From the NCBI GenBank assembly GCA_964493385.1, contig CAZBNW010000001.1, positions 22,267 through 86,266 of the forward strand: a stretch of DNA of 64,000 bases, in the 5' to 3' direction. The notes below the pieces were generated by a model that saw only the letters and a program-made list of their open reading frames with translations, ran no database searches and had not been told where the DNA came from. Both the position numbers and the translations under genes were made by a program. This stretch comes from an uncultured archaeon. Lineage in GTDB: Archaea; Asgardarchaeota; Lokiarchaeia; Sigyniarchaeales; SOKP01. This document shows positions 1-64,000 of this stretch, in pieces. How positions within the stretch are numbered: position 1 is the first letter of the stretch; every line of letters begins with the position of its first letter.

Positions 1-41
1 AAGAAGAAGTCCAGGAGTTAAAAAAGAAGAAGATTCGAGAA

Positions 42-452
42 ATGGTTAAAAAGGAAGAACAAAAAACTAGCGAAATTTCAGAAAGAGAGAAAATTTTACA
101 ACAAATAATCGAATTCACAGACTGGTTAAACCAAAGGACTTATCTAAAAGGCGATTTTGAAAAAGTTGAAATGTGGATAAAAAATTTATATTCAATGATA
201 AGTCTTGCATCTAACCAGAAGGAAAAATTAGCTTTGTATAATGAGAAAAAGAAAATAATTGAAAAATACAAAGAAATTCCACCGAAATTCTTAGATGAGA
301 AAATAAGAATTGCTATAAATAAATTGATACATGGTGCAAAAAGAACAAATTCAGATAATTATCATATAAGGAAATTAAAAAGCAACCTTAAGGAAAAACT
401 AAAAGAAGCGGAGTATTACGATATATTAGATAAATTAATTAAGATATTATAA
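42..452 (+). CDS. hypothetical K/E-rich coiled-coil protein; may be 5'-partial
   Basis: 136-aa ORF. The same frame is stop-free from nt 3 to the first ATG, so the gene may begin upstream of the window. No recognisable motif. Confidence 0.35.
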   Translation: MVKKEEQKTSEISEREKILQQIIEFTDWLNQRTYLKGDFEKVEMWIKNLYSMISLASNQKEKLALYNEKKKIIEKYKEIPPKFLDEKIRIAINKLIHGAKRTNSDNYHIRKLKSNLKEKLKEAEYYDILDKLIKIL

Positions 453-538
453 AATTATAAGGAAATTTCAAAATACTTTTTATTTTATCGAGTTTTATAT
501 TTTCTATAGCAAAAATTAGACATCTCTTGAATTGATAA

Positions 539-1627
539 ATGCTTCTTATTTGCCCAATTGCCGGAACAGGACGGAGACTTCAGCCTTTTACTTATTCTAA
601 ACCCAAGGCATTTTTAAAAGTTGCTGGGAAACGTTTAATTGATCATGTATTAATTAAATTAAAAAATTCCTTTCCAAAAGGAACTAATATATGCTTTATT
701 GTTGGCTATAAAAAAAGACAGATAACCGAATACCTCAAAAAAAATCATTCAGATTATTTTAATATCCATTTTATAGAACAAAAACCATTAGGATATGAAG
801 CAGATGCACCATATTTTAGTGGTCTAGGAGATGCGATTTTATTAGCTAAAAATCTTGCCGGGAATGATGATTGTTTTATATTTTTGAGTGATAGATTTCC
901 TTTAGAAGACTATTCACAAATCTTATTGAACTTTCATCAAGATATTTGTGACGGTGTAATTAATGTTAAACAAGTAGATAATCCCCAATTTTATGGAGTA
1001 ATTGAATTGGATGAAAATGGAATCGTTAAAAATATTGTTGAAAAGCCCGAAAAACCTAAATCCAAATATGCTGTATCTGGAGCCTATTTATTTGGAATGA
1101 GTATTACACCACGTTTATTTGAGTTATTAACAGAACAAAGTAAAATCCCATTAGAAAGTGGTCAAGAACATGCCATTACACCAGTTATTCAACGCCTAAT
1201 TGAAGAAGGTTTTAAATTAAAAATCAATGAAATGAAAAAAGATATATTGGATTTTGGCCGGCCTGAAAGTTTAATAGCTGGTAATCGTCTATTATTAGCA
1301 GAAGTTAAAATACAAGATCCAACATATGAGAAATATTTTCAATCTGGTAATATAATCGATTCAAAAATCGTTCCTCCTGTGTTTATTGGAGAAAATACTA
1401 AGATATCTGATTCAGTTATAGGTCCAAATGTTTCCATTGGAGATAACGTGGTTTTGGAAAAATGTATTTTATCTGAATCTGTTATTGGTGATGGAGCAAA
1501 TCTAAAAAAGATAATTTCTTCAGAAAGTATTGTAGGGGATTATTCAATTTTAGAGGATTTAATTAAGAAAAGTATTACAATAGGGGATTCCTCTTACATA
1601 ACTACTTCTAATATGAAATCTTTTTAG
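539..1627 (+). CDS. sugar-1-phosphate nucleotidyltransferase with C-terminal left-handed beta-helix
   Basis: N-terminal PIAGTGRRLQPFTYSKPKAFLKV matches the GxGxRLxPxT..PK NTP-transferase signature. The C-terminus has hexapeptide-like I/V-G-D/E-N repeats. An in-frame stop lies immediately upstream of the ATG. Confidence 0.7.
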   Translation: MLLICPIAGTGRRLQPFTYSKPKAFLKVAGKRLIDHVLIKLKNSFPKGTNICFIVGYKKRQITEYLKKNHSDYFNIHFIEQKPLGYEADAPYFSGLGDAILLAKNLAGNDDCFIFLSDRFPLEDYSQILLNFHQDICDGVINVKQVDNPQFYGVIELDENGIVKNIVEKPEKPKSKYAVSGAYLFGMSITPRLFELLTEQSKIPLESGQEHAITPVIQRLIEEGFKLKINEMKKDILDFGRPESLIAGNRLLLAEVKIQDPTYEKYFQSGNIIDSKIVPPVFIGENTKISDSVIGPNVSIGDNVVLEKCILSESVIGDGANLKKIISSESIVGDYSILEDLIKKSITIGDSSYITTSNMKSF

Positions 1628-1663
1628 ATTTAAAAAAAAAAGAAAGTAAATTAATAAATATAA

Positions 1664-3100
1664 TTAACTAAAGTTTGGTCTTTTATCTTGCCAAGGAGCA
1701 ATTTCTTCGAAAGCTTTTGACACTTGAAGTACAGTTTTCTCATCATATAAGCGACCAATGATTTGCATTCCAATAGGCAGGCCCTGATTTGTCCAGCCAC
1801 ATGGAATTGAAGCTGCTGGTGAACCAGTCATGTTAAAGGGATATGCATAAGACATCCAACTAGTAATGTTTAAAGCTTTTCTCTTAATAATGGGAAATAT
1901 TGTACCATGTTGTCCCATTTTAGCTTCAAAAGCATATATTGGCGTTGTAGGTGTAATTAGAATATCATACTCTTTGAAATATTTATAAAATGCTTCACAA
2001 ACTTCTTTCCTTATAGCTACAGCTTTCCCAATATCTAGTATACTTAATGATAAACCATAAGTGATCTCACTAACTAAATCTGGACTTAAAATTTCAGGTC
2101 TATTTTCAAACTCTTTTTTCAAATCGTTGGCATAACCACTACATACTAATTGATTGAATGCATGTTCTGGTTTCTTAAATTTAATTTTTGCGTTTTCTAT
2201 ATTCCAATTGAATTGTTCAAATTTTTGAGCTGCGTCAAGTACGTTCTTTTCAACTTCATCTTCAAAAGATTTAAAAAATCCTAAAGTCATTGAAATACCA
2301 ATGTTTAGCTTTTTAGGTTGTTCTTCAATATTTTCAATATAATCTATACCATTATCAGGAAAGGTATTTTTATCAAATAGATGATATCCTTTCATTACAT
2401 CTAGCATTAAAGCTGAGTCTTTAACATATCTGGTGATTGGTCCATAATGATCCAATGTCCAAAAAGCTATACCTATTGATGGATAACGAGGGATACGTCC
2501 AAAAGTAGGTTTTAAACCATAAACTCCACATAAACTACTAGGAACTCGAATTGAACCACCCCCATCAGAACCTAAGGCTAAAGGTCCTAACCCGCTAGCC
2601 ACAGCTGCTGCAGCCCCTCCACTAGAACCTCCAGAATTTTTATCTAAATCCCAAGGATTGTTAGTTGGTCCAAAAATTAAATTGTTAGTAAGAGCAATAT
2701 GACCAAAGTCAGGTGTGTTTGTTTTCCCAATTAAAACACATCCCGCTTCCTTTAATCTCTGAACTGCAATATCATCTTCTTCGGGGATGAAACCTTCATA
2801 TAATTTAGAACCATAAGTAGTTTTTATTCCTTTAGTTTGCATTAAATCTTTAATACTTGTAGGTATTCCATGTAATAATCCTAATTTCTCACCTTTTTTA
2901 ATTGCCTTATCTGCTTTATGTGCCATTTCCCTGGCTACTTCGAACGTAGTTGTACAATACGCGTTTAATTTCGGATTTATTTTTTCAATTCTTTCGATTA
3001 TTATTTCAGTTATTTCCTGCGAAGTAAGTTCTTGAGTCTTGATTTTATCCCTCATTTCGCAAGCAGACATAAAACATATATCTTCTTTATTCATTTTCAA
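1664..3100 (-). CDS. amidase-signature family amidase (GatA-like fold)
   Basis: GGSSGGAAAAVA Gly/Ser-rich amidase signature, plus GKTNTPDFG and KDLMQTKGIKTTYGS. No gatB/gatC is adjacent, so this is called as a generic amidase. Confidence 0.8.
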   Translation of the reverse strand: MKMNKEDICFMSACEMRDKIKTQELTSQEITEIIIERIEKINPKLNAYCTTTFEVAREMAHKADKAIKKGEKLGLLHGIPTSIKDLMQTKGIKTTYGSKLYEGFIPEEDDIAVQRLKEAGCVLIGKTNTPDFGHIALTNNLIFGPTNNPWDLDKNSGGSSGGAAAAVASGLGPLALGSDGGGSIRVPSSLCGVYGLKPTFGRIPRYPSIGIAFWTLDHYGPITRYVKDSALMLDVMKGYHLFDKNTFPDNGIDYIENIEEQPKKLNIGISMTLGFFKSFEDEVEKNVLDAAQKFEQFNWNIENAKIKFKKPEHAFNQLVCSGYANDLKKEFENRPEILSPDLVSEITYGLSLSILDIGKAVAIRKEVCEAFYKYFKEYDILITPTTPIYAFEAKMGQHGTIFPIIKRKALNITSWMSYAYPFNMTGSPAASIPCGWTNQGLPIGMQIIGRLYDEKTVLQVSKAFEEIAPWQDKRPNFS

Positions 3101-3217
3101 TCTTAAGATTAAGTTTTTTTGAATAGTTTTGAATGATTTAGAATATGCATTTATTCCTTATAAAAAGAAATCATTTTACTTTAATTTTGAAAATTAGAAC
3201 TAAAAAGTAAATTAAAA

Positions 3218-4735
3218 CTAAAGCGAAGTTTTAACTGTAGGTTGAATAGATTTAGAAAAAAGATTTTTTGCATTTTCTAAGGATCCATTATAAATAATTT
3301 TGCTTTTGACCATTTCTTTAGGAGGGTATTTTATACCTGGAGGATATGAACTATCTTTCCACCCTCCTAAGGCTGTGCTAATATTGGCTTGCATAGGTTC
3401 AGAATTTATATACAAACTACCTGCTTGTAATTCAGTAGAAAGCCTTTCTATATGTTCGGGTGGAGTGTAAACAACAGCTCTCATGCCATAATTAGAATGA
3501 TTCGCAAGAAAGATCGCATCATCAAGGTTTTTTGCTTTCGTAATACTTCTTACAGGGCCAAATGCTTCTTCACGCCATAAAAAAGGGGCTTTATCAAAAT
3601 CAAGTATATTTTCTCTAGGAATCTCTACTAAAGTTGGTTTATAAAATAGCCCATAACTTTTTCCCGTATCAATTTTTTCAGCACCACATAAAATTTTAAC
3701 ACCTTTATGTTTAATAGCTTGTCCAACCATAACCTCCATCATCATTAATATTCGTCGAGAACCAAGAGGTCCTAAGTCCGTTGCGGGATCTCGAGGATCA
3801 CCCATTTTTAACTTTTCAATCTCTTTTAATAGTAATTCAACATATTCATCATAAATATCTTGGTGTACGATTATCCTTTTCATTGAGAAGCATTGTTGTC
3901 CTGAATTCGTGTAGGATGCTATTATATTCCATTTAGCGACCAATTCTAAATTTACACCTGGCATTACTATTCCTGCATCATTACCCGCGCATTCAAACAC
4001 AAAATTTTTAAAAGGTTGGGTTATCATATTAACGCCTAAATACTTTTGAGTATTTTTTTTTAAAAAGTCTGCATAATCAATTAATATCTGCTTAGCAGTA
4101 TGGGAAGCCGCTACACAAACAATGTTTTTAACTAAATTTGACTCAATAAATATTTTAGTTGCAAAATTACCTGGACTAATAACTAAATCATAAGCATCAT
4201 TAAAGGGAAAATCACTCTCTTTGATTCTGTCAATGCAATATTTCATTGTTAAAGGGCATGCTGTAGAAGGTTTTATTATAGCAGGATTCCCCGTCATAAA
4301 ACTTGCTCCCCAGTAGTACATTGGGAGACTCATTGGTGTATTACGAGGAGTTATGCCAATAGTTAATCCCATTGGTTGATACTTTAATAGAGATATTTGA
4401 CCGCTTTCTAAATCACGCTGCTCCTTATCCTGTACTAAATCAATAAACCAGTCAACATAACTATAACCTTTTTCAATTATAGAGAATTCCCATTCAGAGT
4501 ACTTAATGGGAAGTCCACCTTCATCAACTATTATGTCTTTAATTTTTTTCTTGTTTTTTACCAAAACAGAAGCAATATCCTTTATAACATCAATTCTATC
4601 TTCCATTGTGGTATTCAAAAGTTTATATTCCCATTGAGCTGTTCTTTTTATTTTTTGATTTATAGTTTCTACTGTATCAGCTTCAAGGGAATCTATAACT
4701 TCTCCAGTATATTTATTTAAAATATCCAATTTCAT
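3218..4735 (-). CDS. aldehyde dehydrogenase family protein
   Basis: 505 aa. ALDH-like motifs FECAGNDAGIV, GQQCFSMKR (catalytic Cys region) and EEAFGPV. Confidence 0.7.
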   Translation of the reverse strand: MKLDILNKYTGEVIDSLEADTVETINQKIKRTAQWEYKLLNTTMEDRIDVIKDIASVLVKNKKKIKDIIVDEGGLPIKYSEWEFSIIEKGYSYVDWFIDLVQDKEQRDLESGQISLLKYQPMGLTIGITPRNTPMSLPMYYWGASFMTGNPAIIKPSTACPLTMKYCIDRIKESDFPFNDAYDLVISPGNFATKIFIESNLVKNIVCVAASHTAKQILIDYADFLKKNTQKYLGVNMITQPFKNFVFECAGNDAGIVMPGVNLELVAKWNIIASYTNSGQQCFSMKRIIVHQDIYDEYVELLLKEIEKLKMGDPRDPATDLGPLGSRRILMMMEVMVGQAIKHKGVKILCGAEKIDTGKSYGLFYKPTLVEIPRENILDFDKAPFLWREEAFGPVRSITKAKNLDDAIFLANHSNYGMRAVVYTPPEHIERLSTELQAGSLYINSEPMQANISTALGGWKDSSYPPGIKYPPKEMVKSKIIYNGSLENAKNLFSKSIQPTVKTSL

Positions 4736-4760
4736 TTTAACATCCCAACTCTTTTTTTTT

Positions 4761-5795
4761 TTAACTTTTATTATTAAGTTTAATAAAATCCTTATACCAT
4801 TTAATGGTCTGCTCTAATCCTTCTCTTAGCGGTGTGATTTTATACCCTAATTTCTCAATCGCTTTTTTTGAGGAATATACCCAGTTGTAATCAATCATTT
4901 TAACAGTAGCCCGATTAATATAAGGTCCAAAGATTATTCTAGGATTCATATTGATAAAAGGCGCTTTTTTGGTTATTTTTGTTTTTAATTCACATAACCA
5001 ACCATACATTAAAGCTATACTCATTGGAAAATGTCGTGGTTTTCTCTTTTTTCCTACAATTTCAGCAATTAAATCAAGCCAGTCACTAAATTTTGTATTG
5101 ACTCCTCCAAGAATGAATTCTTCACCCTTTAAGTCGTTCTTATCAATTGCACTTATAAGTCCATCCACAACATCATTTAAATATACAAAATTACCGATAG
5201 TTTCTCCTTTACCGGGGCATCCCAAATATTTCTTTGCTGTTAAATATAAAATAATTTGACCAAAAATATTGAAATCTCCAGGACCATAAGTAATTCCCGG
5301 ATAAAATATTGTAGCATTAAGCCCTTTTTCAATAAGTTTTTTTATTATTCTTTTCGCATGAAACTTAGTTTTAGCATATTCTAAAAATAATCCCTCTTCA
5401 CTTTCATGAGTTTCATCCACAGGAGTAGGGGGAGTTCCTCCCAGAGCAATAAAAGAACTAATATAAATTAGTCTTTTATCATTATCTAAAACTACCTTCG
5501 CTATATTTTCTGTACCTATTATATTTACGTCATTATATATGGATTTATCTCTTGACCACATTTTAGTATATGCTGCAAGGTGGAATATTATTTCAATGCC
5601 ATCTACGGCTTGATATAAACTATCAATATCTCGAACATCTCCAATGACATATTCAACATTTTTTAAATTTTGGAAAGGTTCAATATTACTACTCTCTCTA
5701 ATTAATAACTTTAAGTTATGTCCTAAACTGTGTAACTTTTTTACTAAAGGAACTCCTAAAAAACCCGTACCACCAGTTATTAATATATTTACCAT
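4761..5795 (-). CDS. NAD-dependent epimerase/dehydratase (extended SDR)
   Basis: N-terminal ILITGGTGFLG Rossmann motif and YAKTK catalytic YxxxK. Confidence 0.8.
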   Translation of the reverse strand: MVNILITGGTGFLGVPLVKKLHSLGHNLKLLIRESSNIEPFQNLKNVEYVIGDVRDIDSLYQAVDGIEIIFHLAAYTKMWSRDKSIYNDVNIIGTENIAKVVLDNDKRLIYISSFIALGGTPPTPVDETHESEEGLFLEYAKTKFHAKRIIKKLIEKGLNATIFYPGITYGPGDFNIFGQIILYLTAKKYLGCPGKGETIGNFVYLNDVVDGLISAIDKNDLKGEEFILGGVNTKFSDWLDLIAEIVGKKRKPRHFPMSIALMYGWLCELKTKITKKAPFINMNPRIIFGPYINRATVKMIDYNWVYSSKKAIEKLGYKITPLREGLEQTIKWYKDFIKLNNKS

Positions 5796-6022
5796 GACTA
5801 AAATGCTAAAAGATTAGAAAGAAATGTTAAAATATTAAAAAGTTACATCGTATTAAAGGTAGATCTTAGGGATATTTAGATTTTACATCTTTTGATATTA
5901 GGAATCCTCGGAATAAATGATAATATATTTCCTTATCAATTTCAGAAGGCATTTATTAAAGAACTTCAATTATTATACTTTAGATCTTCCAAAGTTTTAA
6001 TTAAAAGATTAATGATTATAAA

Positions 6023-6580
6023 TTGAAAAAGAAACTAAAGAATTTTGATAAATTTTATTCGCAATTAGATTTACCCTTTTTGGAGACAGATAATGAATTT
6101 TTAAAAGAGATATTTCAAACACTTGAACTTAAATTCGGGTTAAAAAGAAATTCTAATCAAAAATTAATTGATTTAGGAGCAGGAAATGGAAGTATTGTTA
6201 TTTTTTCAGCTTTATATTACTGTATTAAATCATATGGCATTGAACTTGATCAATCTTTGATGAAAGAAGCAAAAGAACGCATAAAATCATTGAAAAAAAA
6301 CGGAAATTTCAAAAATAGAATATTTAGAAAAATTAAGATTAAATTGGGAGATTTTTATCTTCAAAATTTAAAAAAATATGATTTTATTTATATATATTCT
6401 TACCCTCCTATGCAAAAATATCTTAAACATATATTTAACACGGCAAAAAGAGGAGCAGTTATTATCTCTCACAAATATCAACTCAATGATTTCAATTCTC
6501 TTTTAAAATATGAATACAGATTAACCCATAAAAAAAATAAACAGGAAATTTTCACTTTTCTTTATAGGAAAATTTCATAA
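6023..6580 (+). CDS. class I SAM-dependent methyltransferase
   Basis: LIDLGAGNGSIVI motif I (GxGxG). TTG start. Confidence 0.55.
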   Translation: MKKKLKNFDKFYSQLDLPFLETDNEFLKEIFQTLELKFGLKRNSNQKLIDLGAGNGSIVIFSALYYCIKSYGIELDQSLMKEAKERIKSLKKNGNFKNRIFRKIKIKLGDFYLQNLKKYDFIYIYSYPPMQKYLKHIFNTAKRGAVIISHKYQLNDFNSLLKYEYRLTHKKNKQEIFTFLYRKIS

Positions 6581-6743
6581 ATAGAAAGAATTATAAGTGA
6601 GAATATCACTTTAATGCTATTGTTAAACATATATTATATTACTTTATTAGATCAAAAAATATAATTATAAATAAAATCAAAATAAATTTATATATAATTT
6701 TGAAATTGAACTACCTATTAATAAAAATTGGCTGATATAACTA

Positions 6744-7445
6744 ATGGTGTTAATTTTTGAAGGTTGGTTAGATGGATTAACTGCTTCCCTTATAGTTTTT
6801 TCCTCAGTGATTTTTGGATTATATTCTTTTTATAAATCAATAAAATTAAAAGCAAAACTACTTTCTATAGCGGGTATAGTCATGATTTTCGTTGGTTTCT
6901 TATGGCTTGGACCAACTGTTGATTTTTTCTTAAAATTAATATGGAACACTAATATTGACCCGAGACATTTTTACGTTCTTTTAAGTTATACATGGGTAGC
7001 GCCAGCATTGTTTTTTTCGATGTATCTAGGTGGTGAACTTTTAATACCTAAATATAAATGGTTACTTGTAATAATTTTTTTATTTCTAGGAGAAATTTTT
7101 GAATTATTTCTTTGGATTCAGCCATATCAATCATTTGATCACATTGATGTTCTAATAACAGATGGTTTAATTGATGCAAGTTTTAACAGAGGCCATCCTA
7201 CTTTTATTATGGTGGCTGTATTTTTAGTGTCTGCGTTAATCTTCTTAGGGATAGGAAGTGTTGTAAAAGCAAAACAAGCAACAGGTTTATTGAGGAAAAA
7301 GTTTACTTATTTATCGATTGGTTTCATCATTTTTGTTGTATGTGGAGCCTTAGATTCAATTATCACGACACCTTGGACTATTGGGGTCATAAGAGTTGTA
7401 ATGGCTACATTCGCCGTCTGGATGTACCTAGGTTTAAAGACTTAA
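6744..7445 (+). CDS. polytopic membrane protein, function unknown
   Basis: 233 aa with about 7 hydrophobic helices. Confidence 0.45.
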   Translation: MVLIFEGWLDGLTASLIVFSSVIFGLYSFYKSIKLKAKLLSIAGIVMIFVGFLWLGPTVDFFLKLIWNTNIDPRHFYVLLSYTWVAPALFFSMYLGGELLIPKYKWLLVIIFLFLGEIFELFLWIQPYQSFDHIDVLITDGLIDASFNRGHPTFIMVAVFLVSALIFLGIGSVVKAKQATGLLRKKFTYLSIGFIIFVVCGALDSIITTPWTIGVIRVVMATFAVWMYLGLKT

Positions 7446-7523
7446 AAGCAAATTAAACTAAATAATTTATTTTTTTTAAATTTTTTTTTTAGGAATAAAG
7501 ATTTTTTTTATCATAAAATAATT

Positions 7524-7955
7524 TCAATATCTCTCAATAATAGGGTATACTTTATTAATTTGGATTAAGACTTCTTTTAAATACATTTTCATGAAATATC
7601 GTTGATTATTACAAAAATCAAGTTTCTGTATGTTAGTTAAATCTGGACAATTAGATAAAATCGAGTGGATATCATTTGAAATGGCAAGGTATTCATTTTT
7701 AGAGTCGTTTAAGTTAAATTCCAAGTTGCTGATATTGTCATTATTAATTTTATTAAGAGAATGTTCTTTATTCTCAATAAAATTTTCAACTGGAAAATTC
7801 TTTTTATATTCACTGAGAGATTCAATTAATAAATCTGAAATATAATTAAAAGATTCTTTTGAGTTTATGTGGTTAAATAGCTCCGAGACAAGTTTAGAAA
7901 TTACATTATTATCTAATTTTTGAAACTCGCCCTTATTGAAAATATTTGTTTTCAT
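7524..7955 (-). CDS. hypothetical protein
   Basis: 143-aa ORF, N/S/E-rich, with no recognisable motif. Confidence 0.3.
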   Translation of the reverse strand: MKTNIFNKGEFQKLDNNVISKLVSELFNHINSKESFNYISDLLIESLSEYKKNFPVENFIENKEHSLNKINNDNISNLEFNLNDSKNEYLAISNDIHSILSNCPDLTNIQKLDFCNNQRYFMKMYLKEVLIQINKVYPIIERY

Positions 7956-8255
7956 TTCACTTGGATTTTTCTCTATCGAAATTTCGGAGTAGTTTTTATC
8001 AACAAAGCCTTTTGAAATTATATTTCATCTCAGAGAGAATTCAATTTGATATTAGTAAAATCATTTCAATATTTAAAAAAAAAGCCTCTCTGAATTTAGT
8101 GGAAATTTGAATACTTGTGTGTAAGAGAGCGTCAATAGTAAAAAAAGGATGAGAGAACTATGTAAGTAAAAAATAAATATTTATAAATTTCAAGAGCAAA
8201 TTATTTTTAATTCTAAACAAAAATGTAATATTTTTTATGAAAATAGTGAATTTTC

Positions 8256-9656
8256 ATGACTAAAGAAAGAAAAGATGAAGAAGATGAATATTCCTTAAAA
8301 AAAGCAGTGTTGTATAGTTTTGGTGGTTTTACAGATGTCATTTTTTTTCAATTCTTTACTTTTTTAATCTTTACTTTCTACTATTCCGTTGTTTCATTAA
8401 ATGTAACTCTAATTACAGTTGCTTTCATAATTTGGTCTGTTTGGAATGCCATTAATGATCCACTTTTAGGATCATTGTCAGACCGTACTAGCTCAAAATG
8501 GGGCCGTAGAAAACCATTCATTATTGCAGGATTTATCCCACTTCTTATCATAAATGTGTTACTTTGGACACCTCCTAGAGGTGATGATATCGCTACCTTT
8601 GTTTATTTTTTAATAATTATTATCCTATGGGAATTTTTTTATACAATGTACTCAGTAAATCAAACATCTTTGTTTCCCGAAATGTTTCGAGATTTAGATC
8701 AAAGAACCAAAGCAAATACCTCAGTACAATTCTTCCAAGTTATTTCTCTTCTAATTGCGTTTATTTTACCAGGTATTTTCATTCCAAAATTTGATGATCC
8801 TCAATATTTTGCTGAATTTAGTCTTGCTGCGATTGTTATTTCAATTATATGTAATATTTCAGGATTTATTTTTATAATATTTGGATTAAAAGAAAGAGTT
8901 GAATTTTCTAAGGATCCTGAGAGTGCTCCCTCATTCTTTAATTCATTGAAGTATACATTCCGAAATAAATCATTTAGATTTTATATTGTGGGTAGTTTCG
9001 CTCTCTGGTATTCATTCGGTATACTTCCTACAATATTTCCACTTTATGGTGATTTTGTTCTGGGTGTTCCAGATGCTTTTATTCAGTCATTAATGCTTGG
9101 AACTGGTTTTGTTGCGGCTATGATTTTTGTATTTCCTTGGCGAATCATCGTTAGCAAACTTGGAGCCAAAAAATCATACATTTTATCATTAATAGTGTTT
9201 ATTGCGACATTATCACCATTTATGTTCATTTCAAATGAAATATCTGGATTTATTAGTCTTTTAATCTGGGGCTTTGGATTAGCAGGCGTTTTGATTGTTA
9301 GAGATATTACTATTTCAGCTATAATTGATGAAGATGAATTGAATACCGGGATTCGAAGAGATGCTGGATTCTATGGAATAATTGGATTTGTAATAAAACT
9401 AACTAATGTGTTAATTTATATAACAATAGCGTTAGTCTTTATTGGAACTGATTGGGCTATTTTTGACCCTAGTACGATCACTACAGAGAATATTTTCGGT
9501 TTACGCAGCTTAATGTTTATTTTTCCTACAATATTCCTGCTTTTAGGGATTTTAAGTATGATCTTCTTTCCAATAAATAAAAAAAAATACGATGAACTAA
9601 CTGAACAGGCGAGAAAATTACATTCAGAAAAAAAAGAAAGAGTTATAACTGCTTAA
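8256..9656 (+). CDS. MFS transporter, glycoside-pentoside-hexuronide (GPH) cation symporter-like
   Basis: About 12 TM segments. LGSLSDRTSSKWGRRKPFI matches the GPH/MelB loop 2-3 signature (D-R-T..-GRRKP). Confidence 0.7.
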   Translation: MTKERKDEEDEYSLKKAVLYSFGGFTDVIFFQFFTFLIFTFYYSVVSLNVTLITVAFIIWSVWNAINDPLLGSLSDRTSSKWGRRKPFIIAGFIPLLIINVLLWTPPRGDDIATFVYFLIIIILWEFFYTMYSVNQTSLFPEMFRDLDQRTKANTSVQFFQVISLLIAFILPGIFIPKFDDPQYFAEFSLAAIVISIICNISGFIFIIFGLKERVEFSKDPESAPSFFNSLKYTFRNKSFRFYIVGSFALWYSFGILPTIFPLYGDFVLGVPDAFIQSLMLGTGFVAAMIFVFPWRIIVSKLGAKKSYILSLIVFIATLSPFMFISNEISGFISLLIWGFGLAGVLIVRDITISAIIDEDELNTGIRRDAGFYGIIGFVIKLTNVLIYITIALVFIGTDWAIFDPSTITTENIFGLRSLMFIFPTIFLLLGILSMIFFPINKKKYDELTEQARKLHSEKKERVITA

Positions 9657-9690
9657 TTTCAATTAGTATCCTTAAATAAAGTCCTTTTTT

Positions 9691-10716
9691 TTAAATATAT
9701 TGGTAAAATTCAGGTGGATTAAGTTCTTTGAATTCGTCGGTTTTCGAGATTAGATGTTTTCTAATATCGAAACAAGCATGACATTTTGAAACATAACCTT
9801 CCTTTTTTTCTCTGTAACCAAATTTCTCAAATGCAAATTTATAGAGATCTTCTAATTTTCCTTCAATTAAAGCTCGTAAAATTGGATATTCATCAATATT
9901 AATTCCTTCATTACAAAGTGGATCCAAATTTCTGATATTACCCCAAGAAAGCCCTCCACAGTATCCGGGCATATAATTTCCATAATTATCAAAATGACAA
10001 TGCCAATTCCGTACCAACTCTGTATGACAATTATCATTAAAAAAGTAATTGATAGGATATTTTTTGTATAAATTTTGAAGGGTGTAGATTGCTCGTCCCA
10101 TTTTAAATAGCTCTACATTTCTTTTCAAATCGTCCATACTAATTAATTGGAGGTAATTCTCAAGTGGAAGTTTTTCTTTAATATTAAGTTCCTTAAATTG
10201 ACCAAAATAATAGAGTTGATAAATCATAAAGTTTTCTCGGAATACTTCCATACTTATTCTAATTGCTCTTTCAGTACGTTCAAAGGGTACAAATTCTAGG
10301 ATAAAAGGATTTACGCTAATTAGTATACCATTTAATCCTTTTCGTTTTAATTCAACTAGCCTCTCTCTTGTAATAGTATCATTTTTACACCAGTAGCAAT
10401 TTGTTTCCACAAAGGTTGATGGGATATTTAAAGCATTGCTTATTTCTACTGTCTTTAATAAGATATCGTAATTTAGAAATGGCTCTCCACCAGTAAAATG
10501 AATTCCATAATTGAGACTTACATTTTCGGGACCATATGGAGATTCTTGGATTGTATATGATAATTGAGTCAAAATTTCTTCCAAATCTTTTTCACTGATC
10601 CAATCACCGCTCCACTTGGGTGATCCGAAATACATACAATGTTTACACTCACCACTACACTTATAAGAGAGGATTAAACCTCCAGAATTAGGAGTAGGAA
10701 TGCGAAATTTTTTCAT
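9691..10716 (-). CDS. radical SAM protein with Cys-rich C-terminal region
   Basis: CSGECKHC is a CxxxCxxC cluster near the N-terminus, with a GGEPF motif. Extra Cys clusters (HCHFD..GYCGG, KCHAC) suggest auxiliary clusters. Confidence 0.7.
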   Translation of the reverse strand: MKKFRIPTPNSGGLILSYKCSGECKHCMYFGSPKWSGDWISEKDLEEILTQLSYTIQESPYGPENVSLNYGIHFTGGEPFLNYDILLKTVEISNALNIPSTFVETNCYWCKNDTITRERLVELKRKGLNGILISVNPFILEFVPFERTERAIRISMEVFRENFMIYQLYYFGQFKELNIKEKLPLENYLQLISMDDLKRNVELFKMGRAIYTLQNLYKKYPINYFFNDNCHTELVRNWHCHFDNYGNYMPGYCGGLSWGNIRNLDPLCNEGINIDEYPILRALIEGKLEDLYKFAFEKFGYREKKEGYVSKCHACFDIRKHLISKTDEFKELNPPEFYQYI

Positions 10717-10844
10717 TGTGTTAAAAATAATTCATTTAGATTAAAATAAATCAGCTATATTTTGTTTGTCTCCATACTTTATTTATATTATTTTTTAACT
10801 GAAAGTTTAAAATATTTAACACATTACATTTTAAAAAATATAAA

Positions 10845-10849
10845 GAGGT
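10845..10849 (+). promoter_or_regulatory. Shine-Dalgarno-like GAGGT upstream of the tautomerase ATG
   Basis: The sequence aaaGAGGTataaatctATG places GAGGT 8 nt before the ATG at 10858. Confidence 0.35.
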
Positions 10850-10857
10850 ATAAATCT

Positions 10858-11052
10858 ATGCCAAATATTACTATAGATGGACCCAAACTCGAAAATTTAG
10901 AAGCAAAGCGAATGTTAATCAAAGAAATTACTGATGCTATCGAAAAAGCTTATAAACTTCCAAGAGAACATACTGTAATTTTGATTAAAGAAAATTCACC
11001 TGAAAATGTAGGTATTGGTGGAATGCTAATTTCTGATAGAAGAAGAGGTTAA
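10858..11052 (+). CDS. 4-oxalocrotonate tautomerase family protein
   Basis: MPNITIDGP...: an N-terminal Met-Pro (catalytic Pro1) followed by about 60 aa of beta-alpha-beta is typical of the family. The track ORF from 10762 adds an implausible hydrophobic leader. Confidence 0.6.
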   Translation: MPNITIDGPKLENLEAKRMLIKEITDAIEKAYKLPREHTVILIKENSPENVGIGGMLISDRRRG

Positions 11053-11104
11053 TTTACAAATAATAAAGAAAAAAGAAAAATAAATTGGTTATTTTAAAGA
11101 AAAC

Positions 11105-11680
11105 TTAAAGTTTAGACCCACAATTAGGACAGAAACTTCCTGTTGCTTCTAATTTATGGCCGCAATAGACACAGAAATTTTTTCCTTCTGTTGGTAAGGG
11201 AGCATCTAACTTTTTAGTTGGTGGAACATATTCAGTTGCTGGTTTGTAGGTTATGGGAGAACCTAATATAATTTCTCCCGTTTCAACATTAAAACTATAT
11301 TTAACAAGACCTTTATTTCTCAAATCTAATAGCACACGGAGTAAATCTCTTGACCTCATACCAATTTCCAAGGCAATATGTTCAAGTTTGTAAGTGCCTT
11401 GAAAGTTTCTCTGTGCCAACGCATTCTTAACTACTTGCTTATATTTATAATTTCTATAAAGTTGTTGAAAACCCCCTATAAAAATAAAAAATGCAGGAAT
11501 AAAGAGCCAATAGCCCCAAGTATCCAATGATATGAAATCAATGTTATACGCTCTTAAAAATAATGATAAAATTGCCACAAAAAGAAAAACCATAGCACAA
11601 GCGAAAGTTCCGATGGCAGCTTCGTATTTTTCTTTATAATAATATCTATGTCTATATTTATCTTCACTCATTTTTATCAA
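11105..11680 (-). CDS. membrane-anchored protein with wHTH-like domain and C-terminal zinc ribbon
   Basis: Two TM helices, then LEHIALEIGMRSRDLLRVLLDLRNKGLVKY (wHTH-like), and a C-terminal CVYCGHKL..CPNCGSKL. Confidence 0.45.
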   Translation of the reverse strand: MIKMSEDKYRHRYYYKEKYEAAIGTFACAMVFLFVAILSLFLRAYNIDFISLDTWGYWLFIPAFFIFIGGFQQLYRNYKYKQVVKNALAQRNFQGTYKLEHIALEIGMRSRDLLRVLLDLRNKGLVKYSFNVETGEIILGSPITYKPATEYVPPTKKLDAPLPTEGKNFCVYCGHKLEATGSFCPNCGSKL

Positions 11681-11983
11681 TTAAAATTTTGATATTACAT
11701 TTTATCATGTTTAAAATAAAAATATATTGTTAATATTTCTTAAATAGTCCAATTTTTATAGAGTTGGATAATAACATTATTTAGCATTTTATAGTGGTAT
11801 TATAACCTTAAAATTAAAATTAAAGAGAGAAATTGTGAGAAGAGTTTTTTTCGAAGGGAAACGAGATTAGCGAATGATTTAATTAGAAATTCTTCTCAAC
11901 ATCCTCTCAAAAAGGAGAATATTAACCAAAAAAACAATAATTAGTCTTAATTTTTATATTTAAACTCATAACTTTTTAGTTTA

Positions 11984-12499
11984 TTAATATCTAATTTCAT
12001 CTAATATATTATCAATATAATGAACATTATCATATCCTGCTTCATCTATTAGAGCTCGTGATATTGATTTTTTAAAACTCCAAATTTCAATTTCTTTTTT
12101 CAATTCTTTCAATTTAATTACAATTTCTACGAAATCGGCATCTCCACTCACAAGAATACATTTATCATACGTATCTTCTTCAGCTAATTCTACTATGTCT
12201 TTATATATAAAAATGTCTACACCCTTCTGTTTTTTTTTGCCAGTTGGAGAAATAATAACGGGTTTTGGTTGAATTACAAATCCTTGAGCTTTTAAATATT
12301 TTATAAAATTGAGTTTTTTTGGTAGAATCTTATCAGGGATTCCCATATACATAAAAATTCCTACTAAGTGTTGATTCTTAGTGAAGATTTCTTTCATTTT
12401 TTGATAATTAATCCGAATGTTTATTTTTTCGATATTGTGGAAAATATTGGCATGATCTATAAAAATAATAATTCTTTTTTTCTCGAGAATTTGTCGCAC
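11984..12499 (-). CDS. NYN domain (LabA/DUF88-like) protein
   Basis: IIFIDHANIFH, GVDIFIYKDIVELA and ILVSGDADF match the NYN/LabA acidic motifs. Confidence 0.65.
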   Translation of the reverse strand: MRQILEKKRIIIFIDHANIFHNIEKINIRINYQKMKEIFTKNQHLVGIFMYMGIPDKILPKKLNFIKYLKAQGFVIQPKPVIISPTGKKKQKGVDIFIYKDIVELAEEDTYDKCILVSGDADFVEIVIKLKELKKEIEIWSFKKSISRALIDEAGYDNVHYIDNILDEIRY

Positions 12500-12662
12500 T
12501 CTTGAAATCCCTTTGCTATTTCTTTTATTTAATTTGTATGGAATTCTTAGTACAATAATAATTCTAATATCTAATATAAAAAGACGTATTTTTTTCCAAA
12601 ATTTAATAATAAAAAAGTAAAAACAGATTCTATAAATGAGTGATTCAAATTATGTATTAGTT

Positions 12663-13412
12663 TTAAATAGTATTGACTAATTCTCTCAACCAACTTGAAT
12701 TTACACTCAATCTCTCATAAACATTTTTATCTCCGAAATCTCCTCTAAATTGATTCTTTTCCATTTTAATAATTCGAATCCTCCATTTTCTTTTATTGAT
12801 ACCAATCCTTAACGCTTCTGTCAACTCAATTTCACCTCTTTTAGAAGGTTTAAGGATATTTAAAATCTCAAAAATTTCTTTTGAAAAAATAAAAATTCCA
12901 CAATTATTAAGGTTAGATTTAGATTTACCTATTGGTGGTTTTTCAATAATATCAACACAATAATTATCCTTACTATAAATAACTGCTCCTTTATAAGGAT
13001 CATCGGTATAATTAGCTACTAAAATAAAGTCATTCTGTTCTTTTTTAAAAGTAGTAAAAACTTTTTTATATACATTATAGGGTACTAATATATCACCCCA
13101 AGTTAAATAAAAATGCTCTTCTTCTATTAATTTCTCACATTTTAATAAAGCACTACCTGTACCATTTATATTTTTTTGTACTACATATTCTAACCTGATA
13201 TTCCATTTTTCTCCATTTTTAAAGTAGTGCATAATTTGTTCTCTCTTATATCCTACAACTAAAATAAAATCCTTAAAGCCAGCATATATTAAACCGTTTA
13301 AAATGTATTCTAAAAGAGGTTTTCCATGAATAGGTAACATTGATTTTTGATAAGTTTTAGTATAAGGGTGTAGTCTTTTTCCTAATCCTGCACATAACAC
13401 TATTGCTTTCAA
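12663..13412 (-). CDS. sugar-phosphate nucleotidyltransferase
   Basis: MKAIVLCAGLGKRLHPYTKTYQKSMLPIHGKP carries the NTP-transferase signature. Confidence 0.75.
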   Translation of the reverse strand: MKAIVLCAGLGKRLHPYTKTYQKSMLPIHGKPLLEYILNGLIYAGFKDFILVVGYKREQIMHYFKNGEKWNIRLEYVVQKNINGTGSALLKCEKLIEEEHFYLTWGDILVPYNVYKKVFTTFKKEQNDFILVANYTDDPYKGAVIYSKDNYCVDIIEKPPIGKSKSNLNNCGIFIFSKEIFEILNILKPSKRGEIELTEALRIGINKRKWRIRIIKMEKNQFRGDFGDKNVYERLSVNSSWLRELVNTI

Positions 13413-13611
13413 TAAATCTCAACACCATTACTTGATTTGATTAAGAGTGTTTCATTTCCAGCTACTTCGATTTATTTATAATGAATACTTATATTACTCT
13501 GATATCACAGATGTATTATAATTCTTTTTTTTTTTCAATAACATAGATCCTTTTAAATTAACAATAGATCTTCATTTTTTTAAAAATACATGATATAAAT
13601 TCCTGAGATTA

Positions 13612-14361
13612 ATGATTTGCGACGTTGTCATTATTAAAGACGGATTACCTCTATTTTCAAAGAACTTTTCTAATTCTTCAAATATTAAGAATCTTATTTC
13701 TCAAGAAGACAATCTCATTATGATATCTGGGTTTTTTTCAGCATTGAATTCTTTTTCGGATTCATTTGATGATTTAGGAACCATTAGTGAATTAAAATTA
13801 TCAAATAATAATCTAAAACTATCTTTTTTAAAAGATTCAAACATCCCAGATTTAATATATCTCGCTACCTTTGACGAAAATTCGGAACTATTAAACGTAC
13901 AAAGATTTTTAAAAAAAATGTCTTACATTTTTTTGAAAGAATTCAATATTGATCAAATTTCAAACTGGAATGGGAAGTTAGATTATTTCAAGTCATTTGA
14001 TGGTATAATTAAACCATATCTTGAAGAAGAAAAAAGAAAAAAGGAGGCTCAAGATAATAATAAAGCTTTTGAATTTCTCAATAGTTTTGTGGAAGAAGAT
14101 ATAAAATCAGTTGAGCCAAGAAACGATACGGAAAATATTGAAGAGGCTCCAGAATACTATCTTTATATTCCCATTTTCACGAGCTCTAAAAAAATTAATC
14201 CAAAGTACTATTTAACAGGAGATAATTCATGTAAAGTTTATGAACAAATAAATGGAAAAAAATCAATAAACCAAATTGCTAATTATTTAAATTTGAATCA
14301 AAATCAAGTATATAATGTATGCAAAAACCTTATTAAAATGGGATTTATCTCTTTTAGTTAA
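13612..14361 (+). CDS. hypothetical protein: longin/roadblock-like N-domain (speculative) plus C-terminal wHTH
   Basis: The N-terminus (VIIKDGLPLFSKNF...ISGFFSALNSFSDSF) resembles the N-terminus of ORF 45242-46153. The C-terminus KSINQIANYLNLNQNQVYNVCKNLIKMGFISF is HTH-like. Confidence 0.4.
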   Translation: MICDVVIIKDGLPLFSKNFSNSSNIKNLISQEDNLIMISGFFSALNSFSDSFDDLGTISELKLSNNNLKLSFLKDSNIPDLIYLATFDENSELLNVQRFLKKMSYIFLKEFNIDQISNWNGKLDYFKSFDGIIKPYLEEEKRKKEAQDNNKAFEFLNSFVEEDIKSVEPRNDTENIEEAPEYYLYIPIFTSSKKINPKYYLTGDNSCKVYEQINGKKSINQIANYLNLNQNQVYNVCKNLIKMGFISFS

Positions 14362-14365
14362 TGCG

Positions 14366-14722
14366 ATGTCGCATATCTCTTTACCCTCATCATCAGCTTC
14401 AAAACAGGGTTACCATTTACTCTTCCCTTATACATTTGTAGATACCTCAGTTAAAGATTTATATAATAATTTAATATATAATGGAGCTAAAAGCGCAAAT
14501 ATTACTGCTCTGGTAGTTGGAGGAGCTAAATTATTTTTAGATTATGATATGACATATCAAGAAAATATAGATGCTGTAAAAAAAGAATTAAAAGCAAATA
14601 AAATAGAAATTGAAGCTGAAGACACAGGAGGATTGAGTGAAAGAGCTGTGATTTATGATACGATAAATGATACGCTTTATGTTAAGAAGACTTGGGAGTT
14701 TGAATATAGAAAGATTACCTAG
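14366..14722 (+). CDS. CheD-like domain protein, N-terminally short
   Basis: HISLP and VVGGAKLF...IEIEAEDTGGLSERAVIYDTINDTLYVKK parallel CheD (HxMLP, FGGAxMF, AEDxGGxxxRxxxF). The N-terminal catalytic-Cys segment is not seen. Start assumed at the internal Met of track ORF 14315. Confidence 0.4.
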   Translation: MSHISLPSSSASKQGYHLLFPYTFVDTSVKDLYNNLIYNGAKSANITALVVGGAKLFLDYDMTYQENIDAVKKELKANKIEIEAEDTGGLSERAVIYDTINDTLYVKKTWEFEYRKIT

Positions 14723-15665
14723 GATATCGAAAAATTTCAAAAATCCAAGCTTTCCCTCCAGCATTATTAATTGCTTGAGCAACTTTTTTTTGGTTTCCAG
14801 GTGCAATTGACACCATACTACCTCCTCCTCCTGCCCCCATTTGTTTAGCACCTAAAGCACCAGCATCTTTAGCTGCTCTACATAATTTTAAAATTTTTGG
14901 TGTATCTGCTTTTAAAATAGCTTCTTGTTCTTGTTGTTTATCCATTAATTTTCCTAATTTTTTAAAATCTTTTTGTAATATCGAATCCTTTGCTTGATAT
15001 ACGCACGTTTCAATTACTTTAAATGCTTTTAATGTAGCAGGATCTTTTTCTTGGATATTTTTTTTTACTCTATTTAATATAATAGATGATTTTCTTTCTT
15101 CCATGGAGTCTCCAACTACTACAGGTAATTCTTCAACATCTAAGTGCTCTACTCTAGGATTCTCATCAGTATGAATGAATACAACACCACCAAATGCCTC
15201 TGTATATTGATCTAGCCTTCCACATTGAATACCAAGGTCATGATTCTCCCCTAAATAAGCAAGTTCCGCAATATCTGCGTTAGACATATTTAGATTTAGG
15301 GCTTGATTTAGTGTTTTAATAAAACCAATTGATAAGGCCGCAGATGTAGACAAACCAGCCCCGATAGGAATATCGGATTTAACATCCAAATAAAATCCAG
15401 TTCTAATATGATTTTTTAGTCTTTCATATAATACACTCCAATAAGCTAAATCTATATTAAGAGGAGCAAGTTCGCCTAACTTGAATTTTACCCTTTCTTT
15501 TGTATTATTGCTGAAGAATTCGATCATTCCATCTGTTCTTTCTTCATAATTTATTGTCATCATTAAATTTATAGCCATTCCTATGACAGGTTTACCTAAT
15601 AGGTCTATTTTATCCCCCATAAGACAAATTCGACCAGGAACCTTTACAGTAACTTTTGTTTTCAT
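14715..15665 (-). CDS. GHMP family kinase (sugar or small-molecule kinase)
   Basis: PGRICLMGDKIDLLG (motif I) and PIGAGLSTSAALSIG (GHMP motif II), with C-terminal GAGGGGS. Confidence 0.7.
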   Translation of the reverse strand: MKTKVTVKVPGRICLMGDKIDLLGKPVIGMAINLMMTINYEERTDGMIEFFSNNTKERVKFKLGELAPLNIDLAYWSVLYERLKNHIRTGFYLDVKSDIPIGAGLSTSAALSIGFIKTLNQALNLNMSNADIAELAYLGENHDLGIQCGRLDQYTEAFGGVVFIHTDENPRVEHLDVEELPVVVGDSMEERKSSIILNRVKKNIQEKDPATLKAFKVIETCVYQAKDSILQKDFKKLGKLMDKQQEQEAILKADTPKILKLCRAAKDAGALGAKQMGAGGGGSMVSIAPGNQKKVAQAINNAGGKAWIFEIFRYPR

Positions 15666-15737
15666 AACATTTGAACTTTTATAATAATATTAGGTACTAA
15701 ACTTATCGTTCAAAATAGAATTATGGAAAAGAAAATG

Positions 15738-16043
15738 TTAATGTTGCTTTCTTTTTTGCTGGAGTTTTTTTCTTTTACGCTCTGCGTCGTGAATTTCCTC
15801 TTCTAACTCATACATTCGTGAATCAGCTTTCCCTTGCAGTTTAAATTGTCCAAAAATTTTGCTTTCTTCTCGTTCGCCTGTTTTTGATACCTTTTCAAAA
15901 GATAAATCAATGGGCAAATCTTGATTTAAGGTTAAATTTATAAAATTAATAAATCCAATATGTTTACTCGGTGCAATATTCATTTTAAGGCTTATTTCTT
16001 TTTTTTTCTTTGTAGTTGTTTTTAAAATAAGGCGTAGTTTCAA
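15738..16043 (-). CDS. hypothetical basic protein
   Basis: 101-aa ORF with a K/R-rich C-terminus and no motif. Confidence 0.3.
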   Translation of the reverse strand: MKLRLILKTTTKKKKEISLKMNIAPSKHIGFINFINLTLNQDLPIDLSFEKVSKTGEREESKIFGQFKLQGKADSRMYELEEEIHDAERKRKKLQQKRKQH

Positions 16044-16136
16044 TGGTTATCAATCTCCTTATTATGTAAATCATTAATTTATATATTTAAAATAAGTGAA
16101 AGATATTTTAATTTAACCCATAAAACAGTAAAAAAT

Positions 16137-16766
16137 ATGGCTTCTAAATTTAGAGTAAGATATATTTTTAGACCTTTGGTAAATCTAATAGCAAAAGGCT
16201 TAATTAGAATTAGGGTCACACCAGATTTAGCAACTATTATTACGCTTTGTTTTTCTGTCTTAAGTTTTATCTCTTTAGCGTTTTTTCAAAATTTATTATG
16301 CTTCTCTATTTTTGTATTTATGACGGGAATTATGGACGGATGTGATGGAGCAATTGCTCGATTAACTAGTAAATCTACAAAATTTGGAGGCTTTTTTGAT
16401 TCTTTCATGGATAGAATTTCGGAATTTTTCATTTTCTTAGGATTATATATTTATGTCCAAGATCAATTACTATGGAATTGTATTGATATGAAGATGATTA
16501 TATTCATATCTTTCTTAGTTTCCATTATGATTAGTTATAGTAGGGCAAGAGCAGAAGTATTTTTTAAGGGTAATTTCGACGTTGGACTCATGGCAAGATC
16601 TGAAAGATTGTTTTATATCGTTATAACTTCTATTATCGGATTTTTTTACGATTTTGTTAATTTATTTTTATTTATCTATATGTGGCTTGTAATAGGAACA
16701 TTTCTTTTTAGAATGATACGTATCTATTTCCTAATAAAAGAGAAGACTAATAAGATAAATGAGTAA
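16137..16766 (+). CDS. CDP-alcohol phosphatidyltransferase (archaeal lipid head-group synthase family)
   Basis: DGCDGAIARLTSKSTKFGGFFDSFMDRISE matches D-x2-DG-x2-AR-x8-G-x3-D-x3-D. Multiple TM helices. Confidence 0.8.
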   Translation: MASKFRVRYIFRPLVNLIAKGLIRIRVTPDLATIITLCFSVLSFISLAFFQNLLCFSIFVFMTGIMDGCDGAIARLTSKSTKFGGFFDSFMDRISEFFIFLGLYIYVQDQLLWNCIDMKMIIFISFLVSIMISYSRARAEVFFKGNFDVGLMARSERLFYIVITSIIGFFYDFVNLFLFIYMWLVIGTFLFRMIRIYFLIKEKTNKINE

Positions 16767-16780
16767 AAATTTTCTCCCGT

Positions 16781-17539
16781 TTACTTTTTAGTTAATTCTA
16801 TTCTAATTCTATCTCCATCCTTTAAATTTAACTTATCTCTTAAATAAGGTGCTGCAATTATTTCAACTATATTTTTCTTATGGTGTGTTCTTTTAATCTT
16901 TAATATAGCCGCGCTTATTTTATTAACTTGATCATCCAAACGAGAAACTATGCAATCATAACAATCTACTGACCCATAAGTCCGTTTTACGCGTCCTTCT
17001 TCTTCCTTTTCAAATCCAGCGATTCTAACAAGTATTCGGGTTTTTAAATTTTCTTCTAATAATTCTTTATTAAGATCACTTAATTGTAGATTTAATGTTC
17101 CATAATAAGGTTTAAATCCTAATTTGTCTCTAAATTGTTCATAATATTCCTTAATTCTAATATAATACCCTCCTTCTCCCATTCCTTCAGTAACTTCACC
17201 AACTATTAAGATTTCTTCAAGAATTTGTTTTAAATCTTTATACATTGAGAGCATTATATCAGCTCCTTTTTTGGTAATCCTTATTATCTGCTCTTTTCCG
17301 ACAATTTTTCTTTGAATCCACCCTATTTCTTCTAATTGATTTATCCTTCTGGAGGCTGTTTGTTGCGATAAATTGAGTATCTTGCCAAATTCAACACTAC
17401 TTATATGAATAGCTTTACGACTTCCAATATTTTGACAAAGATGAAAAAGTGCAAACCAATTCGCATAATTATCCGAAGAAATGTCTTCTTTATCTTCCAT
17501 TATCACAATTTTTTGATTTATTCTTCCTATATTTTTCAA
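16781..17539 (-). CDS. ribK: RbkR-type bifunctional wHTH regulator / CTP-dependent archaeal riboflavin kinase
   Basis: N-terminal wHTH (ISSVEFGKILNLSQQTASRRINQLEEIGWI). The C-terminus GEVTEGMGEGGYY...LGFKPYYGTLNL...IVEIIAAPYLRDKLNLKDGD parallels MJ0056-type kinase. The real start may be Met14 (17500). Confidence 0.75.
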   Translation of the reverse strand: MKNIGRINQKIVIMEDKEDISSDNYANWFALFHLCQNIGSRKAIHISSVEFGKILNLSQQTASRRINQLEEIGWIQRKIVGKEQIIRITKKGADIMLSMYKDLKQILEEILIVGEVTEGMGEGGYYIRIKEYYEQFRDKLGFKPYYGTLNLQLSDLNKELLEENLKTRILVRIAGFEKEEEGRVKRTYGSVDCYDCIVSRLDDQVNKISAAILKIKRTHHKKNIVEIIAAPYLRDKLNLKDGDRIRIELTKK

Positions 17540-17963
17540 TTATTTTTTGTTTTATTAAACTTGAACTATGTAACTCATACTTATCATAGTAAGTTTCAAG
17601 TCTCCTAACTTCAATATGATTTAATCCTTTTGCTTTGAGTCCATTCTTCAATATATCTACCCCATATTTCTGATCTGGTCCTAGCAAAATAATATCTGGG
17701 TTGATTTCTTCTGCTGTTTTTAGAGTATCGTTGTCACTTCTTCCTAATCTCGCGTCCTTCACATTTTTTATGCTTTTTATGACTTCTAATCTCTGTTCCT
17801 GTGGTATTATTGGAGATCTACCTGAATATAATCTACGATTCTTATCAGTAGCTACGATTATATATACATCTCCTAATTTCGCAGCTTCATTGATAAGGAA
17901 TATATGCCCAGGATGTATCAAATCGAATGTCCCTGCAATAAGTACCTTTTTCCTTATATTAAC
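17490..17963 (-). CDS. ribL: FAD synthase RibL-like cytidylyltransferase-fold nucleotidyltransferase; start codon unresolved
   Basis: The open frame encodes ..RKKVLIAGTFDLIHPGHIFLINEAAKLGDVYIIVATD (GxFDxxHxGH). The first canonical start (TTG 17921) would delete GTFD. An ATG at 17967-17965 is 1 nt out of frame. Confidence 0.6.
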   Translation of the reverse strand, partial: VNIRKKVLIAGTFDLIHPGHIFLINEAAKLGDVYIIVATDKNRRLYSGRSPIIPQEQRLEVIKSIKNVKDARLGRSDNDTLKTAEEINPDIILLGPDQKYGVDILKNGLKAKGLNHIEVRRLETYYDKYELHSSSLIKQKIIEKYRKNKSKNCDNGR

Positions 17964-18014
17964 TCATCTCATATATAATTTTTTAAATTGATTTTTTCAC
18001 TCGAATGATTTGAT

Positions 18015-18626
18015 TTACATATTTTCCTCAAAACATTTTTTTAAATCATTCATTTGAATAGCAAGAGAGATATCTCCCCTAGTTTTTTCGATTATATTTC
18101 TCGCAACATCTACTTTATGTCTTAGATCTTGAGTTACTCCAACAGGGTAATCTAATGTAAATAGATATGTATATATCTCATCCATACTTTCCAAAATTTC
18201 ATTCAAATCGTCAACTTGTGAATTTCTAATGTTATCTAAAGCATATCTTCGCAATTCCCCAATTACATCTGCTAAACCTAAAATAAAATTTAAAGGATTA
18301 ATCTCTAATTCAAATGGTGTTGGTATTTCTTTTTTGTTAATTATTGAATAAAAAGTAATTGATTCTGCAAATTCTTGCTCAGGTGTTTTTAAAAATTTGA
18401 AAAAAATTCCAGGATTCTTATTAACTAATTTAATCAAATTCTGGTGGTTAATCTTAATCGTGTCTATTTTTTCTTGAAACTTGTCATATTCTCTTCTATG
18501 AATATTTTTTATTGCGATGCTACAATCCCTAATTATATTACGAGATAATCTCAAAATTTCTTCTCTATCTTGATATAATATCTCTAATAACTCAGTTATT
18601 TCTGAAAAAGCTTTTTTAAGATTCAT
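18015..18626 (-). CDS. translin/TRAX family-like protein
   Basis: 203-aa all-helical protein. ILGLADVIGELRRYALD resembles the translin-family GLxDxxGELxR motif. Confidence 0.5.
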   Translation of the reverse strand: MNLKKAFSEITELLEILYQDREEILRLSRNIIRDCSIAIKNIHRREYDKFQEKIDTIKINHQNLIKLVNKNPGIFFKFLKTPEQEFAESITFYSIINKKEIPTPFELEINPLNFILGLADVIGELRRYALDNIRNSQVDDLNEILESMDEIYTYLFTLDYPVGVTQDLRHKVDVARNIIEKTRGDISLAIQMNDLKKCFEENM

Positions 18627-18751
18627 TATAATAGAACTAAATTTTAGTAATAATTAATTTGAATTTTAAATATAATTATATATCAAAATTAAGTAAAATA
18701 TTTAGAACTTATTATAAGGTATTGGTTAACAGATTAAAAAAAGGATTTATC

Positions 18752-20809
18752 ATGAAAATTTTATTAATTCACTCTCAAAATGTAGAAGTTGTTAAGAATA
18801 AAGAAGCAACCAGCAACCCGCAGGAATTTGCAGATAATTTTATAAAAATGGAAGGTTTAATTCTTGTTTGTTTTGTCTCTGTTGAAGATCAAGATACTTA
18901 TGATACTGAATTAATTGCTAGACAAGGTGCTGAAGAAATAGAAGCAGCTATATTACAAATTATAGGGTTCCCAGAAAAATTAAGGCAAAAAAATGAAGAA
19001 ATAAGAGAATACAATAAAAAGATTGAGAAAGGTAAAATCAAAGGAAAACCGAGGAAAATAGTAGAACTCATTAAAGATCGGGATATGTACCATGTAGACA
19101 AAGTTTTAGTTTATCCATGGGCACATTTAAGCAAATTTCTCAGTAAGGAAGTAAGTGCTATGGAAGTATGTCCTAAAATCGCTAAATTTTTAGAAGAAAG
19201 AGGAATTGAAGCTAAATTCTCTCCATTTGGATGGTATAAGTCATTTAAAATTAATTGTTTAGGTCACGAAGTGGCTGAAATGTATAGAGATGTGAAACTA
19301 GCTATTAAACCTGAAGAACAGGTTAAAAATTCAGTATTTAAAGTAATCACACCATTAGGAAAGGAAATAGATATAAATTTTGATGAGGATGGGAATATTC
19401 TACCCCCTAAAGAGATTAAAGATGAGGATTTCAATTTATTTCTCAAATCTGAATTAGGGTCTAGAAGGATTGATAAAGCAATCGAACCAGCTCATATCAA
19501 AGTGATGAAAGAGTTTGAATTAGTGGATTTTGATCCCAATACTGATGCAGGAAATTTTAGATGGTATACAAAAGGAGTTATTATGAAAAATTTAATAAAA
19601 AATTTTGTAGAAGATAGATTAATAGATTATGGGGCAATTCTTATTGATACTCCTATTATGTATACAGTAAAAAATAAGAAATTAACAGCTCAAACCGCTC
19701 GGTTTCCTGCTAGGAGTTATTGGCTTGAATCCGGAAAAGATAGATATCTTTTGAGATATGCTAGTGATTTTCTTCTATTTGATTTATTCTCTCAAATGAA
19801 TTTAAAACCGGAATACTTTCCATTACGAGTATATGAATATGAACAGTACGATTTTCGAAGAGAACAAGAAGGTGAACTATCCGGATTGAGAAGGTTACGT
19901 GGTTTTATTATGCCTGACCTTCATACGCTTTGTAAAAATTTAGAATCGTCGATTGATGAGTTTATAAAGCAATATGAGTTAATTAATAATTTGGAAAAAG
20001 ATTTAGGGGTAAAAAGTTATGTTATTTTCAGAGTTACGCAAGAATATTATAAGGAAAATAAGGATTGGATTATAAATTTAATCAAAACAGAAAAATACCC
20101 TACAATATTAGAATTATGGGAAGATAGATATTACTATTATATTTTAAAATATGAAAGAAATGTGCTTTCTGCTCAAAACAGAAGTGCTACACTTGCAACT
20201 AATCAGATAGATGTAGAAAGCTCCTTAGATTATATGGTCGATACGGATGGGAAAAAAAGGGAAAAGTATAATATTTTCTTCACAGATACTGATGGTAAAG
20301 TAAAACATCCGATTATTCTTCATAATTCTCCAACGGGAGGATTAGAGAGAGTCTTATGGGGTTTGATTGAGTCATCAATCCGAAATAAAGATAAATTAGT
20401 TCCTGGATTTAAAACTTGGTTATCTCCAATACAAGTGCGAATTATAACCGTAAGTGATGATCAGAACGAATATGCTGAAAAAATACTCAATATCCTCAAT
20501 GGAGAAGAATTTAGAGCGGACTTCGATGATCGAGAAGAAACTGTAGGCAAGAAAATAAGACAATCTGAAATAGAGTGGATACCGTATACTATAATAATTG
20601 GAAAAAAAGAACAGCAGAATCAAACAATTTCAATTAGAAAAAGATTGATTGGTAAACCATTTGGTCCAAAAAAACAAACATCTGAACAATTAAATGATGT
20701 AAAGTTAGATATATTATTAGAAATGCTTGAAGATGATACAAGAAATTTTCCAAAATATAAATTGCCAATGCCATTTAGAAGGTTCTCAACTAAAATTTAT
20801 TTTAGATAA
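18752..20809 (+). CDS. thrS: threonyl-tRNA synthetase, archaeal type with N-terminal editing domain
   Basis: MKILLIHS... N-domain (archaeal ThrRS editing-domain-like). Class II core (FRREQEGELSGLRRLRGFIMPD, motif 2-like) and a C-terminal anticodon-binding domain. Start moved to the ATG at 18752. Confidence 0.85.
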   Translation: MKILLIHSQNVEVVKNKEATSNPQEFADNFIKMEGLILVCFVSVEDQDTYDTELIARQGAEEIEAAILQIIGFPEKLRQKNEEIREYNKKIEKGKIKGKPRKIVELIKDRDMYHVDKVLVYPWAHLSKFLSKEVSAMEVCPKIAKFLEERGIEAKFSPFGWYKSFKINCLGHEVAEMYRDVKLAIKPEEQVKNSVFKVITPLGKEIDINFDEDGNILPPKEIKDEDFNLFLKSELGSRRIDKAIEPAHIKVMKEFELVDFDPNTDAGNFRWYTKGVIMKNLIKNFVEDRLIDYGAILIDTPIMYTVKNKKLTAQTARFPARSYWLESGKDRYLLRYASDFLLFDLFSQMNLKPEYFPLRVYEYEQYDFRREQEGELSGLRRLRGFIMPDLHTLCKNLESSIDEFIKQYELINNLEKDLGVKSYVIFRVTQEYYKENKDWIINLIKTEKYPTILELWEDRYYYYILKYERNVLSAQNRSATLATNQIDVESSLDYMVDTDGKKREKYNIFFTDTDGKVKHPIILHNSPTGGLERVLWGLIESSIRNKDKLVPGFKTWLSPIQVRIITVSDDQNEYAEKILNILNGEEFRADFDDREETVGKKIRQSEIEWIPYTIIIGKKEQQNQTISIRKRLIGKPFGPKKQTSEQLNDVKLDILLEMLEDDTRNFPKYKLPMPFRRFSTKIYFR

Positions 20810-20825
20810 TTTTTTTTTAAATCCT

Positions 20826-21443
20826 ATGACAGTTAAAGCAATTATTTTTGATTTAGGAGGAGTAGTAATAGATTTAGATTTTTCAAACTTTTATAACAAA
20901 ATAATAACTCAATCACCTTTAAACAAACCTCAAACGCCAATTATGTTAGAATTTTTTAGACAATCTGACATATACCACCAAGGAAATATGAGTGATGATG
21001 AATTTTACTTACTTGCTTGTGATCTCCTCCAAGTTTGCATGTTAGACCAATCTGAATTTTTTAATGCATTTAATAGTATTATATCAGGCTTCAATTCAGA
21101 TATAATAGAAATAATCAAAAAAATACGAGATAGTAATCAATATAAACTTTTAGCTTTATCCAATGTAAACTCCAGTCATTGGAATTATATATTAGATAAA
21201 AAATGGGACTTTATGAATTATTTTGATGAATTAATTCTTTCACATGAAATTCATCTGATTAAACCTAACCCTAAAACTTTTGAATATGCTATTCAAAAAG
21301 CTGGTTGTAAACCAGAACAAATAGTCTACATAGATGATGGATTGAATAATATACGTTCTGCGAGAGAATTAGGAATTATTGGCATAAAATATATCAATAC
21401 TGATAAACTCATAGAAGAGCTTAAAAAGTTAAAGGTTATGTAA
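20826..21443 (+). CDS. HAD superfamily hydrolase
   Basis: KAIIFDLGGVV (DxD/DxG motif I), LSN (motif II) and YIDDGLNN (motif IV). Start at the internal ATG 20826, just after the thrS stop. Confidence 0.7.
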   Translation: MTVKAIIFDLGGVVIDLDFSNFYNKIITQSPLNKPQTPIMLEFFRQSDIYHQGNMSDDEFYLLACDLLQVCMLDQSEFFNAFNSIISGFNSDIIEIIKKIRDSNQYKLLALSNVNSSHWNYILDKKWDFMNYFDELILSHEIHLIKPNPKTFEYAIQKAGCKPEQIVYIDDGLNNIRSARELGIIGIKYINTDKLIEELKKLKVM

Positions 21444-21460
21444 AAAAACCATAAAATCGT

Positions 21461-21988
21461 TTATTTGCTTATATCTTCAAGACATGCTTTTGCGATCTTT
21501 TCAAACGCTAATTCTACTTTTTCTCCTGTCTTGGCTGATGTCTCCATATATTCACAATTTAGCCTTTTTGCTAAATCTTCTGCTTCTATCCGATCTACTT
21601 CTCTTTCTAAATCAACTTTATTACCTAAAAGTAACATTGGTATAGTTTTTTTCACCGTTTTTTTAATAGAACTTACCCATCCAGGAATTTTTAGAAGAGT
21701 TTGACTAGATGATAAATCAAAAACGCCAAGTGCGGCGTTACTACCTTTAAAATAGATCGTTCGAAGCTTGTGAAATTGTGGTTGCCCTCCGATATCCCAG
21801 AGAAGGAGGCGCACAGTTTTTTCATCAAGTTCAACGTCTTTGATTAAAAAATTACTACCTATAGTTTTTTTTAAATCATCACTGAAGTAATCTTTTATAT
21901 AGCGCAATAAAAGAGATGTTTTACCTACACCACCAGGTCCAAAAAGAGTTATTTTAAATTTATATTGAGAATTTGGACTCATCATCAA
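21461..21988 (-). CDS. Ras/Rab-like small GTPase
   Basis: G1 GPGGVGKTS, G3 WDIGGQ, G4 GNKVDL and G5 ETSAK are all present in the eukaryote-like order. Confidence 0.85.
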   Translation of the reverse strand: MMMSPNSQYKFKITLFGPGGVGKTSLLLRYIKDYFSDDLKKTIGSNFLIKDVELDEKTVRLLLWDIGGQPQFHKLRTIYFKGSNAALGVFDLSSSQTLLKIPGWVSSIKKTVKKTIPMLLLGNKVDLEREVDRIEAEDLAKRLNCEYMETSAKTGEKVELAFEKIAKACLEDISK

Positions 21989-22184
21989 TCTCCTCGTAGA
22001 AAATAAATATTTAGAGTATTTCTTTTAATGTCAGATATAAAATTTTTTATATAATTTAAATTACTTTAGTGAATTTTATTATTAATTAATTCATTTCTTA
22101 TTATTTCATATTATCTTTCAAAGATATTTATATCTTTATAATATAGCCTAATTATTTTTTATATTACTCTAAATGAGATCTCTT

Positions 22185-23450
22185 TCACGATTTTTTCTTT
22201 TTTTGTCCTGCACTTCCAATTTTTCTCATAATCCATTCAGGTGTTCCAACACCGTTAAAATATTTCAACCAAATATACATAAGTAAACCTAAAAAGCCAC
22301 AATAACCAACCCAAACAATTGGTAAAAATATTATTGAAAATTGACCAGCATATAATGGAAGAAATAGATATTGAATTAAAAAAAGAGAGAGACTTGTTTT
22401 TCCATAAAATAAGACTAATTTTATCACATCATTAGATTTCTTTTTTATATCGATAAAATAAAAGAATATTGCAATAAGTAAAAAAGCAACACCGAGATTG
22501 TAGAACATATTTTGGGCACTACATCTTATCATAAAAAGTGGCATTCCTCCAAATTTAAAATAATTTTGTTGATTAGCGATATGCAATAAATCAATATGTA
22601 AATATTCTGATCGTACAATTATACCTGGAGATGATTGAGTTCCAGGAATTAAGCGTGCCAATCCTGTTTCCCATATATTAAAAGCAACTCCCCTAGGAAC
22701 AATTATGAATATCCCTAGTAATACAAATACAATACCATAGATGGAAAATATTCGGAATAACTTATAATAAGCTTCTTTGGTCCCTTTCATCATCGCATCG
22801 TAAAGAAACTCACCAAATATTGTAGACATGAAACAAACTGCTAAGTATGGTAAAATTGGTACTTGAGGAAGTGGAGAAGTTATAATAAAATGTAGGATAG
22901 TTATTACTATATTTCCCTCCTTAAATTCATAGAGGAGTTCTCGAATCCAAGGAGAGAAGTAAATAATTAATATACCAATCACTGCACGCGTAATCCTATT
23001 GAATTTTATTGCATAATAAGAGAAAATCTGAGAGAATCCAATGAACATTAGTATGTTCCAACCCCATAAATTTGCTGGGAAAGGAACATTTACCCCTGAT
23101 GTGAATAAAGAAATTGGATTGAAAAGCACACCTATAATAATAATTACTAATCCTCTTGTCAAAATCCCATTGCGAATTGCCTTTTCTGACATTTTTCCTT
23201 TTTTTTTTTTATAACTGAAAACTACACTAAGAGCCGAAAGAAAAACGAATAAAGAAGGACCAAGAACATCCATAAATGCAAAAACTAGTCCATATACATA
23301 GATCCAATCGCTATCTAACCAACTGAGACCTACATGAGCCAAGATTATCCAAACTATTGCAAATCCTTTAACATAGTCTATTGAACCAATACGTTTTGAT
23401 GCATCATTTTTAATATCACTGTTTAATTCTTCTTCAATTATTATTGACAT
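22185..23450 (-). CDS. polytopic membrane protein, DUF1624/acyltransferase-3-like (paralog A)
   Basis: RIGSIDYVKGFAIVWIILAHV matches the RxxSlDxxRG...H acyltransferase-like N-motif. Clear paralog of 24974-26398 (shared LGPSLFVFLSALSV, NQNYF, FYFIDIKKKSND). Confidence 0.5.
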   Translation of the reverse strand: MSIIIEEELNSDIKNDASKRIGSIDYVKGFAIVWIILAHVGLSWLDSDWIYVYGLVFAFMDVLGPSLFVFLSALSVVFSYKKKKGKMSEKAIRNGILTRGLVIIIIGVLFNPISLFTSGVNVPFPANLWGWNILMFIGFSQIFSYYAIKFNRITRAVIGILIIYFSPWIRELLYEFKEGNIVITILHFIITSPLPQVPILPYLAVCFMSTIFGEFLYDAMMKGTKEAYYKLFRIFSIYGIVFVLLGIFIIVPRGVAFNIWETGLARLIPGTQSSPGIIVRSEYLHIDLLHIANQQNYFKFGGMPLFMIRCSAQNMFYNLGVAFLLIAIFFYFIDIKKKSNDVIKLVLFYGKTSLSLFLIQYLFLPLYAGQFSIIFLPIVWVGYCGFLGLLMYIWLKYFNGVGTPEWIMRKIGSAGQKKKKS

Positions 23451-23647
23451 TCTTGATCCTACTCTATTTATTATTAAGTGAATAAGGAAAACATTAATTT
23501 CCTAACTAAAATTGTTATATTATTATTATTGAACATTTAAACTATTTAAAACCTTTTTGTTACCATTATGTTAGTTTAATATAAGAGCAGTTCTAAGCGT
23601 AAAAAACTCTATTTTTAAGAGTAGTTTTTATAACATTTCTAAAAATT

Positions 23648-24931
23648 CTATCTAACTTGATTTACATAATATACAACTAAGCAGTAGTATAATAACATCA
23701 ATAATATTAATCCTCCCGCATTAAAAGGGAAAAATTTATAGGATAGATAAAAAATTCCCCAGAAAATAACCATCAGTATAGCTATTAGATAATGAAGATA
23801 TTTGAATAGTTTATACGATTTAAAATTTTTATTGATGAGAATGAAAAAAATCAAGAAGGGCGCCAAAACGACAATATGATGAGGCCAAGAATCAAAATAA
23901 ACAATTAGCATTATTAATATCCCTGCTAAATATCCATTGATTAAATTAATCGGGTGATTTGAGTTTTGAATATATAGAAAAAATATTGGAACTAAGATTA
24001 GTATGGCTATTATAATAAAAATTAAAAAACCATTAATATCTACTTTAATCAATTGCAGGAAAATTAAGATTATCCTAGTAAGACTGAATGATGGATTGAT
24101 TTTTAACCCCCCTTCAATGGCATATGTATATTTTCCAGCAAGATTAACATCAATAAAATCTATTAACATTTGCGGATAAATTATAAAGTAAACTCCCGAG
24201 ATCAATATTAAAATCACAGATCCTAGCAATCTCATAACAGTTTTTTTAAAATTAAAAATAAATTTCCTAGCTTCTCTATTATAGTTTAAAACTATTAAAA
24301 AAGGTAAAACAAAAATTAATGTTGGTCTAATTGAAACTCCTAATCCTAATAAAAATCCTCCTAACAAATCATTCTTAACTCCTCCTTTCAAAAAATAAAA
24401 AAGTGAAGAAAGAATGAAAATTGAAACTAAAATATTAATCTGTCCTAAGAAATAATTCATAAATTGCGGGAGCATTATTAGAAAAAGAGCACTTTGATGA
24501 AGAATGGATTCGTTTTCTGGTTTATCAAAGATATCTCTAAAAGTTTTTAATTTATAATATAAATTAGAGCTATTACTTAAGCTCTTATAAATCTGAATGA
24601 TTTTATAGATCAAATAAATAATTAAAATGTTTAGAAAGAAATTGAAAATTTGGAATATAAAATAGCCCAATTCTAATCCCAAAATTGAAAAAGGTGTAAA
24701 AAAATAAGCTGAAATTGGTAAATATCTAAATGGAAAAGGGGAAAGCAAAGAGTTATATAAATTTGGTAAATCTTCTAACACATTCAAACCAGCATAATAA
24801 AATGACAAATAATCATTTTCATTAATACTCATTAAAGGGCTATCTAAAAAATAAAAGAAAATGAAAGTTAAGATCAAATAGAAAGCATTGACAATACAAG
24901 CTATGAAAAAAAATAATCGAGTTTTATACAT
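23648..24931 (-). CDS. polytopic membrane protein, GT-C/DUF2029-like glycosyltransferase candidate
   Basis: 427 aa with more than 10 TM helices. The N-terminal loop with DYLSFYYAG resembles GT87/DUF2029-type proteins. Weak call. Confidence 0.4.
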   Translation of the reverse strand: MYKTRLFFFIACIVNAFYLILTFIFFYFLDSPLMSINENDYLSFYYAGLNVLEDLPNLYNSLLSPFPFRYLPISAYFFTPFSILGLELGYFIFQIFNFFLNILIIYLIYKIIQIYKSLSNSSNLYYKLKTFRDIFDKPENESILHQSALFLIMLPQFMNYFLGQINILVSIFILSSLFYFLKGGVKNDLLGGFLLGLGVSIRPTLIFVLPFLIVLNYNREARKFIFNFKKTVMRLLGSVILILISGVYFIIYPQMLIDFIDVNLAGKYTYAIEGGLKINPSFSLTRIILIFLQLIKVDINGFLIFIIIAILILVPIFFLYIQNSNHPINLINGYLAGILIMLIVYFDSWPHHIVVLAPFLIFFILINKNFKSYKLFKYLHYLIAILMVIFWGIFYLSYKFFPFNAGGLILLMLLYYCLVVYYVNQVR

Positions 24932-24973
24932 TAGAAATCTTATCTTATCTATTCAATAAGCGATTTGATATAT

Positions 24974-26398
24974 TTATTCTGTCGTCTTTCCATTTTCACT
25001 GTCTTTACTCAATTTTTTCATGAAATCTTCCATTTTTTTAACTTTTTCACGCTTTCTAATTTTATCATACATCTTTTTAGTTGTTTTCTTAACAGCTTCG
25101 CCTGATTTTTGACCTATTCTACCTAATTGAACCATTAACCATTCAGGGGATCCAACCCCTTTAGCATACTCCATCCAAACATACATAAAGATCCCTAAAA
25201 ATCCTATATAAGCAGAAGCAATAATTAAGAAAAAAGCTACACCAAATTGATTAAAGAAAAGTGAAAGGAATAGGAAGTGAATTATGAATAAGCTTAAGGA
25301 AACTTTGCCGAAATATATTAATGTATTGATGAGGTCATTGGATTTATTCTTGATATCAATAAAATAAAAGAAAATGGCAATAATTAATAATGCAGCACCT
25401 TGATTATAAAACATATTTGCACTTGTTCCTCTTATTAAGAAATTTGGCATTCCAGGAATTATAAAATAATTTTGATTATTGGCAATTGCTAATAAACCTA
25501 AATGAGGATATTCAGATAATTCCATAGTGCCCCCCATGATAGTTGGAGTTTGTAGCGCCCAGCCGGGTTGCCAATCGGCAAGATTTAGCCCACTAGGAAA
25601 GGGAGCAAAAATTCCAACTAAAATAAAAATTATGCCCCAGACAAAAAATATCCTAAACAAACCAATGTAAGCATCTCTCGTTCCTTTATTCATTGCTTCA
25701 AAGATATATTCACCAAAAATGGTAGAAATAAAACATATTGAAACCCAAGGAAGAAGAGTTAGATGAGGGGTTGGAGAGGTTATAATATAATGGAAAATAC
25801 TTAATAATATATTTCCTGTCTCTTTACCTTCATAAAGAATAGCTCTTAAAAAGGGAGAGAGAATGATTATTATTATTCCTATTATAATACGGTTAGACCT
25901 TTTTAATTTTAAGATATAAAAAGAAAAAATTTGAGAGAATCCTATAAATGTAATAATATTCCAGCCAAAAATTATTACAACAACTTCTCCTGTTTTTAGA
26001 TCAACACCTATTATATTAGTAAGCATTCCTAAAACAATCATTACAATACCACGAGTAAAAATACGATTTCGGATAATTTTTGGGTGTATAATACCTTCTT
26101 TTCTTTTAATACTAAATATTACACTTAAGGCTGAAAGGAACACGAATAAAGAAGGGCCAAGAATATCTAAGAGGGCAAAAAGGAGTCCATAAAGATACAA
26201 TGAATCGGCATCAAGCCATCCTTGCGCTGTATGAGCTAATATTACAAAGACTATAGCAAAACCTTTTAAAAAGTCTATTGATGATATTCTTCTAGGCGAT
26301 GCGTAATCTCTTATATCTTCAAGTGGAATTTCTTGCTTTAAATAATTAAATAGAGGAGGCGATTCTGTTTCTATTTCGGATTCAATTTGTGATGTCAT
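24974..26398 (-). CDS. polytopic membrane protein, DUF1624/acyltransferase-3-like (paralog B)
   Basis: RISSIDFLKGFAIVFVILAHT, collinear with 22185-23450 over most of its length, plus an extra K/E-rich C-tail. Confidence 0.5.
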   Translation of the reverse strand: MTSQIESEIETESPPLFNYLKQEIPLEDIRDYASPRRISSIDFLKGFAIVFVILAHTAQGWLDADSLYLYGLLFALLDILGPSLFVFLSALSVIFSIKRKEGIIHPKIIRNRIFTRGIVMIVLGMLTNIIGVDLKTGEVVVIIFGWNIITFIGFSQIFSFYILKLKRSNRIIIGIIIIILSPFLRAILYEGKETGNILLSIFHYIITSPTPHLTLLPWVSICFISTIFGEYIFEAMNKGTRDAYIGLFRIFFVWGIIFILVGIFAPFPSGLNLADWQPGWALQTPTIMGGTMELSEYPHLGLLAIANNQNYFIIPGMPNFLIRGTSANMFYNQGAALLIIAIFFYFIDIKNKSNDLINTLIYFGKVSLSLFIIHFLFLSLFFNQFGVAFFLIIASAYIGFLGIFMYVWMEYAKGVGSPEWLMVQLGRIGQKSGEAVKKTTKKMYDKIRKREKVKKMEDFMKKLSKDSENGKTTE

Positions 26399-26532
26399 TT
26401 CAATCTTATTTATTATTTAATTGGTAATTCAAAATCTCAGAAAAATTAATATTTTCAAAACTTATTTTAATATTATTCTTTTTGAATTTTTATAATTTTT
26501 CAATTTGAATGAAAAAATTTGTATGACATTTT

Positions 26533-26964
26533 ATGGAACTTAGAAAGCACTTAAATACATCTATAATAGGTTTAATTGGTTCTATAATAATAATATTGTC
26601 TGAATTTTTTTCATGGTTTTCTGATTCTAGCTTAATTGAGATTTATATTGATACTATATCTGTGGCTATCGCAGATGCATTTTTATTTCTATTTCCACTA
26701 ATGAGTGGTATCATTTGTCTAATCGCTAGTATTTTAGTTATTTATAAAATAGAGTTAAAAGTTAAATCTGTTATAATATTTTTCATTGGTTTAGGCTTTT
26801 TGATAATATTTTTTGTTGATTATATTACGATTATTATTTCATTATTAGGATACCTCCCTAATGCGCGTATTGGATTATATTTAGGAGTCGCTGGATTCCT
26901 TTTAATACTAATTAATATAATAAATGTATTAATGACTATAGAAAAACACACGGATGGTAATTAA
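26533..26964 (+). CDS. small membrane protein (4 TM)
   Basis: 143-aa hydrophobic ORF. Confidence 0.4.
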   Translation: MELRKHLNTSIIGLIGSIIIILSEFFSWFSDSSLIEIYIDTISVAIADAFLFLFPLMSGIICLIASILVIYKIELKVKSVIIFFIGLGFLIIFFVDYITIIISLLGYLPNARIGLYLGVAGFLLILINIINVLMTIEKHTDGN

Positions 26965-26982
26965 GAATTTCAGAAAAACCTA

Positions 26983-27848
26983 ATGAAACTGAGAATGAAT
27001 CAAATGGGCAAGATTCTGAATCAAGTTTTTATTATGCTCTAGGTCATGAGCTTAGAAGAAGAATAATTAAAATTATTGGAGATAATGAGTTCACATCCTT
27101 TACCGTCCTAAAAAAAGAGCTTAGAGTAAGTACTGGGACAATTTATCATCATTTAGATACTCTGTCAGAGTTAATAGAGCAAAGACAAGATAAAAAGTAT
27201 TATTTAACAGAATTAGGAGTTTATGCATATAACTCTTTAAAGGATAACATTGAAACAATTAAATCCCCTACTAGAGCATTCAAATCCCCAATTTTAAGAA
27301 AATTAATGTTACTAACTTCTAAAAGATTCATTCTTTTCGAGAAAGAAGATAAAATTTACACTATTTTAATATCTGTTGGTATTATTGCCCTAGGCACCAT
27401 TTTTTGTGGATTAAATGGTTTTTCCTCTTTTCTATTATTTTTTTTAGAAAATACTCAAATAGGTTCGGATATATTTTTTCAATTTTTAATTAGTTTTAGT
27501 TTCATAATTAACTTTTTTATATTTTTCATCATAATAGAAGGCATTTCTCGATTATTTTACAATAAGAAGGAAAATACTTGGAGTTTTTTTATTTCTTTTG
27601 CGATTATTGAATTTCCAATGATTTTGTATCTTATACTCCACTTGATTTTCAAATCTTCAGGTATAATATATCTCAGTATAGTTAATTTAATTGACAAAGT
27701 ACTGTTAATTGTTTTCCAAGTCTGGTCCTTATGGTTATTATCATACAGTTTATGTGTAAAGAAAGGATTAAAAATTGAAAGTAGTCTAATTATTTCTTTA
27801 TTGCTTCATTATGGTGGTTTTACAATAATTTTATTTATGCTGGTTTAA
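26983..27848 (+). CDS. ArsR-like wHTH fused to a 5-TM domain; interrupted by an apparent 1-nt frameshift in a T5 run
   Basis: The frame of track ORF 27306-27848 is open back to 26961 and encodes FYYALGHELRRRIIKIIGDNEF..LRVSTGTIYHHLDTL (ArsR HTH) with no ATG/GTG/TTG. ATGs at 26983, 26995 and 27004 lie in the +1 frame. One extra T in TTTTT (27026-27030) would join them. Confidence 0.5.
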
Positions 27849-29130
27849 CGAGTTTAAAATTTAGATTTTTTAGAGATTGAATTATTTCATTCACTCTTAT
27901 CTTCGATGAGGCTAAATTCTTCATTTTTGTAGCAATAAAACACGAGAATTGGTTTGAATTATTAAGAGAAATTGGAGGTGTGACAAATTCAGGGATCTGT
28001 TTCATTAAAGAAGGTATTAACTTTTCATATAATTCTTCCTTATCTTTGAATTCATTAATATAAAAATCAACTCTGGTAAAGTGTGAATGATTGAGAATTT
28101 TTATTTCTACTGATTCTAAATTATTTGTTTTGGAATTTAGAATTAGTTCTGCGCAATTTAGATTAATTGTATTTCTTAACCCTATGTATGAAGTAGTTAA
28201 CCTAGGATTAATCTCTATAAAATATAAAGTAGAAGGGTATTTTTCTATGAAATCGATGCCAAAATAACCTTCAATTTTAGAGAAATTGATTTTTTTCATA
28301 ACAACTGATAATTCTTTAAGTATTTCTTTATAATTTTCTAAAGGAGTATACCCCCCAAAATATTCAGATTTTAGATTTTTTATACTAATATCCTGCGAAT
28401 TCACACTCAGAATAATTGGATGCAAAACTAATAAATTTGGAGCACCTATCAATGAAAGACTTGAATCCCTCCCTTCAATAAATTCTTGAAGTATAAAATT
28501 CCTTTTATTATCATATTTTCTATTTAATTCTTTAAAAAAATCTAATATTTGATATTCTTTTTCAAAATAATAAATAGATTCTGCTCCAACTCCATCTTCT
28601 GGTTTAATCACAATTGGGCATTTCAATTTTCTATATTTTTGAATTATGAAATCTAATTCTAAAATTTCCCTTTTGTAAGGGATTTTGTAAGTTCTTGGAG
28701 TTAAAACCTCATTTTTTTTAAAATATTTATACACTCTTATTTTTGAGGTACCAAGTTTAATACCTTTTAAATTTGTACTTAAAATTATTTTATTAGAGTT
28801 TTTAGCAATTTTAGTTAATTCAAAAAGAATATTTGAGGATTCTGGAGCAATTATAAAAATATATTTACAATCTCTCACATAATTTTTAAAGATTTTTATA
28901 TAATTTTCATTAGCAGTTATTTTTTTTATAACATCAGCTTCTAAAAATTTTGATAAGAAGAAAATCCTATAATCTAAAAATGTAAGAATCTCAAAATCCA
29001 ACGCTTTAAAATCTGTTATAATCGATCTTAACATACCAAAACCTTCACAAAAAAGTGGAATGGGTATATTAACTTTACTAAAACCGCCACCAGAGACAAA
29101 TTCAAAAATAAAAATTAAATTTTTACTCAT
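27835..29130 (-). CDS. ATP-grasp domain protein (ATP-grasp_3 / MfnD-like)
   Basis: The FIFEFVSGGG N-terminus, IVIKPEDGVGAESIYYF, LQEFIEG and FIEINPR are typical ATP-grasp elements. Confidence 0.6.
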   Translation of the reverse strand: MSKNLIFIFEFVSGGGFSKVNIPIPLFCEGFGMLRSIITDFKALDFEILTFLDYRIFFLSKFLEADVIKKITANENYIKIFKNYVRDCKYIFIIAPESSNILFELTKIAKNSNKIILSTNLKGIKLGTSKIRVYKYFKKNEVLTPRTYKIPYKREILELDFIIQKYRKLKCPIVIKPEDGVGAESIYYFEKEYQILDFFKELNRKYDNKRNFILQEFIEGRDSSLSLIGAPNLLVLHPIILSVNSQDISIKNLKSEYFGGYTPLENYKEILKELSVVMKKINFSKIEGYFGIDFIEKYPSTLYFIEINPRLTTSYIGLRNTINLNCAELILNSKTNNLESVEIKILNHSHFTRVDFYINEFKDKEELYEKLIPSLMKQIPEFVTPPISLNNSNQFSCFIATKMKNLASSKIRVNEIIQSLKNLNFKLVKPA

Positions 29131-29264
29131 TTTTAAAGTAATTTTTTAATATTCAGATTTTTATAGATTAGTCATTCTTTAAAATGTTTTGATAGATTAG
29201 TTTTAAAATGATGTTTGAATTATTTAATTTAACTAAATTTAATAAAAAACTATAAGATTTTATT

Positions 29265-30497
29265 ATGACTTTTTTTACAGAAGAATTAATGCAGAGAATA
29301 CGTTATCTGCATTTCAAAATAAAACATTTAGAAGATGCTTTAGAAAAAGAAGATGAACACTTTAGTTTAGATGATCTAAATCTTATATTAGAGTATACTA
29401 AGATTTTAAATATTAATTATGAAAATGAAAATCATAAAGAGATTTTAAAAGATTTAGATATTACCCCTATTTTTCTTGACCCTTTAGCTAACAGTGATAT
29501 TGAAATTCAAGATATAATGTTTGAATGTGCTCGTGCATTATGGGTTATGGCAAAAGCTTATTCCCAATTATCTGAAAAATATGAAGAGGAAGAAGAATGG
29601 GAAAATGCTATTATTGCGATGACTGAATGCAGTAAAATATATAAAACAGCTGCTTATTTTAGCGCTGCTGTTGCTTATCAAAGAGAGATGGGTTTAACTC
29701 TTACTTCTGAAAATTTAGAGTTAAATTCAGAAGAATCAAGAATTCTTGCTCAAAGTATCGCTGCTTTAAAAGAAGAAAATAATAATAATATTTACTTTTC
29801 TTCAAAATTATATGCAGGCCTTAGTTTACTATCAAAAAGATTATTTTATTTAAAGAAACATGAAGAGAAAAAGAAACAACAAATCAGAGCTCAATTTCAC
29901 TATGATATGGGAAAATCATGTTATCTCAAAGCACGAGCTTCATTAGAATCCTCAATTACATCAATTAATAAAGAAAAAGTTCACCAACTACAACAAAAAG
30001 CTTTATGGTATTTTTTAAAAGCAAGAGATATTTGGGAAGATATGCTAAAAACTCTACCTGTTTCAAGTGAAGAAAAAGAAAATATAGAATTAAATTTATC
30101 TATTGTAAAAGATAATTTAAAAGAAAATGATGTAGAACAATTGCAATATGAAGAAATAAAGAAGATCCAAGATCCTGAACCAATAATTATTATTCCAGAA
30201 AATTTAGCGCCATTTGTCCCAAAAAGCATTATATATCTGACAAAATTTGTTCCTAAAGATTTAAATATTAAACGATTTAAGTCATACCAAAGAAAGAAGT
30301 TGGAAGAAAAAATTCCCTATAGTAAAAAAGAAAAATTAATTGATAAGAAGGCTGGAGTCGTAAGAACAATTAATGAATTAAAGGTGTTAAAAGAAAATAA
30401 TGAGATAGAAGTAGATAAGTTTGCTGAACTAATGGAAAAATATTCTACAAAATTAGAAATGATTGGTTCTGCTATAGAAAAATTAGCGAAAAAATAA
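29265..30497 (+). CDS. hypothetical helical/coiled-coil protein
   Basis: 410-aa E/K-rich ORF with no recognisable catalytic motif. Confidence 0.35.
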   Translation: MTFFTEELMQRIRYLHFKIKHLEDALEKEDEHFSLDDLNLILEYTKILNINYENENHKEILKDLDITPIFLDPLANSDIEIQDIMFECARALWVMAKAYSQLSEKYEEEEEWENAIIAMTECSKIYKTAAYFSAAVAYQREMGLTLTSENLELNSEESRILAQSIAALKEENNNNIYFSSKLYAGLSLLSKRLFYLKKHEEKKKQQIRAQFHYDMGKSCYLKARASLESSITSINKEKVHQLQQKALWYFLKARDIWEDMLKTLPVSSEEKENIELNLSIVKDNLKENDVEQLQYEEIKKIQDPEPIIIIPENLAPFVPKSIIYLTKFVPKDLNIKRFKSYQRKKLEEKIPYSKKEKLIDKKAGVVRTINELKVLKENNEIEVDKFAELMEKYSTKLEMIGSAIEKLAKK

Positions 30498-30528
30498 ATT
30501 CAATCTACTTGGAATTTAAAGTTCTTCC

Positions 30529-30879
30529 TCAGTTAATGTTTTTTTTTTCTCTTTCTATATACTTTTTACGATTTGCTTCCAATTCAAAATTTCTTCGAGA
30601 TTCTTCTAAAAACACTAGATCATAAGCTTCTTTAAGTACTAAACCAATCAGCATTAATTCTATAAGAAATATAAGAAATATCATTATCATTTCCAGATTA
30701 TGTAAATCTTTAAGAAAAAGCGTTGAAAATGTAAAAATGTGAGGAATATAAAAAACTGTTACAATGCCTATTGTTTTGCCAAATTTAATTATGTTCTTAT
30801 TTTCTAACTTGAAAATCTTTTCTAATCTTAAAGCATTCCACAAATAATATGAAGAAAATATAAGATTTATAGAACACAA
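30529..30879 (-). CDS. small membrane protein
   Basis: 116-aa ORF (TTG start) with TM helices. The frame stays open upstream to about 31033 and encodes one more TM helix without a canonical start. Confidence 0.35.
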   Translation of the reverse strand: MCSINLIFSSYYLWNALRLEKIFKLENKNIIKFGKTIGIVTVFYIPHIFTFSTLFLKDLHNLEMIMIFLIFLIELMLIGLVLKEAYDLVFLEESRRNFELEANRKKYIEREKKNIN

Positions 30880-31286
30880 AATAATAATAAAATCTCTTTC
30901 TTGAGGTTGCAGTCCAATATACGGTTTAAGTACAATTGATCCAATTAAAAGTGTTAATGAGAAAAAAAATAGCGTTAATGTTAAAGATAATAAACCATTA
31001 TGGAAATCTTTGTAATCTAAGGTGACACCACCACTTTACAAACGATAATTTCAGTAATTTTATATTTAAATCGAGATATAAAAACAATTTTTATATATAT
31101 AGAAATTAATTCAAGTAGAATATTATATCTATTTTTTGGTTATCTATTTATATTGAATCGATAATAAGTTGAAATTTATTTATAGAAAAAAGATTGTAAA
31201 ATACTATTCGATTTTAAGAAAACATATTTTAAATCTTTATTTCTAAAATATTTGCTATTTTTATTCTTAGCATTCTTTTTAATATT

Positions 31287-31550
31287 ATGTCTGAACAAAC
31301 ATCAATCCTATTATATATTAAAAACATGCTCGCAGATTTAATTTATATCAATGGTATAATAGCAACTGAGCTAATAAAGGTGACCGAAAACACCGCTACT
31401 ATTCGTCGTGGAGAGGAGTTTTTAAGTAATACAAGTTGTCTGGCGGAACATCATGAATTGAACAAAAAGATCATCGACATAGTAAAAAAATATCAAAATA
31501 AGCCAACAGATCTTGCAATATTAGAGAGCCATATTTTAAAACACCTATAA
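31287..31550 (+). CDS. hypothetical protein
   Basis: 87-aa ORF, 22 nt upstream of the next gene. Confidence 0.3.
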   Translation: MSEQTSILLYIKNMLADLIYINGIIATELIKVTENTATIRRGEEFLSNTSCLAEHHELNKKIIDIVKKYQNKPTDLAILESHILKHL

Positions 31551-31572
31551 CAATTTTTCTAATGATTATATA

Positions 31573-32010
31573 ATGCCTGATAAATTTAATGAATTTGTAA
31601 AGAACCTTCAAAAAGAAATAATTCAAAAGGAAATTGAAGATCACAATGAAAAAATTGTAAATCTATGCTATAATCCTCAAAATTGGGGAAAACCTCCAAA
31701 AGAAGAAATAACAGTGTTTGAAGAACGACGAGGAGGTCCTAAAGAGTATTTCTTCGGATTATATTTAAAGATAGAGAATGATATAATCATCAAAGCAAAT
31801 TTTAGAACAGATGGTTGTGGTGTGATGATTGCAACTGGAAATCAACTAACATTATTAATAGAAGGCAAATCTATTGAATTTGCTGAAAATTTAAAACCAA
31901 AAGAAATAAATAATGCATTAATGAGAATACCTCCTGATGAAAAACATTGTATTGATTTAGCAATCAACACTCTCAAAACTGCAATTAAAAAATATAAACA
32001 TGAGCATTAA
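31573..32010 (+). CDS. NifU/IscU-like Fe-S scaffold domain protein
   Basis: DGCGVMIATGNQLTLLIEGKS and PPDEKHCIDLAINTLKTAI parallel IscU GCGxxxAS and LPxxKxHCSxLA. The first conserved Cys is not evident. Confidence 0.5.
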   Translation: MPDKFNEFVKNLQKEIIQKEIEDHNEKIVNLCYNPQNWGKPPKEEITVFEERRGGPKEYFFGLYLKIENDIIIKANFRTDGCGVMIATGNQLTLLIEGKSIEFAENLKPKEINNALMRIPPDEKHCIDLAINTLKTAIKKYKHEH

Positions 32011-32019
32011 TTTAAGTTT

Positions 32020-32745
32020 GTGATGATAGGTTTAAAAACTGAAAATATTGATATCCCTATAAAGTCAGAAAATATTAAACTTAAAGGATCAATTTATTAT
32101 ACTTCAAAAACTCCTTTAAAGGCTCCATGGATAATTATTCTGGCAGGATTCTTAGCTCATCGTGGAAGCAAATTTGTTAAAGCTTTTTCTGAGAGATTTG
32201 CCCGCGTTGGTTATTATGTTTTATCTTATGATTACCGAGGTCATGGAGAAACAGAAAAAGAAACAGATAGGGTTGATTTTATTAAAGTAACACCAAAAAT
32301 TTTTTCAGATATTCACGAAGTAATCAGTTGGATATTAGAAAACCAATCAAATAGACTTTTAGATGATAAAATTGCCTTATTTGGAAGAAGTTATGGTGGA
32401 GCAATTATATTGACGCATGGATTCATAGACAAAAGAGCAAAAATCTTAATCGCTCTTTGTACTCGTTATGATTACAATACGGTTAATCTAAAAGTCCCTC
32501 AGGATCTTGTAGAAAAAATTAGTCCCAAATATTTTCTTAAAAATGATCCCTTAAATAACGATAGAATTCTTATAGGACATTGCAAAGACGATATAAGAAT
32601 GCCCTTTGAAAATGTCATTCAAATCAAAGAGTATCTAGGTTTAAGTGATAAAAATGTATTAATATACGATAAAGGAGGTCATTCATTTGAAGGTCAAAGA
32701 GATCATCTATTTAATTATTCAATTAAATTCTTGAAAAAATTATAA
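32020..32745 (+). CDS. alpha/beta hydrolase
   Basis: GRSYGGA nucleophile elbow (GxSxG), with late D and GGHSF as catalytic His candidates. Confidence 0.6.
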   Translation: MMIGLKTENIDIPIKSENIKLKGSIYYTSKTPLKAPWIIILAGFLAHRGSKFVKAFSERFARVGYYVLSYDYRGHGETEKETDRVDFIKVTPKIFSDIHEVISWILENQSNRLLDDKIALFGRSYGGAIILTHGFIDKRAKILIALCTRYDYNTVNLKVPQDLVEKISPKYFLKNDPLNNDRILIGHCKDDIRMPFENVIQIKEYLGLSDKNVLIYDKGGHSFEGQRDHLFNYSIKFLKKL

Positions 32746-32799
32746 GAAAAGAATTTATATGTTAAAATATTAAAAGTTAAAATATTTTGTGAGATACCA

Positions 32800-33702
32800 A
32801 TGGAAAAAATTCTAATTGTTGGACCAGCTTCACAAATTCTGGGAGTAAGAATAGCTCAAGAATTAGGAATTGAGCCAATTAATACAGAAACTAAAAAATT
32901 TCCAGATGGAGAAAATTACGTAAGAATTAATATTGAAGATGAAACTCTAATTGCAGGTAAAGAAATAATAATTGTACAATCAACAGGCCCTAGTACTAGT
33001 TCTGATCAAAATGATAGATTAATGGAACTATTTATGATGATTGACTCTGTTAAACGTATGGGAGCAGTAAAAATAATTGTTGTTGCTCCTTATCTAGCCT
33101 ACGCACGTCAAGATAAAATATTTCGACCAGGAGAAAGTCAATTTGGTAATGTCATTATCCGTTTAATCAGTTCTTTAGGTATCGATGAATTCTATGCGGT
33201 TGATATGCATGCTCCTTTAATCATGGAAGAGTGCTCATGTAAAGCAATTAACATTGATTCTATGAAATTACTAGCTGATTATATTAAATATAAGGGGGCT
33301 AAGGATATTGTAGTAGTAGCACCAGATAAAGGTGCTATAGAAAGATCAATTGCATTTGCCAAACATTTTGGTGAGAATATTCCTGTAGAAGTATTTGAAA
33401 AAGAAAGAGATGTTAAAACTGGAGAAATAAAAATGAGTGGTGTTTTGAATCTTAAAGATAAAGATGTTGTTATTGCTGATGATATTATTGCTACAGGGAG
33501 AACAATGGCAACAGCAATAAAATTAGCTAAAGCTAGCGGAGCTAGGAAAGTTTTTGTGGTAGCAACTCACGCATTATTGCTAGAACAAGCCAAATTTAGA
33601 ATAATAAAAGCTGGAGCAGACGAAATAATTGGTACAGACTCCATTGACAATGAAGCCAGTAAGGTTTCATTAGCAAAAATAATAGCTGATTATATAAAAT
33701 AA
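32800..33702 (+). CDS. prs: ribose-phosphate pyrophosphokinase
   Basis: FPDGENYVRI, APYLAYARQDK and DDIIATGRTMA (PRPP-binding loop). Confidence 0.9.
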   Translation: MEKILIVGPASQILGVRIAQELGIEPINTETKKFPDGENYVRINIEDETLIAGKEIIIVQSTGPSTSSDQNDRLMELFMMIDSVKRMGAVKIIVVAPYLAYARQDKIFRPGESQFGNVIIRLISSLGIDEFYAVDMHAPLIMEECSCKAINIDSMKLLADYIKYKGAKDIVVVAPDKGAIERSIAFAKHFGENIPVEVFEKERDVKTGEIKMSGVLNLKDKDVVIADDIIATGRTMATAIKLAKASGARKVFVVATHALLLEQAKFRIIKAGADEIIGTDSIDNEASKVSLAKIIADYIK

Positions 33703-33716
33703 GATATTTATAAAAA

Positions 33717-34259
33717 TTAATAGTTATTAATAATGTCTAAGACTATTTTTCTTGTTTTTTTCTGTAAATCCTCAATGGTAGAATTATTTAGAATTGTATA
33801 ATCTGCGTTTTCTAAAACTTTATTAAGCCCAAATTCGATTTCTCTTTTATCTCTCTCTTTTAGATCTTCAAGATTTTTTGGATCATCACTACGGCCTCTT
33901 CGAAAAAGTCGATTAAATCTTTTTTCTTCATCAGCAACAATAGTTATAATTGGAAATTTCCAAAACTTTCTAAATATATTAACTTCAGAGAGAGACCTGA
34001 CCCCATCGACAAAAATAACTTCTTCATGTTTATTTTTTATTAAATCTACACATTTTTTAGCTATTATTGCTGGTCCCCCTTTTTCACGCAATTCCTTAGC
34101 GATTTTACCTATAATATCTCCAGAAGGTTCTAAATTCCTCTTTTTGGCTTCATCTCGAATAACATCGCCCATAGTTACAACAATCCCTAAATCTTTTATT
34201 GCTTCTATTGCCGTTGTTTTACCAGAAGCGGGTTGACCCGCTATTGCTATTACTTTCAT
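33717..34259 (-). CDS. P-loop nucleotide kinase-like protein (archaeal UPF0200-like)
   Basis: MKVIAIAGQPASGKTT P-loop followed by MGDVIRDEAKKR. Size and layout resemble the small archaeal kinase family. Confidence 0.55.
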   Translation of the reverse strand: MKVIAIAGQPASGKTTAIEAIKDLGIVVTMGDVIRDEAKKRNLEPSGDIIGKIAKELREKGGPAIIAKKCVDLIKNKHEEVIFVDGVRSLSEVNIFRKFWKFPIITIVADEEKRFNRLFRRGRSDDPKNLEDLKERDKREIEFGLNKVLENADYTILNNSTIEDLQKKTRKIVLDIINNY

Positions 34260-34372
34260 GAATATAAATTTAACTAATATAATTTAAATATTTAGACTTT
34301 GTTTAGATTCTATATAGAATAAGAAATAAAAATTTTAAAGTATAACATAACAAAGCTTTAATTGCAGAAGTT

Positions 34373-35497
34373 ATGAAGAAAAATAAAAAAATTGATCCAT
34401 TCAAAACTTTATGTATATTAACTCAAAAAGCATATAATAGAATCGTAGGTTATGCAATAAGATATGCTAATCAAGATATGAACCCAGATAAATGGCGTGA
34501 AGTATACGGAATTTTAATAGGATCAATAGAAAATAACGCTAAAGTAATTGTAAAAGACGCAATTCCGATGGTAGTTGGAGATAGAGCTGGTGTAAAATAT
34601 GAAAATAAACAATATGTCGATATGGCTCAAATTGACGCTTCTGTATTCGAACGATCTATTCAGGATAATAAAACTGATTTTATCATTGGATGGTTTCATA
34701 CTCACCCTGGCTTCGGATTTTTTTATTCTCCAATAGATTGCATGACTCAGTTAGGATATCAAATCCCTAATCCATATGCAGTAGGTTTAATTTTTGATCA
34801 TTGTGAGAAGGAATCCGATCTACATTTTCTGGGAATTGCTGGGCTAAGATTAAAAGATCCAGAATTAGGAATTTCCTCTACTTATGACTTGATCGAATTG
34901 AACTATGAATTAGAAGAAAAAACAATGGTAGAAAAAGTTGAAAAAACAATTAAAAAAATTGACAAAAACATGGATAAGGCATTGAAAGAAATTAAATACA
35001 TTGATGAGGTGCTCCGAAAAAAGGCTTTGGCTCAATTACAGAGGAATTTTGGATTAATTTTAGTTCCTAAAGAAGAAGTAATTATTACTGATGATGAAGA
35101 GGTAGCTGAAGAGGATGAACGGTATTTATATGAGTGGGATCCTGAATTCTTTAAAAAATCATATCGTATTCCAAAATTTAGAGAAAAAATAGAAAAGGTT
35201 ATAGCAACCGCTTACGATGAATTAGATAAATTAATTGAAAAGAAAGAAAAAGAAAAATATGAAAATAGAAAAGAGAAATTAATAAAAAAAATTCAAAATA
35301 TGTTAAAAAAACCAAATGAATGGTATGATAAATTAATGGAGAATTTCTCTAAAAAAATTGAAGGTATTTTTCCTTTTTATACTTATCTAGACACTAATGA
35401 AAGGAAAGTTATTGAATATTTTGAAGAGAGAAGTTTTGAATATTATAAAATCTTAGATGAGCTAAATAACAGAGCAGAATTAAAATTGGAAGAGTAA
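34373..35497 (+). CDS. JAB1/MPN/Mov34 (JAMM) metalloprotease with long C-terminal coiled coil
   Basis: Complete JAMM motif HTHPGFGFFYSPID (HxHx7Sx2D, nt 34697-34738) with an upstream E (REVYGILIG). The C-terminal 200 aa are K/E-rich and helical. Confidence 0.75.
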   Translation: MKKNKKIDPFKTLCILTQKAYNRIVGYAIRYANQDMNPDKWREVYGILIGSIENNAKVIVKDAIPMVVGDRAGVKYENKQYVDMAQIDASVFERSIQDNKTDFIIGWFHTHPGFGFFYSPIDCMTQLGYQIPNPYAVGLIFDHCEKESDLHFLGIAGLRLKDPELGISSTYDLIELNYELEEKTMVEKVEKTIKKIDKNMDKALKEIKYIDEVLRKKALAQLQRNFGLILVPKEEVIITDDEEVAEEDERYLYEWDPEFFKKSYRIPKFREKIEKVIATAYDELDKLIEKKEKEKYENRKEKLIKKIQNMLKKPNEWYDKLMENFSKKIEGIFPFYTYLDTNERKVIEYFEERSFEYYKILDELNNRAELKLEE

Positions 35498-35634
35498 TAG
35501 CATAGATATTTTATTTTGTATTTATCAAACTTTAAAAATATAAAAAAATATAATCAATTTAAGTACTTTAGCAAAATTTTATATTGATAGTAAATTATTA
35601 AGAATTAATCAAGCTTCTTTTTAAAGGTTCTTTC

Positions 35635-35961
35635 ATGGTTAATGAAACTACAATTATAATAAGAAACAGAAACGATAAAGAAAAATCAATTAAAGATGCA
35701 ATATTTGCATTTTCTGGGGGTAGAAAATCATTATTAATAAAGGGTGAAGGGGAAGAAATCAGCACCGCGGTAGAAGTTGCCGAAATTTTAAAAAGTCGTA
35801 TGTATCCTAGAATAGAAATCGGAAATGTTTCTTTAGGAAGTCGTCCTTATCTATATAATAGGCAACGTGGTTATTATAATAAAAGTAATAAGGTAAATAA
35901 GAAAAAAATAGATATCATTTCAAAAATTGAAATTACGCTTCAAACCAAATCATTTACTTAA
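35635..35961 (+). CDS. Alba-like DNA/RNA-binding protein
   Basis: LLIKGEGEEISTAVEVAEILKSRMYPRIEIGNVSLGS parallels Alba (IKARGRAISKAVDxxEIVRNRF...I..GS). Confidence 0.5.
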   Translation: MVNETTIIIRNRNDKEKSIKDAIFAFSGGRKSLLIKGEGEEISTAVEVAEILKSRMYPRIEIGNVSLGSRPYLYNRQRGYYNKSNKVNKKKIDIISKIEITLQTKSFT

Positions 35962-35965
35962 TTTT

Positions 35966-36145
35966 ATGAAATCAAACGCTAAATCTAATTTTGAACATTT
36001 AGGGCCACTATTAGAAGAGACCCGGCTCTCTGAAATTTGTCAGATCTGTAATAATTTCATTTATAAACGTATTTATTACGACGAAAATTCTACAAATAAA
36101 AGGAAAACTGTTTTTGTCTGTAAGAATTGCTTAAATAATGAATAA
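35966..36145 (+). CDS. small zinc-ribbon protein
   Basis: CQICNN...CKNC four-Cys pattern. Start taken at the Met just after the upstream stop. Short ORF. Confidence 0.3.
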   Translation: MKSNAKSNFEHLGPLLEETRLSEICQICNNFIYKRIYYDENSTNKRKTVFVCKNCLNNE

Positions 36146-36180
36146 GGAAATTTAGTTAATATAGTTCTTATTATTGTACT

Positions 36181-37005
36181 TTACGAATTTGTCTTTTTTT
36201 TGAGTTTCTTCTGACTACGTTTCTCTAGATACTTATTCCAATCAAAAGCCATAATAAAAAACATAACGGTTATTGTAACTATTAGTAAAATTGCTTCCGT
36301 TATTATGCTTGATTTATCGTTAGATTGAATTCCTTGAGTTACGAATCCAAGTGCTATAAAAATAGGCCAACAACAGTAAATTAGAGTTGTAATGTTTTTA
36401 CCTAACCACCCAGGAATAATACATTTCCAAAAGGGATATTTTATCATACCTAATGGCAAGAATAAAATATCATCTGGTAGTGGAGTCAATGCAAATAGAA
36501 ATATATATAAAGGCGTACGTTTTTCGTTTTCTAAGATTAATTTGCCAAATCCATCTATATTATTCAATATTTCTGAGTCTCTTTCTTCAGTTATTTTTTT
36601 TGTTCCATACCCAACAGCATAGCCAGTGAATTCGCCTAATGCACTGCCTAAACCTCCTATTAATGCAAGACCGATAATTTCAAGCCAAAAAGAACCAGTT
36701 TGCAATATTTGTGTTAGTTCTAATCCTATGTTATAGTATTTAAGATATACTGCGTTTGATAGTGAAAATAAAACAAATGGAAAAGGAATTGGAAATCCTA
36801 TTGATGCTGAGCCTAAAAAGCATATCCCAAGAGAAATCAATAGAGCCCAAAAATAATTTGAGCCTTGTGTAATTACAATTAAGTTTTTTCTTGCACTTAT
36901 AACAAAGTTTTGAAAATCTGGTATATATAAAAATAGAAATATATAAGCAATAACAATTAAGTAAAAGATCGTGAATACAATAGTTAATTTCTTCGAAACT
37001 GCCAT
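36181..37005 (-). CDS. polytopic membrane protein (possible DedA/VTT-like)
   Basis: 274 aa with about 7 TM helices. The family assignment is weak. Confidence 0.4.
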   Translation of the reverse strand: MAVSKKLTIVFTIFYLIVIAYIFLFLYIPDFQNFVISARKNLIVITQGSNYFWALLISLGICFLGSASIGFPIPFPFVLFSLSNAVYLKYYNIGLELTQILQTGSFWLEIIGLALIGGLGSALGEFTGYAVGYGTKKITEERDSEILNNIDGFGKLILENEKRTPLYIFLFALTPLPDDILFLPLGMIKYPFWKCIIPGWLGKNITTLIYCCWPIFIALGFVTQGIQSNDKSSIITEAILLIVTITVMFFIMAFDWNKYLEKRSQKKLKKKTNS

Positions 37006-37009
37006 ATTA

Positions 37010-37387
37010 TTATTTCTTTTTTGATAATTTAGTATTTAATCCGTTCCTTGCCTTTAATAGTATTTCAAGATTAGTATTTACTTTCCCAATTTTATTTACT
37101 TTATTTGGCATTTCAATGTCTTCAATAATTATTATTAATTCATCGGTTTTAGGTTTATAAAGAATATCGCCTTTTTCACCATTTGTTGTTGATTTAGCAT
37201 TAGTTCCTTTATATATTTCTACACCAGGTAATGTCCAATATTTCTTTGAACCAAAACTAAATCTTCCTCTTAATATAAAAGGTAATTTATCAATTATTGC
37301 ATCTGCCGTAAGGGGTGCTATATATCGGATAATATCACCTTCTAATGTGCCAATTCCGAATAAATCTATCTTTATTGGTACACTCAT
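37010..37387 (-). CDS. cyclophilin-like fold protein (Cyclophil_like/DUF-type)
   Basis: 125 aa. The pattern APLTADAIIDKLPF...GDILYKPKTDELIIII...IGKV resembles the PF04126-type family. Low certainty. Confidence 0.35.
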   Translation of the reverse strand: MSVPIKIDLFGIGTLEGDIIRYIAPLTADAIIDKLPFILRGRFSFGSKKYWTLPGVEIYKGTNAKSTTNGEKGDILYKPKTDELIIIIEDIEMPNKVNKIGKVNTNLEILLKARNGLNTKLSKKK

Positions 37388-37998
37388 ATTTTATAAATAA
37401 TGTAATTTCTGATATTTATATTATTTTAAATTAAATCTTAAAAATATTATATTTTTGTCAAAATAATTAATAAAGACTTTATTTCCATTAATAACAAGAT
37501 TTAAATAGTCAAATTATCATATATTTATCTGGACAATAGGTCTGTTTTGCATTGGAATTAGATACACAATTACGGTTTGCACACCGAATTAGTTGTATAC
37601 ACAAATTAAACTGATCCTTAATTTCCGACAATTTTTTTTAGATTCTAAGGATTCAAAACACTCTCATTAAAATTATTCACATTTTTCATTTGTTCCTGTA
37701 GTGCTTAAAACACACAATATAAATTATACAGAAGAAACATGATTAATTCGGCACTTTGGAGCAGGATTTAAAGTATTTCAACAAATTCTCGATTTAATTT
37801 GCACATTTTTGGAATATAAGACAACCTAACTTTAAAACTAGAACTCTAGTTGGATATTGCCGTATTTTTTTTTGATACCTGAGACATTGGGACTTGTATT
37901 GCATTAAATCGGAATTAGAATATATATAGGAGCTTTGATTTCATAATTGCTTCATTGGACTATGCCTCTTTAATTCCTTTGAATCAATTATACTTAGA

Positions 37999-38874
37999 TT
38001 AATCGGAGCGCCTATTGTCCTCTTTTTTTTTTTTTAAGTTAGTTAAATCATCTAAATTATCAATATCAAAAAAGTGATCTTTACTTTCAATTTCAAAAGC
38101 AAAAACTTTCTTTCCATTAACAATCATATGATTTATTGTCTCCCAAACCGTTTTTACTGAAATTTTATCCTTCAATTTCAAGATTTCGTTGATAGAATCA
38201 TAACTTAATGCAAAGATGGGAATAAATTGATTTAAAACATCCTTAGAAGGAATATCACTAAGTTTCACCTGAGAAATTCTTTTTAAAACGATTTCTGAAC
38301 CGATTTTTTCAACTTCAGCATTAGAAATTAATTTAATTCTTTTATGAATTCCTTTAAATGTTTTTAATCCTATATTTCTATAAAAAACAAATGGATGCTC
38401 TTGAATCAACTGATAATTCTTAGAAATTATGAATAAAACTTCTTTCAATATGTTTAAATGAAAGATAGTATCCCCAGGGATTATTATATAGGAGTTATCA
38501 GGATTGAAGAAAGTTTTATTCTTGGTAATAGATAAGAAAGAATATAATGGCCCTAATTTATATTGATTTTCTGTATTAATTATTATCAGTTTATCTTGTA
38601 AGGAGCTATTATTTTTTATTATTGTTGAAATAAAATCACGTATTGTATCGCCTAAATAACCTATTACTATAGCAATCTGCTTTATTTCTAAATTAATTAA
38701 ATTATTAATAATATGATTGAGAATTGAAGTATTATTTAATATTTCGATTTTAATTAATGGTTTTGGTATGTTCTTTGTAATTTCTTTAAGTCTTGTTCCT
38801 TCTCCAGCACATAAAATGACAATAGATAATTTTTCTTTAAAATCATTCTTTAGTAGTGACAATTCTATTCCCAT
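37999..38874 (-). CDS. nucleotidyltransferase (NTP-transferase fold)
   Basis: LSIVILCAGEGTRLKEITKNIPKPLIKI signature. Overlaps the 3' end of map by 32 nt. Confidence 0.6.
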   Translation of the reverse strand: MGIELSLLKNDFKEKLSIVILCAGEGTRLKEITKNIPKPLIKIEILNNTSILNHIINNLINLEIKQIAIVIGYLGDTIRDFISTIIKNNSSLQDKLIIINTENQYKLGPLYSFLSITKNKTFFNPDNSYIIIPGDTIFHLNILKEVLFIISKNYQLIQEHPFVFYRNIGLKTFKGIHKRIKLISNAEVEKIGSEIVLKRISQVKLSDIPSKDVLNQFIPIFALSYDSINEILKLKDKISVKTVWETINHMIVNGKKVFAFEIESKDHFFDIDNLDDLTNLKKKKEDNRRSD

Positions 38875-39760
38875 CCATATCTATTACAATTGTATGCTCC
38901 TCTTGAGCTACGGGTTCTTTAGATTTTTCTACTAGAATATGATATTTATCTAAAATTTTTTTTCTTATGAAAGATTCAATAGTTCTCAGTATATTATTTT
39001 TAGGTATAAGATTATTATTTTCTATCCATCGTAGCGAAAATGGAAGGTGTCGAAAGTTTTTCTCGATTTTATTCATATATCCTAAGTGTTCATATGGCAT
39101 ATTTTTTTTGATTCTTTTTACAAATCGAAATATATAGGCATTTTTCCCATTCTCGACTTTTCCTACACCAGAAGTAGCAAAAGGTTCACAAGCATATGCA
39201 TCTCCTGGTTTTAATACTTGATTGTGCATTTTTTCCTTATAATTTGGAATGAAAGATCCGGCGTGTAAATTATATTGCTTTAATTCATGGCCACCCAAAT
39301 TTATTATAGGGCGTAAACCTCGATTTATAATCTTTTGAGCAATGACTTCACCAAGTTCATATAATTTAGTTCCTGGATTAAATAATTCAATCGCAGCTTC
39401 AAGAGCTTCTTTTGCTGCTTCGATGTAATTTTGGAGCTTAGGATCCTCGTTGATATTAATAGTAAATGCAGAATCTGCAATATATCCGTTAAAATGTGCC
39501 CCAATATCAATTTTTAATAATCCTTTTTCTGGAACTGTAGTCTGATCATCAATTGGAGGGCTATAATGAGCAGCAATTTCATTTAAAGACATATTGATTG
39601 GAAAAGAAAGTCCACATCCGTTCTTTATTATTTCCTCTTCGCATTTATTTGCGATTTCTAAAAATGGTTCTCCTGGTTTAACTAATTTTTTTGCTAATTT
39701 TTTAGCAGCAATAAGTCCACTTCCAGCTTTGATATAATCCTTAATATAACTATTTGTCAT
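38843..39760 (-). CDS. map: methionine aminopeptidase, type 2 (archaeal/eukaryal)
   Basis: Metal ligand context: AAHYSP, DIGAHFNGYIADSAFT, GGHELKQYNLHAG, YACEPFAT and QEEHTIV. Confidence 0.85.
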   Translation of the reverse strand: MTNSYIKDYIKAGSGLIAAKKLAKKLVKPGEPFLEIANKCEEEIIKNGCGLSFPINMSLNEIAAHYSPPIDDQTTVPEKGLLKIDIGAHFNGYIADSAFTININEDPKLQNYIEAAKEALEAAIELFNPGTKLYELGEVIAQKIINRGLRPIINLGGHELKQYNLHAGSFIPNYKEKMHNQVLKPGDAYACEPFATSGVGKVENGKNAYIFRFVKRIKKNMPYEHLGYMNKIEKNFRHLPFSLRWIENNNLIPKNNILRTIESFIRKKILDKYHILVEKSKEPVAQEEHTIVIDMDGNRIVTTKE

Positions 39761-39793
39761 TTTTTTCGAAGATGTTATTATTAATAAATAAAA

Positions 39794-41116
39794 TTAAGGA
39801 ATTAATCGATCGGGTGTTCTTGGATACATAACCGATTCCCGGATATCATCTAATCCACATAAAAGAGTTAACCATCTATCAACACCTAATCCAAATCCTG
39901 CATGTGGCGGCATTCCATAATCAAATGCATTAAGATGTGATGTAAACGCAAGTGAGTTAAGTCCTTTTTCTTCAAGTGCTTTTACTAATTGTTCTTTATT
40001 GTGAACTCTAGTACCTCCTGAAGTCAATTCTAACATTCCTTTTTGCAGATCAAAGGATTCACTGTATTTATGATTTTTTGAGGGCATAATGTAAAAAGGT
40101 TTAATAGACATTGGCCAATGAGTAATATAATAATATTCAGTTAGTTCTTCACCTAATTTCCTATAAGCCTCAGTAGAAATGTCTTCTCCGAATTCAATGT
40201 TCAATCTAAATTTTTTATTAATTAAATCAATGATTTCTTCATACTTATATCTTGGAAAAGGAATGTCTGGTACGATTGTTTTATTTTCCATTTCTAAATA
40301 TTTTAATGCTGATATTTGATTCTCTCTTATATCTTTAATGACAGTATGAACCATTTCCTCCAATATTTTAAGAATATCTTCCATTGTTGAAAATGCCATT
40401 TCTACGTCTAAAGTAAAAATCTCACATAAATGTCTTTTTGTGCGGCTTTTTTCAGCTCTAAAACAATCACTTATTTCAAAAACCTTTTCATATACTCCGC
40501 TCAATTGTTCTTTATATAATTGAGCAGATTGAGTAAGAAATGCTTCTTTTTCAAAGTATATAATAGGAAATAACTCAGTACCTCCTTCTGTTGCAGACCC
40601 TATAATTTTGGGTGTTGTTATCTCAGTAAAATCTCTTTCAAATAAAAATTTCCTAATAGATCTAAGCAATTCTCCTCTAATCTCAAACACAGCTTGATTT
40701 TTAAGGGATCTTAGATCTAAAGCTCTATTATTCAATCTTAGATCTAACTCTGAGATAGTTTCTCCTGTCATATCTATAGGAAGCTTATCAGGTGTAGTAT
40801 TTAATATTTTTATTTCAGTAGGAATAATTTCAATTCCTCCTGGTGCTTCATTGAACGCTTTTACAATTCCCTTTACCATTATGCAATATTGATATCCAAC
40901 TTTTGCTTTTTCAAACACCTCATCAGAAACAACTCCCTTTTTTAAGGTTATTTGGCGTTCTCCATATTTATCTTGAAGAGATATAAATTTTAAACCTCCA
41001 AGATCCCTGTAATTTCGAACCCATCCACCTAAAATGACTTCTTTATTCACTAAATCTGTTGTTACATCTTTCGTGAAATAGATTTTTCTCCAATTATCCA
41101 AATTGTCAAGTGGCAA
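39794..41116 (-). CDS. aspS: aspartyl-tRNA synthetase, archaeal/eukaryal type
   Basis: OB-fold N-domain ([19 protein letters not shown]). Class II motifs [15 protein letters not shown] and [18 protein letters not shown] start. Confidence 0.9.
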
Positions 41117-41177
41117 CTTATAAACTCTTAAAATTTTCTCGAATATATTTTTTAAAATTAAAGTAAAAATAAAATTT

Positions 41178-42686
41178 TTGCCATCTTATCTTATATTTAT
41201 GGTAAATTTGAAATGGAAAGGAAAATTGAATAGAAAAGATATTCTTTCAAAAATATATGAAACTACACCTTTCCATATTCTTGATATTTATCCGTCTATC
41301 AGTATTAACACTAAATCGGAACAAAACTGGCAAAACTTATTGATTTGGGGAGAAAACAAGGCAGTAATGAATTCATTGTTAGAAAAATTCAAAAATAAAA
41401 TCCATCTTATATATATTGATCCTCCGTTTGCTACAGGAGGAGATTTCAATCTTAAGATTCAAATAGGAGAAGTTGGAAAATATGTGGATGAAATTGCCTA
41501 TAGAGATAAGTGGGGACAGGGATTAGACGATTATTTGGACTTTTTACATGAAAGGCTTATTATAATGAAAGAGTTGTTAGCACATAATGGTTCTATATAC
41601 ATACATTTAGATTGGCATATATCTCATTATATAAAAATAATAATGGATGAGATTTTTGGAATTGAAAATTTTAGGAACGAGATAATATGGGCATATCCCG
41701 CCGCTTCAGTTAAAACAAGACGATTTTTTATGAGATCTTACGATACAATTCTTTTCTATTCAAAATCTGATGATTATATTTTTAATGATGATCCTAAAAT
41801 ATACCAAGAATTTTCTGATCGAGTCAAAAATGCATTAAAGAAAGATGATAAAGGTATATATTATTATAGAGGTGGAAGTCATAATGGAAAAAAGTTGTCT
41901 AGGAAAGTATATATAGAAAAGGAAGGAATCTTTCCTAGAGATGTTTGGAATGATATTCCTTATATCAGGGCGAATACTTCAGAATATCAAGGTTTTTCTA
42001 CCCAAAAACCAGAACGTCTTTTAAAAAGAATTATTTTAGCATCAACAAATAAAGGCGATCTTGTAGTGGATTTTTTTTCTGGCTCAGGTACTACCCTAGC
42101 TGTAGCAGAAAAACTTGGAAGACATTGGATTGGATGTGATTCAAATAAACTTGCGATTCATATGACAAGGAAAAGAATTCTTAACTTAAATAAAAGTAAT
42201 GATATTTTAAATTGGAAAAAGATGTATAATAAAGATCCTCAATCTTTCAAAATTTTATGTATTGAAAAGAACGATAAATTAAATTCAATACCCAATGGGT
42301 TTTTGTCTAAGGATATTCAGCATGAAAACGGATTCCAAATTAAAGAAATCCCGGATTTGAACGTAAAAATCCATCAAAATAATAATAAAATTATGGTAGA
42401 ATTACTTGATTACATAATACCCTTTACCCATTTGATATCTGAGAAAGTTAAAGGAAATATAAAATCATTCTCAGATTGGATTGATTATTGGGCTATTGAT
42501 TTTAATTCCCAAAATAAAATTTTTAAAAATATGTGGTTTTCTTACAGAACTCCAAAAATCAGGACATTGACATTAAAATCAGACTCATATCACTATGATA
42601 AGCGAGGAAATTATAATATTTTAATAAAAGTAATTGACATTTTTGGAATTGAATCTATGAAATCATATAAAATTAAAATTATTTAA
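41178..42686 (+). CDS. DNA methyltransferase, beta-class (N6-adenine or N4-cytosine), orphan
   Basis: Motif IV IYIDPPF (nt 41418-41429) precedes motif I VVDFFSGSGTTLAVAEKLGRHWIGCD. There is a C-terminal extension of about 160 aa with unknown function. No adjacent endonuclease. Confidence 0.8.
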   Translation: MPSYLIFMVNLKWKGKLNRKDILSKIYETTPFHILDIYPSISINTKSEQNWQNLLIWGENKAVMNSLLEKFKNKIHLIYIDPPFATGGDFNLKIQIGEVGKYVDEIAYRDKWGQGLDDYLDFLHERLIIMKELLAHNGSIYIHLDWHISHYIKIIMDEIFGIENFRNEIIWAYPAASVKTRRFFMRSYDTILFYSKSDDYIFNDDPKIYQEFSDRVKNALKKDDKGIYYYRGGSHNGKKLSRKVYIEKEGIFPRDVWNDIPYIRANTSEYQGFSTQKPERLLKRIILASTNKGDLVVDFFSGSGTTLAVAEKLGRHWIGCDSNKLAIHMTRKRILNLNKSNDILNWKKMYNKDPQSFKILCIEKNDKLNSIPNGFLSKDIQHENGFQIKEIPDLNVKIHQNNNKIMVELLDYIIPFTHLISEKVKGNIKSFSDWIDYWAIDFNSQNKIFKNMWFSYRTPKIRTLTLKSDSYHYDKRGNYNILIKVIDIFGIESMKSYKIKII

Positions 42687-44064
42687 TGAGTTCTCTAATT
42701 AATATTGTTGCATAACTTCCCTTTTGAAGAGAAAATTCCAATTTAATTTTTTTCTTTTCAGGATTAAGTTCATCATCAGTCAATTCTAACATTTTTAGCG
42801 CAGTGGGTTTAGTTATCATTGCTCTAATAGAACCTTTAAATTCTTGGCTAATAGGGAGTTTATTATTAAATATGTTTTTGTCCATGTTTTCTTGCTTTGC
42901 AATTTCTTCGAATAATAGTTTCATTAATGGAAATTCATCTAAATTTGTATTGATACCAATAATAGGTATTATTAAAACAGCTCGATTTAGGTTTAATGCT
43001 TTCTTCAAATACCTATCATAGGAACCCCCATAAATGTATTTTACTTTTGTTATATTTCCATTAAAGTCATCTAATATACTAATGACATCACCTTTTATAG
43101 GCTTAAATAAAGGAAAGCCTTTCTGCACTCTTATTGAAAGCATCTTATTAAATAAATAAGATTGAAAGGAACTGATTAATAATGTTTTTAAATCAGAGGA
43201 TAAAGTATTAATACTACCTTCATAATCGTCTGGGTGTTCAATTAAATAATGGATCATATTTCTTTCGTATTGTAGACTTTTTGGAAAATTTTCATACGCT
43301 TTCTCAAGATTTCCGGTATTTCTAAATTCTCTCCTAGCCAATTTTGATTCTAGAGACTCAGTTGAATAAGTTGTTGATACAGATTCTTCAAATCCTTTCT
43401 TAAAATTACCTTCAAGAAGACAACGTCCAACAATATGAGAATTAGGTCTATAGTTTCCAAATCTTTGAAGTCCAAAATAGTTAGGAAATCCGTAAGTGTT
43501 TAAAAAATTTAAATATTTCTCTATTTTACTTTTTAGCTTCTTATTATAGATTATATTTCTTAGTATTATTGCAAAATTATTTCCCCAATGGCTTCCTAAT
43601 TTAACAGATTTTTTAGTTGGATATACGTTTCTAATGAAAATGTCTTTTAATTTTATATTCTTTAATTTTTTGATGTAATCTCCTTTTATAGAGATTTTTT
43701 GAGCCGAAATGGAAAATTTATCTTTTAAGCCAGAATAATTGATTGAATTATAAGGAATTTTTAAAACTTTACTAATCTGTCTTAAGGCTTCAAATGTATC
43801 TTTATTAATTTTTATTAAATTAAATGTTGTATATTTATCCTTTAGCTCTTCAGAAAAAGGGTGAGTTTTATAATCTTCTTTAATGTCAATGATCTTTCCA
43901 TTATTATTAATCTCTCTTACAATAAAATCCTTGAATTTTTTCTTATATTCTCCTCCTATTCCCTTAATTTTATGTGTAGCAAAAACTTCAATTCCTACAA
44001 ACTTTTCTACTTCTCTTTCATTATTTTCCCTAAAAGAATAAGTATCCTTTTCTTGTTCAGACAA
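42679..44064 (-). CDS. truD: tRNA pseudouridine synthase TruD/Pus7 family
   Basis: FKDFIVREI, GLKDKFSISAQ (catalytic Asp context) and NYFGLQRFG motifs. Confidence 0.8.
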   Translation of the reverse strand: MSEQEKDTYSFRENNEREVEKFVGIEVFATHKIKGIGGEYKKKFKDFIVREINNNGKIIDIKEDYKTHPFSEELKDKYTTFNLIKINKDTFEALRQISKVLKIPYNSINYSGLKDKFSISAQKISIKGDYIKKLKNIKLKDIFIRNVYPTKKSVKLGSHWGNNFAIILRNIIYNKKLKSKIEKYLNFLNTYGFPNYFGLQRFGNYRPNSHIVGRCLLEGNFKKGFEESVSTTYSTESLESKLARREFRNTGNLEKAYENFPKSLQYERNMIHYLIEHPDDYEGSINTLSSDLKTLLISSFQSYLFNKMLSIRVQKGFPLFKPIKGDVISILDDFNGNITKVKYIYGGSYDRYLKKALNLNRAVLIIPIIGINTNLDEFPLMKLLFEEIAKQENMDKNIFNNKLPISQEFKGSIRAMITKPTALKMLELTDDELNPEKKKIKLEFSLQKGSYATILIRELIK

Positions 44065-44087
44065 TTTTTTAGCCTATAGTTTTACTA

Positions 44088-44444
44088 TTATAATAATTTT
44101 AAATCTCCAGTTATTTTATCAATCTCTGTTGATAAGGTAGGACCAATACCAACTGCAGTTGTCGTACCAGGCGGTAATTGAGTTAAGCCGGCATCATTGA
44201 CAATGAAATATGGAAGTTTATTAGATTCAAGTTTAAGTACAATTTCTTTTAATTGTTCTATACTTTGTATTTTAAGGACAACCTTTTTCTGGCCTGAATT
44301 TTTCCAATTCTTCCAAATATTCTTATTCTGGACACGTACTAAATCTGAAGCTGAAACACTCGCATGAGAGGATTGAGCACATTTTTTGCCAGTGCTCATT
44401 TTTAAATCTGTTCTTATTAAAATGACTTGTTTATATTCGTCCAC
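44088..44444 (-). CDS. pth2: peptidyl-tRNA hydrolase, archaeal Pth2
   Basis: [25 protein letters not shown] and [25 protein letters not shown] start. Confidence 0.85.
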
Positions 44445-44491
44445 GGTAAATCTATTAAATATTAAGAAATTAGCTAATTAAATATTACTAA

Positions 44492-45007
44492 TTATTGAAA
44501 TTCTACTCTAGTAATATTTCCTGTTAATTCATATATCAGTTCTTCAAGTTCTTCTTTAGTGAATAAAATTTTATCCTTATCCTCTTCCCAAATAACAGCC
44601 CTGAATTGAATATCACCAGTAGCTAAAAAGATTTCATTTAATGAAACTAATTTTGCACTTGGGGCAATTAATGCTTCTACTACCGGACGTGGTTTATTTG
44701 TTTTTTCAATTAATATTAATTCATCAATTTCATATGTTTCTTTAATCCATGTTTCTAATTCTGGAGTTATTTTCAATTTATCCTTTTTCCCTACCACTAA
44801 TATTACTACATCTTCATAATCAATCGCTTTGTGAAATGAAACATCCTTAAGAAAAGTAAATTGTTCTTCTTTTTCCTCCAATTGAATAAGATCTTTTGCT
44901 AAATCTATCTCAAATTTAGTTACTTCTCCAGCATCAAGTCTAGCTTGACAATTGGTACATAAAAAGCCAGAATTTATACATGTCTTATCTGCTGGAAGAA
45001 CTTTCAT
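44492..45007 (-). CDS. zinc-ribbon protein, possible RNA-binding (NusA/KH-like C-terminal segment)
   Basis: N-terminal C..x..CTNC. The C-terminal EALIAPSAKLVSLNEI loosely recalls the NusA ALxPA segment. Weak call. Confidence 0.3.
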   Translation of the reverse strand: MKVLPADKTCINSGFLCTNCQARLDAGEVTKFEIDLAKDLIQLEEKEEQFTFLKDVSFHKAIDYEDVVILVVGKKDKLKITPELETWIKETYEIDELILIEKTNKPRPVVEALIAPSAKLVSLNEIFLATGDIQFRAVIWEEDKDKILFTKEELEELIYELTGNITRVEFQ

Positions 45008-45241
45008 TAGGTTTAAACCAGATTAAACATATCAAGTTTTGTATAATTCTATTATATCGTATTGATATACCGTATTGTAATTGATATCTATTAAAAATGG
45101 TTAATTAATTTTTTTATAAAGATTCTTAAATTTTATATTTAAAAGAGATTATATTCTAAAATTTAGAACAATCTTTAAATAAAAAGATAAAAAATCAAAA
45201 AATATTTCTTATTTTAAATTTAGAAACTTTAATCATAAACC

Positions 45242-46153
45242 CTATAATAGAATTTCATTTATCTCTTGCTCTATCATTAATATCTCTTTAATTGATTGTT
45301 TAAACTCATCTTTAGGAACTTTACTCCTGTTGAGTAATGTTTTTGTAAGGGTTTTATATTTTGATATAAGATGAGACTCTGCAAAATTTTCAAGTTTTAA
45401 ACAAAATGAATAAAGATATGAATAAGTTTCTGCATATTTAGAATATTCTAAAGACTCTTTAACCCTATTCAAATAATATTTCAATCTTAACTTTCGATCT
45501 TCAATCTCATCTTTAAGGGATTTAGCTTCCGTTTGATACACGATAAATTTCTCATCATCTCTAAGTTTCTCAGAGATCTCAATTAATTTCCTTGAAATTT
45601 CATACTTTTTAATAAAATTATCTTCAGTTAAATAACTAACTCTGAGTTCTTCTCTTTCTTTTAATAAATCTTCTCTTAACTGCTCAGATAATGTGCCTTT
45701 TTGGTCCCATATCGATTTTAAAATTGTACTCTGGTCAGCAGTTAGAGATGATCCTGCTATTAGTTTTTTATCTGAAAGAATTAGTTGTATAATTTTTAAA
45801 TCAAACATTTCTAGTCTTTCTGGTTTACGATCCCAATTAACAAATAAATCTTGATGACCAAGTACAATTGTATTTATTTCAGGGATTAATTTTTGGACTT
45901 CTTTTATATCGTCCTTATCGGTAATAATGACTAGGTCTGATAATATTTCAGGTATTCGTGTAATTAATACAAAATATTCTCCCAATTCAATTGTATTTAA
46001 CGATTCTGTACTGCTTTCAGTAAGTTCTGATACAAAAGTCTGCAACGCTGAAAAAAAAGAATCAAACATTTCTAATTTTTCATCACTTTGAAAATTCTTA
46101 TTGTACATAAGATCTTTTGAACTAGTCTGAAAAATATATAATGCTTGAATCAT
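45242..46153 (-). CDS. hypothetical protein: longin/roadblock-like N-domain (speculative) plus coiled coil
   Basis: The N-terminus ALYIFQTSSKDLMYNKNF...MFDSFFSALQTFVSEL parallels 13612-14361. The C-terminal half is helical. Confidence 0.4.
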   Translation of the reverse strand: MIQALYIFQTSSKDLMYNKNFQSDEKLEMFDSFFSALQTFVSELTESSTESLNTIELGEYFVLITRIPEILSDLVIITDKDDIKEVQKLIPEINTIVLGHQDLFVNWDRKPERLEMFDLKIIQLILSDKKLIAGSSLTADQSTILKSIWDQKGTLSEQLREDLLKEREELRVSYLTEDNFIKKYEISRKLIEISEKLRDDEKFIVYQTEAKSLKDEIEDRKLRLKYYLNRVKESLEYSKYAETYSYLYSFCLKLENFAESHLISKYKTLTKTLLNRSKVPKDEFKQSIKEILMIEQEINEILL

Positions 46154-46388
46154 CGTTAAATTATCTTGATTTTATAATATTAAAATATTTGTTTTTTTTC
46201 TAAGTTTCTTATCATCTACTTTATGATTAAAATAAAAGTAAAATAATTTATAATTAACTTTTTCAAAAAACTAAGGTTTAAAGTATATTATCTTCTTTTC
46301 TGTAGTTTTATTTTCATATGACTTTGGAGTAAATCATTCTCCGATCTATTGAGCGGAGTAAATTAATTGCGGTTAATATAAGTAGATT

Positions 46389-46583
46389 TCATAATTCTAT
46401 AATATCGCAACTAATATTTCTTAATAATCTCTCTGCTGTTGCCGGATCTGTTTTATAAGTATAAAGAATTTTCTTAGTTCTTAATTTTAATTTCACAATT
46501 TCTTTTATACGCTTAACTCGACAATGAATTGCATATTCAGAGATCTCTAAAAACTTATTTTCATCAAATATTTCTCTAGGCAC
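46389..46583 (-). CDS. rpl38e: ribosomal protein eL38 (L38e)
   Basis: MPREI..F.., then VKLKLRTKKILYTYKTDPATAERLLRNIS, parallels eukaryotic L38 (MPRKIEEIKDFL...[29 protein letters not shown]). 64 aa. Confidence 0.7.
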   Translation of the reverse strand: MPREIFDENKFLEISEYAIHCRVKRIKEIVKLKLRTKKILYTYKTDPATAERLLRNISCDIIEL

Positions 46584-46770
46584 ATTAACTCAACTAATCT
46601 TACAGAACGTAAATGATGAGTAGATCTATTAATTATAGAATTTTAATTTTATCATATTTTACAATATTCTAAACAAAAATTTTATTTTGAATCACATGTT
46701 TTAGAAATTATTCTTATTAGTATAATATCTTAGTTTAACTTCAAATAAATAAAGTATTGCGTGAGTAAAA

Positions 46771-46935
46771 TTGAGTCCGATCGATGATCCTGTCAAACGG
46801 AGAATTGCTAGATATCATTTATTAGAAAAAACGGTTTGTAGAAGATGTGGTGCTCTTAATCCACTCAGAGCTAAAAAATGTAGAAGATGCCATGGGAAAG
46901 ACCTGCGACTAAAGAGAAGAGAACTTACTAAATAG
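46771..46935 (+). CDS. rpl40e: ribosomal protein eL40 (L40e)
   Basis: Not in the ORF track (54 aa, TTG start). Translation SPIDDPVKRRIARYHLLEKTVCRRCGALNPLRAKKCRRCHGKDLRLKRRELTK shows the L40e CxxC...CxxC zinc ribbon. The in-frame stop tga at 46762-46764 lies two codons upstream of the TTG. Confidence 0.75.
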   Translation: MSPIDDPVKRRIARYHLLEKTVCRRCGALNPLRAKKCRRCHGKDLRLKRRELTK

Positions 46936-47147
46936 ATTAATACAGTCTTTTTTTATGATGAAATCCTTACTTTCTTAATTGATTTAGGTCTTGCCTCCTA
47001 CGTTTACAAGTTCATGAAGTAATGGAAAGGCAAGATTACTATGAATAATACGTGTACTATAGTCATGTTAATACCAAGCTTGTAAATTAGAATAATCTCC
47101 TCATACAATGAATAACATTTAAATATGGACTTAATAATAATATCTTT

Positions 47148-47154
47148 GAGGTGA
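47148..47154 (+). promoter_or_regulatory. strong Shine-Dalgarno-like GAGGTGA upstream of the ceramidase-like gene
   Basis: GAGGTGAcgaaataATG: 7 nt complementary to the conserved 16S 3' end, 7 nt before the ATG at 47162. Confidence 0.45.
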
Positions 47155-47161
47155 CGAAATA

Positions 47162-48481
47162 ATGGTTAAAACTAAATTTAAAGTATCAATGGTCTTGCTC
47201 GTTGTGGGTCTAATAATCGCTGTTTTTCCTGTGGGTGCGATGGCTGCTAGTGAATCTAAACGGAAATTAATGGTGGGAGCATATGCATTGCCAATAACGC
47301 CAATAACGGATGAGTTTGGAGTCCCCAGAAATCCGGACGGGTCACAAGTTTTCCTAGCGGGATTTGGTCGACCGGCGTCCAGACCTGCTATAGCCGTTCA
47401 CGATGATGTCTATGTAAGGTGTTTGATAATAAATTATGATGGAACATCGATCGTCTTCGTGGCACTTGACCTTATCGGCTATGGTATTGATCAAGTTGAT
47501 GCAGTGAGAGAGGAAGTACAGGACGAGTATGGGTTAGAGGCTGATAATGTCATCATAGCCTGTACGCACACTCACTCGGGACCCGACACCTTAGGACTCT
47601 GGACAGGCACCATTCCAGGAGTTAACTGGCCGTATATGGAATATGTAGGGGCCCAGATCGTAGAGTGTATAGGTCAGGCATATCAAAATATGGAAAAGGC
47701 TAGAATACGATTTGCCTCTACGAGCGTTCCAGGACTGATGAAAAACTCCCGTGACCCGGGAAGAGTTTATCCGGATTTGGAAGTAATGAAGGTCGAGGAC
47801 AGGAGAGGCGATACCATTGCCACGATGATCAACTACGCGGGTCACCCGGAGGTCCTTGTAACAGAGAATCTAGAAATAACCTCTGACTACGTGGGTTACC
47901 TCCGCGATAAAGTCGAAGAGAAGCTGGGAGGAGTTGCAATCTTCTTCAACGGGGCTCTAGGAGGGATGATAACTCCAGATGTGGAGGAACGTACGTTCGT
48001 GAAGGCAAAAGAGATTGGATACATACTCGCAGATGCAACCGTTGGGGCTCTGGCTGGTGCGAAAAAAGCTCTCCCGAAAATGGCTTTCAATTTGGAAAAA
48101 CAGAACTTTACAGTTCCCTTGGAAAACGAACTATTTTACTTCGGCATATTGGGAGGTGTACTTTCTAGACCCGCACCCTGGTACGAGTTCGAAATATATC
48201 CCGATCTGGGTAATATAAAGACGGAGGTCAATGTAATCACTATTGGGAAGGCCCAGATGATCACTATGCCCGGAGAAGTCCTACCAAGCATAGGATACCG
48301 CCTGAGGGAAGCTATGACGGGAAAGTACAAGTTCCAGATAGGACTGGGTAATGACGAGTTGGGTTATATAATCCCCGCGGATGAATGGGATGACACACAA
48401 TACGAGGAATCAATGTCCATAGGCGTGCAAACCGGTATTGCTATGGAAACAATTCTCATGGAAATGTTGGAGGGAACCTGA
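47162..48481 (+). CDS. secreted neutral/alkaline ceramidase-like hydrolase (N-terminal domain family)
   Basis: Signal peptide MVKTKFKVSMVLLVVGLIIAVFPVGAMAAS. IIACTHTHSGPDT (nt 47567-47584) matches the neutral ceramidase Zn-binding HxHSGP block. GC is far above the surroundings. Confidence 0.6.
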   Translation: MVKTKFKVSMVLLVVGLIIAVFPVGAMAASESKRKLMVGAYALPITPITDEFGVPRNPDGSQVFLAGFGRPASRPAIAVHDDVYVRCLIINYDGTSIVFVALDLIGYGIDQVDAVREEVQDEYGLEADNVIIACTHTHSGPDTLGLWTGTIPGVNWPYMEYVGAQIVECIGQAYQNMEKARIRFASTSVPGLMKNSRDPGRVYPDLEVMKVEDRRGDTIATMINYAGHPEVLVTENLEITSDYVGYLRDKVEEKLGGVAIFFNGALGGMITPDVEERTFVKAKEIGYILADATVGALAGAKKALPKMAFNLEKQNFTVPLENELFYFGILGGVLSRPAPWYEFEIYPDLGNIKTEVNVITIGKAQMITMPGEVLPSIGYRLREAMTGKYKFQIGLGNDELGYIIPADEWDDTQYEESMSIGVQTGIAMETILMEMLEGT

Positions 48482-48704
48482 GTCGTTCAAGCAAAGTGGA
48501 TTTCCAAGGAAAAATCTTAATTAATATTTTTTTTATCTTTTTTAGTTATATATGAAACATTTCTTAATTGAATAATCGCTTTATTTAAGCGTATCATAGA
48601 AAAAGTTTCAAAATTCGTAAACTTTTTTAATTTTATGACTTAGAGATCTATATAAATAAAAGAAATATCAAAAAAATTTTTTAATAATTAAATTAACGAT
48701 AAAT

Positions 48705-48709
48705 GGTGA
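48705..48709 (+). promoter_or_regulatory. Shine-Dalgarno-like GGTGA upstream of the thermosome gene
   Basis: aaatGGTGAaaaattaaaATG. A TATA-like tatataaata lies at 48649-48658, further upstream. Confidence 0.35.
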
Positions 48710-48718
48710 AAAATTAAA

Positions 48719-50404
48719 ATGGCACAATTAGGCGGAACACCCATATTAATAATGAAAGAAGGAACTGAAAGACAACGTGGTAGAGATGCAATGCAGAATA
48801 ACATCGCTGCGGCAATTGTTATCGCAGAAGCAGTGAGGACTTCACTTGGACCTAGAGGTATGGATAAAATGCTCGTAGACCAGTTTGGTGATGTAGTCAT
48901 TACGAACGACGGAGCTACCATACTAAAGGAAATTGATGTACAACATCCTGCTGCCAAAATGATGGTTGAAGTTGCTAAAACTCAAGACTCAGAAGTTGGT
49001 GATGGAACAACAACGTCAGTTGTTCTCGCTGGAGAACTTCTGAAACGCGCCAAAAAACTTTTAGAACAAAAGATTCATCCAACTGTTATTACTGAAGGCT
49101 TCCGAAAAGCAGCAGAAAAAGGTATTGAAATTCTAGAGAATATATCAGTAAAAAGTGGAATTGATGATGAAGAAGGATTAAGGAACTCTGCTATGACTTG
49201 CATGTCCAGTAAGATTGTTTCTGAATCAAAAGAGAAGTTAGCTCAGATTTGTATGGATGCGATTAAAGCTATTGCCGAACAATCTGATGATGAAAACTGG
49301 ATTGCTGACATTGAAAAAGTCCAGATTCAGAAGAAAGAGGGAGATTCAATCGATGATACAGGACTAATTAAGGGTATTATCTTAGATAAAGAAGTTGTAA
49401 GCCCTGGTATGCCAAAGAGTGTTAATGACGCAAAAATCTTACTTTTACAAAGCGCTATAGAGATTGAAAAAACTGAGTTTGATACTAAACTTCAAATCAC
49501 TAGCCCAGAACAAATCCAGCAATTTTTAGATGAAGAAGAGCATATGCTAAGAAGTATGGTTGAAAAGATCGAAAAATCTGGAGCTAATGTTGTTATTTGT
49601 CAGAAAGGGATTGATGATATGGCTCAGCATTTTCTTTCTAAGGCAGGAGTTATGGCAATAAGAAGAGTTAAGAAATCTGACATTGAAAAACTCTCAAAAG
49701 CCACTGGTGGTACAATTTTTACTAACCTTGATGATATTACCTCCGATAAACTTGGATGGGCGGGATTAGTAGAAGAACGCAAAATTATGAATGATTCATG
49801 GATTTTCATTGAAAAATGTAAAGATCCTAAATCAGTTGTAATCCTTATAAGGGGAGGCACTGAAATGATTGTTGATGAAGTCGAAAGAGCTATTCACGAT
49901 GCACTTTGTGTAGTTAGAGATGTTGTAGAAGATCAGAAAATTGTCGGCGGTGGTGGCGCTCCTGAGATTGAAACTGCAATTCAATTAAGAAAATACGCAT
50001 CCACATTAGGCGGACGCGAGCAACTTGCTGTTGAAATATTCGCTGATTCACTCGATATAATCCCAAAAACCCTAGCTGAAAATGCAGGTTTAGATCAAAT
50101 TGACTCTCTAATGAAATTAAGATCATCTCATCAGCAAGGAAATAAATTTGCTGGCCAAGATTTAGATTCTGATAAAATAATCGATGATATGATGAAAGTA
50201 GGCGTTGTTGAACCGACTATCGTGGTAGTTCAAGCAATTAAAAGCTCTACCGAAGCTACTTCGATGATTTTACGCATCGACGATGTTATCGCCTCTGCAA
50301 AAACTGCTGGCCCGCCAATGCCTCCTGGTGGTCCTCCAGGGATGGGAGGTATGGGAGGTCCTCCAGGAATGGGAGGAATGGGAATGCCTCCGGGGATGTA
50401 TTAA
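48719..50404 (+). CDS. ths: thermosome subunit (group II chaperonin)
   Basis: [35 protein letters not shown] and a C-terminal GGM/PPG-rich tail. Confidence 0.95.
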
Positions 50405-50440
50405 GAATTTTAATCATTTTTTTCAATTTATTTTTTCTTT

Positions 50441-50617
50441 CTATTTTTCTTTTAATTTTTTAGCAATATTTTGAGCTAGTTCACATCCGACTATATCAAT
50501 TCCGTTGATTGCCCATTTAAGTTGTTCTTTTATTTCTTTAGAGGTGACGGATTTCTTTAATACGGTTAAATCAACTCTCACTTCTACTAATAAAGCGATA
50601 ATTTCGTCTATGTTCAT
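50441..50617 (-). CDS. small hypothetical protein (58 aa)
   Basis: Hand-translated MNIDEIIALLVEVRVDLTVLKKSVTSKEIKEQLKWAINGIDIVGCELAQNIAKKLKEK. Below the track threshold and unsupported by homology. Confidence 0.2.
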   Translation of the reverse strand: MNIDEIIALLVEVRVDLTVLKKSVTSKEIKEQLKWAINGIDIVGCELAQNIAKKLKEK

Positions 50618-50819
50618 ATATTTTGGACTTTCTTTTTCTTTTATTTGATTTTCAGTTATTTTAAATCAGCTCCTTTTTTTTATTGTTTTACTATTTTTAT
50701 ATGCGTATCTATTTAAACAAAAATTTCTTCAACTGAGTGGTTCATAAGGAGTTTTCTTTAACAATTGAAGTTTAAATACTTGTTTTGAAACACAAATTAA
50801 AACAGATAAAAATTCAAAA

Positions 50820-52571
50820 ATGGCTAAAAAAAGAAAAGAAGATTCTCCTTTTGGTTATATTTATCGAGCTACTAATATTCATAATGGGAAAAATTACATA
50901 GGAAAGACTGAAAAAACCATAGAAAAAAGATGGGGTAAACATCTAAGCGATGCTAGGTTATTAGAGCGAGAGCGAGAAGCTAATCCTAATAAAAAAGTAT
51001 TGGGTACTCATTTTGATAATGCTCTAGTTAAGTATGGTCCTGATGCATTTATTGTTAAGCAGGAAGATATTGCTTATAGTAAAGAAGAATTGAATGAGTT
51101 AGAAAGATATTATGTTAAAGAATATGATTCGATGAATCCAGATAAAGGCTATAATATGACCGAGGGTGGTGATGGAGGTAGACAAAGTCCAGAAGTAATA
51201 GAAAAGATGGCTGAAATAAGTAGAGCAAGAGCTAAAGATCCAGAATGGAGAGAAAAAATGACTAAAATTAATCGAGAGATTACGCAAAGACCAGAATATC
51301 GGGAGAAGATGAGTAAAATCAGTAAAGAAAGACAACAAGATCCAGAATATCGGGAAAAAATGAGTAATACTATTACAGAAAAATACCAAAAGGATGCTGA
51401 GTATTACAATAAGCAAGCTAATGAAAGGAGGGAAAGAGCAAAGGATCCAATATGGAGAGAAAAGATGGCTGAAATAAATAGAGCAAGAGCTAAAGATCCA
51501 GAATGGAGAGAAAAAATGACTAAAATTAATCGAGAGATTACCCAAAGACCAGGATATAGCGAGAAAATGAGTAATTCTATTACAGAAAAATGGAAGGATC
51601 CGGAATATCAGCAAAAACAAATAGAGTCCCATAGACCATACAAAAAAGAGATAACTGATAAGCGACAATTCCTCGAAGATATTCAAAATATGCAGAAAAA
51701 GGATATTGATGAGAAATATAATATGGATGGGAAGACGGTAAATAGAAGAATAGAAGAAATGTTGGGTGATCGTGGTGTTAAGAACTACACAGAAGCAAAA
51801 AAATATCTAGAAGATAAAAAAATTGACAATGTTTTGAAAGATATCGAGGACCAAAATGTTGAGAAGCAAGAAGATAGGCAGATATCAGAGAGCAAGCCTG
51901 AAGATTCAGAAAAAGAGCCAAGAGAGGATCATGAAAAAGAATTAAAAGATAAGGAATCAGCAGAAGAGAAAGCTGAAGAGCCATCGAAAGAGATAACAGA
52001 TAAGCCTACTGAAGAAGAAAGAGAGGAAAAAAAGGATGAATTATCAGAGGAACAGATCGAGGAGTCTCACGATCAAGCTGCTATCGATAATCAATCTAGT
52101 GAATCTTCTGAAGAGATGAGTAAAGAGCACAAATTTGAAACGAGTGGCCCTCCAAGAGAGGGTTCAGTACAGGATTTAATAGCAGAGAAGATTAGAGAGA
52201 ATGAGGAAGAAAAAGCTAAGAGAAATGCTGAAAGAGGGAGGGGATTTATTGATTATTATGATATTCCGATATACATTAACGATTTAATTAAAAGTGATTG
52301 GGATCATCTTGGACACACCGATACCAATAGTGAAAAAGATTATGACGGTCTTGATAAATCTTCAGACAACATCTCATTTATATCCAGAGATCATGAAGGA
52401 ATTGATGAGACTTCTAGCGAGGGAGATAAGGATTTTCAAGGTTTAGATAAGGAATCTAAGGAGGAAAGAGAAGATTTTGCTGGAATTGACGATTATTCAA
52501 GTGAAGGGGGTAAGGATTATGACCATATCGATGAGGAATATAGTGGTGATGAACATGGAGGAGAAGCATAG
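50820..52571 (+). CDS. GIY-YIG nuclease (I-TevI-like core) with NUMOD3-like repeat array and long acidic C-terminal tail
   Basis: GYIYR (from 50853), NYIGKT (50895-50909), EKRWGKH and YNMTEGG follow the GIY-YIG order. About 10 copies of DPE(W/Y)REKMS-type 17-aa repeats follow. The C-terminal ~250 aa are E/D/K-rich and end in five D(Y/F/H)xG(L/I)D motifs. Confidence 0.8.
   Translation: MAKKRKEDSPFGYIYRATNIHNGKNYIGKTEKTIEKRWGKHLSDARLLEREREANPNKKVLGTHFDNALVKYGPDAFIVKQEDIAYSKEELNELERYYVKEYDSMNPDKGYNMTEGGDGGRQSPEVIEKMAEISRARAKDPEWREKMTKINREITQRPEYREKMSKISKERQQDPEYREKMSNTITEKYQKDAEYYNKQANERRERAKDPIWREKMAEINRARAKDPEWREKMTKINREITQRPGYSEKMSNSITEKWKDPEYQQKQIESHRPYKKEITDKRQFLEDIQNMQKKDIDEKYNMDGKTVNRRIEEMLGDRGVKNYTEAKKYLEDKKIDNVLKDIEDQNVEKQEDRQISESKPEDSEKEPREDHEKELKDKESAEEKAEEPSKEITDKPTEEEREEKKDELSEEQIEESHDQAAIDNQSSESSEEMSKEHKFETSGPPREGSVQDLIAEKIRENEEEKAKRNAERGRGFIDYYDIPIYINDLIKSDWDHLGHTDTNSEKDYDGLDKSSDNISFISRDHEGIDETSSEGDKDFQGLDKESKEEREDFAGIDDYSSEGGKDYDHIDEEYSGDEHGGEA
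51201..51574 (+). repeat. intragenic direct repeat: two 116-bp copies (51201-51316, 51459-51574) offset by 258 bp
   Basis: Hand alignment: the first 83 bp differ at 1 position and the remaining 33 bp at 5. The offset is a multiple of 3, so this is an 86-codon duplication within the repeat array. Confidence 0.85.
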
Positions 52572-54525
52572 CATTAGCGCCGAAGATGAGATATTATTTT
52601 GGCAAACTTGTATTAAAATAACGCAAGCTCCAGAACCATTTAAACCTCAAGAAATTCAGGAGACTGCTGTCCCTTTTTATCAGAAGCATGAAGATATTAG
52701 ATCCTTTCTATATGATCCGTTTGGGCACAATCCTCCAGGAGTTTACGGTCTTAGATTAACCGCAAATGATAATATTGAAGTCGCTTTTTTTTCTAAAGCA
52801 ATCTCAAAAATGGGACCAATTAAATCAGGTCATGCGTGGCTTTCTAATTTGAGGTATAAATTCATAGGATTAGATGGTATTGTTGAAGCGAAACCAATAA
52901 TAAAAGATGGCCAAAAAATATTGAAAGAGAGTAAATTATTCGAAATTAGCCTTCCAATGGGGTATATTAAGAACAAAATCAATATAATTGAAAGATTCAT
53001 TAGTGCTTTTTATCATAAAGCAAACCACACTACGGAGCTAATTATTTTATGGCAGAGAGAACCTCGTTCGGAGAAATCTCAGGAGCAATCTAATTTATTT
53101 AATATACGAGTTTTTATAAAATGCGATTTGAACGATTCCAATTTAGACGAGAGATTAAAACTCGAAGGCATAATACAATTCTTATCGATGGATATTGAAA
53201 ATCAAATGGGGGATCGTGCGAGAGTTGTTAATCCTTCTGATGTTTCAAATCTAAAAATACTGGAAGGGAGCGTTTTTAATGACAGATGTGAATCATTAAG
53301 AAATTTTGTTCAAGAAGATGTTAATTTTGATTTTCCAGAGAATCTTCCATTACCAAGGCTTCCAATTTTAAAAAATGAAAATGTGAGATATATCGATATC
53401 CACGAGGATTTTAAGAAAACAGCGATAACAGTAGGAAATCATATCAAGGATGGTGTGATAACTAACCATGAAACATTTGTACCAATTAACAAACTTCCTC
53501 AAGATTTAGCTATTTTCGGGAAATCTGGCAGTGGAAAAACATATTTTCTCGCTCGATTCATACAAGAGCTTACTGAAAAATCAGAAGAAGTTGGGATTTT
53601 AGTATTAAATATCGCAAAAGAATCTCAAGAGATTTTCTATCATAATTTTAAAAAAGTAAAGTATTCTGATGAGGATTTTTATATACCTTATTTTATTAAA
53701 ACTGAAAAAGAAACTCTAAAAAAACGTTTGCAGGAGATTGCTACTTATATTTGCGCGTCATTAGGACTAAAAAATGTTTTTGAAAAAATTATCTACCGTA
53801 CTGAAATAGGTTTCTTAGAATTAAAAGGAAAACTACCCGAATTCTTTATAAGTTTACTAAGAGGTGTAGAGACTTATATCAGAAATAATCCATATGGTCC
53901 AGAAGAACAGGCTAATTTATTACAAGTTTTTAGAAATAGAATGAACGTTTTTGATGAAGATAAAGTCCAAAATGTTTTAAAAATAACTGAAAGTCTGCCA
54001 AAATGGGTTGATGAGTGGCTAAATGGTAAAAATATCTTTCTTGATTTATCCATGAGCAGCAAATTTGTAAAAATGCTGATTGTAAATGCGATATTTCAGC
54101 TTGTAAGAACTGTTACAAAAGATAGTGAAGCTGAGGAGTTAAAATACCTCATCGTTATTGATGAAGCTCATGCTATTTTAGAAAAACCTATTACTACGAA
54201 CAGCGATGACGCTGACTTTATCATGAAAGAACAAATGGCAAAAATATTTTCTGAATTATTAAAAGAATATCGAAGCCGAGGGGTTGGATTTGTCATTGCA
54301 GATCAATCTCCTGACAATTTATTTAAGGATGTTGCCTCTCAGCCAAGCATAAAAGTAATTTTTAGGCAGGACTTTCCTAATAATTCGCTCTTTTCAGAAG
54401 ATCCTTTTGAACGACAAATCTTAACACAATTACCGAACAGACTCGCCTTAGTAATCAATGGTGCTACAGGAGAGAAATATCTAATTAAGACATTGGATTA
54501 TAATGAAATTAACTTCTTCAATTAA
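52519..54525 (+). CDS. HerA/FtsK-superfamily (DUF87-like) ATPase with uncharacterised ~330-aa N-terminal region
   Basis: Walker A FGKSGSGKTYF (53518-53541), Walker B LIVIDEAH (54154-54171) and RSRGVGFVIADQSPDNL (HerA-like R-finger/Q motif). Candidate starts at 52519, 52531, 52549 and 52555 all overlap the upstream gene's end. Confidence 0.7.
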   Translation: MTISMRNIVVMNMEEKHSISAEDEILFWQTCIKITQAPEPFKPQEIQETAVPFYQKHEDIRSFLYDPFGHNPPGVYGLRLTANDNIEVAFFSKAISKMGPIKSGHAWLSNLRYKFIGLDGIVEAKPIIKDGQKILKESKLFEISLPMGYIKNKINIIERFISAFYHKANHTTELIILWQREPRSEKSQEQSNLFNIRVFIKCDLNDSNLDERLKLEGIIQFLSMDIENQMGDRARVVNPSDVSNLKILEGSVFNDRCESLRNFVQEDVNFDFPENLPLPRLPILKNENVRYIDIHEDFKKTAITVGNHIKDGVITNHETFVPINKLPQDLAIFGKSGSGKTYFLARFIQELTEKSEEVGILVLNIAKESQEIFYHNFKKVKYSDEDFYIPYFIKTEKETLKKRLQEIATYICASLGLKNVFEKIIYRTEIGFLELKGKLPEFFISLLRGVETYIRNNPYGPEEQANLLQVFRNRMNVFDEDKVQNVLKITESLPKWVDEWLNGKNIFLDLSMSSKFVKMLIVNAIFQLVRTVTKDSEAEELKYLIVIDEAHAILEKPITTNSDDADFIMKEQMAKIFSELLKEYRSRGVGFVIADQSPDNLFKDVASQPSIKVIFRQDFPNNSLFSEDPFERQILTQLPNRLALVINGATGEKYLIKTLDYNEINFFN

Positions 54526-54595
54526 TATTAGACCAACATAGAATTGAAGAATTCGTTATAAAAAAGGCAATTAATTACATTCTGAGACATTTAAT

Positions 54596-55099
54596 TTAGA
54601 TATCAAATATTGGTTCATGATCTACATCGTCTACCCAATAATTAAATTTCTCTGCTAAAAACTGCTTTATCTCATCTATTTTAATTTTTTTGGCTTTTAA
54701 AGTAAAACCATACACATTTAATGACGCAGGCATACTCAATTCTAAAGATTTTTTCATATTTTCTTCAGTAAATTCATCTAGGGGAACAAAAATACTATTC
54801 TTATTTTCTTCTTGATATGGATATTTCTCACCAAATTCAATCATAGAATTAACATTACTTAAAATTCCTAATTTACTCATTCTATAATTCATAACTAAAT
54901 TAAAAATAGCAAGCAAAATATGCCAATCCTTCCATCCCTGAGATCTTAAAATTTCCTTAAGGATTTGGAAGTCTTCAGTTGGAACTATTCTTTTTAATGA
55001 TAACCGAATTGAAGGAATGCAATTCTTATATCTTTTTTTTATCATCTCTTCAGATTTTTTTTTATCATAAAATTTACTTAACTTGCTCATTGGCATCAC
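54596..55099 (-). CDS. hypothetical protein, overlapping partner of the HNH-like gene
   Basis: 167-aa ORF whose start overlaps the stop of 55074-57401 by 26 nt on the same strand. No motif recognised. Confidence 0.4.
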   Translation of the reverse strand: MMPMSKLSKFYDKKKSEEMIKKRYKNCIPSIRLSLKRIVPTEDFQILKEILRSQGWKDWHILLAIFNLVMNYRMSKLGILSNVNSMIEFGEKYPYQEENKNSIFVPLDEFTEENMKKSLELSMPASLNVYGFTLKAKKIKIDEIKQFLAEKFNYWVDDVDHEPIFDI

Positions 55100-57401
55100 T
55101 ATAAATTAGCTTATAATAATTAAAAAAATCTTTTTGAACCAGTGATTTATATAAAACCCGATATAGATTAGAAAAATAACCCGTTTCGAATATGGGAACT
55201 ATCTCTTGCATAACTTGATCTAATGATATAATCATATGAGATCTCATTATGTTTATTAGTATACTGATAAATCTGGGGATATATTCTTTGTCCGTTTCGA
55301 TAGGAATTTCAATAAATATTTCCTCATTGCTATCATAAAAATGAAACTTATCTGATGGTAATACCTTAAATTTAAGATCCTCAGTAGATAAAGTGTCAAT
55401 ATCTTCTAGAGTGGATAAGAGTATTTGGACATATGCAATAAATTCTTCTGCTATCATGGTATCAATGAATTTATTTCTCCATTGGACGGTCCAATTTATT
55501 CCTAGTTGAGCCCAAGTAAAGATTCTTTCTTCTTCTGTATCCCTAAATGGAACTTTATTCAATTTTTTTAACATTTTAATATCATCTGGAGAATAAGAGA
55601 ACTGAGTCCTATTAATTACTTCTTCAGTTATACCTAATAAATCATATACATTAAGAAAATCTCTAATTATTTCATATAGCTTATTAGATCTTTGTTTTGC
55701 ATAAGCTAATGATCTGATTATGTTTTCAAGGAGAATATATGCATTACTATCTTTTTCTTTTGAAAAATTAAAACCTTCTATTGAATAAAATTCCCTGAGA
55801 ATTAAGGATATTGATGAAAAATAGACCGCCTCAAGAGTGTGATTTAAATCGTAGCTTAACATAGCAAGTCTATCTGTACCGCAATCATAAGTAAGCTGCT
55901 TAATATTATACTCTGCATCAATTTCATTTGATAGATAATAAGCGACCATAAAATAATATTTTGATGCATAAAATAATCCCAATTTAGTATAACTCTCACC
56001 TAGATAGTAAATTGAGAAGATACAATCATAGAGTGTATCAGGAGTAAAACTTTTATTTTTTATTTTTTGAAAATGTTTAATAACCTTTGGATATCTTTCG
56101 TTATTAAATAGTTCAATCCCTATGTTCATCAAATCTGTGATAGTGGAATTATTTCCTTCATAAGTATTCTTCAGATTAACAATTCTGTCAAATAAATCAT
56201 TAAATTCCTTATGCTCTCGAATGATTGGAAGTTTCTCAGAAAGTCCTATAAAATAATTATAAAATACATTGAAATCGAAAAATTTCGTTCCCTCTAGAAT
56301 TTCTAAAAGTAGCCTTAATTCTCGATAGTATTTTTCTATCCAATGTATCAAAGCCACATCCCTATCCTCTGTTAAAAATTCTTCTCTAGTCAAACCCGTA
56401 TTAATAAGAAATTTAGCATATTCTAAATTAGCAATTCTCATATTAGTTTTAGAATTTCTAATATTTTCTTCTAAAGTCTTCAAGAGTTCTTCTCTAATAT
56501 CAAAAACAGTGTCAATTTTTGATTTTACCTTACGTCGTTGAAATTCTCCATTAAAATAATTGAATAACGTTGAAGCTTGCGTTAGAGTTTCCACATTAAT
56601 TTCCTTTTTCATAGATTTAAAATATTCTATTAATTCAATTTCAATTGGGATCAAGCTTTTTCTAGTATAAAACATTCCCATTAATTTTTCATAAAATAGA
56701 TTTTTATACAATTTGCTATCTTCGATTGTTCTTTCTAAGAAACTATCAATCAGACTAATCCAAAAATCAATATCTTCAATCTTCTTTTTTTGGGAATATC
56801 TTATTGCACTCTTTACCTCGAAATATTCTCCAAAATTATAAAATCTAATACCTTCTGTTCTGTATTTATTCAAAATTATATTATAATTTTCTAATTCTTC
56901 AATTTCTTTTACTTCTTCTAAATTTACTCTCAAACCCTCAGAGGCTAATGATTTAAAATCAATTTTTTTTTCATCAATTAATTTTATAATATCAACTATT
57001 TTTGCTGCCGACCTCTTATCTAAGTCCTTTTTAAATTTATCACTTAATTCTACTACCTTAGGTTTTAGGTCCTGAGCTTTTACCAATGCTCTCTCAATAT
57101 GCCCTCTATACGCATCACCCTCATCATCTAATCCTTTATCGCTTTTCATCAAATTAAAATGTTCTGTAGAAGGACACAGATTTTCAATACCGTGAATATT
57201 GAAATCATCGTCTAAATGATATTTTTGTTTCCATTTATCGAACTCATCAGGCTCTTTTGGTCTAATTAATACTCTTTCAGGAATTACGTGATCAATCTCC
57301 ATTTCTAGAAATCCTATTGAAGTTCTTTCATAACCACTTTTACAGTCATAAGCAATCCAAATTGCTTTTCTCAAATGAATCGGTATTTTCTGTTTTGACA
57401 T
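55074..57401 (-). CDS. HNH-like (beta-beta-alpha-Me) nuclease domain fused to a large helical/TPR-like repeat region
   Basis: The N-terminal 90 aa contain LEMEIDHVIPE (DH), IENLCPS (N) and EHFNLMKSDK (H/N-K), in HNH order but without the usual CxxC pairs. The remaining ~680 aa are helical with Y/L-rich TPR-like stretches (YYLGESYTKLGLFYASKYYF). No P-loop seen. Confidence 0.55.
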   Translation of the reverse strand: MSKQKIPIHLRKAIWIAYDCKSGYERTSIGFLEMEIDHVIPERVLIRPKEPDEFDKWKQKYHLDDDFNIHGIENLCPSTEHFNLMKSDKGLDDEGDAYRGHIERALVKAQDLKPKVVELSDKFKKDLDKRSAAKIVDIIKLIDEKKIDFKSLASEGLRVNLEEVKEIEELENYNIILNKYRTEGIRFYNFGEYFEVKSAIRYSQKKKIEDIDFWISLIDSFLERTIEDSKLYKNLFYEKLMGMFYTRKSLIPIEIELIEYFKSMKKEINVETLTQASTLFNYFNGEFQRRKVKSKIDTVFDIREELLKTLEENIRNSKTNMRIANLEYAKFLINTGLTREEFLTEDRDVALIHWIEKYYRELRLLLEILEGTKFFDFNVFYNYFIGLSEKLPIIREHKEFNDLFDRIVNLKNTYEGNNSTITDLMNIGIELFNNERYPKVIKHFQKIKNKSFTPDTLYDCIFSIYYLGESYTKLGLFYASKYYFMVAYYLSNEIDAEYNIKQLTYDCGTDRLAMLSYDLNHTLEAVYFSSISLILREFYSIEGFNFSKEKDSNAYILLENIIRSLAYAKQRSNKLYEIIRDFLNVYDLLGITEEVINRTQFSYSPDDIKMLKKLNKVPFRDTEEERIFTWAQLGINWTVQWRNKFIDTMIAEEFIAYVQILLSTLEDIDTLSTEDLKFKVLPSDKFHFYDSNEEIFIEIPIETDKEYIPRFISILINIMRSHMIISLDQVMQEIVPIFETGYFSNLYRVLYKSLVQKDFFNYYKLIYSDANEQVK

Positions 57402-57844
57402 TCTTAAATTAATGATTATTACTTTTGTTTATTAATCTGCATAGTGTTATAATTATCTCTAAATTTCTTAAAGATACTATTATAATAATTTTAATTATTA
57501 ATGAAATTGAATTAATAATATAATGGGTATTGATTCCATGAATCCTCATTGATCATGTTTATAATACTAAAGATTTTATATTTTAATTAAGACAAAAATA
57601 TGAGAAAATGTCTTACAATGAGAGCACATAATTATCTTTTTAGAATTTCATGCTTGGAATTATATTATCCCGTAATTATTAATGATGATATTTGCATAAA
57701 TCCTAACTCTGATAACATGAGAGATGAAATTGAACCCAATTTAACTTATCTTGATTTTAATCCGGACTCCTTTTCTTATTTATTAATACAGAGTGAAATT
57801 CCATAGCACTTCTAAATATATCAAATTTCTTAAATATAATCTTA

Positions 57845-58348
57845 TTGTCTATTTTTTTATTTTCTGCAATTATGACTATTGTTTGGGATAATAAAATAGG
57901 TAATTATTTGAATTATTACAATTATGCAGAGTATAAAAAAAAGAAAACGAGACTTCAAGTATATAAACAAGAGTTAGAATTAATCTTTGCCAATTTTAAT
58001 TATATTTATAATTCAAAAAATTATTCTAATTTAATACTAAATTATAATAAATTAAAATCAAAAATTACAAGATTTCAGAGGATATTTGATAAAAAAGGTT
58101 CAAAGTTTAATATGATCTTTGAAAAATATAAGCCAATAATTGAACTTACAATTGCTATCACTGCTTGTTTTGTAGTTCATATAATAACTGGAGAAATATA
58201 TGATCTCAGACTTATCGATCCATTTATTATATATAAGTTTGTAGGGATAATTGGATTGCCTTTATTCATGATTTTTTTTAGGAATCGATTTTGGTCTAGA
58301 CGATTAGATGATTACCATATAAATTTCGTAATCTTAAAACAGATGTAA
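57845..58348 (+). CDS. hypothetical membrane protein
   Basis: 167 aa with one N-terminal and two C-terminal hydrophobic helices. N/Y/K-rich low-complexity middle. Confidence 0.3.
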   Translation: MSIFLFSAIMTIVWDNKIGNYLNYYNYAEYKKKKTRLQVYKQELELIFANFNYIYNSKNYSNLILNYNKLKSKITRFQRIFDKKGSKFNMIFEKYKPIIELTIAITACFVVHIITGEIYDLRLIDPFIIYKFVGIIGLPLFMIFFRNRFWSRRLDDYHINFVILKQM

Positions 58349-58350
58349 GA

Positions 58351-58962
58351 TTGCAGGATTATTTAAAGATTTTAAGAGTTTACTTTCAAAATAATGAAAA
58401 AGCTTTAAATTACATCCTTAAAAATAAATATTACGAAATTTTAACTAATTTAAACTTCCTAAAATTTAAAATCTTTTGTCCAATTAATAATCATGAAATA
58501 ACAGTAGAGAGCGATTTACAACTAAATAAGAATTTCATCAAATGCGAGGATTGCAATAGCTTTTTTGTGGTTAAAAATTCAATAATTAATATTATTCAAG
58601 CAAATATCTCATATATTTGTTTTAACTGTGGATACTCAAAATCTATAACAATAAATTCTACTGAAAGAAATATTAAGTTTAAATGTGAAAAATGTGGATT
58701 TAATAACATTAAAGGAATAGATATTATAGATTTATTGGGAATACTGTTAAGATTAAAAATGAGACAAAAAGAATTACTTCTTTTTTTTAATGAAAGAAAT
58801 CGTTATCTAGTTTTTGATGAATCTTTTTCATCCACTGAACAAAAAATTTCAAAGAAAGTATTACTACAAATAGGAGATAGAACTGAATTGTTAAAGATTA
58901 GTGCAAATTCGTTAAAAAAGAATCTTAAAGATTTTATTAAAAAGGGGACAAGAAATAATTAA
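58351..58962 (+). CDS. double zinc-ribbon protein
   Basis: CPINNH...CEDC and CFNCG...CEKCG Cys pairs. Starts 3 nt after the previous stop. Confidence 0.4.
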   Translation: MQDYLKILRVYFQNNEKALNYILKNKYYEILTNLNFLKFKIFCPINNHEITVESDLQLNKNFIKCEDCNSFFVVKNSIINIIQANISYICFNCGYSKSITINSTERNIKFKCEKCGFNNIKGIDIIDLLGILLRLKMRQKELLLFFNERNRYLVFDESFSSTEQKISKKVLLQIGDRTELLKISANSLKKNLKDFIKKGTRNN

Positions 58963-59681
58963 AAACATTTCTAGAAAGTAATAAAAATAAGAGATCTAAG
59001 TAAAAGGGAATCATTACCTTCAGGCAGTAATTCTGGAAAATGTTCAAACAATAATCGAAATCATGGGATATAATTAGTATAAATTGAGAAATTTAGTAAA
59101 AATGTATTTAGCTCTACTGCTCTTATCACATTAAACTTAGCTACTTCCCTAGCCCAATCAAAAAATTTTGGATTAATATAACTTAATAATTCATTAATGG
59201 TTTTCCTATCGACATCTTCAAAGTCTTTTTCTGTCATTAAATTGATAGATTTTATGCCTTATATCGTTATCATGGAGGGTTTGTCTTATAATTTTTCTGC
59301 TTATTCTATTTTAGAATTTAAAGAAGTTTCTGAATTTATGTCTTTTCCTAATATGGACCCTAATATTAAGATCCTATTAAAAGCTTAACTAATTTCAATT
59401 TCTGATTATATAAAGCCCCTTCAAGAAAAAGATCATCTAGATAATGTCCCCCAGATCCTATACCTCCCGTTTGATTCTCTTCTATGATACAAATTTTCAT
59501 ATATCCCTTCCACCCTAAGTTTTATAATTTTTCCAGTTCTTAGGACCTCTACAGAAATTTCCATGGAATTTTCTTTGAAATCAGACTCTGATTTTACCTT
59601 TCCATTCCAATTTCATAGGAAATTGGGACAAAATTTAAAAAGGCTCGAACCTTGTGTCTCTTAAAACGGAGGAAAAGACAA

Positions 59682-59915
59682 ATGAGCGAAAAATCGAACC
59701 CAAACAAAAATATATATACCTATAAATATGTACAATTCACGGTCACATCAAGTGAAAAAAAGCAGATTAAACATTTTGCCAATAAAGAGAACTTCAAAAT
59801 CACTTCCGAATTCGTAAGAAGAATAGTTTTTGACTATATCAGAAGACAAGAAAATCCCGAACTATTCCATTCCGCTGATACTAATCCCATAAATCTTCTA
59901 ATTTTCCAAATATAA
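59682..59915 (+). CDS. ribbon-helix-helix (CopG/Arc-like) protein
   Basis: YVQFTVTSSEKKQIKHFANKENFKITSEFVRRIVFDYIRRQ fits beta-strand, helix, helix with the S/T-E-F/I-R N-cap typical of RHH. Start taken at the internal Met. Confidence 0.45.
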   Translation: MSEKSNPNKNIYTYKYVQFTVTSSEKKQIKHFANKENFKITSEFVRRIVFDYIRRQENPELFHSADTNPINLLIFQI

Positions 59916-60032
59916 AAGATATTTTCCAACTAAATCAAGAAGTTAATAGTTTTAACATCAATCTTAAAATCTATAATATGTGGATAATTCTCTTAGCTAT
60001 TTATATTGATTATTGAGTAATAAATCAATTTC

Positions 60033-60725
60033 TCAGCAGGGGAAATTAGTATTTTTACGTCTTTTGAGAATTGCTTCAGAATCTTCATTGAGCATGTTTT
60101 TTATATATCTCTTGAGTTTTTTATATGATTTTCCTCCATTTTCAATTTCGTGATAATATTTTTTTAACCATAACTCAAGTGTCTTTAAAATCACCTTTGG
60201 ATTAAAGACTAAAATGCCATTCTCAAGTTGAAATGCATCCTCAATTCTATTATCCAGATAGCAACCACATTTTATTCTTCCTTCATGGATTAGTCCAGTT
60301 CGCACATACTTATAAAAAGAATATCCGTATTTAAAAGGAAATATTCTTAATTCTTTTATAAGAAATGTGATAATTCGATCTTCTACTGTGAGGTTCTTAT
60401 GAGAAAATGATTTTTCTTCAAAATTATTTTTGATAAATTCTCTATAATCTTGAACTTGAGTTATATCAGTGAAAATTATATTTGCCAAAAAATCAATTAA
60501 TGTAAAACATAATACCCCTTGAGCAAATGCTGATAAATTCTTAGCGGGAGTAAGATAAAATTCATTTACTCTCCTCCTAAATGATTTACTAAGTTCATTT
60601 GGATTATCCAAAGTCTCTTTAATCATTTTTTTAACACTATAACCAGTAGCAAATATTAAAACTTCTTCGATTTTCATAAGATATAAGCAAAAATTGATAT
60701 TTTTAAATTTATCTTTTAAAATCAT
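60033..60725 (-). CDS. HEPN-like (Rx4H) helical protein, candidate RNase/Abi-type
   Basis: FYKYVRTGLIHEGRI contains R-x4-H (nt 60285-60302) in an all-helical ~215-230 aa protein. This is the HEPN RNase hallmark, but it is a short motif. Confidence 0.4.
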   Translation of the reverse strand: MILKDKFKNINFCLYLMKIEEVLIFATGYSVKKMIKETLDNPNELSKSFRRRVNEFYLTPAKNLSAFAQGVLCFTLIDFLANIIFTDITQVQDYREFIKNNFEEKSFSHKNLTVEDRIITFLIKELRIFPFKYGYSFYKYVRTGLIHEGRIKCGCYLDNRIEDAFQLENGILVFNPKVILKTLELWLKKYYHEIENGGKSYKKLKRYIKNMLNEDSEAILKRRKNTNFPC

Positions 60726-60887
60726 TAGATAGAGGCTTTAGTCTCTATCTAAACAAAAATAATACCTCACTTAATAAATTTAAATCGTTTAGAAAGTTTT
60801 AAGTTTTCGCTTTCTTACACTTTAAAACTTAAAACCAAATACTTAAAAGTTGAACATACTTTATATTCTTTAGCAACATATAAAATA

Positions 60888-61325
60888 ATGAGATTAAAAG
60901 TGATAGAAAATAAACAAATTAATATTTTAGAGGTAAAAAAATCCATAGCAGTTGATTTGCCTAATTATTTATTCGAAAATAAAGATTCATCTGGCAAGGC
61001 AAAAATGGAGTATATAGACCTTCTTTACGAGGTCTTAAGAAATCATGACTATGATAAAATTTTCCTAATAAGCAGTTCCTCTTTTATAAATAAAGTTGAT
61101 GAACCAGAAGTATATGACAAAATGGTTGAAATGAAAAAGATTTTGAGAGCTCCAGCATTAGTAGATAACGATTGGTATGTCTTAGCAGTAGCTAAGGAAT
61201 TGAACTGCGATATCTTAACAAATGATAAGTATAAGCAATATTGGGGAGAATTTGGAAAAAAATGGATAAACAAAAGAAGGAAAACATTCATGTTTGTTGA
61301 TGGTAAACTTATTATAAAAGAATAA
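60888..61325 (+). CDS. Zc3h12a/N4BP1-type NYN ribonuclease domain protein
   Basis: IAVDLPNYL (compare VVIDGSNVA), VDNDWYVLAVAKELNCDILTNDKYKQYW (compare [26 protein letters not shown]) and RKTFMFVDGKLI (compare RLLMYSFVNDKFM). Confidence 0.6.
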   Translation: MRLKVIENKQINILEVKKSIAVDLPNYLFENKDSSGKAKMEYIDLLYEVLRNHDYDKIFLISSSSFINKVDEPEVYDKMVEMKKILRAPALVDNDWYVLAVAKELNCDILTNDKYKQYWGEFGKKWINKRRKTFMFVDGKLIIKE

Positions 61326-61358
61326 TAAGCTGTAAAAAGAATTTAAAAAGTAGGAATT

Positions 61359-64000
61359 ATGTTGGAACAAGACACTTATGGGAAATATGAATTTTTAATT
61401 GAGTTTTTGGTGGATATTTTTAATATTAACACTGAAGAATTAGAAATAGATACCCCGCAGGGTATTAAAATTGTAAGCACAGATCTTAAAAAATTGAGTA
61501 ATGACTTAAAAAATAGGTGGGTAAGTCTATTAGAGAATTCTCATGATTTCTCATCCATCCAGAAAGAATATATCCAAAAACTTCAACCATGGAAAGAAAA
61601 ATTTGATGTTTTTAAGCAAGTTAAGAATAAGAGTGAATTTATTAAATTTCTTGAGAAATATTTTTCTACATGGATGAAATTGAGCTTTCAAAATAAAGAT
61701 ATTTCAAGAAGAGAGATATTTGACATTATAAAACATGAAAAACCACTTATTTCTTTGTCAATTCCCAAATATATCGGGAGTTATAAATCCCTATCAATTC
61801 TCAAAAATGATTTCTTTGGATTAACTGCTCATCTTAAATTAAAGAAATATAAAACAGTGACATATAGTTTAATTATCATCTTTTCATTTTGGTTTGAGAA
61901 TATAAAAGATACATGGAAGGCAGAGATAGATGTAATAAATAAAGACTATCAGAATTCTATGATAGCATATGAAATTATTAAGAAATTAAAATCCATGAAA
62001 TTTAAGGAGAGCTCATTGATATTTGAAAGCCAAGAGAAGGGTAATCAATTTATAATATCGCCCTATATCAAAGCATATAATCTCCCACGTCCTTCAAATA
62101 ATTTGATTATAGAAATATTAAGTATTAATCCTATTTTTCTTTTTGAAGAATTTGTCTCTTATTTATATTCTATCGAAGATATTATTCAGTTTAATCTTAA
62201 GAACCAAGACCTATCTCCTCATACCTATTTTAAAAACTTAACTTTAGAATTACAGCAATTTCTCTTAAAAGGAAAAGAATTATTCTTAAAAGCAGAAGAT
62301 TTTTTAGAATTACCTCATGAACATAAAGATAAAATAAATAAAGATATAGTAAAAGAACCTGAAGATCTAAAAATATCATTCAATCAAATAATTGCATTTT
62401 TTAAGGATGCTTTAGAACGAGATAAAACAAATGAGACAATTTCACCGGAAGACAAAGGCTTTAGGACTCAAAATCAAATCTTTGACGATTATAAAGATGA
62501 AATTGATGCCTCCAAACCAACCTTCTATAATTATTTTGATTCTCTCCAGCTTGAGACATATTTAGAGGTGAGAAATAAGTCAGGAAAAGGAGGGGGGAAG
62601 GAATACAAATATAAAGAGTTCAAATCAAAATCAGGTCAAACTATAAAAAAAGACTTAGAATTCAAGGATGAGGAAGATAAGGAGGATTTATCTTCTGAAA
62701 GAATAGAAATACAAGGAGCCCTAAGTTATTATAATAATCATTATTATGAAAAAGCTATACAAATTTTCGAACATGTTTTACACTCAAAAAAATTATCATT
62801 AGATCTTAATCTTTACTTTACATGTCTATATTATTTAGGACGTTCATATTTTAAAATTGGCAATTATAAAAAAGCTTTAGAAAGTTTTGATAAAATCTAC
62901 ATGAAAAATAGAGATCTTTATAATAACAACTACGCATTAGCAGAATCTTATTTACAACTCCAAGATAATGAAAGTGCCCTTCTGATTATCGATGAAATAA
63001 TTCTAGAGATAAAGGAAATATTTCAAAAAACTAATATAAATCTAAATTTAGATTATTTATTTGTTGCTCCCTTTGATAAAGAATGTTTTGAAATCCTGCA
63101 TCCTAAACTTACAGAAGAAGACATATATTCAGAGTACTCAGTAATAACAAATAAATCTTCAATAAAGATAAGTCCATTTTATTATCCACAATCTAGGATA
63201 ACTCAGGTTAATTATGACATAGTCAATCGAAATATTATCTCTTTACAAATTCTTTACAAAAAGTATCTGAGTTCTGTTATTTTAAAATTGGAAATTTTAA
63301 GAAGAGAGTTCTTTAATCAGGTTCTAAAGAACAATAATGATAAAATTATCCATATTGTCGAGGAATTCATATCGCATATCAAATATATAGAAGAAAACTC
63401 ATATCTATATTCCCTCTCAACTAAGGATGTTGAAATCTATATCTCCTATTATAAGGGCTTATCAAAATTATTCAAAATAGTGGATGCGGAAAAAAGAATC
63501 TCATTTGAATTTCCACAAATAGAAGGTAATGGTGGATATCCTAAAAATCGTTATTGTTATCAAAAATTTAACCAATATTACTCAAGTCTAAGTTATTATA
63601 ACGAGATTTTTTTCACTGACTTTGAGAATAGAGATAGGATTTTCCATTTAGTCACACTTAGTAAAGGATATCCTTTAAGAGGTGGTATCTTAGAACCAAT
63701 TTTAAAAGCAGAATATTACTTTCTTCAAGCTTATGTAAATTTGTATTATTTAATTGATACAAGAATACAGGAAGAAGAGGAATTAAATAACAAGTTAGAT
63801 TTTGAAGATATTATGAGCACTCAGGATGTCTTTAAAAAACATGATGATTTTCATTCTCGGTGGTTTGGATCTAGACATCCTAAACTTTTTATTGAAATGG
63901 CAGAAGAAGCTCATAATTATTGTAAGAGACACAAATTTGAGAATTTTCTAAACCCGACTGAAATTATATTAAACGAGACTCAGAAGAAATATGAAGTCAT
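61359..64000 (+). CDS. large (>880 aa, 3'-partial) protein with central wHTH-like segment and TPR repeats
   Basis: Absent from the ORF track. I translated ATG 61359 to the window end by hand and found no stop. TPR: GALSYYNNHYYEKAIQIFEHVL...YYLGRSYFKIGNYKKALESFDKI...LAESYLQLQDNESAL. wHTH-like: TFYNYFDSLQLETYLEVRNKSGKGGGKEYKY. Confidence 0.6.
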   Translation, partial: MLEQDTYGKYEFLIEFLVDIFNINTEELEIDTPQGIKIVSTDLKKLSNDLKNRWVSLLENSHDFSSIQKEYIQKLQPWKEKFDVFKQVKNKSEFIKFLEKYFSTWMKLSFQNKDISRREIFDIIKHEKPLISLSIPKYIGSYKSLSILKNDFFGLTAHLKLKKYKTVTYSLIIIFSFWFENIKDTWKAEIDVINKDYQNSMIAYEIIKKLKSMKFKESSLIFESQEKGNQFIISPYIKAYNLPRPSNNLIIEILSINPIFLFEEFVSYLYSIEDIIQFNLKNQDLSPHTYFKNLTLELQQFLLKGKELFLKAEDFLELPHEHKDKINKDIVKEPEDLKISFNQIIAFFKDALERDKTNETISPEDKGFRTQNQIFDDYKDEIDASKPTFYNYFDSLQLETYLEVRNKSGKGGGKEYKYKEFKSKSGQTIKKDLEFKDEEDKEDLSSERIEIQGALSYYNNHYYEKAIQIFEHVLHSKKLSLDLNLYFTCLYYLGRSYFKIGNYKKALESFDKIYMKNRDLYNNNYALAESYLQLQDNESALLIIDEIILEIKEIFQKTNINLNLDYLFVAPFDKECFEILHPKLTEEDIYSEYSVITNKSSIKISPFYYPQSRITQVNYDIVNRNIISLQILYKKYLSSVILKLEILRREFFNQVLKNNNDKIIHIVEEFISHIKYIEENSYLYSLSTKDVEIYISYYKGLSKLFKIVDAEKRISFEFPQIEGNGGYPKNRYCYQKFNQYYSSLSYYNEIFFTDFENRDRIFHLVTLSKGYPLRGGILEPILKAEYYFLQAYVNLYYLIDTRIQEEEELNNKLDFEDIMSTQDVFKKHDDFHSRWFGSRHPKLFIEMAEEAHNYCKRHKFENFLNPTEIILNETQKKYEV

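Follow-up and report, generated by a model that had tools for sequence, protein, structure and literature searches.

A GC-rich hydrolase gene of the neutral-ceramidase superfamily between the L40e and thermosome genes of a Lokiarchaeial genome: a probable old insertion with incomplete amelioration

Gene content and base composition of the locus

The gene described here lies in a 64,000-nucleotide stretch of DNA from an uncultured Lokiarchaeial genome (hereafter the window), between the genes for ribosomal protein L40e and the thermosome. A preliminary description of this DNA had named these two neighbors, and both were recovered by Pfam. The parts of the locus are as follows.

46771..46935, + strand: ribosomal protein L40e gene (Pfam PF01020, E=7e-6), left border of the insertion site
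46960..47161, + strand: upstream region of the hydrolase gene, with a TATA-like TTTAAATA at 47118-47125 and the Shine-Dalgarno sequence GAGGTGA at 47148-47154
47162..48481, + strand: hydrolase gene, 439 aa, catalytic domain only (neutral-ceramidase superfamily), product predicted to be secreted or membrane-anchored (composition, PF04734, profile search, AF2/Foldseek)
47162..47245, + strand: codons for residues 1-28, up to GAMA/AS, a putative signal peptide or membrane anchor at the N-terminus (residue layout, AF2, conservation)
47561..47584, + strand: CTHTHSGP block with H136 and H138 (alignment to 4WGK; both His invariant in 26 homologues)
48482..48610, + strand: 3' end of the insert, with T-tracts at 48527-48545 (no alignment to empty-site spacers)
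48611..48718, + strand: native promoter and leader block of the thermosome gene, marking the right border of the insertion site
48719..50404, + strand: native thermosome (group II chaperonin) gene, GC3 0.26 (Pfam PF00118, E=4e-186)
47591..47845, 47896..48090 and 48136..48330, - strand: three antisense ORFs, by-products of GC-rich third positions and not genes

The GC content of the hydrolase gene was 46.8%, compared to 28.7% for the whole window, and no 1320-nt sliding window had a higher value (mean 28.7%, sd 3.6%). By codon position, GC was 0.555, 0.382 and 0.468 in the gene and 0.544, 0.365 and 0.263 in the adjacent thermosome gene. The GC3 of 0.469 was 8.7 SD above that of the 54 other non-overlapping ORFs of at least 120 aa in the window (mean 0.202, sd 0.030, max 0.269), and isoleucine was encoded by ATT, ATC and ATA in the proportions 0.19, 0.28 and 0.53 rather than the 0.52, 0.13 and 0.35 of the host. 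The GC-rich gene in an AT-rich core and its shift toward G/C-ending codons, both pointed out in the preliminary description, were thus borne out. The shift began just after the ATG and ended about 20 nt past the stop codon, with AT-rich spacers on both sides, so it was limited to a single gene as had been proposed. Because fully ameliorated orthologues still have a GC content of 38-39%, about 10 of the 18 excess GC points can be assigned to amino-acid composition and about 8 to synonymous sites.

Two local causes of the high GC3 were considered and rejected. Expression-linked codon bias was not supported since the thermosome and ribosomal-protein genes reach a GC3 of only 0.16-0.26. An overlapping gene on the antisense strand was rejected because the antisense ORFs are short (64-84 aa), interrupted and matched by equivalents in the thermosome gene, and their apparent conservation follows that of the sense strand. 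Long antisense ORFs had been thought to occur only in the GC-rich gene; antisense ORFs of 70-89 aa are found in the thermosome gene as well.

The borders of the insert were drawn by comparison with related genomes, in all eight of which L40e is 83-100% identical. The block from 46997 onward could be aligned among gene carriers (the window, L097 and L005), and nothing in the empty-site spacers of L101 and L099 corresponded to it; the left end is placed approximately, somewhere within 46945-46997. On the right, the block at 48611..48718 was nearly identical in the same gene carriers and in the same empty-site genomes. The region at 46960..47161 belongs to the gene itself and is its putative promoter. 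The ribosome-binding site in the preliminary description was located at 47148-47154, and a similar GGTGA before the thermosome gene marks it as a native-type signal. Archaeal RNA polymerase uses oligo-T for termination, and for this reason the T-tracts at 48527-48545 are likely the gene's terminator. Mobility genes were absent from the locus, no tRNA was found across the whole window, and a search for direct repeats flanking the insert gave only short AT-rich chance repeats.

The predicted product

The product matched Pfam PF04734 with 58.8 bits (gathering cutoff 32.1, E=5e-16) over residues 63-257, which correspond to profile positions 17-232 of 509. In the PDB, only 4WGK and 2ZWS were matched by a profile search. 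Consistent with this, an AF2 model (pLDDT 89, pTM 0.87) recovered 2ZWS, 4WGK and 2ZXC from the PDB with Foldseek at E ~1e-27 and a query TM of 0.72-0.73, and the next match after these ceramidases had an E of 7e-4 and a TM of 0.13. The target TM was only 0.49-0.52 because the C-terminal domain of the target is left unmatched.

The CTHTHSGP block reported in the preliminary description is present at residues 134-141. In a HMMER alignment to 4WGK, residues H136, H138, H228, E372, Y402 and Y414 aligned to human H194, H196, H303, E540, Y579 and Y591, and all six were invariant in 26 homologues. The zinc ligands of human neutral ceramidase are reportedly H194, H303, E540 and Y579, as described by Airola and colleagues in 2015. 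The almost invariant R197 aligned one residue away from human R257, and the position of human Ser354 is occupied by threonine (T271) in the archaeal protein (human residue numbering according to PMC6952831).

The N-terminus, MVKTKFKVSMVLLVVGLIIAVFPVGAMA/AS, has the n-h-c layout of a signal peptide: a lysine-rich n-region, an 18-residue hydrophobic core (mean Kyte-Doolittle hydropathy of 2.58 for residues 9-26) and an AxA-like c-region. In the AF2 model, residues 2-21 formed a helix followed by a disordered linker (residues 22-32), and the pattern was kept in the orthologue consensus. No other convincing transmembrane segment was present in the mature part. These features agree with the signal peptide proposed earlier and suggest that the protein is exported, with the N-terminus serving as a putative signal peptide that may be cleaved or remain as an uncleaved anchor.

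The archaeal protein shares the fold of the catalytic domain (TM 0.73) with the neutral, non-lysosomal ceramidases (EC 3.5.1.23) human ASAH2 (4WGK) and Pseudomonas aeruginosa CDase (2ZWS/2ZXC), together with the blocks HTHSGP, HPE, PGE and NDELGY...YEE and, by prediction, an extracytoplasmic location conferred by an N-terminal signal or anchor. However, it is 439 aa long, compared to ~650-780 aa for the neutral ceramidases, only 17-20% identical to them, and lacks their C-terminal Ig-like domain; the protein ends directly behind the catalytic domain, at residue 439, and no second Pfam domain was detected. Its host makes ether lipids. Against the NCBIfam equivalog NF041649 it scored 26.8 bits (cutoff 1200), so that orthology to characterised neutral ceramidases was not indicated. 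The earlier reading of a ceramidase-like hydrolase therefore stands for the superfamily (PF04734) and fails for the ceramidase equivalog: judged from sequence, the label ceramidase holds at the superfamily level only. The product is probably a zinc-dependent amidohydrolase consisting of a neutral-ceramidase catalytic domain without the Ig-like domain. The substrate is probably an N-acyl amide; candidates are exogenous ceramides and further N-acylated lipids derived from sediment necromass.

Closer relatives were found in a short-form branch of the superfamily, which at E<=1e-3 comprised 10,258 cluster representatives (clustered at 50% identity); species-representative genomes held more than 583 loci. 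These neutral/alkaline ceramidase N-terminal domain-containing proteins, from Chloroflexota, Armatimonadota, Poribacteria, Bathyarchaeia, Hadarchaeota and others, are ~380-520 aa long, have the catalytic domain only and are 32-46% identical to the archaeal protein. In contrast to other short forms, the Loki copies make up a tight clade of their own (69-91% identity). No characterised member of the branch was found, and literature searches turned up no earlier account of a ceramidase-like gene in Asgard archaea or of the amelioration of such a gene.

Distribution and origin of the gene

All close homologues (69-91% aa identity) were in the same Loki-type lineage. A metagenome scan for the gene gave five loci. 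Positional orthologues occupied the slot between L40e and thermosome, in a collinear neighborhood, in five relatives (L003, L005, L097, L083 and L093), and a single collinear 12.4-kb alignment passed through the gene. The flanking proteins of genomes with a positional orthologue differed by 16-21%. At this conserved locus, four others (L098, L099, L100 and L101) had no copy. The gap between L40e and thermosome was ~190-220 nt in L099 and L101. The gene was also present in other genomic contexts (L088, L090, L096, L004 and L084/85). The spacer itself was variable: L100 carried VapBC there, L003 an additional beta-helix gene and L098 an ORF of 100 aa, and in L101 it was empty. It emerges as an insertion hot spot.

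The distance-based tree of the flanks, with W for the window, was ((W,L097),(L003,(L005,L101))) with L098-L100 as outgroup (bootstrap 0.99-1.0). Empty sites in the three outgroup Loki genomes and in the nested L101 indicate one gain in the ancestor of the subclade and one later loss in the L101 lineage.

In an NJ tree of the protein, the Loki clade was sister to a clade on a mid-GC contig, within further non-Loki clades; the tree was built with distance methods, and several of the intermediate clades carry no taxonomy. The sister proteins are 58-66% identical to the Loki copies and have a 560-575-aa form with a C-terminal extension. The contig is uniformly ~44% GC and looks Bathyarchaeia-like, to judge from MAG labels and one flanking protein, FtsX, which is 87-88% identical to proteins labelled Bathyarchaeota. 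The GC3 of the sister copy (0.44) is below that of the inferred ancestor of the Loki copies (0.52), suggesting that the true donor is outside the sample.

A horizontal origin of the gene is supported by the empty outgroup sites, by the inferred ancestral GC3 of ~0.52 against a host equilibrium of 0.16 and by the mid-GC sister clade. The direction of transfer and the donor are inferred. The best explanation, and in our judgment a probable one, is an old insertion into the ancestor of the Loki-type subclade followed by vertical inheritance and incomplete amelioration. The common ancestor of this Loki-type subclade (Promethearchaeia) would have gained a segment of ~1.65 kb, made up of the ORF, its own promoter and SD region upstream and a T-rich stretch at the 3' end, in the gap between the L40e gene and the promoter of the thermosome gene. 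In the donor, synonymous-site GC would have been at least ~0.5, and the nearest surviving relatives of the gene would be those in mid-GC, Bathyarchaeia-like genomes. Thereafter the gene would have passed on vertically at this locus and been lost once, in the L101 lineage, while its third positions drifted to the host equilibrium (GC3 ~0.16-0.2) at the neutral rate of the neighboring genes. The window lineage, with the slowest synonymous rate, would have retained the most donor composition (GC3 0.47).

Amelioration and alternative explanations

The atypical third-position GC of acquired genes decays toward the host equilibrium, a process known as amelioration after Lawrence and Ochman. The GC3 of the orthologues ranged from 0.25 to 0.48 across lineages with flanks near 0.2; at the same locus, it was 0.47 in the window and 0.36, 0.28 and 0.27 in relatives. 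GC at 4-fold sites of the flanks was 0.17-0.22 in all eight genomes. A non-stationary ML model fitted one host equilibrium (theta = 0.164, 0.136-0.183) and a crown GC3 of 0.52 (0.47-0.56). The synonymous path length of the gene was 0.30 for the window and 0.71 for L097, matching the flank-derived rates of 0.20-0.38 and 0.49-0.63, respectively. The window lineage had the shortest synonymous branch among those sampled, in the gene and likewise in the flanks, which explains why its copy kept the most donor composition. Because decay to a single equilibrium fits the data and the window lineage has the shortest synonymous branch, the GC3 pattern is ordinary, incomplete amelioration. As in classical cases, GC3 decays, the outgroup site is empty and descendants are at different stages of decay; unlike those cases, the whole series lies at one syntenic Asgard locus, lineage differences are explained by lineage-specific synonymous rates, and neither mobility genes nor a tRNA target are present.

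Nei-Gojobori dS was low among the GC3-rich copies (0.17-0.7, compared to 1.2-2.9), which was first read as synonymous constraint or recent spread. This reading was rejected. Excess identity at 4-fold sites, which is corrected for composition, was equal in gene and flanks (0.42 and 0.40 for the window and L097, 0.20 and 0.27 for the window and L003, 0.22 and 0.21 for the window and L005), indicating that the NG86 contrast is an artefact of base composition.

Exchange within the Loki lineage, in which a less-ameliorated allele entered the window lineage, or moved among lineages, by homologous recombination through the conserved L40e and thermosome flanks, is an unlikely alternative to vertical inheritance. 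The variable contents of the spacer and the presence of the gene in other contexts would favor it, as would the disagreement between the trees, since the window and L097 are sisters in the flank tree and not in the amino-acid NJ tree of the gene (both distance-based only). The basal branches of the gene tree are star-like, however, which makes the incongruence weak. Also in favor of exchange, in the first 77 codons the window and L093 had a 4-fold excess identity of 0.77, compared to 0.43 in the flanks, over 41 sites only. On the other side, the gene and the flanks gave the same synonymous identity between the window and L097, and the 12.4-kb alignment was collinear throughout. GC3 profiles along the gene were smooth and correlated between copies, and a search of these profiles for mosaic structure or recombination tracts revealed no obvious mosaics.

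A combined reading, also unlikely, would make the Ig-domain-less enzyme a genuine extracellular ceramidase or N-acyl-lipid amidase, captured by a Lokiarchaeia clade from Bathyarchaeia-like neighbors to feed on sphingolipids and further N-acylated lipids in sediment necromass, with GC-rich codons actively maintained in the window lineage and not simply residual. Maintenance considered alone, whether through selection acting on synonymous sites or through GC-biased gene conversion at an accessory locus that recombines, is likewise unlikely. Parsimony on the window terminal branch gave balanced GC>AT and AT>GC changes (13:12 and 11:12), compared to a neutral expectation of ~78% GC>AT and to 78-83% on the branches of L083, L097, L003 and L088, and the fitted foreground equilibrium was nominally higher (0.26 vs 0.16). 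However, parsimony over-counts AT>GC changes under AT-biased parallel change, and the likelihood model did not support maintained GC3: likelihood-ratio tests for a separate equilibrium were not significant on the window branch (p=0.34), in the clade of the window group (p=0.20) or on the GC-rich tips (p=0.88). A GC3 of ~0.43-0.46 is already expected from the slow synonymous rate of the window lineage, which its flanks show independently; in addition, synonymous turnover of the gene equals that of the flanks, and 4-fold usage is nearly uniform, unlike a codon-preference pattern.

A recent transfer into the window genome alone from a foreign high-GC donor, as proposed in the preliminary description, is very improbable and in its strict form is already refuted by the syntenic orthologues. 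The 8.7-SD outlier confined to a single ORF and codon usage unlike that of the host were what suggested it. Against it, the positional orthologues in five relatives show flank-like divergence, the nearest non-Loki homologue is only 58-66% identical, and mobility genes, tRNAs and flanking repeats are lacking. Moreover, the copies nearest to that of the window (79-91% identity) come from its own lineage and are likewise GC3-rich within AT-rich Loki flanks, an outcome that the preliminary description itself had named as refuting and that here speaks against a recent, genome-specific event. Thus a horizontal origin and the foreignness of a single gene were upheld by the empty sites, the ancestral GC3 and the sister clade, but the syntenic orthologues and the flank-like 4-fold divergence argue against a recent date. 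An assembly chimera joining a gene of a higher-GC organism into an AT-rich contig has nothing in its favor beyond the compositional jump and is extremely improbable, because two independent assemblies from different samples (L001 and L002) are 99.9% identical and gap-free over both junctions; the arrangement also recurs in relatives, including the closed chromosomes CP070805 and CP070831, and the gene's upstream region is AT-rich and conserved among carriers.

The findings pose no challenge to current understanding: they describe ordinary horizontal transfer that is not recent. A sharp GC spike over one gene in an AT-rich Asgard genome does not necessarily mark recent transfer, and here an old insertion under a slow synonymous clock is the probable cause. 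The locus is an unusually clean natural series of amelioration: the site is shared, its empty state has been mapped, the ancestral composition is inferred, and at least 10 descendants stand at different stages. Such a series could help to calibrate relative rates among uncultured Lokiarchaeia. Within the neutral-ceramidase superfamily, the branch with the catalytic domain only, to which the product belongs, is large and uncharacterised. If a ceramidase was indeed captured, it would be a trait for scavenging lipids in the archaea most closely related to eukaryotes.

Composition and borders of the gene

The ORF at 47162-48481 (+) had been singled out by the preliminary description as a probable recent horizontal transfer, and the compositional anomaly was found where it had been placed. 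The gene has 46.8% GC compared to 28.7% for the window and is the maximum of all 1320-nt sliding windows (sd 3.6%), a real discontinuity. GC by codon position was 0.555/0.382/0.468, and 0.544/0.365/0.263 in the adjacent thermosome gene. Its GC at third codon positions (GC3) lies 8.7 SD from the mean of the remaining non-overlapping ORFs of ≥120 aa (n=54; 0.202 ± 0.030, maximum 0.269). The shift begins just 3' of the ATG and ends ~20 nt beyond the stop, with AT-rich spacers on both sides. Because GC is still 38-39% in orthologues whose GC3 is no longer raised, ~10 of the 18 surplus points are attributed to amino-acid composition and ~8 to synonymous sites. The ribosome-binding site, the CTHTHSGP block (residues 134-141) and the neighbours L40e and thermosome were all present as described, and L38e was confirmed as well; antisense ORFs, said to occur only in this gene, are carried by the thermosome gene too.

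In an alignment of L40e-thermosome spacers, the segment at ~46.96-48.61 kb occurred only in gene-bearing genomes, and the thermosome promoter block was nearly identical in filled and empty sites:

46771-46935, L40e gene
47118-47125, conserved TATA-like box
47148-47154, SD motif (GAGGTGA)
47162-48481 (+), ceramidase-like ORF, 439 aa
48527-48545, T-tracts
48611-48718, thermosome promoter block
48719-50404, thermosome gene

No tRNA, integrase or meaningful flanking repeat was found around the insert.

The slot in related genomes and the age of the transfer

An assembly chimera is very unlikely, since other samples yielded two independent assemblies with 99.9% identity and no gaps over both junctions. 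All homologues with at least 69% identity were in Loki-type (Promethearchaeota/Lokiarchaeia) MAGs or AT-rich contigs; the next tier was 58-66% identical. In the conserved order TruD-PTH2-171aa-303aa-L38e-L40e-gene-thermosome, the gene occupies the same slot in L003 and L097 (closed chromosomes CP070831 and CP070805), in L005, and in L083 and L093, both short contigs. Window and L097 align in one 12.4-kb block (81% identity) that spans the gene. Gene dN relative to L003 and L005 (0.18-0.20) matches that of the MTase and TruD genes nearby. Excess identity at 4-fold sites, a statistic corrected for base composition, was the same in gene and flanks, and the gene therefore co-diverged with its neighbours. 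Nei-Gojobori dS had given the GC3-rich copies an unusual synonymous similarity, which was rejected on the corrected values.

Excess identity at 4-fold sites (pair; gene; flanks)
window-L097; 0.42; 0.40
window-L003; 0.20; 0.27
window-L005; 0.22; 0.21

Four further genomes (L098-L101), retrieved via the Loki-specific 303-aa neighbour protein, share the conserved neighbourhood, and all four lack the gene in the L40e-thermosome spacer.

Contents of the L40e-thermosome spacer
window (46936-48718); ceramidase-like gene
L003 (8702-9646); extra secreted beta-helix (NosD-like) gene, in addition to the ceramidase-like gene
L100 (6569-7197); VapBC toxin-antitoxin pair
L098 (6763-7065); 100-aa ORF
L099 and L101; empty (L40e and thermosome genes ~190-220 nt apart)

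The spacer is an insertion hot spot of this Loki lineage, and the thermosome promoter block hardly varies among these genomes. A tree of 2,729 flanking amino-acid positions (distance-based, like all trees here) gave ((window, L097), (L003, (L005, L101))), with L098, L099 and L100 outside (bootstrap 0.99-1.0). In the simplest history, the inner clade's ancestor gained the gene once and L101 later lost it. The gene is NEVERTHELESS of foreign origin, as composition and the empty sites in relatives indicate, but orthologues in the same slot and co-divergence with the flanks show that the transfer was neither recent nor genome-specific.

Within the Loki lineage the gene may to some extent have moved laterally or been relocated: it occurs in other contexts (L088, L090, L096, L004 and L084/85), and its star-like amino-acid tree did not recover window and L097 as a pair.

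Even between MAGs assigned to Hod-, Thor-, Heimdall-, Hermod- and Odinarchaeota, copies of the 303-aa protein keep 70-89% identity. One MAG batch (tags ACFF.../ACFE...; P0250-P0361; loci L004 and L005) bears discordant phylum labels, including Promethearchaeota, yet has common synteny. Labels of that batch are unreliable, and synteny was used rather than organism names because of this inconsistency. The 303-aa and 171-aa proteins (45242-46153 and 44492-45007, both - strand) are conserved and lineage-specific, had no Pfam matches, and are in tight synteny with PTH2, TruD and L38e in 8/8 genomes; the 171-aa one carries a CxxC...CxxC motif in its N-terminal part. The 3' end of the thermosome gene (50327-50380) has tandem 27-nt repeats encoding a GGPPGMGGM tail, typical of group II chaperonins. 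Beyond it (50820-54525; GC slightly raised at 0.33-0.39, strong AT skew) come two overlapping genes: that for a 583-aa protein with a GIY-YIG nuclease domain runs into the start of the one for a 682-aa HerA/DUF87-like ATPase. The nuclease-domain protein has an internally repeated, Lys/Glu-rich region (51200-51359 and 51458-51617 are 87% identical, with '...PEWREKMTKINREITQRP...' repeats). Equivalent pairs lie 3' of the thermosome gene in L099 and L101, and the pair may form a conserved module, of either defence or mobile type.

The encoded hydrolase and its sister forms

PF04734 (neutral/alkaline ceramidases, N-terminal catalytic domain) was the only Pfam match, with E=5e-16 over profile positions 17-232 of 509. 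In the PDB, a profile of 26 homologues hit no entries but human 4WGK and Pseudomonas 2ZWS, both neutral ceramidases. Human residues were numbered along the profile/4WGK alignment from the construct start at 99 (PMC6952831). H136, H138, H228, E372, Y402 and Y414, which pair with human H194, H196, H303, E540, Y579 and Y591, were invariant across the alignment (n=26); R197 and T271 probably correspond to R257 and S354. The AlphaFold model (pLDDT 89, pTM 0.87) matched the ceramidase catalytic domain only (TM 0.73, E ~1e-27). At the N-terminus, a lysine-rich n-region is followed by an 18-residue hydrophobic core and a GAMA|AS motif, a pattern kept in orthologues. Unlike characterised neutral ceramidases, the protein ends after the catalytic domain, without the Ig-like C-terminal domain, and scores 26.8 against the NCBIfam neutral-ceramidase equivalog (cutoff 1200). 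The proposed superfamily thus stands but not a ceramidase proper, and for these reasons the product is a predicted exported zinc amidohydrolase rather than a demonstrated ceramidase. By analogy with neutral ceramidases, whose mechanism is expected to be common to it, it should hydrolyse an N-acyl amide in a zinc-activated reaction; N-acylated lipids of exogenous origin would be plausible candidate substrates in an ether-lipid archaeal host. Its short-form branch is very large and uncharacterised, with 10,258 representatives of 50%-identity clusters (E<=1e-3) and >583 loci in species-representative genomes, in Chloroflexota, Armatimonadota, Poribacteria, Bathyarchaeia, Hadarchaeota and other groups.

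The sister clade of the Loki copies (P0027-P0032) consists of 560-575-aa proteins that are extended at the C-terminus. One of them is encoded on contig L094, which is uniformly 44% GC (GC3 of its genes 0.39-0.49, of this copy 0.44) and whose FtsX neighbour is 87-88% identical to proteins of several MAGs labelled Bathyarchaeota or Bathyarchaeum. Ile codon usage (ATT/ATC/ATA) of the window gene (0.19/0.28/0.53) is near that of the L094 copy (0.22/0.31/0.47), unlike the host (0.52/0.13/0.35). Composition and empty sites suggest transfer into the Loki lineage, the true donor being unsampled. The sister form on this Bathyarchaeia-like contig (789-2516) has two short insertions and a ~130-aa extension rich in beta-type sequence, which may stand in for the Ig-like domain missing from the Loki form.

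Amelioration across Loki genomes

GC3 of the gene forms a continuum across AT-rich Loki genomes, while the flanks are ~0.2 throughout.

GC3 of the gene
L092; 0.48
window; 0.47
L085; 0.46
L084; 0.45
L083, L091; 0.43
L090; 0.42
L097, L096; 0.36
L004; 0.33
L005; 0.28
L003; 0.27
L088; 0.25

A non-stationary two-state (A/T vs G/C) likelihood model of 408 synonymous third positions in 12 copies fitted one shared equilibrium to every Loki branch (theta = 0.164, bootstrap 0.136-0.183), equal to the 4-fold GC of the flanks (0.17-0.22), and put GC3 of the ancestor at 0.52 (0.47-0.56). Giving the window branch (p=0.34), its clade (p=0.20) or all GC-rich tips (p=0.88) an equilibrium of their own was not supported. 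Balanced parsimony counts on the window terminal branch (13 GC>AT vs 12 AT>GC; ~80% GC>AT on sibling branches) are a weak hint of GC maintenance, weak because AT>GC is overestimated by parsimony where AT-biased changes occur in parallel. Tip differences in the model lie in branch lengths: the crown-to-tip path measured 0.30 (window), 0.71 (L097) and 1.6-2.3 (L003, L005 and L088). Since independent relative rates from flanking genes (mu*t) agree (~0.20-0.38 for the window lineage, 0.49-0.63 for L097), the window genome simply has the slowest synonymous clock among those sampled, which probably explains why its copy is still GC-rich.

Over 37999-50404 (compared with L097, L003, L005 and L101), the window lineage is ~two-fold slower at 4-fold sites than its sister L097, with nearly equal amino-acid distances to outgroups, which together imply a higher genome-wide dN/dS in the window lineage.

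We found no prior description in the literature of an Asgard ceramidase-like gene or its amelioration. In evolutionary terms, the gene is a textbook case of a horizontally acquired gene in the course of amelioration, distinguished chiefly in that the full amelioration series can be read at one locus.
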